Shown one piece after another: positions 1 to 64,000 of a DNA stretch of 64,000 bases; position 1 is the stretch's first letter; every line of letters begins with the position of its first letter. Location of the stretch: assembly GCA_963719515.1 (NCBI GenBank), contig CAVRCJ010000010.1:64001-128000 (forward strand), written 5' to 3'. The notes beneath the pieces are model-generated. The model was given only the letters and a program-made list of their open reading frames with translations, ran no database searches and had not been told where the DNA came from. The DNA comes from an uncultured cyanobacterium. Its GTDB lineage: Bacteria > Cyanobacteriota > Cyanobacteriia > CAKZMO01. Made by a program: the position numbers and the translations under genes.

Positions 1-735
1 TTCTCTAAAAAAGCGCAGGACGTTGTCTTTACCGACAATCGGCTTTCGAAAAGGAGGCTGCAGAGCACCATCAGGGGCGAATAGCCCAATGAGAGCGTCG
101 AAATCGTTGGCATTCAGGTTATTCATGTACGACAAGATCGTAGCGTTATCGACCCCTTCGATCTTGACCTTGGTGCGCTTGTTCATATCCTGAGGCGGTT
201 CGACGGGCTCTGAGACGCGGGCTGCTGCGTCCAAATTGCCTTGGTCAAACCCCATATCCAAGACCGAATTTCGGAGCACGGTGATTTGCTGTCCCGACTC
301 GAGGCTTCTGATGTCTTGCAGCACCGCTGAAGCATTGGCAGAGAGCTTGTAGCCCTCCGGAATAGGCGCGACAGACCCATCTGCCATCCACTGACCGAGC
401 TGGTACCAAAACCCTAGCTTGATGTTGGGAGACCAGGAGGCATAGGTTCGACAGAGGGGGGTATCAACCCGGTTCGCCAAGTTACACATTGCCTGAGACT
501 GCTCTTGGAAAGACATTTCTCGGACCTCTTTCAAGGTGCGCTCCGCAAACTGCATGCTGGCAGCACCGAGGGCGACATCTGTAATAGACTTGCCCATTTC
601 CAGGTAGGCAAACCAAATAAGCGCCAGCTGATCCTCAGCGCTGAGCTGGTTAAACCTTGCGATGGTAGCCGGTACAGCGTCGGCTGTTAGCGTGCTGGGA
701 AAGATATTGCGGGCTGATTCGATAGTAAATGGCAT
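1..735 (-). CDS. ocp: Orange carotenoid protein (OCP1-like), 5' part; runs off the left edge of the window
   Basis: Not in the ORF track. Manual translation from ATG 735: MPFTIESARNIFPSTLTADAVPATIARFNQLSAEDQLALIWFAYLEMGK...LCRTYASWSPNIKLGFWYQLG...QQITVLRN...YMNNLNANDF...GALQPPFRKPIVGKDNVLRFFRE, matching the OCP N-terminal domain and the start of the NTF2-like C-terminal domain. Confidence 0.97.
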   Translation of the reverse strand, partial: MPFTIESARNIFPSTLTADAVPATIARFNQLSAEDQLALIWFAYLEMGKSITDVALGAASMQFAERTLKEVREMSFQEQSQAMCNLANRVDTPLCRTYASWSPNIKLGFWYQLGQWMADGSVAPIPEGYKLSANASAVLQDIRSLESGQQITVLRNSVLDMGFDQGNLDAAARVSEPVEPPQDMNKRTKVKIEGVDNATILSYMNNLNANDFDALIGLFAPDGALQPPFRKPIVGKDNVLRFFRE

Positions 736-920
736 GGTGTTGGTTGTGCTCCTTCGTCTGAAAGTTGGTTGATTCTTGTAGGGCTTTATTACTTTTTGTA
801 ACAAAACCTAGCAAAACCTATATATTTACAGTACGGGAGGCTCGTCCTGTTGTAAAGGACGTTAGAGCGCGAGATGCTTAAATGCGGTGAGCAAAATCGC
901 TTCTCAGCCGCCGAGGGGAA

Positions 921-2624
921 CTAATCCACCCTCGGTAGAATTAAATCTACCCCTGATGCCTCTGTCACCAGCTGCCCTAGACGCTGCCGCAGCGTCTCCA
1001 GCCCCAGGCGATCGCGGGCCGACACAAACACCGCATCGGGGTAGAGGGCCTTGGCCGTCTCCAGCACCTCGCTGTCCACCTGGTCCAGTTTGTTAAAAGC
1101 CAGCAGGTTGAGTCCCGGCGTCAGCTCCAGGTCGCCCAAAATCTTCTCCACTGAGTGAATCTGGCTTTGCCAGGCCGGGTGGGACAGATCCACCACATGC
1201 AGCAGCACATCCGCCTCCGTCACTTCCTCCAGGGTGGCGCGAAAGGCGTCCATCAGCGACGGGGGCAGCTCATGGATAAAGCCCACCGTATCGGTAAGCA
1301 CTAGCGGCACGGACTCTCCCGTTTCTGCATGGGGCACGTTCAGCCGCCGGGTCGTGGGGTCCAGGGTTGCAAACAGCTGGTCTGCGGTATAAACCTGGGC
1401 GTTGGTTAGGGCATTGAGCAGCGTCGACTTGCCCGCGTTGGTATAGCCCACCACCGCCACCGAGGTTACCTCCTGGTTTTGACGCTGCTGCCGCAGTCGT
1501 CCCCGGTGGGCCTGCAGCTGATTGACATCCTTCTGCAGCCGGGAGATGCGGCGCTGAATGGTGCGGCGCTCGGTCTCTAGCTTCGTCTCGCCAGGGCCTC
1601 GGGTACCGATACCGCCTCCCAGTCGGGACATGGCCTGACCTCGGCCAATGAGCCGAGGCATCATGTACTCTAACTGCGCCAGCTCCACCTGCAGTTTTCC
1701 CGCTCCGGTCTGGGCCCTTTGGGCGAAGATATCCAGAATCACCTCAGTGCGGTCCACCACGCGGATGCCGATGCGTGATTCTAGATTACGTACCTGAGCG
1801 GGAGAGAGGTCCTGGGCGAATACCACCAGGGTGGCCCCCGTAGTCTGGGCTGCTAAGGTAATTTCCTGGACTTTGCCTGCGCCCACGACGGTCTGCGGAT
1901 GCAGGTGCGATCGCTTCTGAGACAGGGTCTCAATCACATCGCCCCCCGCCGTATCTACCAAGCGTCCCACCTCTGCCAAGCGATCGCTGAAGGCTTGGGC
2001 CGTTAGGCCCTTGGTAACCACCCCGACCACCAAGACCCGGTCGTGGTCGCTGTCCACCTGCTGTGCCACAAACTCGCGGCGGAACTCTTCTTCTAGCCCC
2101 TCAACGAGATCAATAAAGTCCTGGCTAGCGATGTCGTCTAGGGTTGTGGGTGGCGACACTGTCCAGCGCGCTTGAGGGATTAGATGGGCCAAGTAGCCCC
2201 CATCAACGTAGCCCGTACCGCCGCCCCCCCGCCGCTGAAACCCTTCCCCCGACAGCGTCAAAATAGCCAGCGCATCAAGCCGCTGAATAGCCATTGCCGT
2301 CAGGGTGGCCTCACTGGGCGGGTCGGGGGTGCGCTGGGTGGCTAAGCAGCGCAGGCCACAGAGACGCTCCGCGCCATATCGCGGCAGTTCTATTGGGGGG
2401 ATTTGGGTCTGGCGAGGGGAGCCCACCCCTACCCGCACGACATGGCCCCGCCGGTCGACATAGGCGCACAGCGGCTGGTCGACGCTCTGACTGGCAGAGG
2501 CAAGGCGCTGCGCAAATTCGGGCGTGGTAACGCGATCGCGGGGCAGCCGCTGGTGGTAGAGCCGCCGGAGCTGCTTGAGCTGACTGGGTTTGAGACCTTG
2601 GATCTGTCCGTAAATCGTTTCGAT
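921..2624 (-). CDS. hflX: GTPase HflX, cyanobacterial long form; probable non-canonical start near 2624 (ORF track starts at GTG 2438)
   Basis: GYTNAGKST, DQLFATLDPTTR, DTVGF, NKLD and GGGIGTRGPGETKLE motifs. The frame stays open 62 codons upstream of 2438, encoding IETIYGQIQGLKPSQLKQLRRLYHQRLP. Confidence 0.93.
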   Translation of the reverse strand: METIYGQIQGLKPSQLKQLRRLYHQRLPRDRVTTPEFAQRLASASQSVDQPLCAYVDRRGHVVRVGVGSPRQTQIPPIELPRYGAERLCGLRCLATQRTPDPPSEATLTAMAIQRLDALAILTLSGEGFQRRGGGGTGYVDGGYLAHLIPQARWTVSPPTTLDDIASQDFIDLVEGLEEEFRREFVAQQVDSDHDRVLVVGVVTKGLTAQAFSDRLAEVGRLVDTAGGDVIETLSQKRSHLHPQTVVGAGKVQEITLAAQTTGATLVVFAQDLSPAQVRNLESRIGIRVVDRTEVILDIFAQRAQTGAGKLQVELAQLEYMMPRLIGRGQAMSRLGGGIGTRGPGETKLETERRTIQRRISRLQKDVNQLQAHRGRLRQQRQNQEVTSVAVVGYTNAGKSTLLNALTNAQVYTADQLFATLDPTTRRLNVPHAETGESVPLVLTDTVGFIHELPPSLMDAFRATLEEVTEADVLLHVVDLSHPAWQSQIHSVEKILGDLELTPGLNLLAFNKLDQVDSEVLETAKALYPDAVFVSARDRLGLETLRQRLGQLVTEASGVDLILPRVD

Positions 2625-3578
2625 AGGCGTTGAGTCGGTGCGGGGCAGCCGATAAATACAATACCTTTAGTCTAAGCCTTTAGTTTAAATCGGTATTGCG
2701 CTGTTGGTTGAGGAAGGGGCGACGGGAGCCTATCACCGCAAATGACAGTGACATACGCCCCGGGGGCGATCGCCCCTGATAGATACCGCTTCGCTGAACA
2801 CTTGACAAGGATTTTCCTGCGTGGCTTTACGTAGCGCTATCCGCTGGCCACAGAGAGCTGATGACAAAAATTGGAAGGCTCCCCAGCAAATTATCAACAA
2901 GTTCTCTGACTTTATTCCAAATTTTTTCGAATAGTCTTTCAAATTAAACTGCGCTGAGTCTTGTGGCTTATGTGATCTTGTCCCTGTGGAAAGCTCGCAA
3001 ATGGGCTTCAGATTGGACGGCGGTAATCTGGCGCAACCTAGTTTTTACTGATGTTTAATTTTACTACGGAAGAAGTTCCGTCCATTTTGCTAGAAGCAGC
3101 GGCTTAAGAATCAACCTCTGCCTGCGGTGGGTGACTCCTAAATTGGGTTTCACCCCCTTTGCAAATCTTGACTAGCTTAGATATGGTCTAAATGAAAGAG
3201 CAAGTCGCCTGGAAAAATATGCTAGTTAAAGTAGGTTGATTAGCGCTTATGTGAAGCAAGCTATTTCGAGTGACGAGCGCTTTCGAGGCTGACGCCGTTC
3301 AGCATAAGACCTGAGATTCTAGCTGAAGTGAAATAAATTACTTCTCAAAGCGAGAAATATTTTCTAGATAATCTGTTAGCCCGACTCGCGTCCTTTGGCT
3401 TCTAGATGTTCAGCAAATAAAACAAAAACGGCTTCTAAATTTAGAGTGGAGACGTCAGTTTTCTAGATACGCTACCGGACTCAGCTTGTGCCGGCTCACC
3501 TTAAACAGTAAGCCGGTGAAAAAAGAAAGATCAGCTCGCCGCTGTTGCCACTCACCTCGCCTGTAGGACTACGTAAAA

Positions 3579-6500
3579 ATGAGAGATGCTCTAACGGTTG
3601 GCATCAATACCTATCAGTATTTGCCGAAGCTGAAGACTCCAGCTAATGACGCGAATGCGATCGCCACTTTATTGGAGCAATACGGTAGCTTTCGCGTCCA
3701 GCGCCTGCCCGAGGTCATCCGTGAAGAGCGGGCTACCGTCGGACGACGAACGCCGGTTACTCTTCCAGAGTTAGAGTCGGCTTTGATTCGCCTGTTTAAG
3801 CCCCCCGGTTCTAATGTGCCCCAAACGGCATTGTTTTACTTCTCAGGGCACGGCATTCAGCGGCATGCAGGCATTCGGGAGGGTTATTTGGCCCTGTCGG
3901 ACTCTCAACCTGAGGCCGGGGCAGCGGGGCTGTCGCTATTTTGGCTGCGGCGACTGCTGCAGGAAAGCCCAGTTCGGCAGCGCATCGTCATTCTAGACTG
4001 CTGTCACAGTGGCGAATTACTCACCTTCCTAGAGGCCGATCCCGGAGCGCGGCCTGGCACCGACCGTATGTTTATGGTGGCCTGCCGGGAGTACGAAGCG
4101 GCCTATGAGTCTCTCACCAGTGATCACAGCATCTTTACCGAGGCCATCTTGAGTGGGCTTGATCCTCGCTGCCATGCTGCGGGCCGCGTCACCAACTACT
4201 CCCTCACGAGCGGGGCGAATCGAGCGCTCCAAGGGCAGCCCCAGCAGCCCCTCTTCGAGAATTCGGGGGGAGAAATTCTGCTCACCGCTAGCAGCACTCA
4301 GCTACGGGCTCGGTCTGATGGGGACGACTACTGCCCCTATCCAGGGCTGGCTCCGTTTGATAGCGGTCACGCCGACTATTACTTTGGGCGGGAGAAGCTC
4401 ACCCGCACGCTCATCGACGAAGTGATTACGCGCCCGCTGGTGACGCTCATTGGTCCTTCGGGCTGCGGCAAATCTTCCCTACTGCGGGCGGGGCTGATGG
4501 CTCAGCTGCGCCGGGGCCAGGCCTTTCCCGAGAGCGATCGCTGGCGCGTGCGGCTGATGGTGCCAGGCGATCGCCCCCTCAAGCAGCTGGCCGCCGCTTT
4601 CATTGACCCTGACAGCACTGGACTTGAGCGGGCCGAGCAGCTGCGACGGGCGGAGGGGTTTTTGCAGGACGGCGGCCCAGGGCTGACCCAACTCCTGCGC
4701 GGCAGCCTGCTGAAAGAAAGCGCCAGCGGCTTGGGGCCACGTCCACGATTTGTGCTCGTGATCGATCAGTTTGAAGAGCTGTTTACCCTGTGCCACAGCG
4801 ATCGCAGTCAAGCCGAGCGGCGGCAGATGATTGATGCGCTATTGCATGCGCTGCGGGAGGCCCAAAGCTGTTTTCGCGTCGTTGTGGGGCTGCGAGCAGA
4901 CTTTTTGGGCCGCTGCCTCCAAGATGATGCCTTGGCGGCGGCGATGACGCCAGGACTGCTGCGGGTGCTTCCCCTATCCTACGAGCAGCTCAAAGCAGCT
5001 ATTCTCAAGCCTGCTCAAAAAGTAAACCTCTATTGCGAACCCCACCTTGTGTACGCCATGCTGTTTGACATCGTTGGTGCGCCGGGGGAGCTACCGCTGC
5101 TGCAGTACACGCTGCGCCAGCTGTGGCAGCAGCGTCAGCAAAATACGCTCACCCAAGCAGCCTACACGGCTTTGGACGGCGTTCACGGCATCCTGCACAC
5201 CCGCGCCTCCCAGGTGTTTGACCATCTCTCGGTAACCCAGCAGGACATTGCGAAGTGCATTTTCCTGGCGCTCACCCAGCTGGGGGACGGCACCGAAGAC
5301 ACGCGGCGGCGGGTGGCAAAATCCCATCTGCTGCAGCTGGCTTACGCGCCCCGAGCCATCGAAGAAACCCTAGAAATCTTGGTGAACGAGAAGCTTATTA
5401 TCACAAGTCATCGAGACCTAGACTGCTCTGAGGGAAAGACTCTGGAGGGCCACCGCGAAACGGTGGATATTGCCCATGAAGCCCTAATTCGCCGCTGGCC
5501 GCTATTGCAGGGGTGGTTGGACGAAAATCGGGACATGCTGCGGCGGCAGCGAAGTCTGGAGCAGGCGGCAACGGTCTGGTATCAAGCCGGGCAGCCTGAC
5601 CATGTAGAGTATCTGCTTCAGGGGAGTCGCCTTCTCGACGCCGAAGAATTTCTTCACCAGCCCAACTATAAGCCTACTCGCCTAGTCAAGCAGTACGTCG
5701 CCCTCAGCCGCGCCACCAACCAGCGATCGCATTGGGAGCGGCGACGACTGCAGTTTGCTCTGCCCTGCATTATTCTGATGGCCTTGGTCGCCGGCTTTTC
5801 TCAGTACTATGGCGCGGCGAGGGCACGCTCAATTCAGACGGCACAGCTGCGCCAGCTGCAGTCACGAGAGCAGGCGGCAATCGCTCAAGATCTGCTCGAT
5901 GACCCCACCAGTGATCCGACGACGGCGCTGCTCATCGGCGCGCTGGCCCTCGAGAGTGCCCCCACCCCCGCCGCGCAGACCAGCGTTCGCCAGGCGCTGG
6001 CACAGCTTCCGCTCCAGACTCTATCGCTGGACTCAGGGCCAATTACCCAGATTGCGGCTGATGCCGGGCAGCTGGCGATCGCTAGCGCTGATGACACCAT
6101 TCGCTTGTGGTCTTCCCGTCGCCGGGGGCTGCAGCGCCCTAATCATCGCGCTGCAGCACAGCAGCTCTCGGCTCCGGACTATTTGCTCTCGGCCTCTCGG
6201 TCGCCGCTTGACCCTGAGGCCAAAGCTGTGACCCATCTCGCCTTTAGCGCCGATGGGTCAGCGCTAGTCGCCGCCACTGAATCGGTGACGGGCAGCACTT
6301 TAATTCGCCTGTGGTCTACTGATGGGGTGCTGCTGCATGAGCAGGACATCGACAGCCCTGTGACGGCGCTGGCGGTCAGCCCAACGGGGCGCTGGGTGGC
6401 AGCGGCAACTGCGGATAGCCTGCTGGTGTGGGAGCCTCAGAATAAGGTGGCAGAACTCGCCGCAAAGCCACTTTCCAAGATCAAAGCGCTACAGTTCCAG

Positions 6501-7952
6501 AGCGATACCGCCCTAGTCTCATTTAGCGGCCAGACTCTCCACCACTGGCGGCTCGGTTCGTCACCTTCTCTTCAGGAAACCCAGCAATTAGAGCCCCCTG
6601 GTGCTGCAGGTCCTGGCGCTACTCACTCTAGTTTTGCTCGTTTCAGCGCCGATGCGTCTCAGATCGCCGTTTCATCTCAGGAGGTCGGTCACCTCAACAT
6701 TTGGCAGACTTCTACCGGAGCGGTCCGGACGGTGACCTCTAGCCTGGGAGGTGATATGGCCTGTGCCGGGTCGCGGTTCCAGCGGATAGACCGCAACCAC
6801 CGCTATACGGCGACCGTTGTGTCAGACGCAGCGCAGCGCTACCTTTGCGTTAAGCCCCTAGAGCATCCCCAGTCTCTCGCCTTTAGGCTGGACGACGCAC
6901 CGACCGCGATCGCCTTTAGTGAGCAGGGGGATTACCTTTTAACAGGAGATGTGTCTGGCACGGTACGCATCTGGTCTTTAGGGGGAGGAGAGCTGCCAAC
7001 TATTGCGGCAGTTGAGCCGGTCCGCTGGATTCGCTTTCAGCCCCAGGCCACCCTGACTCAGCAGGGTCTACAGAGTATCGGAGTAGCCAGCGACCTGAAT
7101 CTCATCTCTCCCCCACCGGGCCCCGCTCGGCTCGTGGGAGTTACCGACGGGGGTGACGTGAGCTATCGCGTTGCAGCTGGGCTGACCGCGCTGCTGACCC
7201 CTTCCCCTCCCGCCGCACCCGCGCAGGATACCGCAGACCGGGCGATCGCCACAGCTCCTATCGCCTGGAGCGCGGACGGTGATCAAAAACTGATTCCCCA
7301 AGGGAAAACAGTGCATCTTAAGGAGGTTTCTTCAGGGGAAGAATTCCAGCTAGAACACGAGTCTGACGTCTTGGCGGCTCACTTTAGCCAAGAGGGCGCT
7401 TGGATTGTGACGGTTGAGGCCAGCCGAGCGACCCTCTGGAATACTGTGTCGCGGCAGATTGCCCATCGGTTCGAGCATGACGCTGAAGGTAAGCTCACTG
7501 CTGCGGCAGCAGATGCCAAACAAGGGCGCTTTGCGCTCGGCGACAACACCGGTAAGATTCACCTTTGGGATACCGCTCAGGGACGCCTTCTGGCGCGCTT
7601 TCAGGCTCATACTTCCGCCCTCTCTGCCCTAGCCCTCAGCCCAGACGGTAAGAGTCTGGCCAGCGCCGATCGCAGGGGTCAAGCTAGCCTGTGGCAGCGC
7701 TCGACCGAGGACGGAGTCGCCCAGCCGCTTGAGCTGGCGCATGGCGACAGCCCCTTTGTTCAACTTGCTTTTAGCCCCACTGGAGACTATCTGGCGCTGT
7801 TGGACCAGATGGGACAAATTCACCTGCGCGTTGGCCGCCCCGAGCCACTGAGACAGCTGTCCCAAGACCGGGCTGGGCGATCGCTCACGGCGCGAGAATG
7901 TCGGCAGCATTTGGTACCGACAGTGGACTGTCAACGGCTAGACGGCGAGTAG
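3579..7952 (+). CDS. Caspase-like (peptidase C14) - nSTAND1 NTPase - transmembrane helix - WD40 repeat protein
   Basis: FYFSGHG and ILDCCHSG (His/Cys dyad), CPYPGLAPF...FGRE, Walker A GPSGCGKSS, Walker B IDQFEELF, HEALIRRW, hydrophobic FALPCIILMALVAGF, repeated xxxW WD40 ends. Confidence 0.88.
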   Translation: MRDALTVGINTYQYLPKLKTPANDANAIATLLEQYGSFRVQRLPEVIREERATVGRRTPVTLPELESALIRLFKPPGSNVPQTALFYFSGHGIQRHAGIREGYLALSDSQPEAGAAGLSLFWLRRLLQESPVRQRIVILDCCHSGELLTFLEADPGARPGTDRMFMVACREYEAAYESLTSDHSIFTEAILSGLDPRCHAAGRVTNYSLTSGANRALQGQPQQPLFENSGGEILLTASSTQLRARSDGDDYCPYPGLAPFDSGHADYYFGREKLTRTLIDEVITRPLVTLIGPSGCGKSSLLRAGLMAQLRRGQAFPESDRWRVRLMVPGDRPLKQLAAAFIDPDSTGLERAEQLRRAEGFLQDGGPGLTQLLRGSLLKESASGLGPRPRFVLVIDQFEELFTLCHSDRSQAERRQMIDALLHALREAQSCFRVVVGLRADFLGRCLQDDALAAAMTPGLLRVLPLSYEQLKAAILKPAQKVNLYCEPHLVYAMLFDIVGAPGELPLLQYTLRQLWQQRQQNTLTQAAYTALDGVHGILHTRASQVFDHLSVTQQDIAKCIFLALTQLGDGTEDTRRRVAKSHLLQLAYAPRAIEETLEILVNEKLIITSHRDLDCSEGKTLEGHRETVDIAHEALIRRWPLLQGWLDENRDMLRRQRSLEQAATVWYQAGQPDHVEYLLQGSRLLDAEEFLHQPNYKPTRLVKQYVALSRATNQRSHWERRRLQFALPCIILMALVAGFSQYYGAARARSIQTAQLRQLQSREQAAIAQDLLDDPTSDPTTALLIGALALESAPTPAAQTSVRQALAQLPLQTLSLDSGPITQIAADAGQLAIASADDTIRLWSSRRRGLQRPNHRAAAQQLSAPDYLLSASRSPLDPEAKAVTHLAFSADGSALVAATESVTGSTLIRLWSTDGVLLHEQDIDSPVTALAVSPTGRWVAAATADSLLVWEPQNKVAELAAKPLSKIKALQFQSDTALVSFSGQTLHHWRLGSSPSLQETQQLEPPGAAGPGATHSSFARFSADASQIAVSSQEVGHLNIWQTSTGAVRTVTSSLGGDMACAGSRFQRIDRNHRYTATVVSDAAQRYLCVKPLEHPQSLAFRLDDAPTAIAFSEQGDYLLTGDVSGTVRIWSLGGGELPTIAAVEPVRWIRFQPQATLTQQGLQSIGVASDLNLISPPPGPARLVGVTDGGDVSYRVAAGLTALLTPSPPAAPAQDTADRAIATAPIAWSADGDQKLIPQGKTVHLKEVSSGEEFQLEHESDVLAAHFSQEGAWIVTVEASRATLWNTVSRQIAHRFEHDAEGKLTAAAADAKQGRFALGDNTGKIHLWDTAQGRLLARFQAHTSALSALALSPDGKSLASADRRGQASLWQRSTEDGVAQPLELAHGDSPFVQLAFSPTGDYLALLDQMGQIHLRVGRPEPLRQLSQDRAGRSLTARECRQHLVPTVDCQRLDGE

Positions 7953-8030
7953 TGACCCCATAGCGTACGGTTTTACGGTGCCCTGCCTTGCCGCATCTCA
8001 CGTTGCGGCATCCTCCCGCCAGCATTGCCC

Positions 8031-8684
8031 TTAGCAATACTGGCTGACGTCCTCATCGCAGTCGTCCGCCAGGTAAGTCAGCGCCCGAAACCGCAGGCCC
8101 ACAAGCTGCTCATAGAGGGGATTGAGCTTGCACATGGGGGGAATGTGAACCAGCTTGTGGCCGAAGAGCTTGACGTCGCGCTCAAAGGGACACTGGGGCG
8201 GGATCATTTTGCACAGGAAACGGGCAACGCCGGGACTCTCGATATCGAGCTGGTCGAGCCACGCTCTTACGGGACGAAGCGGCTCAAGGCTGGACTGAAG
8301 ATCCGACGCTCCGCCCTCACTGGGAAGGGTAAGGCGCAGGTGATCAAGAACGTCGGTCGGCTGGTTCATCGCGTCGCAGAACTGCCGCAGAACGCGGTCT
8401 TCTGCTGGGGAGTAAACGCCATCGGCGATCGCGACCATGACGGCGGTGCGCATAAAATTTTCAACCCTCTCTTTGTCAGGGCCGATAATCTCGGCTAGGG
8501 CCTGAGGCTCGATGACCTCTAGGGTCTCAGGGTTGGCGCGTGGGGCAATTTCCGCTTGAGCTAGTGACAGGATGACATCTTGCTCTTCGTCATTAAATTG
8601 GCCATCGGCCCAGGCAACAGTTGAGAGGCCTCTAAGCCATGCAGAGGTTTGCTCACGGGTGTAAGCGTAGGTAATATTCGTCAT
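8031..8684 (-). CDS. TerB-like plus Mo-dependent nitrogenase C-terminal domain family protein
   Basis: Two TerB-like motifs (AWADG, AIADG); C-terminal IPPQCPFERD...IPPMCKLNPLYEQLVGLRFRAL. Confidence 0.85.
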   Translation of the reverse strand: MTNITYAYTREQTSAWLRGLSTVAWADGQFNDEEQDVILSLAQAEIAPRANPETLEVIEPQALAEIIGPDKERVENFMRTAVMVAIADGVYSPAEDRVLRQFCDAMNQPTDVLDHLRLTLPSEGGASDLQSSLEPLRPVRAWLDQLDIESPGVARFLCKMIPPQCPFERDVKLFGHKLVHIPPMCKLNPLYEQLVGLRFRALTYLADDCDEDVSQYC

Positions 8685-8965
8685 CAGACTGTATCCGTGT
8701 GGTGTACTGGCTGGATTGGTCTCAATCTAAGCGTGCGGATGAAGTGCTCGAAAATCACTTCTGCCAACGACTCTTGCGTATTTTGATTGCTCGCTACGAT
8801 TCTAGCGCTGGTTTTTTAGTTTGGCTGCCCTTGAGCCAAGCTGCGGCGACAGCTCGACCCAAAGACTAGCCTTTTCTAGCTTAGAGTTAGCCTACTCAAA
8901 AAACGTTTAGCGATAACCGTCCAGCGAGATCCTTAGCACGATCTACCCTTGGACTTAAACAGACC

Positions 8966-9370
8966 TTAGAAATCGTCTAGCTCTGCTGGGTCAATTTGTC
9001 GGCGCATCTCGGCAATGGTCTGCGCGGGAGCCGTCGCCACCATCGGCATGCCTCCGTTGTGGCTCAAGATGTTTTGCCTAGGGGGCGGGGTGATGAAAGC
9101 CGCCGAATCTCCAATGCCATAGCGCTGCTGAATTTGAAAGATACGAAACTGAAGCTCTTCCACTGCAGTCGCCGCTAAGTTTTGCAGCTGAGCGGGCTCG
9201 AGGTCATCTTCTAGCACCCAGGGCATGTAGAACGCTTTGAGCGCCCTCAAAGTTGCATCTCGGGGCGGCAAGATGGGGTCTTCTTTGAGATAGTTCACCA
9301 GCTTTCCATCCATGGAGCTAACCTCAGCATCGATGCGGATGCTGATGCGCTCGCGCTTTGGCTTACTCAT
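8966..9370 (-). CDS. Small ParR-like adaptor protein, translationally coupled to the ParM-like gene
   Basis: ATGA overlap with the upstream actin-like gene; basic beta-strand-like N-terminus (KRERISIRID) followed by helices; low-complexity acidic tail. ParR role inferred from position. Confidence 0.6.
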   Translation of the reverse strand: MSKPKRERISIRIDAEVSSMDGKLVNYLKEDPILPPRDATLRALKAFYMPWVLEDDLEPAQLQNLAATAVEELQFRIFQIQQRYGIGDSAAFITPPPRQNILSHNGGMPMVATAPAQTIAEMRRQIDPAELDDF

Positions 9371-10503
9371 GACAGCGCTCCCATAGAGCGAGATTGTGAT
9401 GTGGACAGGGTACCATTGGTCGCGTCGCTAAACTTGATTGCCAGCCATTTTGCGCCGCCGTAGCAGTCGGAGAAGCGAGCTTGGTCAGCAGGGGTCATCA
9501 CCCGCAGCACAGAGCAGACCTCACGGCCCATCTCTGCTAGCCAATTGACTTCAGCGCCTGGCATATCTGTCAGCATCTGATTGAGGTTGTCCCGCAGCAG
9601 CGTATGAGCCGTGCCCCCGCCAATCAGGATTTCGTAGTTAGGAATGTTGAGCGAGGCGAACTTATCGCTCAGGTGGTGGCGGACCTGCTCCCAATAGTAG
9701 GCTTCTGCTTTCTGACGCCGTTCCGTGAGGGGATACTGCTTGCCGGGCTGATCGGGAAACGCCACGGTGTCAGCGCCGCGAATGAGAGCATCGTAGAGAT
9801 AGGGGTTGTCGGGCTTGCACATGCCCTGGGAAATCGACTGTAGATATTCTAGATAGCCCAGACGCACCGTTCCGCTCGGCTCTCCTGTCGGGGGCTTTCC
9901 CTGCCGGAAAATAAGAAAAGTGAGGTCGCGGTGACCGACAATAACCACTACGTAGGAACTTTGCGGGGGCTGACCATGCTGCATGGCCTGCATTTTTCGC
10001 CACTGCACCAGCCCAGCGCCCTCAGGCAGAATTTTAACGGCCTGAGGCTCAATCGTAATTTCTTTGCCTCGGTACAGAAAAGACGACGTTGAGCTGAGCT
10101 GCTGGCTAACTTCATGCTGATCGCTGAGGTACTCGTCAAACGGGAGGGCAACGCCGATGTCGATGGGCAGCCGGTCAACTTTGAAGCGCTCTGCCAGCTC
10201 GCCAATAGCCCCTAAAATTCGCAGCTTGGCTAGCGTGCTTTTCCGCAGCATCTCCGTGCTCTTGTTGGAGCGGCCTTCAGCGTCATCTGCCAGGGCATAG
10301 CCCTTGCCGTCTACCTGGAGGTAGGCTCCTGAACCAATACCGCCACCAAACTGATCGCCTTGATCGGTCAGTATCTGTAATTCGGAGGGAGGGAGATCGG
10401 CGACTTTGGGCGGACAGAGATAGCTGTAGAAGCTGATGCTATCGCTGAAAGACGCCTTTGTCGCACTCATGCCCAGGTCAACAAAGATTTGAAACTTAGC
10501 CAT
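9367..10503 (-). CDS. ParM/StbA family actin-like ATPase
   Basis: Phosphate-1 VDLGMSATK, connect-1 LPEGAG, phosphate-2-like IVGHRD, adenosine motif IGGGTA; 378 aa. Confidence 0.85.
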   Translation of the reverse strand: MAKFQIFVDLGMSATKASFSDSISFYSYLCPPKVADLPPSELQILTDQGDQFGGGIGSGAYLQVDGKGYALADDAEGRSNKSTEMLRKSTLAKLRILGAIGELAERFKVDRLPIDIGVALPFDEYLSDQHEVSQQLSSTSSFLYRGKEITIEPQAVKILPEGAGLVQWRKMQAMQHGQPPQSSYVVVIVGHRDLTFLIFRQGKPPTGEPSGTVRLGYLEYLQSISQGMCKPDNPYLYDALIRGADTVAFPDQPGKQYPLTERRQKAEAYYWEQVRHHLSDKFASLNIPNYEILIGGGTAHTLLRDNLNQMLTDMPGAEVNWLAEMGREVCSVLRVMTPADQARFSDCYGGAKWLAIKFSDATNGTLSTSQSRSMGALS

Positions 10504-10533
10504 GGTTCTGCTGTACTGCGAGGGAAGCTAGGA

Positions 10534-10553
10534 GCATTATGGCGCATTATGGC
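10534..10553. repeat. 10-bp tandem repeat GCATTATGGC x2 upstream of the parM-like gene
   Basis: Seen directly; on the minus strand each unit contains CATAAT, a -10-like hexamer. Confidence 0.7.
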
Positions 10554-10681
10554 GTTTAGTAACTGTATAACAGGGGGATGATCTGACTTATTACAGATGA
10601 CTTGATAAACCTGTCCTGATTTAGAGTTTATCTGGCGGAATTCTGGTTTTTGGGCTGTCTAGATAAGTGGATGCCTTCTTA

Positions 10682-10860
10682 GAGGGCGTTTGAAAAGTAG
10701 CCAACGCTCTGCATTGCCCCCTCTAACTCCCCTGCGTCCTCCGGACATGCTCCGCGAATACAAAGGGGGAGAATCAGGATTTCCCCCTTTGGCAAGAGGG
10801 AATTAAGGGGGGGGGGAAGCAGTGGCGTAACGCTTTGATCAACGCTTTTCAAACATCTTA
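10682..10860. mobile_element. MITE-like element (~180 bp) with terminal inverted repeats
   Basis: Left end GAGGGCGTTTGAAAAG (10682-10697), right end CTTTTCAAACATCT (10845-10858); internal C-rich/G-rich palindromic segments; no ORF. Confidence 0.7.
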
Positions 10861-10953
10861 GGACTCGGAAACTTTAAGGCCCTTTGAGACCCAAGCTTGA
10901 GACCAATGGACCCTCTACCTGCGATCGCTCTCACCCTTTAGGATATTTCCCTG

Positions 10954-11901
10954 ATGACTCAACTTGCCTCTTCCGCTACCGCTTCGCCCCGCGTGGTCTC
11001 ACTAATTCCTAGCGCCACAGAAATTATTGCAGCGTTGGGACTTTCAGAGCAGCTCGTGGGCCGCTCTCATGAGTGCGACTATCCCCCAACCCTGAGCGAT
11101 CGCGCCGTCTGCACCGCGCCCAAGTTTAACCCTGAAGGCACAAGCCGCGACATTCACGAGCGGGTAAGCGATTTACTGCAGCAGGCCCTAGCGGTGTATC
11201 GCATCAAAACAGAGGTGCTCAAGACGCTGCAGCCCACCCACATCATCACCCAGGCTCAGTGCGATGTGTGCGCCGTTAACCTCAGCGATGTAGAGCAGGT
11301 GGTGGCCGATGTGACGGGGCTTGGAACTCAGATTATCTCGCTCCAGCCCATGACTATTGAGCAGGTGTGGAGCGACATTGACCGCGTCGCCGCCGCCCTA
11401 GCGGTCGACGCCGCGCCGCTGCTCGCCCAGATCCGCAATCGCGTCGCTGCCTGCCAGGAGCGGGTGGCTAATAGCGATCGCCCTACGGTCGCTTGCATTG
11501 AGTGGACGGACCCGGTCATGGTGGCAGGACACTGGATGCCGGAGCTGGTGTCTCTTGCCGGGGGGCGCTCGCTATTCGGCAAGTCGGGGGAGCCGTCTCG
11601 AATTTTAGAGTGGGACGATCTGGTGGCCGCTGACCCCAATGTCATTGTGGTGGTTCCCTGTGGGTATAGCCTCGACCAAACCCGCGACGACATGCAGGGC
11701 ACGCTGGCAAAACATCCCCAATGGTCACAATTGACGGCGGTGCAGTCGGGCCGAGTTGTTTTGGCCGACGGCAACTACTACTTCAACCGCCCCGGGCCCC
11801 GGATCATAGACTCGCTGGAGATTATGGCGGAGATGCTGCACCCAGAGGTGGTGGGGACCTCGCAGCGCCACCACGGTTGGGATTACTACACCGCTGACTA
11901 G
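10954..11901 (+). CDS. Cobalamin/Fe-siderophore binding-fold protein (BtuF-like)
   Basis: RVVSLIPSATEI, GRSHECDYP, FNRPGPRI motifs. Confidence 0.8.
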   Translation: MTQLASSATASPRVVSLIPSATEIIAALGLSEQLVGRSHECDYPPTLSDRAVCTAPKFNPEGTSRDIHERVSDLLQQALAVYRIKTEVLKTLQPTHIITQAQCDVCAVNLSDVEQVVADVTGLGTQIISLQPMTIEQVWSDIDRVAAALAVDAAPLLAQIRNRVAACQERVANSDRPTVACIEWTDPVMVAGHWMPELVSLAGGRSLFGKSGEPSRILEWDDLVAADPNVIVVVPCGYSLDQTRDDMQGTLAKHPQWSQLTAVQSGRVVLADGNYYFNRPGPRIIDSLEIMAEMLHPEVVGTSQRHHGWDYYTAD

Positions 11902-12218
11902 AGGCTCAGCGCGGCCTGCCAGCTGAAGAAGACCGCCATCCCCACCACAATCGTCAGCAGCAGATTTCGCGTTACGCCGCCTACAATCCCCGCAGCGATC
12001 GCCCCCACCAGCCGGGGATTTAGATAGCTCAGGTTCAGCGCCCCGTCTTGAAGCATCACCTCCGGCACGACGATAGCGGTCAGCACCACTGGGGGCACAT
12101 AGCGCAGGGCGCTCAGCACGGCGGGGGAGAGGGCAATGCGGCTGCTGGCCCCAAACATTACGTAGCGAATGGCAAAGGTGGCGATCGCCATGCCGCCAAT
12201 CATCAGAAATTCAGTCAC
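11898..12218 (-). CDS. azlD: AzlD family branched-chain amino acid exporter, small subunit
   Basis: Hydrophobic 106 aa with TFAIR and [13 protein letters not shown]; downstream of azlC. Confidence 0.85.
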
Positions 12219-12978
12219 GGGGGTTGCCTCCGGTGGGATAAGACTTTTGGGCCAGCGCTCGCTCGCTGCAGACCCCAGCCAAGATGCCGGCGATCGCTGC
12301 CACCATTAGCCCAAGCTTGTGGGGCAGCGGGCCGGCCATCAGGGCGACCAAGCCCGAAACCGCTACGGCTATACCCATAGGCCGGGTTTTGAGGTAGGGA
12401 ATTACCATGCCGATAAAGGTCACCGACATGGCGAAGTCAAGTCCCCAAGCGGTGGCGTTGGGAATCATCTGCCCCACGGTGACCCCAAGCAGCGTGCAGA
12501 GCTGCCAGTTGGCGTACATCACCAGCGCCGCCCCCAGGTAGTACCACTGCTTAAACGGGGATTCATCGTCAGCTTCATAGCGGCGGATAGCAACGGCGAA
12601 CGCTTCGTCGGTGAGCCAAAAGGCGAGAACCGCTTTCCACCGCTGGCTGAGCGGCTTCACGTAGGGCACCAAACTCACGGCATAGAGCAGGTGCCGCAGG
12701 TTGACCACAAACGCCGTCACCACAATCAGCAGCCCGCCCGTGCCGGCAGCCATCATGCCCACGGCGATGAACTGAGACGACCCGGCAAAGACGATCGCCG
12801 ATAGGGCCAGCGTGCCGCCAGCGGAGAAGCCGCTGCTTGGGGCTAGGGTGCCAAAGATGATTCCGAAGGGAACCGCACCCACAACAAGCGGAATGATGTC
12901 CCGCGCTCCGGCCCAAAACTCAGCGCGGGGAGAGGCGTGCTGCGATCGCCTTGAAGTTAGAGGTAAGTCAGTCGGCAT
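12211..12978 (-). CDS. azlC: AzlC family permease
   Basis: [24 protein letters not shown] motifs. Confidence 0.9.
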
Positions 12979-13050
12979 AGCCTTAGTAGAGATCTACAGC
13001 CCTTAGACTATCGGGATCATTCTGCGCAGTCTTGTACGTTTTTAATCGCA

Positions 13051-13344
13051 GTGGGCGAGGTCGCAGTGTACTTGGACGAACAGCGGGAGGAAACCCACCG
13101 GATTCAGGTCCTGGGTGCGGGCAATGTGGTCGGGGCGGTAGACTTTTTCCGCCAGTCGACCCACCAGACGACAGCCATTGTCGAAGCGCCCAGCACCCTC
13201 TACCGACTGTCTAAAGAAAGCTTCCAGCGCATGGAGCAAGAGCACCCCGAGGTCGCTACCGCATTTCAAGCGGTAGTAATTCGGATTTTGGGCGATCGCC
13301 TCACCTATGCCTACAAAGAACTTGCCGATTTGCTGCGATCGTAA
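13051..13344 (+). pseudogene. Isolated cNMP-binding domain fragment, resembling the C-terminus of SulP-type transporters
   Basis: GEVAVY...LGAGNVVGAVDFF...TAIVEAPSTLYRLSKESFQRMEQEHPEVA...LGDRL; no convincing N-terminus. Confidence 0.55.
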
Positions 13345-13495
13345 TGGGGAAAAGGCCCGGTACTGCTGCACAGCGATGAACTGCTCTAGGCAGGCCACGG
13401 CCATTTTTGACGGCTTGTTTGAAGCACTTGGAACGGCTCGGCTACGGAGCGCTGCCTCTCTACCCGCTTGCCAAGCCCTGAGCACCTCCAGGACT

Positions 13496-14362
13496 CTATC
13501 CAGTTTTGCAGCCCCGCGCATACTGCCCGGGTGTCACCCCCAGCATCTTTTTGAAATGGCGATGCAGATGACTTTGGTCTGTAAACCCGATCTCTAGGGC
13601 GGCATCGCTCAGAGACCAGCCTGCCGCAATCAGTCGTTTAGCCTGGTGGACCCGGACATGGTTTAGGTAGGCATGGGGCGGTAGTCCAACCTGCTTGCGA
13701 AAGCTCTGCAGTAGCCGCATTGGACTCAAGTTAACGAGTTCAGCCAACTCGGACAGAGGCGTATTTACGCTGTAGTGAGCCATCAAGTACTCCCGAATGT
13801 CCTCGACGGCGCGGCACTCTTTGCCGGGTGGAGTTCTGGGCCTATGGTCCGTGGAGTAGCGCTCCACAAGCTGAGCCATATCCCACAGGAACTGAGACTC
13901 ACGCTCTAGGGGTGAGGAGGAGGTCTCGAGCGTGCGGTGAAGCTTCACAAGCTGCTGGTTGAGTCGGCAATCTCGAATGACTGGCGAGGGAAAATGGGGC
14001 ACGCCACAGGGACGTCCCGCCAATTCTGTTGCGGCATTTTGCAGCCAATCTACGGCAGGCAGCAGGGTGCGATAGGTCCACCCCGTTTCTAAGGCGGCAT
14101 AGCCTGTATGCATTTCACCGGGGCCGGTGATGACGACAGTGCCCGCCGGAGCAACATGGGTGCTCCCCCGATAATCGAACGCCATGGCCCCCGATTCCAC
14201 GATGGCAATTCCAAATCCCTCGTGGGCGTGCCGAGAGAATGCGTAGGTGACATAAGTAGCCCGCAGCATCTCCAGGTTGTGCAGGGCCGAATCTCGCCAA
14301 AACTTAACCTGCTCTTTTTTGATCTGTTCTTTTCTAGTCTGCGCTTTGGAAGTGGCTGACAT
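13496..14362 (-). CDS. AraC family transcriptional regulator (start probably ATG 14362)
   Basis: Cupin FSRHAHEGF...PGEMHTG; HTH FRKQVGLPPHAY...GFTDQSHLHRHFKKMLGVTPGQY. Confidence 0.9.
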   Translation of the reverse strand: MSATSKAQTRKEQIKKEQVKFWRDSALHNLEMLRATYVTYAFSRHAHEGFGIAIVESGAMAFDYRGSTHVAPAGTVVITGPGEMHTGYAALETGWTYRTLLPAVDWLQNAATELAGRPCGVPHFPSPVIRDCRLNQQLVKLHRTLETSSSPLERESQFLWDMAQLVERYSTDHRPRTPPGKECRAVEDIREYLMAHYSVNTPLSELAELVNLSPMRLLQSFRKQVGLPPHAYLNHVRVHQAKRLIAAGWSLSDAALEIGFTDQSHLHRHFKKMLGVTPGQYARGCKTG

Positions 14363-14874
14363 AGTGACTGTTGACCGAGCTATCTCATTATCAAAGATTG
14401 TCGCAGTACTCCGCCCCTTTAGTGCGGCGGTCGATGGGTTTAGCGTAGATCCCAGGACATGCGCAGCAGCGGCACATGGAGCTAACTGCATCTTTGCCTG
14501 TCGCCCCTCAAACTTTTTCTCTGCAATATCGCCTAATAAAATTTGCCCAACAAAAAATTTGACGCAATCTCACACTTTACGCCCACCTTTCTAGGCTCAC
14601 GTCTCAACGCTGGATAGGTTCGTGAACACTTCATGCTAAGACCTCCGGACTGACCCGCTGTAAGCGGGAAGGATGGAGCAGTTTGAGTTACGGGTGGACC
14701 TGCTGAGTACTGCAGCGGCAATTGTTTAGTGATTAATTCCTATTCTCTAGGCGCTGCCTTACCTAGGTCAAGTTCTACCGCAGCTACAGTTATTTGAGGT
14801 TGAAGTTTGTAATGGGTCAACCCATGCATCGTGCGGAAAGAAGCACCGGCAGCTTGGGCCGTAAGGTGATTTCA

Positions 14875-16212
14875 ATGCTGAAAAAGCTATTTCAGCGACC
14901 GACAACGACATTGACAGCATTAGCCCAGCGCCGGTTGTTGATTACAACTCAGTTTTTCCCACCAGATTTTGCGGCTACTGGTCAGTTAATTGATGAATTG
15001 GCGCAACAGCTCAGCCGCCAAGGACATGGCGTTACGATTTTTACGGGACAGCCAAGCTACGCCTTTGAGGTGGAATCGGCGCCGAGCTACGAACATAAAG
15101 CTGGGGTTGTTGTGAAGCGATCGCGGGTTTCTCGGCTATGGTCGTCCCGAATTCGCGGCAAGATGGTGAGCGGTCTGCTATTTTGCGTGCGAGTCGTCCT
15201 TCATCTAGTGAGGCGAGCCGCGACCTACGACGTGGTGCTGCTCACCACAGCGCCCCCCTTTCTGCCTATTTTGGGCTACCTAGTCTGCCGACTCCTAAAG
15301 CGCCCCTACGTTTGCCTGATCTACGATCTCTACCCAGATATCGCGATCAAGCTTGGGGTAACCAGTGAAGTTCACTGGGTGAGCCGACTGTGGATTTGGG
15401 CCAACCGACAAACCTGGCGGCATGCCCAGGGCATCGTTGTGCTCAGTGCCTCTATGAAAGCGCGAGTGGAGACCTTAGCGCCAGAGGTCAGTGGCAAGCT
15501 CTCCATCATTCACAGCTGGGCTAGCCCCACTCAAATCACCCCTATGGCCAAGGAAGCCAACTGGTTTTCCCACCAGCACCACACCGTAGAGCGCTTCACG
15601 GTGATCTACTCCGGCAACATGGGGCGCTGCCACGACGTCGATACGGTGCTCGATGCCGCCGAGCGGTTGAGGTCTTATCCGATCCAATTTGTATTTATCG
15701 GCGGGGGCGCTAAGCAGCCCTACCTAAAGGCTAGCGCCGACGAGAGGCAGCTCAGCAATTGCCTATTTTTGCCCTATCAAGATAAAGCCGTCTTGCCCTA
15801 CTCGCTGACGGCAGGTGACCTTTCTTTGGTTACCGTTAGCGACGGTATGGAAGAGCTGGTTGCGCCTAGCAAACTGTACTCGGCGCTGGCTGCAGGCCGC
15901 CCTATCGCTATGGTTTGTGCCGCGTCTTCTTACTTAAATCATATGGTTGCCCACGGTCGATTCGGAGCGTCGTTCGAGAATGGGGACAGCTTTGGACTGT
16001 CGGAATTTATCTTATATTTGAGCCGCCATCAGCAGGTCGTAGACGCTATGGGCCATCGAGGGCGGTGCTACCTCGAGCGGTATTTCACGCCCGACTTGAT
16101 TGCGCTGCAGTACAGCCAAGTTCTGTTTGAGCAGGCGGTCATCTCTAGTCTGGTGGATCGCGCCCAGCCGCTGACGGCACCGCTATTTCTGCCAGCTCAA
16201 AAAATTGCGTAA
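14875..16212 (+). CDS. Glycosyltransferase family 4 (WbuB/WcaI-like); start uncertain between 14794 and 14875
   Basis: TQFFPPDFAATG, YDLYPD, YSGNMGRCH, APSKLYSALAAGRP. Confidence 0.88.
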   Translation: MLKKLFQRPTTTLTALAQRRLLITTQFFPPDFAATGQLIDELAQQLSRQGHGVTIFTGQPSYAFEVESAPSYEHKAGVVVKRSRVSRLWSSRIRGKMVSGLLFCVRVVLHLVRRAATYDVVLLTTAPPFLPILGYLVCRLLKRPYVCLIYDLYPDIAIKLGVTSEVHWVSRLWIWANRQTWRHAQGIVVLSASMKARVETLAPEVSGKLSIIHSWASPTQITPMAKEANWFSHQHHTVERFTVIYSGNMGRCHDVDTVLDAAERLRSYPIQFVFIGGGAKQPYLKASADERQLSNCLFLPYQDKAVLPYSLTAGDLSLVTVSDGMEELVAPSKLYSALAAGRPIAMVCAASSYLNHMVAHGRFGASFENGDSFGLSEFILYLSRHQQVVDAMGHRGRCYLERYFTPDLIALQYSQVLFEQAVISSLVDRAQPLTAPLFLPAQKIA

Positions 16213-16294
16213 GCCGGGCCTCTGGCTCGCCATCAGGGGCAGCACCGTGACCTGATTTGCAGCACTCAGTAACACTGCTTAAACCAATTTATTT

Positions 16295-17392
16295 ATGACA
16301 TATCTCTCTGCCCTCGATCTATCAAGATCGACCACAGGTTGGGGACTTTGCTTGACTCCGATCGGCGCTGGCGGCCTCGCCCTGTGTCTCACCCCCTGGG
16401 TGAGAGCAGCTGCGCAGCTGCTCGGCTACCTAGATGCCCCTGACGCCCGAAAAGTTCACTCCCAGCCTGTAGTCCGCCTGGGGGGAGTCGCCATCAGCGT
16501 GGCCACCTTGGTCAGCGTGGCGATCGCCCTGCTGCTCTTGCCCATAGAGACGGCGAGACCGCTGCTTGGCGTCTTGGGCGGCAGTCTAGGATTTTTTCTG
16601 ATTGGGCTCGCAGACGACTTGATTGGCCTATCGCCCTATTCGCGTTTGGTTCTACAGGGCCTAGTGGCGGCGGGAAGCTGGAGCCTAGGGGTGCGCATTG
16701 ACGTAATTTCTCTGTTGGGGCCTGGCGCCATTAGCCTCGGCCTACTTAGCCTGCCCATCAGCGTCGTTTGGATGACCGGCGTGGTCAATGCGATCAACTG
16801 GATCGATGGCCTCGACGGTCTCGCAGCGGGTATCTCCACCATCGCGGCCCTAGTCCTATTTGTCCTCTGTCTACCGTTTGGCGCGCTGGGAGAAGAGGTG
16901 ATTTTCCTAGCTCTCATCGGTAGCTTGATGGGCTTCCTCCGCTACAACTTCAACCCTGCTCAAATTTTCATGGGGGATGGGGGCTCTTACTTCATTGGCT
17001 TCTTGCTCAGCAGCATGAGCGTCACGGCCCTGACCGCTCAAAGTTCAGACCATCCTTCGGCTTTGGCGATCGCTCTACCTCTGTTGGTTTTGGGCGTTCC
17101 GCTGGGGGACATGGTCTTTGTGATTGCAGCCCGGCTGTGGCGCGGCCAGTCTCCCTTTGAGGCGGACCGAGGTCACGTTCACCACCGGCTCATGGCCGCT
17201 GGGTTGACCCACCGCCAGACGGTGCTATTCCTCTACGGCGCTACCCTGTGGCTGGGGGGGCTGGCGCTGACTGGGATTAACGTCTGGGGCGGCGTGATGG
17301 GAATGGCGATTGGGCTAGGGGCCATGGGAGGACAGCTCTGGCACTCTCGGCACGCCGTTCTGTGGCGGGACGACCTCAGCGCTAGCCGCTAA
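16295..17392 (+). CDS. WecA/TagO-like polyprenyl-phosphate GlcNAc-1-phosphate transferase (MraY family)
   Basis: RKVH..PVVRLGG, GLADD, NAINWIDGLDGLA, IFMGDGG, DRGHVHHRL. Confidence 0.9.
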   Translation: MTYLSALDLSRSTTGWGLCLTPIGAGGLALCLTPWVRAAAQLLGYLDAPDARKVHSQPVVRLGGVAISVATLVSVAIALLLLPIETARPLLGVLGGSLGFFLIGLADDLIGLSPYSRLVLQGLVAAGSWSLGVRIDVISLLGPGAISLGLLSLPISVVWMTGVVNAINWIDGLDGLAAGISTIAALVLFVLCLPFGALGEEVIFLALIGSLMGFLRYNFNPAQIFMGDGGSYFIGFLLSSMSVTALTAQSSDHPSALAIALPLLVLGVPLGDMVFVIAARLWRGQSPFEADRGHVHHRLMAAGLTHRQTVLFLYGATLWLGGLALTGINVWGGVMGMAIGLGAMGGQLWHSRHAVLWRDDLSASR

Positions 17393-18936
17393 AAATCAAA
17401 GTAAATATAAGGCAAACTCTCTGATGGCGCGAGCAGCCACGCCAGATAGATCAAAACGGGAGCCAGCGCGACCTTGAGGTACCAGTTAAACTGCAGCTTC
17501 AGCCCCTGACGAAACCCCTGCACGACCGCCATCACTCCGAGCACCGCCAGCAGCATGAGAATGACCTGAAAGCGGCTAGCCTGTAGCCCTTCTGCGTAGA
17601 TCTTGGGCGCGAACTGAATGTCGGCAGTCTGTCCGATGAGTCGACTCAGGGCTAGCTTATAGGTCTGAGGGTCAGGAAGTCGAAAGAAGATCCAGGCAAA
17701 GCAGACTGTAGACTGGGTAAGCCCCCAGCCCAGAAATAGTCCCAAAGGCTGGCCCCAAAACTGAGCCACAGCGGGCGATCGCCTGGCGAGCTGGTCCGTC
17801 AGCCGATGGACGGCAAGGGCGACCCCGTGAATTAGCCCCCAAATAATGAACCCCCAGCCTGGATTGTGCCAAATTCCGGCAATGACCATCACGATCACCA
17901 AGTTGAGGCAGGTGCGTAGAAGACCCCGCCGCGAGCCGCCCAGGGGAAAGTACAGGTAGTTTCGCAGCCAGTCGCCCAAGGTAATGTGCCACCGCCGCCA
18001 AAAGTCGGCAATGCTGGCGGAGAAGTACGGGGCGCGAAAGTTTTCGGGCAGATAGATGCCCAGCAAAATAGCGCTACCTCGAGCCACGTCGACATAGCCG
18101 CTGAAGTCGAGGTAGATCTGCAGGCCGTAGGCCACAGTGGCCAGCCAAATGTCCCCGCTGCCCGCCCGCTCTAGGTTGGCAAAACTGAGGTTGACTAAGG
18201 TGGCCAGGTGATCCGCCAGCAGCAGCTTTTTGACCGCTCCCACCGCGATCAGCCACAGCCCGTCAACCCCCTGCTCAAGCCGGAGGGGCAAGCGGTGCGC
18301 CAGCTGGCTTTCCATCGCGTGATAGCGGGTAATTGGCCCTGAGAGCAGCTTGGGAAAAAACAGCTTGTAGGTAACGAACTGTAGCAGATGGACGGCGGCG
18401 GGGGCTCCGCGATAGACATCTACCAGGTAGGCGATGCATTCAAACACAAAGTAGCTAAGGCCCAAAGGCGCAATTAGCTGGGCGATAGGGTTAGTGCTGG
18501 GCGGGGGTATGGGAAGAGTCGTCAGCGCCGGCTGGGCCACCGTCAGCAAAAAGGAAAGATACTTGAACCCCACTAGCGCTAGCACCAGCAGCCCGATACT
18601 CAACCCCAGCAGTCCCAGCCGTCGCCGGTTCCAGTCGGGTTCTGAGGGCTGCTCCTTTGAGTACGCTTTCTCTGAATACCCGGCTGCGGGATAACCGCTC
18701 GGCGCACCGAAGTCAGAGGGATAGGCCTGCCTACTGGCGGCCATGGCCTTACCGACCTCAAACGTAATCAGCGCTAGCGCCAGCAGCAGCGGCACGTACT
18801 GAAGCTGCAGCGACCCGTAAAAGACTACGCTAGCCAGCAGCAAAACCCCGAGCCGCAGCGATCGCGACTCCTGTAGCCAGTACAGCCCCAGCACGCTGAG
18901 CAGGAAAATGCCGTAGGTAATCGAGAGTAGCGTCAT
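17389..18936 (-). CDS. MBOAT family O-acyltransferase (AlgI/DltB-like)
   Basis: PLGLSYFVF, QIYLDFSGY, FWRRWHITLGDWLRNYLYFPLGG, GIWH. Confidence 0.92.
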   Translation of the reverse strand: MTLLSITYGIFLLSVLGLYWLQESRSLRLGVLLLASVVFYGSLQLQYVPLLLALALITFEVGKAMAASRQAYPSDFGAPSGYPAAGYSEKAYSKEQPSEPDWNRRRLGLLGLSIGLLVLALVGFKYLSFLLTVAQPALTTLPIPPPSTNPIAQLIAPLGLSYFVFECIAYLVDVYRGAPAAVHLLQFVTYKLFFPKLLSGPITRYHAMESQLAHRLPLRLEQGVDGLWLIAVGAVKKLLLADHLATLVNLSFANLERAGSGDIWLATVAYGLQIYLDFSGYVDVARGSAILLGIYLPENFRAPYFSASIADFWRRWHITLGDWLRNYLYFPLGGSRRGLLRTCLNLVIVMVIAGIWHNPGWGFIIWGLIHGVALAVHRLTDQLARRSPAVAQFWGQPLGLFLGWGLTQSTVCFAWIFFRLPDPQTYKLALSRLIGQTADIQFAPKIYAEGLQASRFQVILMLLAVLGVMAVVQGFRQGLKLQFNWYLKVALAPVLIYLAWLLAPSESLPYIYFDF

Positions 18937-18984
18937 GGCGCGATCGCGTCGTAGGGTAAGGGGGGACCAACAGCACAGTTCACA

Positions 18985-19395
18985 ATGCTCAATTTAACAG
19001 TTCGAGCCCCCCTCGCCGTGGCGCTGGGCGCGATTGCCGGAGCGCTGTGTCGCTACTACATTAGCCGCTGGATTTCCCTCACTGGTTTTTTAGGCAGCGC
19101 CGATAGCGGCTTTCCCGCAGGCACTTTTGGGGTCAACATCAGCGGCTGTCTGCTGATGGGCCTAGCCGCTGCCCTAAGCGATCGCCTAGGCCTAGCGCCC
19201 GATCTAAAGCTACTGCTGACTACGGGGGCACTGGGAGCCTATACCACCTTCTCCACCTATAACCTGGAGACTGTTGCCCTACTGCAGCGGGGCCGTCTGT
19301 GGACCGCAGGGCTGTACTGGGCAGGCAGCGCTGCGGTCGGTCTGGCCGCGCTGTGGGCCGGGTTCAGTTTGGGGGGGGTAGGGTCCCGCAGCTAA
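18985..19395 (+). CDS. crcB: Fluoride channel CrcB/FluC
   Basis: GAIAGALCRY, FPAGTFGVNISGC, TGALGAYTTFSTY. Confidence 0.93.
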   Translation: MLNLTVRAPLAVALGAIAGALCRYYISRWISLTGFLGSADSGFPAGTFGVNISGCLLMGLAAALSDRLGLAPDLKLLLTTGALGAYTTFSTYNLETVALLQRGRLWTAGLYWAGSAAVGLAALWAGFSLGGVGSRS

Positions 19396-19440
19396 CGCTT
19401 TCTCCCTTCAAACCCCAGCTAGCCTAGACCCTGAATTAGC

Positions 19441-19911
19441 TCAGAACCCAATCAGCTCAAAAAACTGATCGTCTAGCTCATACCCCAGAGTTTTCGTCAT
19501 TAGCTTAACGCTATTGCGTCCGGCCACGTCGTTCGCCTTTAGCCAATGAACGATGTGAAACACCTTGCTCATAACAAATAGCTCTAGCGCCTCAGGGTTG
19601 TACTGAATGCCTGACTTGCTAAACTGATGCGGCACTAACATGGCGGTGTACCGCCCTAATTCTCCCGACTGCCAGTCTAATAAATAGGGGAACCAGGGAT
19701 AGCGCGCGTCGAGGGCCACAAACCAAAGCCGAACCTCAGGAACTTCAGAGAGCTCGCGGGGGTCAGACGGCTCGCGGGGGTAGTCGACGTCAAACGCAAT
19801 GGGCGATCGCTGGGTTAGCGCTCCTGATGCTTGCCGAGACTCAATTACAGTCTGAGCTGGGGTTAAATCGAGCGTTTCGATATGGGACTGCAGCAGCGCA
19901 ACGGTAGACAT
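19441..19911 (-). CDS. CRR6 family NdhI maturation factor
   Basis: DPRELSEVPEVRLWFVALDARYPW, AMLVPHQF, YNPEALELF. Confidence 0.88.
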   Translation of the reverse strand: MSTVALLQSHIETLDLTPAQTVIESRQASGALTQRSPIAFDVDYPREPSDPRELSEVPEVRLWFVALDARYPWFPYLLDWQSGELGRYTAMLVPHQFSKSGIQYNPEALELFVMSKVFHIVHWLKANDVAGRNSVKLMTKTLGYELDDQFFELIGF

Positions 19912-20054
19912 AAAGTGTTGAAGTATAGGGTTAGCAAATTAGCCTAAACTGGGTAAAACTCGGTCTGGTAGACAATCTTAAGACGTTTACGCTAAGGTTG
20001 GAATAGTCTGTCAACACGAAATCATATCGAGTTCGCCTTAGACGCAACACAACG

Positions 20055-20519
20055 ATGCAACAAGACGCCGCTGCTCCCAAGCCTATTCGCTCTCTAGAGG
20101 ATGCTTTTGCCCGTTGTCGAGACTTAGGAATGAGGCTTAGCAAGCAGCGCCGCTACATTTTGGAGCTGCTCTGGAGTCAGCGGGAGCACCTCTCTGCGCG
20201 GGAGATTTACGACCGTCTGACGCAGCAGGGAAAAGACATTGGCCACACGTCGGTTTACCAAAACCTAGAAGCGCTCTCAGGGCAGCAGGTGATTGAATGC
20301 GTAGACCGAGCAGATGGGCGGCTTTACGGGAGCGTCAGCGACTCCCACAGTCACGTCAACTGTCTTGACACCGCGCAGATTATGGACGTCTTTGTTCAGC
20401 TTCCTGAAGACATCATTCAGTCTATCGAGCGTCAGTGTGGCGTCAAAATTACCGACTATAGAATTGACTTCTTTGGCTACTCCCAGCAAGATGAAGCGGA
20501 GAGCGCCCCCGTCGACTAG
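20055..20519 (+). CDS. furC: Fur family regulator, FurC/PerR type
   Basis: PIRSLEDA..RC...GMRLSKQRRYILELLW, EHLSAREIYDRL, IGHTSVYQNL, SDSHSHVNCLDT; closely resembles cyanobacterial FurC. Confidence 0.85.
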   Translation: MQQDAAAPKPIRSLEDAFARCRDLGMRLSKQRRYILELLWSQREHLSAREIYDRLTQQGKDIGHTSVYQNLEALSGQQVIECVDRADGRLYGSVSDSHSHVNCLDTAQIMDVFVQLPEDIIQSIERQCGVKITDYRIDFFGYSQQDEAESAPVD

Positions 20520-20786
20520 CCGCACCGCGTAAGCAACGGCTGTCCCATACCCCAGCTGATTGACGAGAGCCTTGGGCTCTGCCATCATACGCTCATGTCA
20601 ACCCTTGATGAGACTGAGGGCTGACCCTTTGGCTTTGAGACTGCCTTCAGCTTCCCATAGGGTTGCGGTGACCTGCCTCTCTGCGGTGCGCAGCCCACAT
20701 CGATACTTTTCTTTTGGGCAAGCTCTTTTGGGCAAGCTCGCTTAGTTCTCTCAGCCTGTACCTACCGCACTCCCAACAGCTGCACT

Positions 20787-22751
20787 ATGCGTGACGTCAG
20801 CCGCTCTACCCATCCGCAAAGTGAAGCGATCGCCAGTCTGCGCCAGGCGCTGGCCTATCACCAGCCAATTGCCCAAAGATCTGAGCGCAGCCGCCGGGAG
20901 CGGTGGCAGCTATTGAGCTGGGTCTGGTCTCCTTTACTGCTGCTGGGCCTGGCGCTGACGGGAGGAATTGGGATGGTGGCGCTCCAGTCCCTTTTAGAAC
21001 CTCCCCCCGTTCCCAACTGCCGGGCTCTCTCTCTCCTTGCCGCCTCCGCCAAGCGGCTGCACTGCGCCCAGCAGCTCGCCTCCACGGGAGACTCCACTCA
21101 CCTGATTGCCAGCATCAACACGGTGAAATCCTGGGACGCTACCCATTCCCTACACCGCGAAGCCCAGGCGCTGTTGACTGAGTGGTCGGCAGTACTGCTA
21201 GAGAATGCAGAGGATACGCTAGCTGTCGCTGGACTAGAGCAGGCCGTCCGGCTGGCCCGCTATATTCCGCCCACCAGTTCTGTCTATGGGACGGCTCAAG
21301 CCAAGATTGAGGACTGGCAGGGGCAGTGGACTGAGGGTGAGGAGATCTATCAAACGGCGATCGCAGCCCTAGAGCAGCAGCAGTGGAAGCAGGCCTCACA
21401 GCAGGTGGTTGCCTTGGGCGATTTGACCTCGCCTTATTGGCATAACCGCGGCAGCATGCTCAGCTTGCGCATCGTCGCCGAGCAGCAGGGACGTCAGATT
21501 TTGAAAGAGGCGGAGGAGATGGCGGCTCAGTCTCCGGCACAGACTCCCGATCAGATCGCCGCCGCGCTGACGCATCTGCAGACTATTCCCCCGCAAACCC
21601 TAGCGCAGCAGGAGGCTGCCTCGCTGCTGCAAACCTGGAGTCCCCAAGTAATCGACGCTGCCGTAGCTGAACAGGCTGCAGGCCGCCTTGAACGCGCAGT
21701 GGCCTTGGCCCAGACGCTGCCCCCCGCAGCAGTCCAGACGGATCTCCCTGACCCGGTTAGGGATCTCATCCGCTACAGTCAGGCGCAGCGCTTTGCCCAA
21801 AAAGCCGATGCTCAGCCAGAGCAGTGGTGGCTGTTGGCCGAGGCGATCGCTTCCGCCCAGGCAATTGCCCCGCAGCGTGAATTGGGTCAGCGGATTGCGC
21901 CTCAGCTCGCCCAGTGGCAAACCCGGCGGGACGCCATGACCCAGCTGCAGATGGCTCAGGCCATCGCGGGCACGGGGCAGCGCTGGCTGCTGCAGGCTGG
22001 CCTGGCCCAAGCGGAAGCCGTCAGCGACGCTGGCGGTGCTGACGACCTGCTGCGATCGCGGGCTAACGAGCTGACGGCGGCCTGGCGTCAATCCGTCGCT
22101 CAAATTGACGGTCGTCCCTACTTTGCACTGGCTCAACAAACGGCGCAGCCGGGCAGTGAAGAGGCGCTCAGCGACGCCATCCGCATTGCTGAGCCTCTGG
22201 TGGCCTCGGGTCTGGAGTGGCCCCAGGTGCAGCAGGCGCTGGCCGACTGGCGATCGCGCATCCAGGTGATGGAAGATCAGCCCATCATCGCCCAAGCCCA
22301 AAAGCTGGCCGCCGATGACAAATTTCAGGAGGCGATCGCTCGGGCTCAGACAATTGCCGCAGGCCGGGCGCTCCATCCTCAGGCCCAGAGCTTAGTGGGT
22401 GAGTGGCAGGGCTCCCTGCGGGCGGTTGCAGATCGCGATCGCCTCAATGAAGCGACCGCCCTGGCAAACCGTCTGCGGCTGAGCCGGGCGATTGAAGTGG
22501 CCCGGGAAATCCTTCCGGCCAGCGGTGCGGTGTATAGCGAAGCCCAAACCGCCATCGCCCAGTGGCAGCAAGAGCGAAACGAGCTTTGGGCTGAGCGGCA
22601 GCGGGCTCAGGACGAGGCGAGCTGGGCGCAGCCTGCTAGACCTGCGGAACCCGCCCCTAGCCCTGAGCCGGTGGCAGCTCTGCCAGACCCTGAGGTTAGC
22701 GCTGATCCGGCTGAGTCCCCTTACTCTGGCTATTACGGGACTACTGAGTAG
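20787..22751 (+). CDS. Membrane-anchored helical-repeat hypothetical protein of a conserved cyanobacterial type
   Basis: N-terminal TM helix, PPVPNC...RLHCAQ, repeated AI..A..I.....Y..AQ..I..W units, Pro-rich tail. Confidence 0.7.
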   Translation: MRDVSRSTHPQSEAIASLRQALAYHQPIAQRSERSRRERWQLLSWVWSPLLLLGLALTGGIGMVALQSLLEPPPVPNCRALSLLAASAKRLHCAQQLASTGDSTHLIASINTVKSWDATHSLHREAQALLTEWSAVLLENAEDTLAVAGLEQAVRLARYIPPTSSVYGTAQAKIEDWQGQWTEGEEIYQTAIAALEQQQWKQASQQVVALGDLTSPYWHNRGSMLSLRIVAEQQGRQILKEAEEMAAQSPAQTPDQIAAALTHLQTIPPQTLAQQEAASLLQTWSPQVIDAAVAEQAAGRLERAVALAQTLPPAAVQTDLPDPVRDLIRYSQAQRFAQKADAQPEQWWLLAEAIASAQAIAPQRELGQRIAPQLAQWQTRRDAMTQLQMAQAIAGTGQRWLLQAGLAQAEAVSDAGGADDLLRSRANELTAAWRQSVAQIDGRPYFALAQQTAQPGSEEALSDAIRIAEPLVASGLEWPQVQQALADWRSRIQVMEDQPIIAQAQKLAADDKFQEAIARAQTIAAGRALHPQAQSLVGEWQGSLRAVADRDRLNEATALANRLRLSRAIEVAREILPASGAVYSEAQTAIAQWQQERNELWAERQRAQDEASWAQPARPAEPAPSPEPVAALPDPEVSADPAESPYSGYYGTTE

Positions 22752-22825
22752 TGCTACCCTAAAGCCACTGGCTCAACAGCCATGGCCCAACGCCCACCTG
22801 CCGCCTCACGAGTTTGTTCTGCGCC

Positions 22826-24610
22826 ATGACAACGCTGCCCTCCGACGCGCCGCTTTTAGTCACCGTCATCGACGACGATGCCATCTTTCGTGCGGGGCTG
22901 TGTAGCTGGCTCGAGTCTCAGGGCGTAGAGGTCCTCGCTGGGGGCCGCGTCTCAGCGGTCGGGCTCGCGGGTCGGCCCGCATCCGCGCCGTCCGGGCGAC
23001 CCCAGGTTATTCTTTATGGCTTCAACCGGGGAGCAGCAGCGGTTGCGCCTGCGCTGCGGTCTTTACGGGCGATCGCGGAGACGCCCCTATTAGGGCTGGG
23101 GCCAGCCGAAACGGCCGTGGCGCTCAGAGCGCAGCAGGCTGGGGCTCGCGGCTACTGGGTCAAGGGGCGCGACCCCGAAACCCTGCTGGCGGCAGTGCGC
23201 CGGGTGGCGTCAGGGGAGGAAGCCTGGTCTATTCCCTACTGGGCCTCAGCGCCGGCTGCCGGGTCCGGGCCGATTGACCGCTGGCGAAGCCGCCTCTATG
23301 CCTCGGGTCTCAGCCAAATCGAGGCGGCGATCGCCGACCTTGATGCCCAGCTAGCCGCGCAGATGCCGCCGCTAGACCGGGCCGTGACGGCAGGGCACCA
23401 CCGCGAGCTGCGGGCGGCCCGCGGTCTGGTGACCTGGCTGCTGGCACCCCGCGTTGGGGCTAGTGAGTTTGGGACGATGCCGGCGGGCGATGGTGGGCCG
23501 ACGGGCGACAGCTGGTCTACTAGCGCCGACGCTGCGCCGACCCCGCCCTCATCCTCCAGCTTGACTGAAGCCTCAGCGCCCCAGCTTCGCCTCAGAGAGC
23601 AGACCGCCGACGGAGCGATTACGCTGGGGGGCATGCAGGCAACGCTGTTTGAAAGCCTTGAAACCAAGCTGCAGTCCCCGCTGCGTAACCAGACCCCTCG
23701 CCCCCTCGAGCTCGATATCTTGCGTGAGGATCGTCGCCGCGAGCTGCTCTATCAAGTGCTGCGATCGCTAAAGCTGTTGCTGAATGAGCTCCGACAGAGC
23801 AGCATCCAGCCGGCTCAGCTTATAGATCAGCGATCGCGGCTGCTGCGAGACCTGTGGCAGAACGTCACCGTCGAGTTTTTTGGTAAGTACTACGCCGTGT
23901 CTATTGAGGGCGTGGAGCTAGAGGTGGTGCCCTTACTGCTGCGGGAGGCCGACCGCGTCCTGCCCATCTTAGAGGAGATACCGGGCGTCGTCGATCTGCT
24001 GGCGCACCTGCTATTTCAAAATCCCCTGCTGGTGGACAGCGTTCCTCACGCAGTGGGCACGGCAGCGGCAATGGCGCGGGCTGAGCAGCTGCTCGACAAT
24101 CTAATGGTGCGAGTGGCCAACGCGGTGGTGCAGCCCATGCTCAATCAGCTCGCCGACGTGGAAGTCATCAAGCAAAATTTCTATACCCGTCGCCTGCTGT
24201 CGAGCCGGGATATAGCCCAGTTTCGCAACGATCTATCGTGGCACTACCGGCTCGCTAATGCCCTGTACGAGCCGCTCGATATCTTCGAAAGCCAGATGCG
24301 GCTGTTTCGCCTTGGCCCTATTGGGGTTGAGGAGCAGCGAGTCTACTTACCCAGACGCAGTGAACTAGAGCAGCTGACGGGACTGCGCTTTGCGGTGACG
24401 CTGGTGCTGGAGCTGCGCGATGCCCTAGCCCCCCGATTTCAGGCGCTGGTGAGCTGGGTCGGTAAGCTGGTGGTTTACCTGTTGACTGAGGTGCTGGGGC
24501 GGGGCATCGGTCTTGTGGGCCGCGGGGTGCTGCGGGGAGTCGGCAGCGCTTGGCAAGATGCCCGGGTGAGCCGCGATGGCCCTAAGGGTCCGTCTGGTCA
24601 ACGCCGCTAG
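22826..24610 (+). CDS. Ycf55-like protein: receiver-like domain plus DUF3685
   Basis: VIDDDAIFRAGL...GARGYWVKG; C-terminal LLSSRDIAQFRNDLSW, LELRDALAPR, LGRGIGLVGRGVLRGVG. Confidence 0.85.
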   Translation: MTTLPSDAPLLVTVIDDDAIFRAGLCSWLESQGVEVLAGGRVSAVGLAGRPASAPSGRPQVILYGFNRGAAAVAPALRSLRAIAETPLLGLGPAETAVALRAQQAGARGYWVKGRDPETLLAAVRRVASGEEAWSIPYWASAPAAGSGPIDRWRSRLYASGLSQIEAAIADLDAQLAAQMPPLDRAVTAGHHRELRAARGLVTWLLAPRVGASEFGTMPAGDGGPTGDSWSTSADAAPTPPSSSSLTEASAPQLRLREQTADGAITLGGMQATLFESLETKLQSPLRNQTPRPLELDILREDRRRELLYQVLRSLKLLLNELRQSSIQPAQLIDQRSRLLRDLWQNVTVEFFGKYYAVSIEGVELEVVPLLLREADRVLPILEEIPGVVDLLAHLLFQNPLLVDSVPHAVGTAAAMARAEQLLDNLMVRVANAVVQPMLNQLADVEVIKQNFYTRRLLSSRDIAQFRNDLSWHYRLANALYEPLDIFESQMRLFRLGPIGVEEQRVYLPRRSELEQLTGLRFAVTLVLELRDALAPRFQALVSWVGKLVVYLLTEVLGRGIGLVGRGVLRGVGSAWQDARVSRDGPKGPSGQRR

Positions 24611-25407
24611 CTCAGCGCATCTAGAGCAGCTTGAGCGGAGGACGGACGGCCCTTTGGGTCACTATTGCTCATGCCCCGGAGCCAGGCCGTGAACTGAGGC
24701 GAAAGGAGTAGGGCCCTGTCGTCAGCTCCTGAGGCTCCGGCGGGATCATACAGGCCCTGTCCCGTAATCAGGGTCGTGATCGTCACGCCCAGGCTATAGA
24801 GATCAGAGACCTTAAGCGCGCGACCGCCAAGCTGCTCGGGAGCCCGATAGCGATGGGCTCCCAACAGGGTCATGCCCGTGTTGTAGTCGGGGTTCGGCAA
24901 GATAGGTTTGACTGAGCCGAAATCAATCAGGTAGACTTGCGTTCGCTGTTTCGGCAGCGTTGCCAGCACGATATTGCTGGGCTTGATGTCCCGGTGTAGG
25001 ATAGGCGGCGACTGTTCGTGCAGATAGATCAAAACGTCGAGAATTCCGATCGCAATTTGCTTCGCCTCTTTCTCTGAAAAGGTGCGGCCTTGCCGAAGAT
25101 AGCGGTCTGTTGAGGTGCCTCCGATGTAGCTCTCTATCAGCACGAGCGCTTTTTTCTCACGGGGGAGCTCGATGTCGAAGCAGCCCAGATACTTGGGAAT
25201 CGAGGAATGGTCGAGCTGCTTCAGCGTGTCGATCTCGCGCTGAAAGAGGCGCAGACAGTCTGGATGGAGCTCCTCATCAATAGAAATAAGCTTGAGAATC
25301 ACCAAGCCATCCGTGGTTAGGTCTGTGGCCAGCAGCGTCCATCGACCGGCTTTGTAGCCGAGCTGTTTCTCGATGTGATAGCGATCGCCTAAGATTTGAC
25401 CCGCCAT
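24607..25407 (-). CDS. Serine/threonine protein kinase (kinase domain only)
   Basis: VILKL, HRDIKPSN, LIDFG, APEQ, SDLYSLG. Confidence 0.92.
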   Translation of the reverse strand: MAGQILGDRYHIEKQLGYKAGRWTLLATDLTTDGLVILKLISIDEELHPDCLRLFQREIDTLKQLDHSSIPKYLGCFDIELPREKKALVLIESYIGGTSTDRYLRQGRTFSEKEAKQIAIGILDVLIYLHEQSPPILHRDIKPSNIVLATLPKQRTQVYLIDFGSVKPILPNPDYNTGMTLLGAHRYRAPEQLGGRALKVSDLYSLGVTITTLITGQGLYDPAGASGADDRALLLSPQFTAWLRGMSNSDPKGRPSSAQAALDALS

Positions 25408-25610
25408 ATTGTTTTATTTCGGTTCGTCTCACCCAAATCAGCAGTTCGACAGTCAGTGATGCGGTTTGTTACTGCCAACGATATCATCCGTCGATCTACG
25501 GTATCTTTAAAGCCGTTCTTGACTTTTGCTGAGCGGTTCCGCAGGTTCAATCCGGCGCTGAGGACCTCGGCGCGCTTAAGCTCAGCAAACCGTACCCTAC
25601 GTAATCTGTC

Positions 25611-26357
25611 ATGTCTTTAGCTCCCCCGGTCTCCATTCGGCAACAGCAGCACCCGCTGATTTGTGCATTAGCCAACGCCATCGAAGAGACATGGCATCGC
25701 TACCTAGATCTGTCTCCCTACGAGCTGCCCCATGACTTGGGATATATTGAGGGGCGGCTGGAGGGCGAGCGGCTGGTCATCGAAAATTCTTGCTATCAGA
25801 CGCCTCAGTTTCGCAAGCTCCACCTCGAATTGGCTAAGGTTGGTTCCAATCTAGACATTCTCCACTGCGTAATGTTTCCCCGCCTAGACTACCCTTTGCC
25901 GATGTTTGGTACCGATCTGGTGGGTAGCGCTCAGCACATCGGTGCCGCTATTGTTGATCTTTCACCCATTGAACAGGTGAAACAGGATTGGACGCTATCT
26001 GCCGACTACCAAGCAGCTTTGCGGGCCTTGCCCAACGCCGATTTTTCCCAGCCCCGGGAGCTTCCGAAGTGGGGCAACATTTTCTCCGAGTTTTGCCTGT
26101 TTGTTCGCCCGAGCGGCGAGGCTGAGCATCAGCAGTTCGTGGCGAGAGCCCAGGCGATGCTCGCCATTCACTGTCAGCAGGCCGCCGCCATGGCCCCCGC
26201 CTCCGAGCGCCGCGCTGAGATTGCGGCAGGGCAGCGGCACTACTGTCTGCAGCAGCAGAAAAACGATAAGACTCGCCGCGTTCTAGAGAACGCCTTTGAC
26301 ACCCAGTGGGCAGACCGGTATATGACGACGGTGCTGTTCGATTTACCCGAAGACTAA
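25611..26357 (+). CDS. pcyA: Phycocyanobilin:ferredoxin oxidoreductase
   Basis: FRKLHLELAKVG, LDILHCVMFP, PMFGTDLV, QQQKNDKTRRVLENAF. Confidence 0.96.
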   Translation: MSLAPPVSIRQQQHPLICALANAIEETWHRYLDLSPYELPHDLGYIEGRLEGERLVIENSCYQTPQFRKLHLELAKVGSNLDILHCVMFPRLDYPLPMFGTDLVGSAQHIGAAIVDLSPIEQVKQDWTLSADYQAALRALPNADFSQPRELPKWGNIFSEFCLFVRPSGEAEHQQFVARAQAMLAIHCQQAAAMAPASERRAEIAAGQRHYCLQQQKNDKTRRVLENAFDTQWADRYMTTVLFDLPED

Positions 26358-26408
26358 TGCCAATCCGCATCGTCCCGCGCTACCCTTCTTAGTAAGCTTT
26401 AATACGCT

Positions 26409-27315
26409 ATGACCACCACACCTTTCTCCTCCCGCCTTATTCAGGGGCTACTCAGCGTTCGGCCCCTGGCGGCGATCGCCAAGCATCAGGCCCGCCGCAT
26501 GATTATCAACCGCGCCGAATCGCTGGGTATCCCTTGGCGGCAAGAGGTGGAGCGGCTGCGATCGCAACAGCCCCAGTGGGAAGAAGACCTAGCCGAGATC
26601 CGCGACTCCGACGTGACTTACCCCGACTACTTCTGCCAGTCGTTCCACGCCTACGATGAGGGAAACTTGGGCTGGATGCCCGCTTTTGAGGTGGATGTAG
26701 CTGCGCAGGCGGTTCACGCGCGGCTGTGGCCGGAAGAAGGCCGTCGGGGAGACCTGCGTCTGCGGCAGGAGTACCACCAGGTGCTCCAGGCTCACCTGCC
26801 CCAGGCCCCTCGCGTCAGCGTTGACCTCGGCTGCAGCTGCGGGGCCAGCACTGCCGCCCTGCAGGAGGCGTTTCCCGAGTCCCAGGCCGTGGGTATAGAT
26901 CTTTCCCCCTACTTCCTCGTGATTGCCCGCCAAAACTTCCCCGACGCCCCCGCCCTGAGCTGGCGTCACGCCGCCGCTGAGGCGACCAGGCTAGAACCCG
27001 CCAGCGTCGACTCTGGTCTCCGCATTTTTGCTGTTTCACGAGCTGCCGCCGTCTGTGGCGATTGCGGTGCTGCAGGAGGCTAAACGAATCTTGCGTCCTG
27101 GTGGCCACTTTGCCCTCATGAGCATGAATCCGGCCTCCCCGGCCTACGCCAAGATGCCCCCCTACGTGCGCACCCTGATGCGGAGCACCGAACCCTTCAT
27201 AGATGAATACTTTGCCTTAGATTTAGAGGCGGCGATCGCTGAGGCGGGGTTTGAGCCCCCGACGATGGCGGAGACGAGTCCGCGTCACCGAGCGCTGATT
27301 GCTCAGATTCGTTGA
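26409..27315 (+). pseudogene. Class I SAM-dependent methyltransferase with a +1 frameshift near 27011 (or a sequencing error)
   Basis: FHAYDEGNL, VDLGCSCG, GIDLSPYFL in the first frame; AGC GTC GAC [T] CTG GTC TCC then continues LVSAFLLFHELP...RILRPGG in the next frame. Confidence 0.85.
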
Positions 27316-27409
27316 ACAGATTCGTTGAACTGCGCCCGCGCGAGTGAAATAAGCAACAGCCACCCCATTTAGCGGTTTGTTGTGACGCCGCGATGCTACA
27401 GCTGTGTCA

Positions 27410-27988
27410 TCAAACATCAATGTCGATGTTTTCGTAGAGAGAGGTAATCTCGATTTGAGCCTCAACGGCGCTCAGCGCAAATACGGCGTTCGGATCGTCG
27501 TATTCTGTTAGCAGCCATTGATTAGAAGAAGTTTTCACATAGTGCTCTACATGAGTACTGTACTGATCAATGAGTAGATATTCGTGAAAGCTATTGATAG
27601 TCCGGTAGGCAGAAAACTTTTCACCGTGGTCGTAATCTTGGGTTGATTTAGAAAGGACTTCAGCAATGAAGCAGGGATTAGTCACGGTGTCAGTACGCCC
27701 GGTTTGAAGCTGCAGAGGCTTTTCGATAGCCATGACGTCGGGGTAGGTGTAAAGATTGCGGTCGGGAATCCACAGCCGTTGATCGGCTCCAAAGATCCGG
27801 TAGGGTTTACCCCGCAGAGCAGATTTGAGCAGGGCTGCGAGATTGATGGCCAATTCGTTATGGTCAGGCGTGCCCCCGGTCATGGGCCGAATTTCTCCAT
27901 TCACGTATTCGTGGCGTTCCTTCGAGGCCACTTCAAGCTCAAGATATTCTTCGCGGGTGTAAGTCCGTTGCTCAAGCGCCTGCGTCAT
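27410..27988 (-). CDS. Uma2 (DUF820) family PD-(D/E)XK nuclease-like protein
   Basis: EYVNGEI..MTGG...HN, YPDVM, IAEVLSKST..YD.GEKF..Y, EYLLIDQ. Confidence 0.92.
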   Translation of the reverse strand: MTQALEQRTYTREEYLELEVASKERHEYVNGEIRPMTGGTPDHNELAINLAALLKSALRGKPYRIFGADQRLWIPDRNLYTYPDVMAIEKPLQLQTGRTDTVTNPCFIAEVLSKSTQDYDHGEKFSAYRTINSFHEYLLIDQYSTHVEHYVKTSSNQWLLTEYDDPNAVFALSAVEAQIEITSLYENIDIDV

Positions 27989-27991
27989 GGG

Positions 27992-30799
27992 CTAACCCTC
28001 TCCCACGATTTGCTGAAACCACTCGTCGCGGCGCAGGCGGGCAAAGGTATTGTCCGTGCGGGCTTCAGACTGATAGCGGCTCTCTAGCTCGATTGCCCGC
28101 TGCAGGTTCTCTAGCCCCAGATCGATTTCTCCCTGGTTCACGTAGGAAGCTGCCTTGCCGTAGTAAGCGGGGGCGTGGTCGGGCTGCAGCGCTAGCACCT
28201 GGTCCAGGCTAGCGATCGCCTCCTTGAACTGCCGCAGCGCCGCCTGGCTATTGCCCCGGTTCAGGTAAGCTTTGTAAGATTTTGGGTTCAGCTCTAGGGC
28301 ATGGTCAAAGGAGTCAACGGCGTCTTCATGGCGCTCTAGCTCCACTAAGGCCAGGCCCCGATTCAGCCAGGCTACCGCGTCTCCCGACTCAATTCCCACA
28401 GCCTTGTCGAACGACTCAAAGGCGTCCTCATGGCGCTGCAGAATTCCCAGGGCCACCCCCCGATTCACCCAGGCCTCGTGGTAGTCGGGCTTCAGCTCCA
28501 CCGCTTTATCAAAGGACTCCAGCGCCGTCTCCCGGTCCTTGAGGCGGTTGAGGACAATACCGCGATTTAGCCAGGCTTTGGGATCGTCCGGCTGCAGCTG
28601 CACCACCTCATCTAAAGCTGCTAAAGCGGCGTCGTACTGCTTCATCTCTTTGAGCGCCAGACCCCGGTAGTACCAGGGAACTGGATTTTTAGGAGCCAAA
28701 TCAATCGCCTGGTCGAAGTTGGCGATCGCCTCGTTAAACTCCTGTAGCTCGGCTAAGGCCAGCCCCCGCCGATACCACAGGTCTGCGTTTTTGGGCCGCA
28801 GCTCCAGCGCCTGATCGTAGGTGGCGATCGCCTCCCGGTAGCTGCCCTGTTCTGCCTGCTGGGCGGCCTGAATGACGTAGTCATCAATGGCCATAAACAG
28901 CTCAGGGTGGTTAGATTTCAGGGCATCCAGCAGCTGGGTCATCGAATCTAGCCGCTGCTGGGCTTCATCAATGAAGGTGCCGGCCACCACCTCGGGGGTC
29001 AGCTCAGACAGCCGCGTCAGAATGTCCTGCTTGCGGGCGTCAGCGTCTTGCTTAAGGTCGCCCAAGGCCTTGGACATGTCTCGCTCCAAGTCCCGCAGGT
29101 GCTGCAGGGTTTGATTACGGCCATCCATCGCCCCTGATTCCAGCTCGGCGAGCTTAGCGTCAAATCGCTTTTCAAGAGATTCAACGCTCTGACGCAGCCG
29201 GTCTTTTTGATTCTTAACGGCGGTTTTCATGTCGCCAAGCTGGTCGGAAATCTCACCGTCGGCCCGCTCTAGCGTAGAAAATACGGTCTCGCTGCGCCGC
29301 TTGACGTCGCCCTGAAGAGCATCCATCTCCTGGGAGAACTGAGCTTCTAAGGACTTCAAATGGGTCTGAATGCCGCCTTTGTGGGTCTCTGTCTCCGCTT
29401 CTAGCGTCGCTTTTTGGGCGTCAAATACCTCTGAGAGCTGGTCTAGGTAGTCCCGAATCGCGGCCTGCTGCGTCTCTGCCTCACTCTGGAGCGACTGCAG
29501 CTGCTGGGTAACGCGCTCTTCCAGCTGAGTTAGGGTCTGCTGGACCGCGCCCTGCTGCTCGGCTACGCTTCCCTGCATCTGGTCAAGCTGCTGAGTGAGC
29601 TCGTCCGACAGCCGGTGGACGTTCCTCCGCAGCTCGTCCCGCTCTTGGTCAGTGGTCGACCTCACGCTGGCAACGTCAGCTTCTAGCGCCCGCTGAAGCT
29701 GCTGCATTCGCTCGGTGGCCTGGGCGCGATCGCCCTTAGCGTCATTTTCGAGCTGAGACAGCTGCTCCCGGTAAGCCTGCTCAATTTGCCGGAACTCGTC
29801 AACCAGTCGGGTTTGCTGCTCTTGCACCAGCGATCGCACGCGGTTGATGTCCTGCTGGGCCTCATCCTGCACCCCCTGCAGCTGCTCGATTCCCGTACGC
29901 GCCTGCTCCTGCACCTGCTGCTGAGCTTCGGCGCGGAGGCTGTCAAGCTGTGGCGCAAGCTGCTGCTGGAGCGCTCGCAGTTCGCTGACAATTTGGTCTC
30001 GGTCAGAGGCCGCCCCGGCGGTGAGCTGCTGCAGCCGCTGTCGGGTATCGGTTCGGGCCTGGGTCAGATCCTGCAGCAGCTCTGTTTGCTGGCCGTCTAT
30101 ATCGTGGCGGCGCTGGTTGAGCTCTTCGTTAAATTGGCCGCCGGAGGCGTCCAAGGCCTCAATCACCGCCGCTTTTTTCTCCGTCAGGGTCTTCTGATAC
30201 TGGGGAATTGAATCTATAAAAGAGGCTTCCGCCGAGCTGAGCCGCTGCTGGGCTGACTCTAGGGAAGCGCTGAGGGTGTCAGTAGCCCGCTGCTGGATCT
30301 GCTTCAGCTCTTCTGAAAGCCGGGCTAGGCGCTGGTGTCGGTCTTCGACGGACGTTTCAAAGGCTTCGGCTTCTTTTCCAAGATCATCGGCAAAGACTTC
30401 AAACTCCTGCACAACGCTGCTCACCTCACGCTTGGCGCTGTCGATTTCCCCCCGCAGATCCCCCAGCTCTTTGAGGTGGCCCTGCACAATCTCCGTCACT
30501 TCCCGCAGCACCGATCGCCGCAGCAGCCATAGGGCCGCGATCGCCGCCACCAGCAGCAAACCCAGCACCCCCAGCATGACGTTGAATAGAGTAGTGGTGC
30601 GCTCCACCTGCTCTAGCCGCAGCTCTAGGAGCTCTTGGGCAGAGGTGTCGGATTGAGCTAGTAGGGTAGACGCAGAGAGCGGCATGACGCTGGCTTGAGC
30701 CGGAGCCGCGCTGACGCTTCCCATCACGAGGAAGGCGATCGCGAGCACCGTACTGCTGCGAGAAATCCAGGTCAAAAAGTTGAACGTTAAATGCGTCAT
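27992..30799 (-). CDS. Membrane-anchored long coiled-coil protein with C-terminal TPR repeats (start probably 30799)
   Basis: Signal-like hydrophobic segment, TM helix, ~570-aa Q/E-rich helical region, ~8 TPRs (AWLNRG..L..L..ED A..SFDKA). Confidence 0.85.
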   Translation of the reverse strand: MTHLTFNFLTWISRSSTVLAIAFLVMGSVSAAPAQASVMPLSASTLLAQSDTSAQELLELRLEQVERTTTLFNVMLGVLGLLLVAAIAALWLLRRSVLREVTEIVQGHLKELGDLRGEIDSAKREVSSVVQEFEVFADDLGKEAEAFETSVEDRHQRLARLSEELKQIQQRATDTLSASLESAQQRLSSAEASFIDSIPQYQKTLTEKKAAVIEALDASGGQFNEELNQRRHDIDGQQTELLQDLTQARTDTRQRLQQLTAGAASDRDQIVSELRALQQQLAPQLDSLRAEAQQQVQEQARTGIEQLQGVQDEAQQDINRVRSLVQEQQTRLVDEFRQIEQAYREQLSQLENDAKGDRAQATERMQQLQRALEADVASVRSTTDQERDELRRNVHRLSDELTQQLDQMQGSVAEQQGAVQQTLTQLEERVTQQLQSLQSEAETQQAAIRDYLDQLSEVFDAQKATLEAETETHKGGIQTHLKSLEAQFSQEMDALQGDVKRRSETVFSTLERADGEISDQLGDMKTAVKNQKDRLRQSVESLEKRFDAKLAELESGAMDGRNQTLQHLRDLERDMSKALGDLKQDADARKQDILTRLSELTPEVVAGTFIDEAQQRLDSMTQLLDALKSNHPELFMAIDDYVIQAAQQAEQGSYREAIATYDQALELRPKNADLWYRRGLALAELQEFNEAIANFDQAIDLAPKNPVPWYYRGLALKEMKQYDAALAALDEVVQLQPDDPKAWLNRGIVLNRLKDRETALESFDKAVELKPDYHEAWVNRGVALGILQRHEDAFESFDKAVGIESGDAVAWLNRGLALVELERHEDAVDSFDHALELNPKSYKAYLNRGNSQAALRQFKEAIASLDQVLALQPDHAPAYYGKAASYVNQGEIDLGLENLQRAIELESRYQSEARTDNTFARLRRDEWFQQIVGEG

Positions 30800-31304
30800 C
30801 GAAAATACCCCTACGAGCTGGGCGGTAAGCGTTGGAACAAAGTTGGGCCAGTCTGCCAAAAGACCATACCCCATATTCCCATATCGCAACTGTAGCTTAG
30901 GATCACCGTGGTCTGATGGGACTCTCCGCCGCCGCCTCCACAAGCTGACTCCCACTGACGGTGGGCCGGCGGGTCATGAAAGCTTTATAAGCCCGGCTAG
31001 CGATCGCCGAATCAGCAGCTTTTCAAGGTCTATGCCGAAATTTCATAGAGGCCGTCCTACGAAATGATCCCCCGTTTTCTCTCTGCAGAAGCCGCGATTA
31101 TACGCGATGAAAATTTCGCGATACCCTCTTTTATTTCTGGAAAACATCCTATAGGATGCCTGGTATATGGCCCCTTGTGGCGGCAAGAAATAGATCTAGC
31201 GCCGCGGTAGCGTCTCAGATGAGTCCGCTACCGCGGCGCTTTCAAAACTTGGTTGACAGTCTACATTTCACTCAAACAATTTTAGTTAAACGAAGGATTT
31301 ACCG

Positions 31305-31763
31305 ATGGGACTATCCGAAAGCTTTTCTCGACTCTGTCACTCTTACCTCAATCTAGCCGACCGCTTTCAGCAGCTCGACGTTGAGCATATGGCCCTCAAA
31401 AAACGCCTAGTGCCCCTGCTGCACAACTTCAAAGGTCAGCAAGAGGAGATCGATGGGCTGATGGCGCAAAATCAGGCCCTGTCGCAGCAGCTAGAGGCGA
31501 TGACCGTTAAATACGAGGCGGTGAAATCTCTGGAGAGCGTCATTGGCCCCGAGCTGCAGTCTTTGCTCAAAGAAGCCGAAGCGCAGGCCGATCTGGTGGA
31601 TGAGACCATTCTCGAGATGGACAGCGACAGCATGCCGGGGCTCACCCCCTACGACAAACAAATTCTAGATCAGTTCTTCAGCCACCCGGAGCAGTTCGCT
31701 CCGGCGGAGGGGAGCGATCGCAGCGGTCACTCTGTCCCTGTCGAAGCGGCTAAAGCATCCTAG
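31305..31763 (+). CDS. Coiled-coil hypothetical protein
   Basis: 152-aa ORF with heptad pattern and RBS-like AAGGA upstream. Confidence 0.65.
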   Translation: MGLSESFSRLCHSYLNLADRFQQLDVEHMALKKRLVPLLHNFKGQQEEIDGLMAQNQALSQQLEAMTVKYEAVKSLESVIGPELQSLLKEAEAQADLVDETILEMDSDSMPGLTPYDKQILDQFFSHPEQFAPAEGSDRSGHSVPVEAAKAS

Positions 31764-31769
31764 AATCCG

Positions 31770-32777
31770 CTAGACGTCACCTTCCCCCTCAAACAGGGTG
31801 TCCAGCGGCTCCGCCTCTAGGCCCAGCGCCTCCCGCAGGTAGCGCGCCAGCGTATCCGACTGGCCGTGGGTGACGTAGATCTTTTCCGCCTGGGTTTCTT
31901 TTACCGTCTGCACTAGCCCCGGCCAGTCGGCGTGGTCTGAGAGCACAAACCCCCGCTCATAACCCCGCCGCCGTCGCGCGCCCCGTACCGCCATCCACCC
32001 CGAGGCAAAGGCGGTCTGGGGCTGCTTGAAACGCTTCATCCAGCTAGAGCGGTGCCCCGAGGGGGGTGCCAAAATTAAGTCACCTTGGTAGCCGTGGGTT
32101 TTGGGCACCGCTGTGGTGGGGATCGTTTGCCCCAGGTCGATGCCCTGCTGCCGGTAAATCTCATTGAGGACGGCGATCGCCCCGTGGACGTATACAGGTC
32201 TATCGACCCCGGCGCGCTGGGTAATCTGGGCTAGCTCCGCCAGCACCCGCTGCGCCTTGCCAAAGGAATAGCAAAACAGCAGGGAGGGGCGCTCCGGGGC
32301 CTGCTGCCACCAGTCGTAAATTTGCTGGGCGATCGCCGCGCCGGACTGCCAGCGATAGATAGGCAAACCGAAGGTGGCCTCGGTAATGAAGGTGTGGCAG
32401 GGCACCGGCTCAAATAGAGTGCAGGTGGGATCGGCGTCTCGCTTGTAGTCTCCGGAGATCACCCACACTTCGCCGTCCACCTCCACGCGAATTTGCGCCG
32501 ACCCCAGCACGTGGCCCGCCGGATGAAACGAGACGGTGGCCTCCCCCAGCTGGATGCGATCGCCGTAGGTCATCCCCTGGAAAGCGATCTCCTGCCCCAG
32601 CCGCTTGCGCAAAATCCCTTCCGACTGGGACGTGGCCAGGTAGCGCTGCGCCCCGGTGCGGGCGTGGTCGGCATGGGCGTGGGTAATCAGCGCGCAGTCA
32701 ACGGCGCGCCAGGGATCGATGTAAAAATCTCCGGCGCTGCAGTAGAGCCCTTCGGGGCGAATCGAAATTACGGCCAT
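31770..32777 (-). CDS. Ligase-associated DNA damage response exonuclease (MBL/beta-CASP fold)
   Basis: IDPWR, ITHAHADH, AGHVLGS, SGDYK, ITEATFGLP, ASGWMAVRG, LSDHADW. Confidence 0.92.
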   Translation of the reverse strand: MAVISIRPEGLYCSAGDFYIDPWRAVDCALITHAHADHARTGAQRYLATSQSEGILRKRLGQEIAFQGMTYGDRIQLGEATVSFHPAGHVLGSAQIRVEVDGEVWVISGDYKRDADPTCTLFEPVPCHTFITEATFGLPIYRWQSGAAIAQQIYDWWQQAPERPSLLFCYSFGKAQRVLAELAQITQRAGVDRPVYVHGAIAVLNEIYRQQGIDLGQTIPTTAVPKTHGYQGDLILAPPSGHRSSWMKRFKQPQTAFASGWMAVRGARRRRGYERGFVLSDHADWPGLVQTVKETQAEKIYVTHGQSDTLARYLREALGLEAEPLDTLFEGEGDV

Positions 32778-32900
32778 GGGAATGGAATAATAAAGTGCAG
32801 CGCTGTGGGCCAATAGCAGGGTAACCTACACCCCATACACCCCGCTCTCTATCCATTGGCGAGGTTCAGCGCCTAACGTCCTGATCATATAGATAGGACT

Positions 32901-35897
32901 ATGGCCCTTGACCCGTCTACCCCGATTCACCAGCCCCGCATGATTCGACTCACCTCAAAATTCTCCCACCAGTGGCTCCGCTGGCTCAACCTCCGCCCCG
33001 AAGAAGCGCCCCGCACCCTGCTGATGCTGGCGTTCTACCTGTTTTCGTCCATAGGCATTCTGTGGTTTGAGTTCACGGCATCCGCGCTGTTTTTGGGAGA
33101 ATACAGCGCCAACGCCCTGCCCTGGGTCTACATCGCCAGCACCGTTATTGGCACTGGTCTAGGGGTGCTCTACTCTCAGCTGCAGCGGGTGCTGCCCCTG
33201 CGGCGGGTGATTACGGTAATCCCGCTGCTGATGGCGCTGCCCATTCTCTTCTTTTGGCTGGGGGTGAGGGGTGGGGTTGCATTCGGCTACAGCATATTTC
33301 TGATTCGGCTGTGGCTAGAGGCAATTCACACCCTCAACGAACTCAATACCTCCATCGCCGCTAACCAGCTGTTCAATATTCGCGAGATTAAGCGCACCTT
33401 CCCCATCGTCAGCAGCGGCATTTTGCTCGCCGACATTGTCAGCGGTTTCTCGATGCCGGTGCTGCGAAAGGTCATTGGCCTTGAAAACGTGCTGCTGGCG
33501 GCCTGCGTGCTGCTGCTGATTGGGGCGGCGATTTTGGCCTATATCAGCTCGGCCTATAAAGACTTCTTTCCCAACCTAGAGCGCCGCACAAGCGGCTCCT
33601 CATCCGCCCCCAGCGCCCAGCGCCTGCAGGGTCCCTTTCAAAAGTACGTGGTCTGGGTGGTGGTCTTTTTTGTCATGTCCCAAGTGCTGCTGCTGCTGGT
33701 GGACCTGCAGTATCTCAGCCAGCTGGAGCTGCGGCTCGGGGACCGGGAGGGCAGCATCGCCGACTTCATTGCCATATTTAGCGGCACCCTGGGCATTTTC
33801 GAGGTGATTACCCAGTGGTTCGCCTCCAGTCGGGCCATTGAGCGCCTAGGCATTTTTGTGGTGAGCGCCCTACTGCCGGTGTTGATCATCACCTGGAGCG
33901 GCCTCACCCTGATTGGCCTTGTCCCCGTTTTTGTGGGGGTGATTATCCTAAAATTTGCCGACGATCTGCTGCGCTACACGTTCATTGCCTCCACGGGACC
34001 CGTCATCTTTCAGCCGCTGCCCGCCCTCAGCCGCAACCACATCCAAGAGCAGGTGCGGGGACTCGCGGAGCCGATCGCCATCGGCCTGACCGGGGCGGGC
34101 ATTCTCGCCACAATTTGGCTGTGCCGGCTGCTGCTGCCCAACGCCTCTCCTAGCTTCGTCGCCGAGGTGCAGACGTTTGTATTCCTCGCTCAAATCATGG
34201 CTCTGGGTCTGGTGTGGCTGCTGGCGGTGTGGGTGCTGCGCGATCGCTACCTGGAGCTGCTAGTGCTGAGCGCCGAGCGTGGCCAGCTGGTGGCTACCCG
34301 CGATATGGATACCCGCACCTTTAAGCAGGCCATCATCGAAACCATCGAAAACCCGGCGGTGGAGGTGCATAAGCGGGCCGCCTGCATCGACCTGTTGGCC
34401 AACCTTGACCCCAGACAGGCGGGGGAAGTGCTGGCCCCGCGCCTGATCGAGCTGCCGGTGTCGCTGCAGCAGCAAAGTCTGGACGTCATGCTGCGCTATC
34501 CGCAGCTGGACTATATAGAGCATGTGCAGCAGCTGATCGCCCAAGTGCCGCTGCCGGAGGTGCTCACCGGGGCGCTGCGCTATATTGGCCTGATCGACAC
34601 CCACCCAGACATCAGCGCCCTGCAGCCTTACCTGCAGCCCACAACCGACCCCAGGGTGCGGGCAACGGCGGCGGCGCTGATGCTGCGTCGGGGAAATGCC
34701 CGCCAGCAGGCGGAGGCCACCGCCGCGCTGCGGCGCATGCTCACCGACCGGGAGGAGGAGCTAGAGCGGGTCAGCAGCTGCCGCGCCCTCAAAGATGCCC
34801 TTTACCTGCAGGCGCTGCGAATTCATATTCCCGGCCTGCTGCGCGATCGCTCTCTGCGGGTGCGGGCGGCCATTCTAGAAACTATTGCCTCGGTCAACCT
34901 GCAGGAGTACTATCCCTCCCTGGTAAAAGCCCTGGCCTACCCCTCCACCCGCAAGGCCGCCATGGGAGCCTTTGTGGAGCTGGGGGACGAGTCGGTGCCC
35001 CTGCTGGTGCGCATCGGCACCGACTCTTACCGGCCTAGCAACGTGCGGGCCAGCGCCTGGCGAATTTTGGGGCAAATTGGCAGCGCCACCGCCCTGCGAG
35101 AGATGGTGGAGCATGTGATGGTGGTTTGGGGAAAAGAGCGGCGGGGGGTGCTGCGATCGCTTCTACTGCTGTCCAAAGAAGACGGTATTGAGGCGGTGAA
35201 CGACTACCTAGGGCGGCGCGGCATCGAGCAGCTGATTGGGCAAGAGCTGTGCTTCATCGCCCAGATCTACGCCGCTGAGCTGGACATTAAGGCTCAGGAC
35301 TCTAGCTGGAAAGAGCACGGGGCGGCAGAGCTGCTGAAGCGATCGCTCCGGGATCAGCGCCTCGACGCCACCGGTCGCCTGTTCTTACTGATGCAGTTTC
35401 TCTACCCCGGCGACACCATCAGCGCCGCCGCCTTCAACCTCCAGTCTCAGTCTTCAGACAGCGTGGCCCGTGGACTGGAAATTTTGGATAACACTGTGGA
35501 CCTTTCGGTGAAGCAGGTTCTGCTCACCGTCCTCGACTCCCACCAGTCAACCTTAGAACAGGTGCAGGCGCTGTCGAGCCTAGTGGCCTACGAGCCCCTG
35601 CCCGCCAGCGATCGCCTCCGTCACCTGCTGGACCTGCGGCTGTTCCTCTCCGACTGGTCGGTGGCCTGCTGCTATCACTTGGCCAGCGACGCCCGCTGGA
35701 GCCTCAACCCCGACCAGGTGCTGTGGGGGGTGCGCCATCCGACGGGGTTTGTGCGCGAGGCGGTGCTCAAGTATTTGGAGGTGGCGTCGCCGGGGGCGCT
35801 GCGATCGCTGCTGCCCCAGCTACAAAACGACCCCGACCCCCTGGTCTCCCGGCAGGTGCATCAGCTCACCCAGCGGCTGTCCCGAGAGGTGGGCTAA
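32901..35897 (+). CDS. MFS/NTT-like membrane domain fused to HEAT repeats
   Basis: ~12 hydrophobic segments including NQLFNIREIKRTFPIVSSG, followed by HEAT-like repeats (DPRVRATAA, DRSLRVRAA, DPDPLV). Confidence 0.8.
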   Translation: MALDPSTPIHQPRMIRLTSKFSHQWLRWLNLRPEEAPRTLLMLAFYLFSSIGILWFEFTASALFLGEYSANALPWVYIASTVIGTGLGVLYSQLQRVLPLRRVITVIPLLMALPILFFWLGVRGGVAFGYSIFLIRLWLEAIHTLNELNTSIAANQLFNIREIKRTFPIVSSGILLADIVSGFSMPVLRKVIGLENVLLAACVLLLIGAAILAYISSAYKDFFPNLERRTSGSSSAPSAQRLQGPFQKYVVWVVVFFVMSQVLLLLVDLQYLSQLELRLGDREGSIADFIAIFSGTLGIFEVITQWFASSRAIERLGIFVVSALLPVLIITWSGLTLIGLVPVFVGVIILKFADDLLRYTFIASTGPVIFQPLPALSRNHIQEQVRGLAEPIAIGLTGAGILATIWLCRLLLPNASPSFVAEVQTFVFLAQIMALGLVWLLAVWVLRDRYLELLVLSAERGQLVATRDMDTRTFKQAIIETIENPAVEVHKRAACIDLLANLDPRQAGEVLAPRLIELPVSLQQQSLDVMLRYPQLDYIEHVQQLIAQVPLPEVLTGALRYIGLIDTHPDISALQPYLQPTTDPRVRATAAALMLRRGNARQQAEATAALRRMLTDREEELERVSSCRALKDALYLQALRIHIPGLLRDRSLRVRAAILETIASVNLQEYYPSLVKALAYPSTRKAAMGAFVELGDESVPLLVRIGTDSYRPSNVRASAWRILGQIGSATALREMVEHVMVVWGKERRGVLRSLLLLSKEDGIEAVNDYLGRRGIEQLIGQELCFIAQIYAAELDIKAQDSSWKEHGAAELLKRSLRDQRLDATGRLFLLMQFLYPGDTISAAAFNLQSQSSDSVARGLEILDNTVDLSVKQVLLTVLDSHQSTLEQVQALSSLVAYEPLPASDRLRHLLDLRLFLSDWSVACCYHLASDARWSLNPDQVLWGVRHPTGFVREAVLKYLEVASPGALRSLLPQLQNDPDPLVSRQVHQLTQRLSREVG

Positions 35898-35922
35898 GCA
35901 AGGCGGTAGCGATCGCCGCAGG

Positions 35923-37338
35923 TTACGCCGCTGTCAGGGGCAGCATCACCGAGAAGCAGGTGCGCCCCGGCTCCGACTCCACCATCAGGTTTCCGCCGTG
36001 GCGGTTTTCTATGACGCGGCGCACTACGTCAAGCCCCAGCCCAGAGCCTTTGCCCATGGGCTTGGTGGTAAAGAAGGGCTCTAGGATTCGGTTCTTGAGG
36101 TTTTGGGGAATGCCGGGTCCGTTGTCCTCCACCTCGACGCGGATGCAGTCTTCCTTGCGGCAGGTGCGAATGGTAATCGTGGGAGACTCATCGTCGGGCG
36201 TCCCGTCGTTGAGGGCGTCGATGGCGTTGTCGATGAGGTTGGTCCACACCTGGTTTAGCTCGCTGCCAAAGGCCATAATTTGAGGCAGCTCGGTGGTGTA
36301 GTGGCGCTTCACCGTGACGCCATGCTTGAGCTTGAAGGCAAATAGCCGCAGGGTGTCTTCGATGCCGGTGTGGATGTCGATTTCCTGCTGGGCGGCGCGG
36401 TCCATGTAGGAATAGGACTTCATGGACTGCACCAGGGTGGAAATGCGCTCGGCCCCGTCTAGCCCACTTTTAATCAGCCCCATGACGTCGAAGGAGAGCG
36501 CCAGCCACCGCAGCCCCATGTCCCGCAGCTCGGTGGGGTCATCCCGCCAGCGGTCCATCATGGCGTTGAGGCGCTTCGGGTCCACTTCCCCAGCGGCTAG
36601 GGGTTCGGCCAGCTGCCAGGCGTTCTCCACGCCGTAGTCTTCCAGCCAGTCGGTGAGGGCGTCTTCGCGATCGCTCTCGGCTAGGGGGTCGTTTTTAGGA
36701 TGGGCGATCGCCTCAAAGCCTTCATCCCGAATATCCAGCCACTGCTGGGTGTGGGCCTCATCCACCTGACGCTGGCCGTACACCATATTCATCCGCTGCA
36801 GCTCCAGGATGGCGGGCCTCATGTCCTTGAGGACGCGCACCAGAGCGGCGGCGGGGTTGTTGAGCTCATGGGCCAGCCCGGCGGTGAGGGTGCCCAACGC
36901 CGCCATCTTTTCGCGATTGCGAATGAAGGACTCCAGCCCCCGCAGGCGCAGACTGACGGTGCGGAAAATATCGCGCTCGAACTCGCGGCAGCTGTGGAGC
37001 ACCTCTAGAAAGTCGGGACAGTTGAGCCGGTAGAGATCGGTGGGGCAGTCGGCGATGAGGGTGACGGGCACCACGTCTTCGGTGAGCACCTGAATTTCCC
37101 CAAAAAAGGAGGGGCTCTCGTGGCGGCCCACGGGCATGTCTGCGCCGTTGCTGCGCCGGTAGACGGTGATCTGACCGCTGACCTGGATAAAGAAGCCGAG
37201 GGCAGGGTCCCCCTCACGCACCAGGACCTCGCCAGCATCCAGGTGGATAGGCTCGGTGCGATCGCAAATCCACTCTAGCCGCTCGGGGGGAAGCGTCTGA
37301 AAGGGCTTCATCTGTAGGAGAGAGTCTGAACAGAGCAT
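35923..37338 (-). CDS. cNMP-domain sensor histidine kinase
   Basis: N-terminal cNMP fold (LVREGDP, FFGEI), H-box GLAHELNNP, NQVWTNLIDNA, DNGPG, FFTTK, GSGLGL. Confidence 0.93.
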   Translation of the reverse strand: MLCSDSLLQMKPFQTLPPERLEWICDRTEPIHLDAGEVLVREGDPALGFFIQVSGQITVYRRSNGADMPVGRHESPSFFGEIQVLTEDVVPVTLIADCPTDLYRLNCPDFLEVLHSCREFERDIFRTVSLRLRGLESFIRNREKMAALGTLTAGLAHELNNPAAALVRVLKDMRPAILELQRMNMVYGQRQVDEAHTQQWLDIRDEGFEAIAHPKNDPLAESDREDALTDWLEDYGVENAWQLAEPLAAGEVDPKRLNAMMDRWRDDPTELRDMGLRWLALSFDVMGLIKSGLDGAERISTLVQSMKSYSYMDRAAQQEIDIHTGIEDTLRLFAFKLKHGVTVKRHYTTELPQIMAFGSELNQVWTNLIDNAIDALNDGTPDDESPTITIRTCRKEDCIRVEVEDNGPGIPQNLKNRILEPFFTTKPMGKGSGLGLDVVRRVIENRHGGNLMVESEPGRTCFSVMLPLTAA

Positions 37339-37348
37339 AGCGACCTCC

Positions 37349-38998
37349 TTAAACCTGCGCTAAATGGCGATGGACAAACTGCACGCATATTGACCCCTCC
37401 CCCACGCCAGAGGCCACCCGCTTCACCGAGCCGTGGCGCACGTCGCCCACGGCGAAAATGCCGGGGACGCCCGTCTCCAGCAAAAAGCGATCGCGCTTTA
37501 GGGGCCAGGGGGTTTTCTCGGGCAGGTCCGGTCCGGTGTAGATGAAGCCGCGTTGGTCCCGCTTCACCACGCCGCCCAGCCAGTCGGTTCTGGGGGACGC
37601 GCCGATGAAGATGAATAGGGAGCTGGTCTCAAAGGTCTTGACTTCGCCGGTTTGCGAATCCTCTACCCGCAGCTTTTCCAAGCGATCGCCCCCCAGGGCT
37701 TCCACAACGCTGTGGTGGGTGAGCACGTCGATGTTGTCGGTGCCGTCAATTTGCTCAATCAGGTATTGGGACATGCTCGTGGTCAGCGATGCCCCCCGCA
37801 CCAGCATCCGCACCCGGCTGGCGTATTTGGAAAAGTACATGGCCGCCTGCCCCGCTGAATTGGCCCCGCCGACCACGTACACCTCCTCGCCTTTGCAGGC
37901 CGCTGCCTCGGTCTGCGCCGCGCCGTAGTACACCCCCGCGCCGCTAAACTGCTCCACCCCCGGCATGTTTAGCCGCCGCCAGGCCACCCCCATCGCCAGA
38001 ATCAGGGCGTGGCAGCTCACCTCGCTGCGGTCCGACAGGGTGAGGGTGTGGTAGCCCCCTTCGCTGCGGATGGCGATCGCCTCTTGGGGGGTCAAAATCT
38101 CCACGCCGAAGCGCTTGGCCTGGGTGACGGCGCGCCGGGCTAGGTCGCCGCCGCTCAGACCGACGGGAAACCCGAGGTAGTTTTCAATCCGGGAGCTGGT
38201 GCCCGCCTGACCGCCGGGAGCCTCTCGCTCCACCATGACGGTGCCCAGCCCTTCTGACGCGCCGTACACCGCCGCCGCCAGCCCTGCCGGACCGCCCCCC
38301 ACAATGACCAAGTCGTAAAAGGGGTTGGCCGCTTCGGTCTGCATGCCCACATGCTGAGCTAGCTCGGTGGGGGTGGGCTTCACCAGCTTTTCGCCGCTGG
38401 GCAGCAGCACCAGCGGCAGACAGGCGTCCCCGGCTCCGGCGTAGCTCACCAGCTGCTGGGCCTCTGGGCTGTGCTCAATATCCAGCCAGCGGTAGGGCAC
38501 CTGGTTGCGGGCCAAAAAGTCGCGCAGCTCGTGGGAGGCGGGGGACCAGCGATCGCTCACCATTTTGATGCCCTGGAATTCGGGCTTGAAGGTGGCCTGC
38601 CAGTCGTTGAGCAGGTCGTTGAGCACAGGGTAGAGCTTTTCTTCGGGCGGGTCCCAGGGCTTGAGCAGGTAGTAGTCGAGCCGCGCTGTGTTGATGGCGG
38701 CGATCGCGGCGTCGGTGTCGGCGTAGGCGGTGAGCAGCGCCCGCTTGGCGTCCGGGAACACCTGGGTGGCCTGGTCTAAAAACTCTACCCCGCTCATCTC
38801 CGGCATCCGCTGGTCGGCCAAGAACAGGGCCACCGCAGCGCCCCGCAGCTTCAGCTGCTGCACGGCTTCTATGGCGGTAGCCCCTGAGTCGGCCCGCACG
38901 ATGCGGTAGCGATCGCCGTAGTAGGTGCGCAGGTCGCGGGCTATGGCCTGCAGGACTGCGGGATCATCATCGACGGTCAGTATGACTGGCTTTTCCAT
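37349..38998 (-). CDS. Receiver domain fused to a thioredoxin-reductase-like FAD oxidoreductase
   Basis: VDDD, ADQRMP, KPW receiver motifs; GGGPAG, GGQAG.SSRIENYLGFP, GGANSAGQAA, FAVGDVR. Confidence 0.92.
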   Translation of the reverse strand: MEKPVILTVDDDPAVLQAIARDLRTYYGDRYRIVRADSGATAIEAVQQLKLRGAAVALFLADQRMPEMSGVEFLDQATQVFPDAKRALLTAYADTDAAIAAINTARLDYYLLKPWDPPEEKLYPVLNDLLNDWQATFKPEFQGIKMVSDRWSPASHELRDFLARNQVPYRWLDIEHSPEAQQLVSYAGAGDACLPLVLLPSGEKLVKPTPTELAQHVGMQTEAANPFYDLVIVGGGPAGLAAAVYGASEGLGTVMVEREAPGGQAGTSSRIENYLGFPVGLSGGDLARRAVTQAKRFGVEILTPQEAIAIRSEGGYHTLTLSDRSEVSCHALILAMGVAWRRLNMPGVEQFSGAGVYYGAAQTEAAACKGEEVYVVGGANSAGQAAMYFSKYASRVRMLVRGASLTTSMSQYLIEQIDGTDNIDVLTHHSVVEALGGDRLEKLRVEDSQTGEVKTFETSSLFIFIGASPRTDWLGGVVKRDQRGFIYTGPDLPEKTPWPLKRDRFLLETGVPGIFAVGDVRHGSVKRVASGVGEGSICVQFVHRHLAQV

Positions 38999-39437
38999 GA
39001 AGGTTGGGGCTCAGTTGAGCGAGACATTCCCCTTCAAAGGGTAGCAAGGATAGTGAGAGTTCAGCGGGCTCTGGGCTGACTGCTCTGGGCGACCTGCGCT
39101 CTACTTCTGGGCGTAGCGATCGCTCAGCTGCAGCAGTGTCGGGAATGATAGCGGTCTGGTAGATGGCTGCGAGGAGTCAGAGAGGATCAATCAGGGCAAG
39201 ATTTGGAGGGCGGAGGTATCGCTAACGCCAATTGCGGCTAGCCCCGCTCTCATAGAGGGTAATTCGCATGGGTAGGGACTTTCAGAACGCTAAACACAGA
39301 CCCAGCCCTCATCGCCCGCTGCCCCATTCCCCACCAGCGCTCGGCCATTCGCGGATCGCGCCTGCTTCGCTTATCTCAATCCGCCTTAAAATATCGGTAA
39401 TGCCCCTGGCCCTGTCCGCATCGCCCACCCGCACCCT

Positions 39438-42404
39438 ATGCCCTTCTTGATCAATCTCCTGATCCTAATTGCGGTCAGCATTTTGCTGGGCGGCCTCCCC
39501 CTCACCGGCTGGATTGTCGCTTGGCTGACGGGCCAAAAGCTAGCGCAAATCGGCACCAGAAACGTCAGCGTCTCCGCCGCTTTCTATCACGGCGGTAACG
39601 TCGTAGGCGTCTTAGCGGTGCTCGCTGAGGCAGCCAAAGGAATCGGGGCCGTGCTGCTGGCGCGATCGCTCTTTCCCCAAGAACCTGCCCTAGAGATCTT
39701 TGCCCTCATCATGCTGGTGGTAGGGCGCTACTGGATGGCCCGCGGGGCCGGGGTCACCAACGTCGTTTGGGGCTACTTCGTCCACGACTGGCGCGTGGCT
39801 TTCTTTGTTGGGCTAGTGGGGGGCATCAGCTTCACCATTTTCAGAGAGCAGCAGCGCGGACGACTCGTGGTGCTGTGCCTCTTGCCCCTAATTACCATTG
39901 CGCTGCACCCCACCGACGGACTGCGCGGTCTCATGGCGATGACCCTCAGCACGCTGATTGGCTTTATCTACTCCCGCATCCCCAGCGACCTAGACCTTTC
40001 CCCCCAAGACGCCTCGGATAGCTCCCGCCAAATGTTTACCTTTTTTCGAGGCGATCGCGCCCTAATCAGCCTAGAGTCTCTCCTGTCTGCCGACAAGGTG
40101 GGCAGCAAAGCCGCTACCCTCTCCCAGCTTAAACAGTGGAACTACGCCGTGCTGCCGGGGTGGGTGCTGCCCCCGGGAGACGACCCCGAACCCCTAGTCG
40201 AGCGCCTAGACCCAACGCCCGAGGCCCCGGTCATCGTACGCTCTTCCGCCAGGGGCGAAGACAGCGCCACCGCCACGGCTGCTGGCCAATACGACTCTAT
40301 CCCCAACGTCACCAGCCGCGCCGAGCTGCGAGACGCCATCCTGCGCTGCCAAGCCTCCTACAGCCGTCCCGCTGCGAGTCAATATCGCTCTCAGCGAGAT
40401 GGCGGAGCCGGAGCGTCTTCCGAGGGGGGCATGGCGGTGCTGGTGCAGCCCCAAATCAGCGGCGTCTTCTCGGGGGTGGCCTTTAGCCGCGACCCCATTG
40501 CCCGGCAGGGGGACGCGGTGGTAGTAGAAGCGCTGCCGGGGGATGCCGCCCCCGTAGTCTCGGGCAGAGTCACCCCCGAAACCTACCGGGTTTTGGTCAG
40601 CGACAGCGTTACTAACGTCGTTGACGATACGGGGCAGCCCATCCCTACCGAAATCAGCTTTCCCGTCGAGGGCAGCGGCGACGTGCCGCACCACATCATT
40701 CAGCAGGTGGCCGGCCTAGCCCGCCAAATCGAGCAGCGCTACCACGGCGTTCCCCAGGATATTGAATGGAGCTACGACGGCCAGCGGCTGTGGATTTTGC
40801 AGGCGCGCCCCATCACAACGCTGCTGCCCATCTGGACGCGCAAAATTGCGGCGGAGGTGATTCCGGGCACCATTCGCCCCCTCACCTGGTCTATCAACCA
40901 GCCTTTGACCTGCGGCGTCTGGGGAGATCTGTTTAGCCTCGTGCTGGGCGATCGCACCCGAGACTTAGACTTTATGCAGACCGCCACCCTGCACCACTCC
41001 GCCGCCTACTTCAACGCCTCCCTGCTGGGGGAAATCTTCAGACGTATGGGGCTGCCCGCCCAAAGCCTAGAGTGGCTCACCCAGGGCGCGCCCTTCACCA
41101 AGCCGCCCCTGCGGGCAACGCTGCGGGCTTTGCCGGGGCTGCTGCGGCTGCTGGGGCGCGAGTGGCTGCTCAAGGAAGACTTTGACCAAGAGTACCAGGA
41201 GCGGTTTGCGCCCCAGATGCAGGCCCTGCAGGAGCGGCCCGCTGACCAATGCTCAGACCTAGAGCTTTTAGAGCGCATCAACGCAATTTTAGCCACCCTG
41301 CAGCGGGTGACCTACTACAACATTTTGGCCCCTCTAGGCGCAGCCCTGCGGCAGTCCGTGATGCGGGTCAGCGACGACGAGCTGAACCAGGGCGCTGTCC
41401 CGGAGATTGCGGCCCTGCGATCGCTGCAGCGGATTGCTACCGACTGCCGCCACCTCTTGCCCAAGCTAGACGCCGACCACTGCTCTACCCCGGCGGTGTT
41501 TGCCACCATTGCTGAAGACGTCAGCGGCAGCGCCATTTTGCATCAGCTCGACCAGTTTATGGACCAGTACGGCTATTTGAGCGAGGTGGCGACCGACATC
41601 GCCGTGCCGCGCTGGGCTGACGACCCTCGCCCGGTGCGGGATCTGTTTGCTCGCTTCGTGTGCACCCCCCCGGAAGCGGCGGACGACAGCCCTGAGTCTA
41701 AGGCCTTGTCTAAGCACCTATCTCAGCCCTCTTGGCGATCGCGGCGGGTCCAGTCTCGGGTCGACGTAAAGGCCCAGGTGGCCGAGCTGTACAACCGGCT
41801 TTTGGCCGAGCTGCGCTGGAGCGTTGTGGCGCTAGAGGGCCACGGGCTAGAGCGGGACATGCTTCAGCAACCGGGAGACGCCTTCTTTCTAACGCTGGAT
41901 GAACTCAAGCAGCTAGTGACCCAACCTGACGCCCCCAGCGTCCCTCAGCTCGTGGCCCAAATCGAGGTGCGGCGATCGCAGTGGCAAAAGGACCAGGCCA
42001 ACACCAACCCCGCGCAGCTGGTCTACGGCGCTGACCCACCGGAGCCAAATTCGGTTACCCTAGTCAAATGGTCCGAGCCCGGACTCAGAACCCTCAGCGG
42101 CATTGGCGCTAGTCCAGGCCAAGCGGTGGGGCGAGTGCAGGTGCTTACTACGCTGGCGTCCCCTCTCCAGATCGACAAAGATACTATTCTGGTGGTTCCT
42201 TATACCGATGCCGGTTGGGCGCCTATCCTGGCTCAGGCGGGTGGCATTGTGGCCCAGGCGGGAGGGCGGCTTTCCCACGGCGCTATCATTGCCCGCGAGT
42301 ATCGAATTCCGGCGGTGATGAATGTCCCCAACGCCATGGAGCGGCTCAAGGATGGGCAGCGGGTTCAAATCGACGGACAGCAGGGAACAGTGTTAATCGT
42401 TTAG
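39438..42404 (+). CDS. PlsY-like membrane domain fused to a PEP-synthase/rifampin-phosphotransferase-like dikinase
   Basis: N-terminal hydrophobic domain with EAAKG; GSKAATL, VRSSARGED, QDIEW, LQARPIT; C-terminal His swivel domain TDAGW...GGRLSHGAIIAREY. Confidence 0.85.
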   Translation: MPFLINLLILIAVSILLGGLPLTGWIVAWLTGQKLAQIGTRNVSVSAAFYHGGNVVGVLAVLAEAAKGIGAVLLARSLFPQEPALEIFALIMLVVGRYWMARGAGVTNVVWGYFVHDWRVAFFVGLVGGISFTIFREQQRGRLVVLCLLPLITIALHPTDGLRGLMAMTLSTLIGFIYSRIPSDLDLSPQDASDSSRQMFTFFRGDRALISLESLLSADKVGSKAATLSQLKQWNYAVLPGWVLPPGDDPEPLVERLDPTPEAPVIVRSSARGEDSATATAAGQYDSIPNVTSRAELRDAILRCQASYSRPAASQYRSQRDGGAGASSEGGMAVLVQPQISGVFSGVAFSRDPIARQGDAVVVEALPGDAAPVVSGRVTPETYRVLVSDSVTNVVDDTGQPIPTEISFPVEGSGDVPHHIIQQVAGLARQIEQRYHGVPQDIEWSYDGQRLWILQARPITTLLPIWTRKIAAEVIPGTIRPLTWSINQPLTCGVWGDLFSLVLGDRTRDLDFMQTATLHHSAAYFNASLLGEIFRRMGLPAQSLEWLTQGAPFTKPPLRATLRALPGLLRLLGREWLLKEDFDQEYQERFAPQMQALQERPADQCSDLELLERINAILATLQRVTYYNILAPLGAALRQSVMRVSDDELNQGAVPEIAALRSLQRIATDCRHLLPKLDADHCSTPAVFATIAEDVSGSAILHQLDQFMDQYGYLSEVATDIAVPRWADDPRPVRDLFARFVCTPPEAADDSPESKALSKHLSQPSWRSRRVQSRVDVKAQVAELYNRLLAELRWSVVALEGHGLERDMLQQPGDAFFLTLDELKQLVTQPDAPSVPQLVAQIEVRRSQWQKDQANTNPAQLVYGADPPEPNSVTLVKWSEPGLRTLSGIGASPGQAVGRVQVLTTLASPLQIDKDTILVVPYTDAGWAPILAQAGGIVAQAGGRLSHGAIIAREYRIPAVMNVPNAMERLKDGQRVQIDGQQGTVLIV

Positions 42405-42410
42405 CTACTA

Positions 42411-42796
42411 GACAGGAAGCCCCGCGCTCTACCCGTCAGGGTGAGCGTCGGGATGAGAGTCGCGCTAGCCGAAGTGCGCCCGCAAAATGATGCACAGCGG
42501 ATAGTGCGCTCAGCGCTGAGGCTAGCAGTTGGTATGATAGAGATAGCAAGGTGATACACCCCGCAAAGAGTGTGACGGGCCCGTAGGCGAAAGCTGCAAG
42601 TCACCCGTTCCTCAGTTTGCAAATGTATCTGCGACACATAGTGCGTATCCTCCCTCGCGGAGATGAAAATTCAAAACTCTGCCGTGGGGCATCAGGCGGA
42701 GTATAAACCTATCTCAGGATATGTCTCGGCAATAGCTGGGAGTCACTGAGGAAGCCCGCGCTGTACAGCTTGCTGTCAGCGTCGGGAGGATGTCAC
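42411..42796 (+). mobile_element. Non-autonomous IS200/IS605-family element with left-end and right-end hairpins; no tnpA or tnpB
   Basis: Left end GAAGC-CCCG CGCTC T ACCC GTCA GGGT GAGCG T CGGG (42421-42452); right end GAAG-CCCG CGCTG T ACAGC TT GCTGT CAGCG T CGGG-AGGATGTCAC (42755-42796). Same-orientation imperfect palindromes with compensatory changes. Confidence 0.75.
42530..42538 (+). promoter_or_regulatory. Extended -10 promoter (TGnTATGAT) inside the IS200/IS605-derived element
   Basis: TGGTATGAT; predicted transcription start ~42545. Confidence 0.5.
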
Positions 42797-42815
42797 TTAT
42801 ACCGGTTTAATTGCG
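42545..42815 (+). ncRNA. Putative omegaRNA-like (TnpB guide scaffold) transcript with a flank-derived guide
   Basis: GNRA-capped hairpins, right-end hairpin and TCAC end, followed by flank TTATACCGGTTTAATTGCG; identity inferred from IS200/IS605 biology. Confidence 0.45.
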
Positions 42816-42818
42816 ACT

Positions 42819-43454
42819 GTGATTATTTTTGATTTTGATGGAACAATTGCAGATTCTTTAGGGGCGCTGGTCACGGCGTCCAATCGTTTAGCGCGCGAAT
42901 TTAACTACGCTGAGATCAGCTATACCCAGGTCAAACATCTGCAGACCCTCAGCTCTCGGGAGATTATTCAGCAGTCTAAGATATCGGTGTTCAAGGTTCC
43001 TTTCTTAATGAAGCGTCTGCGGACGGAGATGGGCCAGGAGATGAAAACCGTAAAGCCCATAGACGGGATTGAATCAGCGCTGGCCCAGCTGAAAGAGCTG
43101 GGATATTCTTTGGGAATCGTCACCTCTAACTCCACCGAAAACGTCGACGAATTTCTTTACCACAACCACCTGACAGACACCTTTGACTTCACCCATTCAG
43201 CGGCGACTCTATTTGGAAAGCACCGGATCCTTAGGCGCTTAATTCGCGATCGCCAGCTCGACTTAAAGTCGACAATTTATGTGGGAGACGAAACGCGAGA
43301 CATCGTCTCGGCCAAGCGCATCCCCATCAGCGTCGTCGCTGTAAGCTGGGGCTACAACGCCAAAGAGATCTTGCAGCAGCACCAGCCCGACTACCTGGCC
43401 CATCACCCCAATGAACTCGCGGCGGCGGTGCATCAGCTTGACCCACGAAGCTAG
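42819..43454 (+). CDS. HAD-superfamily hydrolase (phosphoglycolate phosphatase-like)
   Basis: IIFDFDGTIADS, IVTSN, YVGDETRDI, VSWG. Confidence 0.92.
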   Translation: MIIFDFDGTIADSLGALVTASNRLAREFNYAEISYTQVKHLQTLSSREIIQQSKISVFKVPFLMKRLRTEMGQEMKTVKPIDGIESALAQLKELGYSLGIVTSNSTENVDEFLYHNHLTDTFDFTHSAATLFGKHRILRRLIRDRQLDLKSTIYVGDETRDIVSAKRIPISVVAVSWGYNAKEILQQHQPDYLAHHPNELAAAVHQLDPRS

Positions 43455-45906
43455 GGGCGCGGGCGCGGTCGACCTACAGTCCGTCCTCGACTGGTTCAAC
43501 CGCCAAGGCTGGCAGCCTCTTACCTTTCAGCAGCAGACTTGGCAGGCTTATCTGGCGGGGCGCAGCGGGCTGATTCAGGTGCCCACAGGGTCCGGAAAAA
43601 CCTACGGAGCCGTTATGGGGCCTATTGCCCGCATGCTGGGCGACCCCGGTGGCGGCCTCCGGCTGCTCTACATCACGCCGCTGCGATCGCTCTCCCGCGA
43701 CATCGAGCAGTCTATTCTGCTGCCCATTGAGGCGATGGGCTGGCCGCTGACCGTACAGTCCCGCACGGGAGACACCTCTTCTGCCCGCAAGGCAAGGCAG
43801 CTCAAGGCCATGCCCCACATTTTGATCACCACTCCAGAATCCCTGACGGTGATGCTCTCTTACAAAGCCGTCCGGAACTGCTTCGCTGCCCTAGAGACCG
43901 TGGTGCTGGACGAATGGCACGAGCTGCTGAGCAGCAAGCGAGGCACCCAGCTGGAGCTGTGCTTGTCCTATCTGCGCGCCCTGCGGCCCCAGCTGCAAAC
44001 CTGGGCCATCTCCGCTACCCTGGGCAATCTGGAAGAAGCGGCCCAAACTGCCGTGGGCTTGGGCACCGATCCGGTTATCGTGCAGTCGAATCTACGGCGA
44101 GAAACCATCATCCGCAGCGTGCTGCCCGCCAGCGTCGACGCCTTTCCCTGGGCGGGGCATCTGGGCCTGCGGCTGTTTCAAGAGCTGGTGGACGCCCTCG
44201 ATATTGCCGCCTCAACGCTGATTTTCACCAACACCCGCTCCCAGGCGGAGCGCTGGTATCAGGCCCTGCAGTACGCTATGCCGGAGCACGGCGATCGCAT
44301 TGCTCTGCACCACGGCTCGGTGGATGCCAAAGCGCGCTCGGCGATTGAGGCGGGGTTGAAAACCGGGGACATTAAGTGGGTGGTCTGCACCTCGTCTTTA
44401 GACTTGGGGGTAGACTTCCAGCCCGTGGAGCGGGTGGTGCAGGTGGGCAGCGCTAAAAACCTGGCGCGGCTGCTGCAGCGGGCAGGGCGCTCGGCCCACG
44501 TCCCGGAGGGAACGTCTGAGCTGGTGTTTTTGCCCACCAATGCGCTGGAGCTAGTGGAAATCTCGGCCTTTCGGCGGGGGCTGGCGGCGGGGGCGATAGA
44601 GTCTCGCCGTCCTCTGCGCTGTCCCTACGACGTGCTGATTCAGCATTTAGTGACCCTGGCCTGCGGGGAGGGATTTGAGGCGCAGGCGACGCTGGCGCAG
44701 GTGAGGCGAACGGCGGCGTTTGAGTCACTCACGGACGAGGAGTTTGACTGGATCCTCACCTTTATTGAGCAGGGGGGCAAATGCCTCAGCGCCTATCCCC
44801 ACTACCGCAAAGTGGTTCGAGAGGCCGATGAGCTTTCGGCAGCGGGTCATCGCTACCGCATCGCCGACGCCAAGCTGGCCCGCATGCACCGCCTCAGCAT
44901 CGGCACCATCACCTCTAATTCCCTGGTGCGCATCGCCTACACCAACCGCAAGCCCATCGGCACCGTAGAGGAGAACTTCATCTCCCGCCTCAAGCCGGGG
45001 GACGTGTTCTTTTTTGCGGGGCGGCAGCTGGAGTTTTGGCGCATGCGGGATATGGTGGTCTACGTGCGCAACACCCGCAAAAAGTCCACCGTCACCCCCA
45101 CCTGGCGGGGCAGCACTCTCGCCTTTTCCGATACCCTCAGCACCTACCTGCGTCAGGAGCTAGATGCGGCTCGCGACAGCCCATTGGCGAACGAAGAGCT
45201 AGAGTGCGTTTCCCCCATCTTAGAAACCCAGGCCTACCTCTCCCACCTGCCCGCCAAAAGCGAGCTGCTGATCGAAACCTGCAAAACTCGGGAAGGGCAG
45301 CACCTGTACGTGTTCCCCTTGGAGGGGCGAGCGGTGCATGAGGGGCTGGGCTTTTTGTGGGGCTACCGCTTTGCCCAGCAGCAGCGGGCCACCTTTACGA
45401 TTTCTGTTAACGACTACGGCTTTGAGATTTTGGCTCCCAAGGGCTACCCGTTTCAGGAGCTGTTTAGCGAAGATTTCTTTGACCGCAGCACCCTAGAAGC
45501 CGACATCAAGGCCTCCCTGAATATCTCAGAGCTGACCCAGCGGCGCTTTCGCGGCATTGCCCAGGTGGCGGGGCTGGTGTTTAAGGGCTACCCCTCTTCT
45601 CGCAAAACGGCCAGCCAGCTGCAGGTGAGTTCCTCCCTGCTGCATGAGGTATTTTGCAAGTATGAGCCGGACAATCTCCTGCTGCGGCAGGCGGAGCAGG
45701 AGGTATTGCAGCAGCAGCTTGACGGCGATCGCCTGGCTCAGACCCTAGAGCGCCTGCAGGGGTTTACGGTGGTGTGGCAGCAGACCCGCCGCCCGTCGCC
45801 GCTGGCTTTTCCGCTGCTGGTGGAGCGCCTCAGTTCGAAGTTGTCGAATGAGAGCCTGATGCAGCGCATTGAGCGAATGAAGCAGCAGTGGGACAAATCG
45901 CGGTAG
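43411..45906 (+). CDS. Ligase-associated DNA damage response DEXH helicase (Lhr-like); start uncertain
   Basis: PTGSGKT, YITPLRSL, TTPES, DEWH, SAT, HHGS, TSSLDLGVD, QRAGRS, F..IAQVAGL. Confidence 0.92.
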   Translation: MNSRRRCISLTHEARGAGAVDLQSVLDWFNRQGWQPLTFQQQTWQAYLAGRSGLIQVPTGSGKTYGAVMGPIARMLGDPGGGLRLLYITPLRSLSRDIEQSILLPIEAMGWPLTVQSRTGDTSSARKARQLKAMPHILITTPESLTVMLSYKAVRNCFAALETVVLDEWHELLSSKRGTQLELCLSYLRALRPQLQTWAISATLGNLEEAAQTAVGLGTDPVIVQSNLRRETIIRSVLPASVDAFPWAGHLGLRLFQELVDALDIAASTLIFTNTRSQAERWYQALQYAMPEHGDRIALHHGSVDAKARSAIEAGLKTGDIKWVVCTSSLDLGVDFQPVERVVQVGSAKNLARLLQRAGRSAHVPEGTSELVFLPTNALELVEISAFRRGLAAGAIESRRPLRCPYDVLIQHLVTLACGEGFEAQATLAQVRRTAAFESLTDEEFDWILTFIEQGGKCLSAYPHYRKVVREADELSAAGHRYRIADAKLARMHRLSIGTITSNSLVRIAYTNRKPIGTVEENFISRLKPGDVFFFAGRQLEFWRMRDMVVYVRNTRKKSTVTPTWRGSTLAFSDTLSTYLRQELDAARDSPLANEELECVSPILETQAYLSHLPAKSELLIETCKTREGQHLYVFPLEGRAVHEGLGFLWGYRFAQQQRATFTISVNDYGFEILAPKGYPFQELFSEDFFDRSTLEADIKASLNISELTQRRFRGIAQVAGLVFKGYPSSRKTASQLQVSSSLLHEVFCKYEPDNLLLRQAEQEVLQQQLDGDRLAQTLERLQGFTVVWQQTRRPSPLAFPLLVERLSSKLSNESLMQRIERMKQQWDKSR

Positions 45907-46043
45907 AACAAATCGCGGTAGGACAAGTCGGCCTGGGCCTTTGCCCTTCTCAGCCATAGGCTCTACAGAGCAGAGGAATACAACCCGCCCACGTCAAGCC
46001 CGCTGACCCGAGCGCCGGTACCACCCGACGGCATGCCGTGGCG

Positions 46044-46148
46044 CTACTCTTCGCTGCCCTGGAGGCGCAGCAGCAAGAAGCCCAGGGCTAGCCCCACCAA
46101 AATGAGGGTGGAGGACAAAATAGCGGCGTTAAAAATTTCACTGTTCAT
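46044..46148 (-). CDS. petM: Cytochrome b6f complex subunit VII
   Basis: MNSEIFNAAILSSTLILVGLALGFLLLRLQGSEE (34 aa). Confidence 0.93.
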   Translation of the reverse strand: MNSEIFNAAILSSTLILVGLALGFLLLRLQGSEE

Positions 46149-46227
46149 GGCGTTCAATAAAGCGTTTCTACATCCGTCTGCATACCGTATTCTAGAGCAG
46201 TTCGTGACACATTGAATTGGATTCACT

Positions 46228-47307
46228 ATGGAGCCCTCCCCTTCGCCTCAGCTCGCCGTTCCTTTGGGCGACCCCGCCGGGATAGGCACTGAAGTTGTGC
46301 TGAAAGCCCTCGCCGACCCCGAAATTCAGCCGCTGCTGCCCCACATCACCTTGGTGGGCGATCGCCGCCTGCTGCACCGCACCTACGAGCAGCTCTGCGA
46401 CACCCTGCGCTCAGCCGGGCGATCGCCCGATCTGATTGCCCCGACGGCCCTAGCCGTACTGGACGTGGATATCGCGCCTCAGCTGACCGCAGACATTACC
46501 CTAGGTCAGGGCAACGCCGCCAGCGGTGAGGCCAGCTTTCAGTTTTTGCAGGCGGCGCTGGACGAGACGATCGTAGGGCGATTTCAGGGGGTGGTGACGG
46601 CCCCCATCGCCAAGTCAGCCTGGGCGGCGGCGGGGCATTTGTATCCGGGACAAACTGAGCTGCTCGCTGAGCGAGGCGGCAGCAGCCGGGTGGGGATGAT
46701 GTTCGTGGCGCGATCGCCCCACACCGGCTGGACGTTGCGCGCCCTGTTGGCCACCACCCACATTCCCCTACGACAGGTTTCTAGCGCTCTGACGCCCGAA
46801 CTGCTGCTTGGAAAACTGGCGCTCTTTATCCAGTCCCTGCAGCAGGACTTTGGCATTGACCAGCCGCGCATTGCCCTAGCCGGGCTGAATCCTCACAGCG
46901 GCGAGGCGGGGCAGCTGGGCCGAGAAGAGCAAGACTGGATTACGCCTTGGATTCAAACCGCCAACGACAGCTTGCCGGGGGTGCAGCTTCAAGGGCCGGT
47001 GCCTCCCGATACGATGTGGGTGAGCCCCGGACAGGCCTGGTACGGCATCGGTGACCCCGCTCCCCACGACGGCTACATCGCTCTATACCACGACCAGGGG
47101 CTAATTCCTGTCAAGCTGATGGCCTTTGACCGGGCCGTGAACACCACCATCGGCCTGCCCTTTGTGCGCACGTCCCCCGACCACGGCACCGCGTTCGACA
47201 TCGCGGGGCAGGGGGTTGCCGACGCCACGAGCTTTAAGGCGGCGCTGCAGCTCGCCGTGGAGCTAGCCCACCGACGCTCAGGGCTGCCTCAGGCAGTTGT
47301 GCAGTAA
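46228..47307 (+). CDS. pdxA: 4-hydroxythreonine-4-phosphate dehydrogenase
   Basis: [45 protein letters not shown]. Confidence 0.96.
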
Positions 47308-47367
47308 TCGATTTATCTTTGGTTAATGCCGCCTTGAGTAAATTTTGCTTCCCGAAACCGTCTCCCT

Positions 47368-48795
47368 ATGCAAGCCCCACCTCACAATTCTGCGCCCCAG
47401 GACTCTGCGCCACCGTTAAGCGTCTGGACCAAACTGGCCTACGGGGCCGGGGGCATTGGCAGCTCTGCCACCGGCAGCATGCTGGTGTTCTTCTTTCTAT
47501 TTTTCCTGACTGACGTTGCCGGACTGTCGGCGGCATTGGCGGGCAGCGTCCTGATGCTGGGGCAAGTCAGCGACGCCATCAGCGACCCGCTAGTGGGGCT
47601 GCTGAGCGATCGCACCCAGTCCCGCTGGGGCCGCCGCTACCCCTGGATGGTGCTAGGCGTTGTTCCCTTCGGACTGGCGTTTGCGCTGCTGTGGTTCATT
47701 CCCACTGCCAATCCCTGGGTCATGTTTGCCTATTACAGCATCGTTGGTATCGTCTATAAAACGGCGCTCACGGCGGTGTATCTGCCCTATGTTTCTCTCA
47801 CCCCCGATTTGGCGCAAGACTACAATGAGCGCACAAGGCTCAACAGCTTTCGCTTTGCCTTTTCTATTGGCAGCAGTATTCTTGCGCTCGGGCTGGGGGC
47901 GCTGTTGTTTGGCGCGATTGACGATGTGGCGGCTCGATATCGGGCTCTGGGGGTCGTTGGCGGGGCGCTGTGCATCGTCGCGCCGCTGCTGTGCATTTGG
48001 GGCACCTACCCCCGCGCAATGGCGGCAGAGCGGCAGCGCCAAAAGCGGGCCGTCCCTCCCCGAATGCCGATGCTCAAGCAGCTGAGGGTGGTGTTCTCTA
48101 ACCGCCCCTTTTTGCTCGTGATGGTTATCTATCTTTGCTCTTGGCTCGCCGCCCAGCTGACGGCGGTTGTAATGCAGTATTTCGTGGTCAGCTGGATGCA
48201 GCTTCCCGCTAGTCGGTTCACTCAGTTTGCGATCTTGGTCCAGGGGACGGCGCTGCTGATGCTGTTTGTGTGGAGTTGGGTGAGCCAGCGCATGGGGAAG
48301 CGGTTTGTTTACTTTATGGGCAGCGGGCTGTGGGTGGTGGCTCAGTTTGGCTTTTTCTTTTTGCAGCCAGGACAGGTGGGGCTGCTGCTCGTGCTTGGGG
48401 TGATGGCGGGCTTCGGCGTCTCGACCGCCTACCTGGTGCCCTGGTCAATGCTGCCGGATGTGATTGAGCTAGATGAGCTAAACACAGGCCACAGACGAGA
48501 GGGAACCTTCTACGCCTTTATGGTCATGCTTCAAAAGGTGGGGCTGGCGGCGGGGCTATTTGTTGTGGGGCAAGCGCTAGAGTGGGCAGGCTACCTAGAG
48601 ACGGTCGCCGGAGAGCCGAGCGCGGTACAGCCCCAGGCGGCGCTGCTGGTCATTCGGCTGGCCATCGGGCCGGTGTCGGCGCTGATTCTTTGCGTAGGGC
48701 TGGTGGCGGCCTATCTCTATCCCATCACTCAAGAGGTCCATGCTGAAATTGTGCTGAAGCTGCGATCGCAGCGAAATCAGCTGAACAACGGCTAG
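47368..48795 (+). CDS. MFS transporter, GPH (MelB-like) family
   Basis: KLAYGAG, DAISDPLVG.LSDRT.SRWGRR.PW, YNERTRLNSFR, WSMLPDVIE, RREG. Confidence 0.9.
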   Translation: MQAPPHNSAPQDSAPPLSVWTKLAYGAGGIGSSATGSMLVFFFLFFLTDVAGLSAALAGSVLMLGQVSDAISDPLVGLLSDRTQSRWGRRYPWMVLGVVPFGLAFALLWFIPTANPWVMFAYYSIVGIVYKTALTAVYLPYVSLTPDLAQDYNERTRLNSFRFAFSIGSSILALGLGALLFGAIDDVAARYRALGVVGGALCIVAPLLCIWGTYPRAMAAERQRQKRAVPPRMPMLKQLRVVFSNRPFLLVMVIYLCSWLAAQLTAVVMQYFVVSWMQLPASRFTQFAILVQGTALLMLFVWSWVSQRMGKRFVYFMGSGLWVVAQFGFFFLQPGQVGLLLVLGVMAGFGVSTAYLVPWSMLPDVIELDELNTGHRREGTFYAFMVMLQKVGLAAGLFVVGQALEWAGYLETVAGEPSAVQPQAALLVIRLAIGPVSALILCVGLVAAYLYPITQEVHAEIVLKLRSQRNQLNNG

Positions 48796-48921
48796 GGCCT
48801 ATCGCATCAGGGGCCGAAAATGCCCCGCGCCAGTCCGTTTGACCTGCAACAACGGCCACAGAAAATCTGGGCTGCTGCCGATAAGCTAGCGGGAATGTGC
48901 AGAGATAGAGGACTTAGAAAA

Positions 48922-49947
48922 ATGAGTGGATTGGGCGGTCTTAATAAAACCCCAAACGGCGTTGTTTTGGGCATGGTACAGATGCAGCTTCCCAACGTGG
49001 CCACCCCAGAGGACCTCTCTGCTCAAACCCAGCGCATCTGCGACATGGTGGCTAAGGCACGCCGCAACATGCCCACCCTAGACCTGGTGGTGTTTCCAGA
49101 ATACTCGCTGCACGGCCTGTCGATGGCCACCCAGCCCGAAATCATGTGCCGGCTTGATGGCCCCGAAGTAGAAGCATTTCGCCAAGCCTGTATCACTCAC
49201 CACATCTGGGGCTGCTTCTCCATCATGGAGTACAACCCTGACGGCAATCCCTACAACAGCGGCATTATTATTGATGACAAGGGCGAGCTGGCCCTCTACT
49301 ACCGCAAGCTGCACCCGTGGGTCCCCGTCGAACCTTGGGAGCCCGGCAACATCGGCATTCCCGTCTGCAGCGGCCCCAACGGCAGCAAAATCGCTCTCAT
49401 CATTTGTCACGACGGCATGTTCCCGGAGATGGCCCGCGAATGCGCCTATAAGGGGGCAGAAATTATGATTCGGACGGCGGGCTACACGGCTCCGATTCGC
49501 CACAGCTGGCGCGTCACCAATCAGGCCAACGCCTTCTGTAACTTGATGGTGACCGCGTCGGTGTGCATGTGCGGCAGCGACGGCACGTTTGACTCCATGG
49601 GTGAAGGCATGATCGTCAACTTCGACGGAGAGCCGCTAGTCCTGGGGAGCCACCGCCCCGACGAGATTATTACCGCCGAGGTCCGCCCCGATCTGGTGCG
49701 GGAAGCGCGCAAATACTGGTCAGTAGAAAACAATATCTACCAGTTTGGCCACCGGGGCTACACGGCGGTCAAAGGCGGCGCGCAAGACTGCCCCTACACC
49801 TACATGCAGGATATGGTGGCGGGCAACTATCGCCTCCCTTGGGAGGATGAGGTGGTGCATACCGACGGCACGTCCTGTGGTTTTGACGCGCCCACCCGGG
49901 AGTATCAGGGAGAGGGCTCTGATGCGGTCTTGAGCCAGGTCGAGTGA
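48922..49947 (+). CDS. amiF: Formamidase (nitrilase superfamily)
   Basis: MSGLGGLNK, VFPEYS, YRKLHPWVPVEPW, ICHDGMFPE (Glu-Lys-Cys triad); GAGGA RBS upstream of ATG 48922. Confidence 0.9.
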   Translation: MSGLGGLNKTPNGVVLGMVQMQLPNVATPEDLSAQTQRICDMVAKARRNMPTLDLVVFPEYSLHGLSMATQPEIMCRLDGPEVEAFRQACITHHIWGCFSIMEYNPDGNPYNSGIIIDDKGELALYYRKLHPWVPVEPWEPGNIGIPVCSGPNGSKIALIICHDGMFPEMARECAYKGAEIMIRTAGYTAPIRHSWRVTNQANAFCNLMVTASVCMCGSDGTFDSMGEGMIVNFDGEPLVLGSHRPDEIITAEVRPDLVREARKYWSVENNIYQFGHRGYTAVKGGAQDCPYTYMQDMVAGNYRLPWEDEVVHTDGTSCGFDAPTREYQGEGSDAVLSQVE

Positions 49948-49980
49948 GCCGCTTTGAGGCGGTAGTGCCACTCTGCTGCG

Positions 49981-51235
49981 TTAGCTGGAGACGCGAAACA
50001 GCAGCAGCTGGGTAAACTGGTCATCGCTAAAGTTATCGTCGCTGATCATCAACAGGCTACGGCTGCCGTCCGCCAAACGGGGCCCAAAGCTCATGCCCTC
50101 AATGTTATCTAGCGCAATGCCTAGCTCCGACAAATCCAGCGCCAGCCGTTTGCGAATGGGCTGAATTGAATTGACGGAAGCAGAAAACCGCTCAATGCCT
50201 GAGGTGTCGGTCGCCCCGCCCGTCGCGATTTGAAACAGTTTAATGCCGCTGCCCCCCAGCCCGAAGGATCGCTCTATGCTGAGGAAGTGACCGGGGTCTA
50301 GCGGCAGCAGCTCTACGAGGCCATTGTTAAATGCGCCAAACGGCTTTGGCTCAATGGGGTAGAGGTGCTCGGCGATCAAGAGCGTTTGATCTTCTCCCAC
50401 AAGATAATGCATCAGTCGCCCCTGAGCCGGTTCGTCTGGCGATTCCCCTTCGGGCATGTCCTGAACTAGGGGTTCCTCGATCGCCGCGAACACCCGAAAC
50501 GGCTCCATCAGCCCCGTCCCCAGCCGCTCGGTCACGATGGTGAGGGCCTCAAATCCCCGGTTGTCCTGCACGCCCTGGGACACGACCTCTTCATTGGGCT
50601 GCGGACTTGCGGTGCTGGTTTGCAGGACGGCCTGCTGCGGAATGTAGCGCTCTGGGATAGGCAGCTGCCCCACGCGCTGACCGCCGAGGTCAAACTCGTC
50701 GATGAACGGGGGAATGCGGTCCCGGCTGACGCCCTCGCTGGCGATGAACAGCGTGTCTCTGGGGGAGAGGGCGATCGCTTCTGGGTCGAGGCTGCCGGGG
50801 GGGAACGGCTCGCCGGTTTCGTCCTTTAAAAAGGTAACGGCTTCGATATCGAGGCGGGTGATGCTGGGCGTCTTCGGGCGAGATTTGCAGCTGCGCGGTG
50901 TAGAATCTGGCGGGCGATCGCTCGCTGCGGTCGTCGGAAAGCAAATAGAGGCGATCGCGCTCTCGGTCGTAGCTGAGGGCGGAGAGTCCGCGCACGGGGG
51001 TGCCGTCAAATTCTTCCGTTGAGGGCAGGCGGTATTCGTCCAAAAACTCGACAGAGACGGGTAGAAAGAGTCGGTCTTCGGCGCTGACCCGGGGGATGGC
51101 GCAGCCGGCGAGGGGGATGAGTAGGGCGAGGAGGCAGAGGGCTCGCCCGAGACGTCGGGTAACGGCCTCGAAGAGGCTCGACTTCGGCAGCCCGCGCTTC
51201 AGCTGCGGGCGAAGATGCTGATAAGACCTGACCAT
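49981..51235 (-). pseudogene. Esterase-like activity of phytase family lipoprotein, frameshifted near 50875 (or a sequencing error)
   Basis: Lipobox LAGC, GLSALSYD, LSDDR in ORF 50690-51316; LDPEAI, ASEG, NRGFEAL, LDNIEG, SDDNF in ORF 49981-51009. Confidence 0.8.
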
Positions 51236-51312
51236 TGCCAACCTCTCCGCACACCGGTGTTCAAGTCTCATATTATCTGCACTCCTTTGAGGTTGTGTGG
51301 CGATCGCCCGCT

Positions 51313-54300
51313 TCACTCCGCCCCATGAGGTTTCGCCAAGTTGCGGAAGCGGGTGTACTGCTGCTCAAACAGCAGCTTCACGGTGCCTACCGGGCCGTTG
51401 CGGTGTTTGGTGATAATTAGCTCGGCGATGCCGCGATCGGGGCTGTCAGGATTGTAGTACTCATCGCGGTATAGCATCAGGACTAAATCTGCATCCTGCT
51501 CGATAGATCCCGAGTTGTGAGAGACGATGCCGTCCGCCATCCAAGACGACGGCCCTGGAACCGTCAGGTCGTAGACGGTCTCTTGCCCAAGCGGCTCGAT
51601 CGAAACGACCTCATCCCAGAAAATGTCAGAGTTCACGACTTCTTCTAGGTCTGAGCTCTCTAGAATTTCGGCATAGCTAAGCACCGTTTCCCGAGTGGGT
51701 GCGAATTTGAAGTGGGATGAGCCGCCGTAAGACGTTCCTCTTGATGTGGCCATACGGCGATGAGAAATCCCTTGGACTTTCATCTCCTGCTTGACAATAT
51801 CAAAGACTTCAATGGGAAGCGTGTCTCTATTGGGATTTGGCTTGCCTCGGCGTAGAAGCTCAGCCCTGGCTGCTTCAGCAGGCTGTACTCGTGGTGGCAT
51901 ACGATTGGCTACGGCGAGGCGATCGCCCGCTTTAAGCTCCTGAACCTGTCGCCAGCCGTCAAACGTATAGAGGCGGTGCTTGCCGGTGGCTTTGATTTTT
52001 TTACCGCTTGCAGTAGTCAGAGCATAAACGGGCTTTTCGCCAACTTTCCAAATCAAATCGGCTTGAGCTTTCACGAGTCGCCCTTGTTCATTCATGCTGA
52101 CAACTTCAGGTGTTTGACCGACTAGCGCTGCAATAGGTAAACGTCTGCCGTCTGCCAGCCAAACCAACGTATCTTCCGTGACGCACTCCCTCAGGTCAGA
52201 CATCATCGGTCGCTTGTTCGTCCGCGACTCCACCCCTCGACTCAACTGCGACAGGGCAATAATCGGCACGCTCAGCTCCCGCGCCAGCGCCTTGAGCGAT
52301 CGCGTTACCTTAGAAAGCTCCTGCACCCGGTTATCGCTACCGGTGCCCTCCATCAGCTGCAGGTAATCGATCAGCACTAACCCTAAGGCTCCTCCCTGCT
52401 CCGCCTGCAGCCGCCGCGCTTTCGAGCGCATCTCGGTTACTGAAATACCTGCCGTATCATCAATAAAAATGGGGAGCTGAGACAGGGTATTGATGGCGTT
52501 ACCCAGCGGTCCCCACTCGTTTTGCCCCACTCGTCCGCCCCGCAGGCGACCGCTCTCAACTCGGGCCTCGCTGGAGAGCAGGCGGTAGACGAGCTGCTCT
52601 TTGGACATCTCTAGGCTGAAGACCGCTACCGGTAGCTTAGGCGTGGCTCCGGCGATGTTGCGGGCGATGTTGAGCACGAAGCTCGTGTTGTGGACACAGA
52701 TATCGTTGGCGACAAAGTTGTGGGTCTCTGGAATGGTTAAATCGTAAACTTGCTTGATGTCAACAGGCTCAATCGCGACAATTTTGTCCCAGTAAACGTC
52801 GCTGGTGGCAAGATGTTGGAGGTCTTGATTCTCTAAAGCAGTGGCCAGTGCGAAAAGGCGATCGCGGCTCAGCGCCCGCTTACCGACGTGAATATTGCTT
52901 GTTCCCTTTAGTCCGGCCTGGGTTGCGAGAGATTTCCAGGTCTGCTGGCCTTTGGCCTGCTGCAGCGTCTCCCAAATCTCGACGGGAATTAGGTCTCGAT
53001 TGGTTTGATAGCGCCGGTTACTCAGAGCCGCTTTAGCCTTCTCAAGGGCCTGCTCCTTGCCAAAAATCCCGATCTCGTCAATAAAAGTCTTAATCGAAAG
53101 CGCGTCTGTGATGTCGAGCTGGTAAGCAGGACGGCGATGGTCTTGGTACTTCACCGAACGGGTTTTGAGACGAGCAATGACCCCAAACCGCAGCAGCAGG
53201 TGCTGTACCTGTTGGGCCAATTTCTTACAAACCGTTGCAAACCCGAGCTGAACTTGACCACTCGCCAAAACGCTAGCCCAGCCATCGGTAGCAAAAAGGC
53301 GGTTTAAGAAGATTGCGAGCTGTGGCTTTGGTAGCTTAAATACGCAGGCTGGAACCCTCTTCTGATGGGCCGATTTTCCCCATAAGCCATGCTCCTGCAG
53401 CCACAGGGTTACGGAATTCTGACTGTCGGAGACCACAAAAAAGGACGGCGTTCTTGTGCCGCTAGAATCTTCCCGTCGGACCGTTACCCCAGGAAACTCT
53501 AAGGCTGAGTCCACAAACTCGCTTTGGATCGCTGGGTTCTCATTTGTGAATCCCGGTGATGTCCTCGTCAGTGAGCCGTCGCCGATGAAATAGCCCAGCA
53601 GCTTCACCTGGGATTCAGGCAACGTCTCGGTTCCAAAAATAGGTAGGCACCTCGGAACAGCAATTTTTTGCCCTGCCTGCAGGTCTTCTAAGGGTCGCCA
53701 TCCTTGAATAGTCAAAAACGGGTGAGACAGCGTGGTCTCGATAGTCCTTCCCGAGCTTGTCTCGACGCGAAAGACGCGCTTCAAGCCATCATCGACGTAA
53801 GCGCTTGGCTGGGTGAGCTTTAATCGCCAGTCGGTGTCTAAAGTCAGGAGAGAGGCGTTCTGCCCAACGTAAACTTCTTCAATCGTTTTAACGCTCCCGT
53901 CACCCACCACAATTTCAGCGTCAGCGCTGAGGCATTTACCCATGGAGGGACGCCCCGCCGCAATGATCAGATCTGATCGCTGGAATCCCTGGGTCATGGC
54001 GTCTAGGTCGTAAAAGCCAGAGGGAATCCCCGGCAGCACCAAACCCTCGGCCCGATTCTCAATGTCGGCAAAGGTGGAAATCAGAATTTCGGAGGTGGGA
54101 GAAAGCCCCTGGGTGGGCCGGTCTTGGGTGACGGCGAACAGCTGCTGCTCCGCCTGATCGACCACCGTCTCAAGGGTAGAGCGCGTGTCGTAGCCCATCT
54201 GGGCAATCTCATGGCCGGTTTGAATCAGCCGCCGCCGCAGGGCCTTATCGTTGACCAGCTGCGCGTACTGGTCGACGTTGACGGCGCTCACCGTGCGGTC

Positions 54301-54594
54301 CACCAGCTGAATGAGTCGCCCCTGTCCCCCTACCTTTTCTAGGGTGCCGTTGTCTCGAAGTGCGGTGGCAATGCGCATCAGATCCGTCGGCTGGCCTTGG
54401 GCAAACAGCGCTAGAGCCGCTCGGTAGATCTCTTGATGAGCGCCAATATAAAACGATTCGGGGCGCAGGGTATCGATAATGCGGCCCAGCGCCTCGGGGT
54501 CCAGCAAAATACCCCCCAGAATCGCCTCCTCCGCATCAATGTTTTGGGGAGGGAGGCGATCGCTGTAGGACTCAAAAACGGGCTCGCTGACCAT
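51313..54594 (-). CDS. dnaB: Replicative DNA helicase DnaB precursor with two inteins (mature protein ~453 aa)
   Basis: [55 protein letters not shown]. Confidence 0.97.
51514..52185 (-). mobile_element. Intein 2 (224 aa), endonuclease-free, at the SDLRE|SG site
   Basis: Starts CVTED and ends VSHN before S; block B TGKHRL; block F VYDLTVPG; no LAGLIDADG motif. Confidence 0.93.
52687..53934 (-). mobile_element. Intein 1 (416 aa) in the DnaB P-loop, with a LAGLIDADG homing endonuclease
   Basis: Starts CLSAD after GK and ends ICVHN before T; block [16 protein letters not shown] and [10 protein letters not shown]. Confidence 0.93.
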
Positions 54595-54631
54595 TAGCTC
54601 ACCGATAGTAGTGTTTTTGTACTACTAGCAA

Positions 54632-55090
54632 TTATAGAGCAGCTACGTGAATTTCCACCGTCGCCGTCACTTCAGGATGCAGCTTGATAGTGGCGTTGTA
54701 GAAGCCGAGCTTGTTGATATCCGGCACGGTAATCACGTGGCGATCGATTTCGCGGCTGGTGCTCTCTTGAATCGCGTCGGCGACCTCCCGGTCGGTGACG
54801 GTACCAAAGATAGCCTCGCCTTCGCCCACCTGCTTCTTCACCATGAACCGGCTCACGGTCTCCAGCGCCGTCTTAATCGTTTCGGCCTGGGCCTTCTCCT
54901 CAATCAGCCGCTGGCGCTCCTCTTCCCGACGGCGCTCTACCTGCTTCAAAATGCCGGGGGTGACGCGCACCGCTAAGCCTCTCGGCAGTAAAAAGTTACG
55001 GGCGTAACCTGGAGCTACCTCGACGAGATCGCCGTTTTGCCCCAGCTTGCGAACGTCCTCTCGAAGGACGATTTGAACACGTTGTGCCAT
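54632..55090 (-). CDS. rplI: 50S ribosomal protein L9
   Basis: [34 protein letters not shown]. Confidence 0.97.
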
Positions 55091-55299
55091 CTGCTGAACC
55101 TATCTGCTAAATCTTTTGCGCTTGAGTCAGTCTACTATGTTATCCGATTCACGAAACCCTAGCCAGATCATCATCAAGCCTCTCTAAAGATATAGGAACG
55201 AATGCCCTAGGCGGCGATCGCGGACTGAGGGGCGATGGTTAAAGGCCGGTCCTCCGGGGGCCACCGCTCCTCAGATTATCTCAGTCGCCCACCGGAAGA

Positions 55300-55665
55300 C
55301 TAGGTGGCTGGCTGTGGTGCTTCGGAGGGGGGACTATAGCGCCGCCGCTCGGGCCGCCGGGTGCCGCCTGCCATCTCGTATTCTGAGCTCTTGCGGCCAT
55401 AGGCGGCGGCGATCGCGCTGAGCATTCTCTCGGACCGTTCAGCGACCCGCTTTTCGGTGGCTAGCATCTCGTTGTATACGTTGTCGACGTTGGACAGCAG
55501 CCGGTTGTAGGCGTTTTGCTGCAGCCGCATCTCGTTGATCTCGGTTCGAAAGGCGTCGAGGGTGAGGTCGTTGCCGAGGTCGAGATCGACGTCGATGGAT
55601 TCCATGCCGGCAATGCGGCGCTCGGCATTTTGCAGGGTGATGGAGGTGCGTTTGGCGCGTGCCAT
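55300..55665 (-). CDS. Hypothetical helical protein with basic N- and C-terminal arms
   Basis: RBS AGAGGA upstream; MARAKRTS...YGRKSSEYEMAGGTRRPERRR; resembles a recurrent cyanobacterial hypothetical family (from memory). Confidence 0.8.
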   Translation of the reverse strand: MARAKRTSITLQNAERRIAGMESIDVDLDLGNDLTLDAFRTEINEMRLQQNAYNRLLSNVDNVYNEMLATEKRVAERSERMLSAIAAAYGRKSSEYEMAGGTRRPERRRYSPPSEAPQPAT

Positions 55666-55942
55666 GGGGTCAATTCCTCTAAAGGTCTGTTGGGTGTTTG
55701 TGTGAGCCGAATGAATTGTTGGCTCAGGTTTAGAGTGGACCTGGCAGGGGCCAAACTCGCTGCTCGCAAAGGAATCGCTATGGAAGCTTAAAGCTATGGC
55801 ACAGAAGGCTTTAAGCGCGAGCGGTGATTTTATCCGGATGCTGTTGAACTGGGGGTTATGGCGGGCTGGCGGGCTCTCAGTTGGGTGATATTTACGGGAT
55901 AATGCGGATGGCGCGGTGGCTGCGATCGCTGTGAGGACTGGA

Positions 55943-56131
55943 GAGCAGCTTTGGAGAACGGCTGAGCTTGTTGGCAGAACTAATTAGCTGCTTGACAGAG
56001 TTGCTGAGCAACTCATTAGAACTGATAGGCTACTTGGCAGAACTGTTAAGCAGCTTGGCAGTTCTGATGGACCGCTGCTGCAAACTTGCAGCCTGCTGTG
56101 ATGACGGTATGAGAACCTATGGCCTACTGCT
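55943..56131. repeat. Degenerate 21-nt tandem array (6 clear units plus in-phase degenerate units)
   Basis: Units at 55943, 55964, 55985, 56006, 56027, 56048 and in phase at 56111; consensus about GAGCAGCTTGGCAGAACTGAT. Confidence 0.8.
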
Positions 56132-56225
56132 GGCCAGATTATTGAACGTTTTCGGCAAGCTGGTACTTTGGCCAATAGGCATCGTTGAGGTCCTAAGCTT
56201 TGCAGCGCTCAGGACCTCGGCGCGG

Positions 56226-56594
56226 TTAGCCGGTGGGCGCGTCAAATGCCCGTAGCCGCATTAGGTAGGCGAGCATTTGCCCTTGCTCTGGGGTGATGTG
56301 GATGCCGCTGGGGCCAATTTCGATGGGGCCGGTCCACTGGGGGTGCTCGACGTAGCGGAGCATGTGCAGCCGGTATATGGTTTCGCGGATGGCTTCGGGG
56401 GAGCCGACGATGATGTGGCGGATGATTTCGCCGCTGGGGCCAGGGTAGGAAATGGGTTTGTCGGGGCAGGTTTGGTTAGCAGGTTTTGGCGATGGGAATA
56501 ACGGCTTTTGCAAAACCTGCCCGTACGCGGGGGTAGCTTCGGTCAGCGGGTTCTGTGCGGCCTCGTGAGGTCGCTGAGAATGTTGAAATGTCAT
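56226..56594 (-). CDS. Hypothetical protein with a hairpin-rich leader (start probably ATG 56594)
   Basis: RHIIVGSPEAIRETIYRLHMLRY...W core; RBS-like AGAGAG upstream. Confidence 0.7.
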   Translation of the reverse strand: MTFQHSQRPHEAAQNPLTEATPAYGQVLQKPLFPSPKPANQTCPDKPISYPGPSGEIIRHIIVGSPEAIRETIYRLHMLRYVEHPQWTGPIEIGPSGIHITPEQGQMLAYLMRLRAFDAPTG

Positions 56595-56760
56595 GGGTTT
56601 TCTCTCTTTGTTTGGTAAGAAAACCCAAAAATTGGCCATCCCTTTTCTTGGGCGTCTGGGATGGCTGCAGCCGCTGAAATACAATGGCTACAGCCCGGAG
56701 ACAGCTCACATCTGTCTAAGGGTCAGGGTGCGATCGGTGCTGCTAACACCGGTCGTACCC
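56595..56760. promoter_or_regulatory. Multi-hairpin leader or antisense RNA region
   Basis: Stems 56595-603/56618-626, 56634-642/56658-666, 56663-673/56685-695, 56726-739/56747-760. Confidence 0.6.
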
Positions 56761-56895
56761 GTTTTGACCAAATTTTTGGGGTTGTTCGATCAAGCTGCTA
56801 TCGGTAAACAGCTTCTGAACAGGTAATCTACCGCATTTGGGGCACGGAAGCAAGGGCAGATTTTGTGTCAGCACATACCGGCAAACCAATTGTGC

Positions 56896-57036
56896 GTAGG
56901 GTGGGCACCGCCCACAAAACGTTTACACATGTGGGATAGACCAACGCGCGGGACGGGATACACGGCATGGACAATGTGGGGTGGGTGATAATTCGGTGGG
57001 CAATAAACAATATGTAGTGGGCATTGCCCACCCTAC
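56896..57036. repeat. Inverted pair of GTAG-type REP elements (REPIN-like)
   Basis: GTAGGGTGGGCACCGCCCAC at 56896-56915; reverse copy GTAGGGTGGGCAATGCCCAC at 57017-57036; partial copy GGTGGGCAAT near 56995. Confidence 0.85.
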
Positions 57037-57554
57037 GGGCATCGACATGCCCAATCGATTCGATAATGTCCGTTATTGACCCATTTTTGAAAACTGGAAT
57101 AGGGCCATTGATGCGGGCAATTCGCCCACCCATGCTTCACCGGGTTGTAGTGAATATAATTGAGGCAGCGGGCCAATTCTTCTTCTGTGCGGATGGTACG
57201 TTCCCAAAAGCGACGCTGCCACACATCGCTTTCGCGGTGCTTTCGCCGGGACTCAGAAATGTCATCAGGCTGAACATTCTTGCCCCTCAGCGACTGAGTG
57301 AATAAGACTTTGATGCGTCCGACTCGTTTTGAGTAGTTGCTGTCGCTATCGGGCAATGTCCAGACGAAATGAATGTGATCGGGCAAAACGACGGCGGCGA
57401 CGATATCGAATGGGTCTTCGGCTTTGATTTGGCTGACGGCTTGGCGGAGGCGAGTTACGTTGTCGGCATGCTTGAAGAGCGGAGCGCGCTGATGGGTAAC
57501 CCAGGTGAGGAAGACGGTGCTACCAGGAATGTAGAGGCGGCGGTAGTTGGGCAT
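57033..57554 (-). CDS. REP-associated tyrosine transposase (RAYT/TnpA-REP)
   Basis: MPNYRR, HUH motif LPDHIH, WQRRFWE, catalytic NYIHYNPVKHG, WPYSSF; adjacent REPs. Confidence 0.93.
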   Translation of the reverse strand: MPNYRRLYIPGSTVFLTWVTHQRAPLFKHADNVTRLRQAVSQIKAEDPFDIVAAVVLPDHIHFVWTLPDSDSNYSKRVGRIKVLFTQSLRGKNVQPDDISESRRKHRESDVWQRRFWERTIRTEEELARCLNYIHYNPVKHGWANCPHQWPYSSFQKWVNNGHYRIDWACRCP

Positions 57555-57661
57555 GCAGGTTATGAGAAACGCTCGACCTGCTTAAGGTGCCCTGACGCAA
57601 GCTCGCCCGACTAACTTTCCTTTTGCTAGATTGTGGGTACAGGAAGATACCGGCAATATCG

Positions 57662-57997
57662 ATGTCTATGGACAACATCCAGCTTGAAATTGAGGGCCAG
57701 GGCGCGATCGCGGCGGCAGAGGACCTGCTGCAGACCGAGGGCATCCAGGGGCAGCTTGAGCCTATGGACGATGAGCCCGAGCGGGATTTAGCGATGGTTA
57801 CCGCGATCGCCACTATCGTCAGCCTGGCGCTGAACGCTATCGAGCTGGCGGAGAAGATTCACGGCTGGTACCGGGCCTATCGCCAGCGCAAGGATGCTGA
57901 CAAACGAATCGAGAAGGTCCTGCTGATTGGCAAGGACGGGCAGCGTATTCTGTTGGCAGATGCTTCGGTGGAGCAGATTCGCCGCATTCTCGAATAG
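57662..57997 (+). CDS. Small EACC1-like (effector-associated constant component) protein
   Basis: ~110 aa; central hydrophobic hairpin AMVTAIATIVSLALNAI followed by KIHGWY and a beta-rich tail (VLLIGKDGQRILL...VEQIRRILE); immediately upstream of a CHAT protease gene. Confidence 0.6.
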   Translation: MSMDNIQLEIEGQGAIAAAEDLLQTEGIQGQLEPMDDEPERDLAMVTAIATIVSLALNAIELAEKIHGWYRAYRQRKDADKRIEKVLLIGKDGQRILLADASVEQIRRILE

Positions 57998-58024
57998 CCC
58001 TGACCTCTATCGTGCTGCGCCGCC

Positions 58025-61000
58025 ATGGATATGGACATCCTTTACGTTGATCTGCTGCCTGCTGATGACGGCTATGTGACGCTGCGCTATGGAAAAGACC
58101 CTGATGATTGGGCCTCGGCGGACCGGCGACTGGCCCTTAGCGATATTCAAGCGCTGATTGACCACGACAAGCTTTTTTACTTCACCCGTCGCCCCGACTT
58201 TTGTAGTGTAGGTCAGCAGCTTTACGCCTGGCTGGATGGGGAGCAGCGCTGGCTGACGACAGAGATTGAGCGCTGCAGCGCTTCGGAGCTGGTGTTGATG
58301 ATTGCGGCGCGGGGGAAGCTGGCCCACCTGCCTTGGGAAGTGCTGCATGACGGAGACGAGTTTTTGACCCAGGCCATGACCCCTGTGGTGCCGGTGCGCT
58401 GGGTGGAGGGAGCGGCAAAGCCCCAGCCTCCCCAGGCGCGATCGCTCAGCGTGCTGTTCATGGCAACTTCGGTGGTGGGGGAGCAAGCCCTAGATTTTGA
58501 GCAGGAAGAGGCCAAAATTCTTGAAATCACCAACGATTTTCCGCTGAGCCTGCGGGTTGAAGAGAGCGGCTGCGTCACCGAGCTAGAGAAGCTATGGAAG
58601 CGCCACGACGAGGGTAGCTTTGATGTGTTTCACCTGACGGGGCACGCCGGGATTACCAAAGCGGAGCCGCCAACGCCATTCTTTATTACGGAAACTGAAA
58701 CGGGCGATCGCCGCGACGCCACCGCCAAAGATTTGTTTCGCGTTTTCAGGCGCAGACGCCCGCGGCTGGTGTTTCTTTCAGGCTGTCGCACCGGGCAGGC
58801 AGCCCAGGATGGCACAGTCAGCTCCATTGCCCAAGAGCTGGTGTCCTACGGTCTCCCGGCGGTGATGGGCTGGGGGCAGTCCGTGCGCGATCGCGACGCT
58901 ACCCTAGCGGCCCAAAAGCTGTATGAGTTTCTAGCGGCGGGCTATTCCCTGCCGGGGGCCTTTAGCGAAACCATCCAGCACCTGCAGGAAGAAGACGCCC
59001 GCGATTGGCACCTGCTGCGGCTGTACGCCCGCACCGATATGCTGGGGCCGCTGGTGCAAGCCGGTTCAACAGGGGTCTACCTGCCGCCCCTCGAAACGAC
59101 CCAAAGCTACTTTTTAGACGACGAGCAGCAGGTGCGCGTGGCTGGCCCGGACAAGTTTGTGGGGCGGCGACGGCTGCTGCAGCGCTGCCTAGGGCACCTG
59201 CGGGAGCGGGGCAAAGTTGGGGTGTTGCTGCATGGTCTGGGGGGCAACGGCAAGAGCACGGTGGCGGCGCGGCTGCTGGACCGGCTGCCGGGCTACACCC
59301 CCGCCGTGGTCTACCGGCGGTTAGACGAAGCCTCTCTGCTGCGATCGCTAGCGCGACAGGCCACAGACAAAGCGGGCCAGCCCATTCTAGATGCCGACGC
59401 CCCGCTAGAGCAGCGGCTCACCGACTTTTTGCGCTACCACCTGCAGCGGGGGCAGCGGTTTTGCCTGGTGCTGGATGACTTTGAGGCCAACCTGGAGCTG
59501 CTGCCCAACGGCCAGCCCGCCTTCAAGGCAAAGGCCGCCGCCAGCGCTAGCGCCGCCCTTTCCCCCCCAGAGGTGCTGACGGCTCTGATGCGATCGCTCC
59601 GGGCCACGGCAGAGCACCGCCTAATCATCACTAGCCGCTATGAGTTTACGCTGCCGGAGCTGGATTCCTACGTGGCGCGGGCATCGGTGCCGGCGCTGAG
59701 CGGCGCAGACTGGACTAAAAAGTGCGATCGCCTGGACGCCTTTAAGCCCCAGTCTGAGGTGGATCAAGACCTGCAGCAGCAGGCCAAAGACATCGCCAAC
59801 GGCAACCCCCGGCTGCTGGAATGGCTGGACGACGTGTTGCTGGCCCCTGACCTGGATAAGGCCGCGATTCTAGAAGCGATGGCGGCAAAGGAGGATGACT
59901 ACCGGGAAAGCATCTTAGCTGAAGCGCTGCTGGAGCAGCAGGTGCCAGCGGTAAGCCAGCTGCTGGCGCGGGGGCTAATCTATCAGCTTCCGGTGCCGGA
60001 GGCGGCGCTGGCGGCGGTGTGTGATGGGATGGAGAACTTCGCCCAGCATCGCGATCGCGCTGGGGCGCTGGGGCTGCTGGAGCTGAGCCAGATTCAGGGG
60101 GAGCCGCATTACCGGGTGTCGCGGCTGCTCGAAGAGCTGCTGCCCCAGGATGAGGCCACCGAAGCGCGGTGTGCTGCTGCTGCGGAAACGCTGTATGAGG
60201 TGTGGTGGACAGCGGCAAAGTCAGCTTCTGAGGAGCGATTACTGGAGATTCACCGGCTGGCGGTGGCCGGAAAACAGCCGGAAATTGTAGCTGCATTGGG
60301 GAGGGTTCTCACCGACCAGTGGAATACCCACAGCCGCTTTCGCGATATTGTTCGACTCTGTGAAACCAGTAAAACAATTGCGTCAGATGCCCGAGTGATC
60401 TATCCGCTAGCTCAAGCAGAGTTTGCTTTGGGTAATGTTGAGACTGCTCAGAGTCACTATCAAGGAGTTTTGGGACTTCCTAAAGCCGAGGGAGATGAAG
60501 AATATAGAGCCGCCACCCAGCATGAGATAGCGCGCATTTACGCTCAGCAGGGACAGGTACAACAGGCATTGGACTTCTACCACAAATCTCTTGAAGCTAA
60601 TGAAGCGATCGGGAATGTGAAAGGCGAAGCTGCCACCCGGCATGAGATAGCGGGCATCTGTGCTGAGCAGGGATATACGAAACGGGCCCTAGACCTCTAC
60701 AAAAGGTCTCTTAAGGACTTTGAAGTAAGTGGGGATGTGAAAGGCAGAGCTGACGCGATGGCAAATATGGCTACTATCTACGCCCAGCAAGGAGAGATGC
60801 AACAGGCCCTAGACCTCTACCAGCAGTCCTTTGAAAGCAATGAAGCAATTGGGAATGTACAAGGCAAAGCCGCCACGCTGCATCAGATGGCAGGCATCTA
60901 TGCCCAACAGGGAGAGGTGAAACAGGCCCTGGATCTCTACCAGCAGTCCTTTGAAAGCAATGAAGCAATTGGGAATGTACAAGGCAAAGCCGCCACGCTG

Positions 61001-61534
61001 AACAATATGGCTACTCTTACACTTGAGACAGGTGAGCGCGATCGCGCCTTGGAGTTACTAAAACAAACGGTGGAGGCAGTCTTCCAATCTGGAGACTATT
61101 TCAATGCAGTCGTAGTCCTCTCCAATGTCGCCGCCGCCTCTGAAGATGGCAAAATTGCCTACTTCGCCCAGGCCCTCTGGCTTGCCCTGCGAATAGAAAC
61201 GCCCTTGGACAGCCTGATGCGCCGCCTCTCCAATCTCTTCAACGCCCTCCCCAAAGGCGACCCCCTCGAACCCCTCCTCGCCGCCACCGCCCTCTACCAC
61301 TGTGCCCAACAGTCCAACCACCCCAATATCGAAGCCCTGCAAAAGCAGGCCCTCGGCATGCTCGGCTACGTCGCCAGCGCTCAAGGCATCGAAACCCAAG
61401 AAGCCCTACAACCCTGGATGGCCCAAAGCGGCCTCAACGACCCCAGCCAGTTTCTCCCCCGCCTCACCCAGGAACTAGAGGCCCGCATCGGTGGCACCTG
61501 GCTCTTCAACCCAGAGGAGCTGCGACGCCCATAG
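58025..61534 (+). CDS. CHAT (caspase/HetF-type) protease - STAND (NB-ARC-like) NTPase - TPR protein
   Basis: LPWEVL, FHLTGHAG (His), FLSGCRTG (Cys), FVGRR, Walker A GLGGNGKST, Walker B LVLDDFE, ITSR, GNPRLL, 40-aa TPR units. Confidence 0.9.
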   Translation: MDMDILYVDLLPADDGYVTLRYGKDPDDWASADRRLALSDIQALIDHDKLFYFTRRPDFCSVGQQLYAWLDGEQRWLTTEIERCSASELVLMIAARGKLAHLPWEVLHDGDEFLTQAMTPVVPVRWVEGAAKPQPPQARSLSVLFMATSVVGEQALDFEQEEAKILEITNDFPLSLRVEESGCVTELEKLWKRHDEGSFDVFHLTGHAGITKAEPPTPFFITETETGDRRDATAKDLFRVFRRRRPRLVFLSGCRTGQAAQDGTVSSIAQELVSYGLPAVMGWGQSVRDRDATLAAQKLYEFLAAGYSLPGAFSETIQHLQEEDARDWHLLRLYARTDMLGPLVQAGSTGVYLPPLETTQSYFLDDEQQVRVAGPDKFVGRRRLLQRCLGHLRERGKVGVLLHGLGGNGKSTVAARLLDRLPGYTPAVVYRRLDEASLLRSLARQATDKAGQPILDADAPLEQRLTDFLRYHLQRGQRFCLVLDDFEANLELLPNGQPAFKAKAAASASAALSPPEVLTALMRSLRATAEHRLIITSRYEFTLPELDSYVARASVPALSGADWTKKCDRLDAFKPQSEVDQDLQQQAKDIANGNPRLLEWLDDVLLAPDLDKAAILEAMAAKEDDYRESILAEALLEQQVPAVSQLLARGLIYQLPVPEAALAAVCDGMENFAQHRDRAGALGLLELSQIQGEPHYRVSRLLEELLPQDEATEARCAAAAETLYEVWWTAAKSASEERLLEIHRLAVAGKQPEIVAALGRVLTDQWNTHSRFRDIVRLCETSKTIASDARVIYPLAQAEFALGNVETAQSHYQGVLGLPKAEGDEEYRAATQHEIARIYAQQGQVQQALDFYHKSLEANEAIGNVKGEAATRHEIAGICAEQGYTKRALDLYKRSLKDFEVSGDVKGRADAMANMATIYAQQGEMQQALDLYQQSFESNEAIGNVQGKAATLHQMAGIYAQQGEVKQALDLYQQSFESNEAIGNVQGKAATLNNMATLTLETGERDRALELLKQTVEAVFQSGDYFNAVVVLSNVAAASEDGKIAYFAQALWLALRIETPLDSLMRRLSNLFNALPKGDPLEPLLAATALYHCAQQSNHPNIEALQKQALGMLGYVASAQGIETQEALQPWMAQSGLNDPSQFLPRLTQELEARIGGTWLFNPEELRRP
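60521..61000 (+). repeat. Four 120-nt TPR-coding tandem units
   Basis: Units start at 60521, 60641, 60761 and 60881; 60815-60880 is identical to 60935-61000 (66 nt). Confidence 0.9.
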
Positions 61535-61564
61535 ATTATGTCCCGAGTGGCATCCTAGCCGACG

Positions 61565-62521
61565 CTAAATTCCCCACTGCTCCCGATGCCACCGCAACCC
61601 CTCCAAACTCGGCCAACTTCTCTCTTCCCTCGGCAACCCAATCGCCTCTCCCCGAAACGCCCCCATCTCCCGACTCCCCACCGCAGCCTCCTCCGTAAAC
61701 CGCTCCCCCGGCACCAAAATCCGATACCCATCATCTACCCCAAACCACCCCCGATCAAACGCCCAGTGATGGTTCTTACACAGCGCCATCCCGTTCACAA
61801 ACCGATCATCCCGAAACTCCGAAAACGGCTTGATATGCGCCCCATCCACAATATCCTGCCCCTCCACCCCAATAATCCTCAATCGGCAGAACGCGCAGCG
61901 CTGCTCATATAGCGACACCACAATTTTGCGGAACGCCCCATTGCGCACCACAACATTCTCCTCATCCTTCAAATCTTCGACGCTATAGGTCGCGCCCCCC
62001 TCTCGCAGCAGCCCCGCCTTCACCTGCTCAAATTCATCAATCAGCGAAAGCTGCTCTACATCCCGCGATCGCCCATCAAACCAGCTATCCACCAGCACCC
62101 GCAGCAATATCAATCGCTGCCCTGGGTCCTGCAAAATTGCAAACAGCTCCGGGTCCAGCCACGCATACTGCACCATATTTTGAACCGCCCTAACGCCGCG
62201 ACGCCCCAACGTCGTCGCCGTCGTCGCCTCACTATCCGGGTAAAACGACAGGTGCCAAAACTTATCCCCCGTCAAATGCACAAACGGCAGGGAAATATCC
62301 GAGCGGTGATTGCTGCTCACCAAGCTGCGCCAATACTTCAAAAACGTCGAAATTAGCTCCGGTGACAGCGGCACCCGGTTCGCCCGAATCTTGCCCTGCT
62401 CCATCATCTCAATCACCGACATCAGCAGCACAGGCTTGTGCGGCGCAGGCCCGCGCTCCTTGTGCCGGTTCACACTGAGCTTCGCAAACTTCTTGACGTA
62501 GTGTGGCAGGTCTTTCGTCAT
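61565..62521 (-). CDS. HNH endonuclease with an N-terminal sulfur-binding-domain-like region (phosphorothioate-dependent restriction type)
   Basis: APHKPVLL and LPFVHL...FWHL in the N-terminus; RNGAFR, CAFC, GAHIKP, NGMALCKNHHWAFDRG. Confidence 0.8.
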   Translation of the reverse strand: MTKDLPHYVKKFAKLSVNRHKERGPAPHKPVLLMSVIEMMEQGKIRANRVPLSPELISTFLKYWRSLVSSNHRSDISLPFVHLTGDKFWHLSFYPDSEATTATTLGRRGVRAVQNMVQYAWLDPELFAILQDPGQRLILLRVLVDSWFDGRSRDVEQLSLIDEFEQVKAGLLREGGATYSVEDLKDEENVVVRNGAFRKIVVSLYEQRCAFCRLRIIGVEGQDIVDGAHIKPFSEFRDDRFVNGMALCKNHHWAFDRGWFGVDDGYRILVPGERFTEEAAVGSREMGAFRGEAIGLPREERSWPSLEGLRWHREQWGI

Positions 62522-62742
62522 CCTGGAGCAGTTCTCAGGCCCAATTTGGCAGCGTCCTTCCCCCAAGTATGGAAAGCCCAAACGCGATCGCCCCCTACCG
62601 TAAAGAAACGTTACAGCTCGGCTTGACCACACCTTGCTGCGCTGACAGCATCCACTACGCGCAGCTTTGATGAATATTCAGGGATTGAACTATCCAGAAT
62701 CAGAGCTACGATTGCTAGCATCACCCCTCCAATGCTTTTGCT

Positions 62743-63090
62743 ATGGTCGCCTTGCCGTCACTAGAAACCAACATTCATTTAGCGAATAATCTGAAACAGG
62801 TTTCCGTCAATCCCGAGCAGCTAGACAAACTCTGCCGAGAACACCCGATTCGTAAGCTTTCGCTCTTTGGCTCCATCCTACGGGCCGACTTCACGGGCAG
62901 CAGCGATGTCGATTTTCTAGTTGAGTTCAACCCAGAGGCTAAGATTGGCTACTTCAAGCTAGTTCAAATGGAGCAAGAACTCACTGAACTTGTTGGCCGT
63001 AAGGCTGATCTCCGTACACCCGGCGAATTGAGCCACTACTTCCGCCAAAACGTCCTCAACGAGGCGATCGCTCTGTATGTCAAAGATTGA
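62743..63090 (+). CDS. MNT (minimal nucleotidyltransferase) antitoxin
   Basis: SLFGS-x10-DVD motif, L.ELVGRKADL. Confidence 0.9.
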   Translation: MVALPSLETNIHLANNLKQVSVNPEQLDKLCREHPIRKLSLFGSILRADFTGSSDVDFLVEFNPEAKIGYFKLVQMEQELTELVGRKADLRTPGELSHYFRQNVLNEAIALYVKD

Positions 63091-63417
63091 CGACCAAACC
63101 CGGCTTCGCCATATGCTGGATGCGGCTCAAAAAGTAAGCCAGTACATTCAACCCGAGACTCGGCATCCCTTGAAAAGGACGAAAAACTTGCCTTAGCGCT
63201 CGTCCGCCTGCTTGAGATCATCGGCGAGGCAGCGGCAAATGTGAGTCAAAAGAAGAAGGCTGCGCTTCCTCAAATTCCCTGGAAGCTGCTAACTGGAATG
63301 CGAAATCGAATCGTTCACGCATACTTTGATGTTGACTATGACATTGTCTGGGATACCGCGACTGACGATATTCCCGTGCTTGTCTCCCAATTGAAAAGCG
63401 CCCTTGCCAAAAGCTAA
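63077..63417 (+). pseudogene. HEPN (DUF86) toxin with a 1-nt deletion near 63162 (or a sequencing error)
   Basis: MSKIDDQTRLRHMLDAA...; restoring one G gives ASLEKDEKLALALVRLLEIIGEAA...IPW...GMRNRIVHAYFDVDYDIVW (Rx4H motif); not in the ORF track. Confidence 0.85.
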
Positions 63418-63643
63418 TCATCTACTTCGACCACCAAGCCGCAACTTTTGCTCTGAGAGTTGTCAAAAAATCCTCTACGCCACGACTATAGGCTTCGGTA
63501 ACGCTTGCAGCTTCGGCACGACCGCCTACGATCTTTCGGTGAACTACACAGCCAGCCGCCCCCACCGCCGAATCTCTCAGCGGCAGAGGCAAAACTGTAC
63601 GGGCAAGTGGCTGCCCCGATGAGAACTGACAGACGCCGCTACC

Positions 63644-64000
63644 TTACCGCACCGCCTCATACTTCTGCGTCAGCTTATCCAACTGCTGCACCAGCAGACT
63701 CAAGAACAGGCCCACATCCGTCACCACCCCCACCGACTCCACCGAGCCGCGATCGCTCAGCTTCGTCACCACCGCCGGGTTAATGTCCACGCACACCATC
63801 TTGACGCCTGAAGGGGTCATATTGCCCGTGCCGATGGAGTGCAGCATGGTGGAGAGCATCAAAATCATGTCCGCCCCCTCGATTAAGCGGGCGTAGTCTG
63901 CCTGAGCTTTGAGCAGGTCCATCTCGGTGTCGGGCAGCGGCCCGTCGTCGCGAATGGAGCCCGCCAGAGAAAACTCCGCCCCGTTGCGGACGCATTCGTA
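63644..64000 (-). CDS. argZ: 3' end of the arginine dihydrolase/ornithine cyclodeaminase bifunctional protein (ArgZ/AgrE type); partial
   Basis: LAGSIRDDGPLPD, MLHSIGTGNM, CVDINPAVVTKLSDRGS..VGVVTDVGLFL. Confidence 0.85.
   Translation of the reverse strand, partial: YECVRNGAEFSLAGSIRDDGPLPDTEMDLLKAQADYARLIEGADMILMLSTMLHSIGTGNMTPSGVKMVCVDINPAVVTKLSDRGSVESVGVVTDVGLFLSLLVQQLDKLTQKYEAVR

Follow-up and report, generated by a model that had tools for sequence, protein, structure and literature searches.

The window analysed here, a 64,000-nt stretch of a contig from an uncultured cyanobacterium, was found to carry a pair of adjacent genes that probably forms a regulated-death module of the EACC1-caspase kind (Table 1). 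According to the original prediction, made without database searches, ligand binding oligomerises the large protein, the protease of which then cuts the small protein and releases a membrane-damaging fragment, and this cut-and-release model is supported by the computational analysis reported here. The mechanism is not new, having already been shown for an EACC1-caspase-STAND pair of Ktedonobacter, and its core logic holds no surprise for a specialist. With this pair, EACC1 systems come to include a cyanobacterial branch missed by Pfam, and one clade among the many orphan CHAT proteins of cyanobacteria gains a candidate for its substrate and for the site of the cut. The pair also represents a natural allelic series in which the killing output would be constant and the TPR input diversifying. 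Such a series offers a direct test of fungal-like repeat diversification in bacterial NLRs, and bears on what filamentous or bloom-forming cyanobacteria sense when killing a cell.

Table 1 Features of the gene pair, with positions numbered from the first nucleotide of the window.
Feature	Position	Strand	Basis
Small gene, divergent EACC1-family, predicted latent effector	57662..57997	+	ORF, AlphaFold2 model, PF19953 kinship, dN/dS
Exposed loop D34-L41; predicted P1 Arg39 (57782-57784), alternative Asp40 (57785-57787)	57767..57790	+	pLDDT, conservation; cut inferred
Hydrophobic segment, residues 42-60, predicted membrane-inserting part	57791..57847	+	hydropathy, alignment
Large gene, CHAT-STAND-TPR, 1169 aa	58025-61534	+	
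CHAT (caspase/separase-fold) region, residues 1-345	58025..59059	+	Pfam, model pLDDT 90.5, Foldseek
Catalytic His207	58643..58645	+	invariant in 54/54 CHAT domains
Catalytic Cys254	58784..58786	+	45/45 full-length relatives, 54/54 CHAT domains
STAND-type P-loop NTPase and helical region, residues ~346-740 (end approximate)	59060..60244	+	AAA_16, conservation profile
Walker A, residues 404-412	59234-59260	+	motif
Walker B, residues 481-487	59465-59485	+	motif
Five 40-aa TPR-like units, residues 829-1028, predicted sensor	60509..61108	+	Pfam, repeat analysis
C-terminal cap, differing from the cap in most relatives	61109..61534	+	alignment by eye

Linkage of the two genes

The small gene starts either at the ATG at 57662 (111 aa) or at that at 57668 (109 aa), the closest relatives of its product beginning at the equivalent of the latter. 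The open reading frames, one ending with its stop codon at 57997 and the other beginning at 58025, confirmed the two-gene unit with a 27-nt gap noted before, and a scan of 57400-58100 detected no promoter or terminator (0.4 and 0.3 expected). Both genes are under purifying selection, with dN/dS values of 0.10 for the small gene (compared with its relative L002 at a dS of 0.6) and 0.17 for the large gene.

Linkage of the small gene to a CHAT gene is conserved across genomes. The CHAT gene lies 3' of it in 32 of the 35 loci of a first set, and no more than 1.5 kb downstream in 76 of 79 GTDB loci, which derive from the best 80 of 285 matches, are Nostoc-heavy and overlap with the first set; the other three GTDB loci have no downstream CHAT, and in 19 of the 79 the partner is short or broken. 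The family is present in 37 genomes of a 401-genome sample, where the small gene was found upstream at 36 of the 38 places of this CHAT subtype, a count that is partly circular as paired genes went into the subtype profile; the remaining two places lie at contig starts. There are 22 CHAT matches in the source genome and two copies of the small-gene family, each directly 5' of the same CHAT subtype, which is beyond coincidence, and the same pairing was seen at a GC-rich metagenome locus (L192). Tree distances of the two proteins correlate (Spearman 0.62, n = 36), which shared descent can explain.

No third conserved gene emerged from the 292 neighbours of the family loci, which fell into 153 clusters. 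A 152-aa gene at 56226-56684 was rejected as a partner because it is present in about 49 genomic copies and is absent from all other loci fetched, as were the flanking RAYT, HNH and MNT genes, which are not conserved. The 152-aa gene was also found near other EACC1-type modules.

The small protein and its predicted cut site

The small protein had been called EACC1-like, and this held for its family, in which relatives pass the Pfam cut-off and the fold fits, but not for a Pfam match of the window protein itself, as EACC1 (PF19953) gave none at E≤0.1, nor at E≤1. Of the close relatives, only two of 30 match EACC1, and weakly; in the distant ones no other Pfam family is matched as often (19 of 88 at E≤0.1). 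P0146 passes the PF19953 cut-off (24.9 bits versus 23.6), six of 115 family-profile hits also carry PF19953 (24.5–32 bits, with family-profile E values of 5e-24 to 2e-19), and the relatives above the cut-off number seven in total, while none of 301 sampled genomes passes it. In an Atlas search of the small protein, the cluster at rank 5 was 10% EACC1. On these profile matches, the family is a divergent EACC1 branch, homologous to EACC1.

The AlphaFold2 model runs beta-alpha-beta, loop, beta-alpha-beta-beta-alpha, and its layout, in which the N-terminal piece and strands of the C-terminal part lie in one sheet, matches that described in Evans 2025 (10.1101/2025.11.14.688446). A Foldseek search with the model returned nothing at E≤0.001. 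The best VIA match, to ribosomal S10-like chains (Z 7.5, rmsd 2.5, 81 aligned), was discounted as an identity since it reflects no more than a ferredoxin-like arrangement that is common, and a match to the YonT toxin (E 0.04, 14 bits against a cut-off of 45) was rejected. Neither gasdermin nor Pepco (Trypco1/2) appeared in the Pfam lists or fold hits of the small protein, which EACC1 fits better.

The two-helix hydrophobic hairpin expected after the linker was not borne out; a single hydrophobic segment is present instead, followed by an amphipathic helix. The best 19-residue Kyte-Doolittle mean is 1.84, starting at residue 42, and 77 of 88 relatives have a 19-residue mean of at least 1.6. A single segment of this kind, together with the constant pairing, would also suit the model given in Kaur 2020 (PMC7159879), where the small protein sits in the membrane as a sensor or anchor and activates the protease, and self-processing frees the STAND-TPR part. 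That arrangement is highly improbable here, given that the uncut AlphaFold2 model has the segment buried as a strand and a helix within a compact soluble fold, that a substrate is suggested by the conserved basic residue in its disordered loop, and that EACC1 was found to be both substrate and effector in Evans 2025.

A ferredoxin-like fold, as modelled for the small protein, also occurs in protease propeptides. The small protein might thus be an inhibitor or decoy substrate, acting as a prodomain-like cap, with a host protein as the lethal target. This would be in line with a sister CHAT-STAND clade, in which no small gene lies near any of nine places although the dyad is kept in eight, so that this type of protease can be maintained with no effector; of the five genomes with a sister-clade CHAT that were searched, three have no member of the small family. 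An effector-free caspase that defends alone is likewise described in Evans 2025. However, the conserved hydrophobic segment would be superfluous for inhibition, and deletion of EACC1 abolished toxicity in the system tested by the same authors, making an inhibitory role distinctly unlikely.

Within the segment, positions 52, 55 and 56 are Gly in 68, 52 and 75 of 108 sequences, respectively, and a glycine patch is given as typical of EACC1 in Kaur 2020. The window copy has S52/L55/N56, with Ala, Ser and Thr in the segment, and is among only eight of the 108 sequences that have no Gly at any of the three positions. These substitutions, and the Leu that follows the ERD motif in this copy, could mean that the family works as proposed and the window protein has lost its pore activity. 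There is little likelihood of such a loss, as L002, against which the low dN/dS was obtained, has the same glycine-free segment, seven further relatives are glycine-free, and the large gene is intact.

The charged linker noted before the hydrophobic part is indeed present, and forms a low-confidence loop of the AlphaFold2 model (mean pLDDT of 60 for residues 31-40, and below 50 for 38-40). It reads E36-P-E-R39 in the window. Among the 108 sequences, which share <60% identity, position 39 is Arg or Lys in 104 and position 40 is Asp or Glu in 81, the loop being otherwise variable apart from the basic residue. Because Arg or Lys is kept so widely at position 39, a cut after Arg39 appears, on sequence grounds, more likely than one after Asp40. 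Cleavage after Arg117 is known for the cyanobacterial CHAT protease HetF, and separases recognise (D/E)xxR; passages on the protease in the SAVED-CHAT preprint give no cleavage site. The invariant acidic residues E161/E162 of the large protein give only a hint of an S1 determinant, since KrAvs12 has a metacaspase-like motif and yet a modelled cut at Asp.

The CHAT-STAND-TPR protein and its sensor

Pfam CHAT (PF12770) matches residues 62-326 of the large protein with 71 bits against a cut-off of 24, and the His/Cys dyad proposed for it is intact, in HLTGH (His207) and LSGC (Cys254). Foldseek gave Csx29/TPR-CHAT, SAVED-CHAT and separase as the best matches of the region, which thus combines the profile, caspase-haemoglobinase fold and dyad of the CHAT/separase-like class; a PDB sequence search with the CHAT profile gave one chance match (E 0.21). 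Both Walker motifs were found as anticipated, with AAA_16 at residues 377-509 (37.7 bits, cut-off 32.6) and an NB-ARC match under its cut-off (E 0.002). The P-loop lies between an N-terminal effector and C-terminal repeats, as in STAND (NLR-like) proteins, and the expected TPRs were recovered by TPR_12 (97 bits).

Four of the five TPR-like units form a 120-nt tandem array at 60508-61000. Judged by eye, L102, L103 and L105 end in a cap similar to that in the window, and an Atlas search with this cap gave weak TPR-like leads and nothing more. Across the family the STAND domain is constant, the sensors have 0-13 tandem 40-aa TPR units with differing caps, and three of 45 large proteins have a GUN4-type end. 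At repeat positions 9 and 31 amino-acid change is faster than synonymous change (pN/pS of 2.8 and 2.4) in a test of 36 pairs from six genes, 30 of them from three genes and one from the window; this reduced test replaced a first count of 371 pairs, which were judged non-independent. Given the variation and excess change observed, the sensor probably shifts its specificity as near-identical 120-nt units are gained, lost and mutated, and tandem repeats so alike but differing in number point to a ligand that itself varies, and less to a single fixed phage fold. Possibly, although this is put forward tentatively, the family is an NLR lineage of cyanobacteria whose sensor can be re-programmed, in which each strain or allele would have its own non-self target (phage, parasite or neighbouring strain) and the output would be fixed, with a separase-like protease of Arg specificity that arms a pore made of EACC1. 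If so, altering repeat positions 9 and 31 should alter what triggers death.

The same chemistry might respond to a trigger other than phage, namely non-self or stress in a filament or colony, as in kin discrimination, parasite attack or programmed filament breakage. The repeats, near-identical and with a site-specific amino-acid excess, match the fungal allorecognition pattern in Dyrka 2020 (10.1101/2020.01.06.895854), HetF is a cyanobacterial CHAT with a developmental role, and EACC1 modules with DnaK-like sensor fusions are noted in Evans 2025. PADLOC 2023, the models of which predate most Avs families, gave a generic TPR match only and no Avs-specific one that would assign the large protein to a named family (Avs1-21). 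A non-phage trigger is nonetheless unlikely, as the tested bacterial STAND-TPR sensors recognise phage proteins (PMC13581612), and patchy spread, plasmid-borne copies, frequent breakage and toxin–antitoxin (TA) genes lying within the operon gap are more in keeping with conflict systems than with a developmental role. The pattern is a mobile one, in that insertion sites are many and unrelated, and TA and BREX genes occur among the neighbours, the commonest of which are housekeeping genes in a tally made without a control for defence-island enrichment.

Proposed mechanism and comparison with known systems

In the proposed mechanism, the TPR array would bind a ligand that is foreign or linked to stress, by Avs/NLR precedent most likely a phage protein, and the STAND domain, with its motifs intact, would oligomerise and switch on the N-terminal CHAT protease. 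The protease would then cut the exposed loop of the small protein, probably after Arg39 and possibly after Asp40 as judged by conservation, with loss of the acidic 4.3-kDa N-terminal piece that caps the fold. The 7.9-kDa C-terminal piece, its hydrophobic segment exposed, would oligomerise and permeabilise the membrane, as shown for Ktedonobacter EACC1, so that the cell dies and its neighbours are spared.

The EACC1-caspase gene pair, STAND fusions included, was defined as System 4 in Kaur 2020, which describes a 5' gene with one hydrophobic segment and short alpha+beta flanks and a 3' gene for a protein with its caspase-superfamily peptidase at the N terminus; the C-terminal fusions listed there include STAND and repeats. 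All of these features were found here, including a variable region C-terminal to the peptidase, which is narrower than the up to 50 C-terminal domains of those systems in that CHAT-STAND is constant and the repeats vary. Those systems are actinobacterial and sporadically proteobacterial, whereas this branch is mainly cyanobacterial, and unlike typical members the window copy has no glycine patch. Searches of the supplements of Kaur 2020 and Evans 2025 found neither of two Nostoc accessions but also missed the term "EACC1", and say nothing on cataloguing.

A second cyanobacterial EACC1-like family (L036, L037, L162-L191), found in 40 of 301 genomes at places separate from those of the window family and in two copies in the source genome, is paired with C14-type caspases. 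The profiles of the two families are co-linear (hhalign E 2e-4 to 8e-4, probability 19-25%; reversed control E 0.06), Lys occurs in the loop of the second in 26 of 30, and its protease gene is downstream in most loci; identity is about 10% and the protease class differs.

The effector-STAND-TPR layout is that of Avs/STAND receptors, the tested ones of which bind phage proteins (PMC13581612). HetF, Csx29, SAVED-CHAT and gasdermin-associated CHATs have the same fold and dyad, but their activators (membrane/TPR, CRISPR RNA, cyclic oligonucleotide) and substrates differ; release of a pore-former by proteolysis is a logic in common with bacterial gasdermins. As in the fungal NLRs covered by Dyrka 2020, where it is suggested that bacterial NLR repeats may evolve as fungal ones, units 80-90% identical within a gene and diversifying positions are seen in the window family, although fungal signalling involves amyloid motifs and HeLo/Bell domains and not EACC1 proteolysis.

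In EACC1-KrAvs12 of Ktedonobacter racemifer, for which Evans 2025 reports cleavage, a toxic C-terminal fragment and liposome leakage, the small gene is likewise directly 5' of one that joins a caspase-fold protease to a STAND NTPase. The published KrEACC1 sequence (114 aa, against 109 aa here) is co-linear by eye with the small protein and also has a loop before the hydrophobic segment. As read from the sequences, the present pair differs in its cyanobacterial host, in having a 345-aa separase-like CHAT with Cys254 instead of a short C14-like caspase with Cys152, in a loop where the best-conserved residue is Arg/Lys rather than one with a modelled cut at Asp49, and in a sensor made of tandem TPRs that vary in number and have fast-changing positions.

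The two-gene module and its surroundings

The original observation of two adjacent genes is real: both open reading frames are present, separated by a 27-nt gap, and by Pfam the large protein is composed of CHAT, P-loop NTPase and TPR parts. The Walker motifs noted were located and the His/Cys dyad was confirmed as His207 and Cys254, invariant in all 54 aligned relatives; E161/E162 of the protease are also invariant in the aligned relatives. The AlphaFold2 model of the CHAT region (residues 1-346, pLDDT 90.5) had its best structural matches with Csx29/TPR-CHAT, SAVED-CHAT and separase (E 3e-11 to 1e-8), true caspases appearing only from E 1e-4 on.

Features of the module and of neighbouring genes in the window (nucleotide positions unless residues are indicated)
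Feature	Position	Strand	Remarks
DnaB helicase, 1093 aa	51313-54594	-	apparently two inteins (by eye)
Small unannotated gene	56226-56684	-	no match in Pfam, NCBIfam or PADLOC; about 49 family copies scattered across own genome, 39-70% identical
REP-associated tyrosine transposase	57033-57554	-	NF047646 above cut-off; divergent from small gene
Small gene	57662/57668-57997		
Large gene	58025-61534		
CHAT	residues 62-326 of large protein		71 bits, cut-off 24 (Pfam)
Walker A	residues 404-412 of large protein		
Walker B	residues 481-487 of large protein		
P-loop NTPase of large protein			AAA_16 above cut-off; NB-ARC E 0.002, below cut-off
120-nt tandem array	60508-61000		4.1 copies, 73% matches
HNH nuclease, like phosphorothioate-DNA-binding restriction enzymes	61565-62632	-	NF045808, 97 bits vs 180; convergent with module
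MNT-type nucleotidyltransferase	62743-63420	+	

Inspection by eye revealed an apparent frameshifted HEPN/DUF86 partner 3' of the MNT gene, and genes like the transposase adjoining loci L023, L155 and L156. The same genome (G000) carries a second copy of the module (G000:C3:789017-792328, minus strand; L006/L134), the small protein of which is 43% identical; a frameshift near C3:789,500 disrupts the TPR part of this copy's large gene, leaving 837 aa and a 168-aa tail.

Linkage, distribution and selection

The small gene is followed by a CHAT gene in 32 of 35 loci; the three exceptions are a truncated copy (L005), a small gene shortened by a deletion within its hydrophobic segment, with a transposase-like gene 3' of it (L023), and a contig end (L032). 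GTDB contained 285 matching stretches, and in the best 79 of these 285 loci CHAT was found within 1.5 kb of the small gene in 76 and was absent in 3, the partners being complete at ≥900 aa in 45 cases, off the contig end in 12 and short or broken in 19. The intergenic gap exceeds 400 nt in 15 of the 76 pairs, and toxin-antitoxin-like or HNH genes lie between the small and protease genes at L057, L062, L072, L089, L092, L096 and L108. L158 (G196:C6) has a truncated family member whose downstream gene encodes a C14-type caspase rather than CHAT.

In the reverse direction, the 401 cyanobacterial genomes surveyed for the small gene, which are related to one another, were searched with a CHAT profile at E≤1e-60 and the best five candidates per genome were scored. 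At least 48 CHAT places were obtained, namely 38 of the module subtype, nine of a sister group (L148-L156) and one second half of a broken gene. Coordinates placed a small gene upstream of 36 of the 38 subtype genes, the other two being contig starts, a result that is partly circular because the profile was built from paired genes.

Relative to L002, the relative used for comparison, both genes are under purifying selection (dN/dS 0.10 for the small and 0.17 for the large gene, dS about 0.6). Distances in the trees of the small and large proteins are correlated (Spearman 0.62, n=36), as shared descent alone can produce. The small-gene family is present in 37 of 401 cyanobacterial genomes, including 24 of 45 from one family and 0 of 225 across twelve families, and it occurs also on four Nostoc plasmids. 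Gene neighbours vary between loci; the biggest neighbour clusters are housekeeping genes, and those scanned (a hand-picked 37 of 153) included RelB/ParE, PIN, HNH, DUF433/DUF5615, Uma2, BrxB/BrxC, methylase and relaxase.

The small protein and its predicted cut site

The small protein had no match in Pfam, and EACC1 (PF19953) was touched by only two of 30 close relatives. When 1.84 billion representatives were searched with a profile, 245 proteins reached E≤0.001, and 88 near-full-length sequences among the 150 matches listed were aligned. Of these 88, 19 matched EACC1 at E≤0.1, with other families far behind, and the related protein P0146 exceeded the EACC1 cut-off in a match spanning positions 14-106 of 107. 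A further search, run with the family profile, yielded 115 proteins; six, which this profile found at E 5e-24 to 2e-19, carry PF19953 and were above the EACC1 cut-off when rescanned. In a metagenome locus (L192), the small protein shares 42% identity with P0146, and the same CHAT N-terminus lies downstream. These profile relationships place the small protein in a divergent branch of EACC1; the membership originally proposed stands as family-level kinship, the window protein itself remaining below the Pfam cut-off. Nearly all relatives found are cyanobacterial, and one (P0093) is a 368-aa protein of a different type that has the small domain as its C-terminal part.

The model of the small protein (pLDDT 85.5) is ferredoxin-like, with a beta-alpha-beta unit, a disordered loop and a beta-alpha-beta-beta-alpha unit, and fold searches with it found no solved homologue. 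It fits the EACC1 layout in the accessible text of Evans et al. (10.1101/2025.11.14.688446), where the N-terminal piece and two C-terminal strands share one sheet. The hydrophobic part foreseen is present as one segment, residues 42-60, and not as a two-helix hairpin.

Arg/Lys occupies position 39 of the variable loop in 109 of 112 sequences, and in 104 of 108 when redundancy is cut to <60% identity; in the reduced set position 40 is Asp/Glu in 81 of 108, and position 36 is Glu in 53 of 108, the window loop reading E36-P-E-R39. The accessible parts of two reports describe cleavage of PatU3 after Arg117 by HetF, a cyanobacterial CHAT (PMC9457339), and a (D/E)xxR motif with acidic S1 residues for separase (PMC4626109). 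A separate cyanobacterial EACC1-like family has Lys in the corresponding loop (26 of 30). For KrEACC1, the small protein of Ktedonobacter racemifer, the available text of Evans et al. models the cut at Asp49; by eye on the supplement row, this residue coincides with Arg39 in an alignment on the Gly-Thr motif that follows, and is closer to Asp40 in one on the conserved Trp. From these residues, a cut after Arg39 appears rather likely and one after Asp40 is the less likely alternative. Cleavage at 39 would yield an acidic N-terminal piece (4.3 kDa, charge -10.5) and a C-terminal piece of 7.9 kDa (pI 9.2) with the hydrophobic segment at its start; among the relatives with a locatable site (80/88), 95% have a net negative N-terminal piece.

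The separate EACC1-like family with the loop Lys, found in 40 of 301 genomes and never above the Pfam cut-off, has two members in G000: one (C3:653990-656495, plus strand) with a C14-type caspase gene after it, the other (C6:107219-107614, minus strand) with a divergent C14-type caspase gene on the opposite strand, 325 nt off.

Putative sensor repeats, proposed mechanism and related systems

Full-length proteins (46) contain 0 to 13 repeat units, which in 25 of them are ≥80% identical at the DNA level. In a reduced test, with one gene per cluster, six of 13 clusters gave 36 spanning-tree pairs with overall pN 0.055 below pS 0.100; pN/pS was 2.8 at position 9 (p 2e-6) and 2.4 at position 31 (p 1e-4), position 6 being marginal (p 0.049, uncorrected). 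Mean pN/pS was 1.47 at positions 2, 5, 6, 9, 12 and 13, which we take to be the TPR binding groove, and 0.26 at structural positions. Diversification is a family-level lead, since three genes supplied 30 of the 36 pairs and the window one. Conserved repeats of this kind in bacterial NLRs are described in the accessible text of Dyrka et al. 2020 (10.1101/2020.01.06.895854), where fungal-style diversification is suggested, not demonstrated. Four relatives (L065, L113, L117, L160) carry a C-terminal GUN4-like domain in place of the TPR array.

We regard it as likely that a ligand would bind the TPR array, the STAND domain would then oligomerise, CHAT would cleave the loop of the small protein and the released C-terminal piece would make a membrane pore; the trigger may be other than phage. 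For the module itself, the analysis shows its anatomy and linkage, the selection on both genes, the conserved loop and the variation among repeats; cleavage, toxicity and leakage are carried over by analogy from Evans et al. (10.1101/2025.11.14.688446). Against this reading, the patch of the hydrophobic segment where most relatives have glycine lacks it in the window copy, as in 8 of 108 sequences; L002 has the same glycine-free change, yet is under purifying selection. The sister group also speaks against it: no small gene was found near its CHAT-STAND genes at nine places, nor any family member in three of the five searched genomes carrying it, and eight of nine proteins keep the dyad. Because the dyad is kept without a small gene, there is room for the small protein being an inhibitor, or for the protease acting on a host substrate. 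The sister proteins (741-1796 aa), possibly an effector-free caspase system, have a 16-20 residue insertion C-terminal to the catalytic His in the eight with the dyad; L156 has lost the dyad and has a helical N-terminus of a different type.

In the literature, with subscription journals little covered, we found no paper on a cyanobacterial CHAT-paired EACC1 branch, which published EACC1 lists may include. With pore release as the preferred reading, the module would work like EACC1-KrAvs12, the K. racemifer pair of KrEACC1 and a STAND-caspase. We would class it as a divergent branch within the EACC1-caspase systems, with a small protein below the Pfam cut-off; as far as the accessible description of that pair goes, the two differ in protease class, probable P1 residue, host range and sensor.
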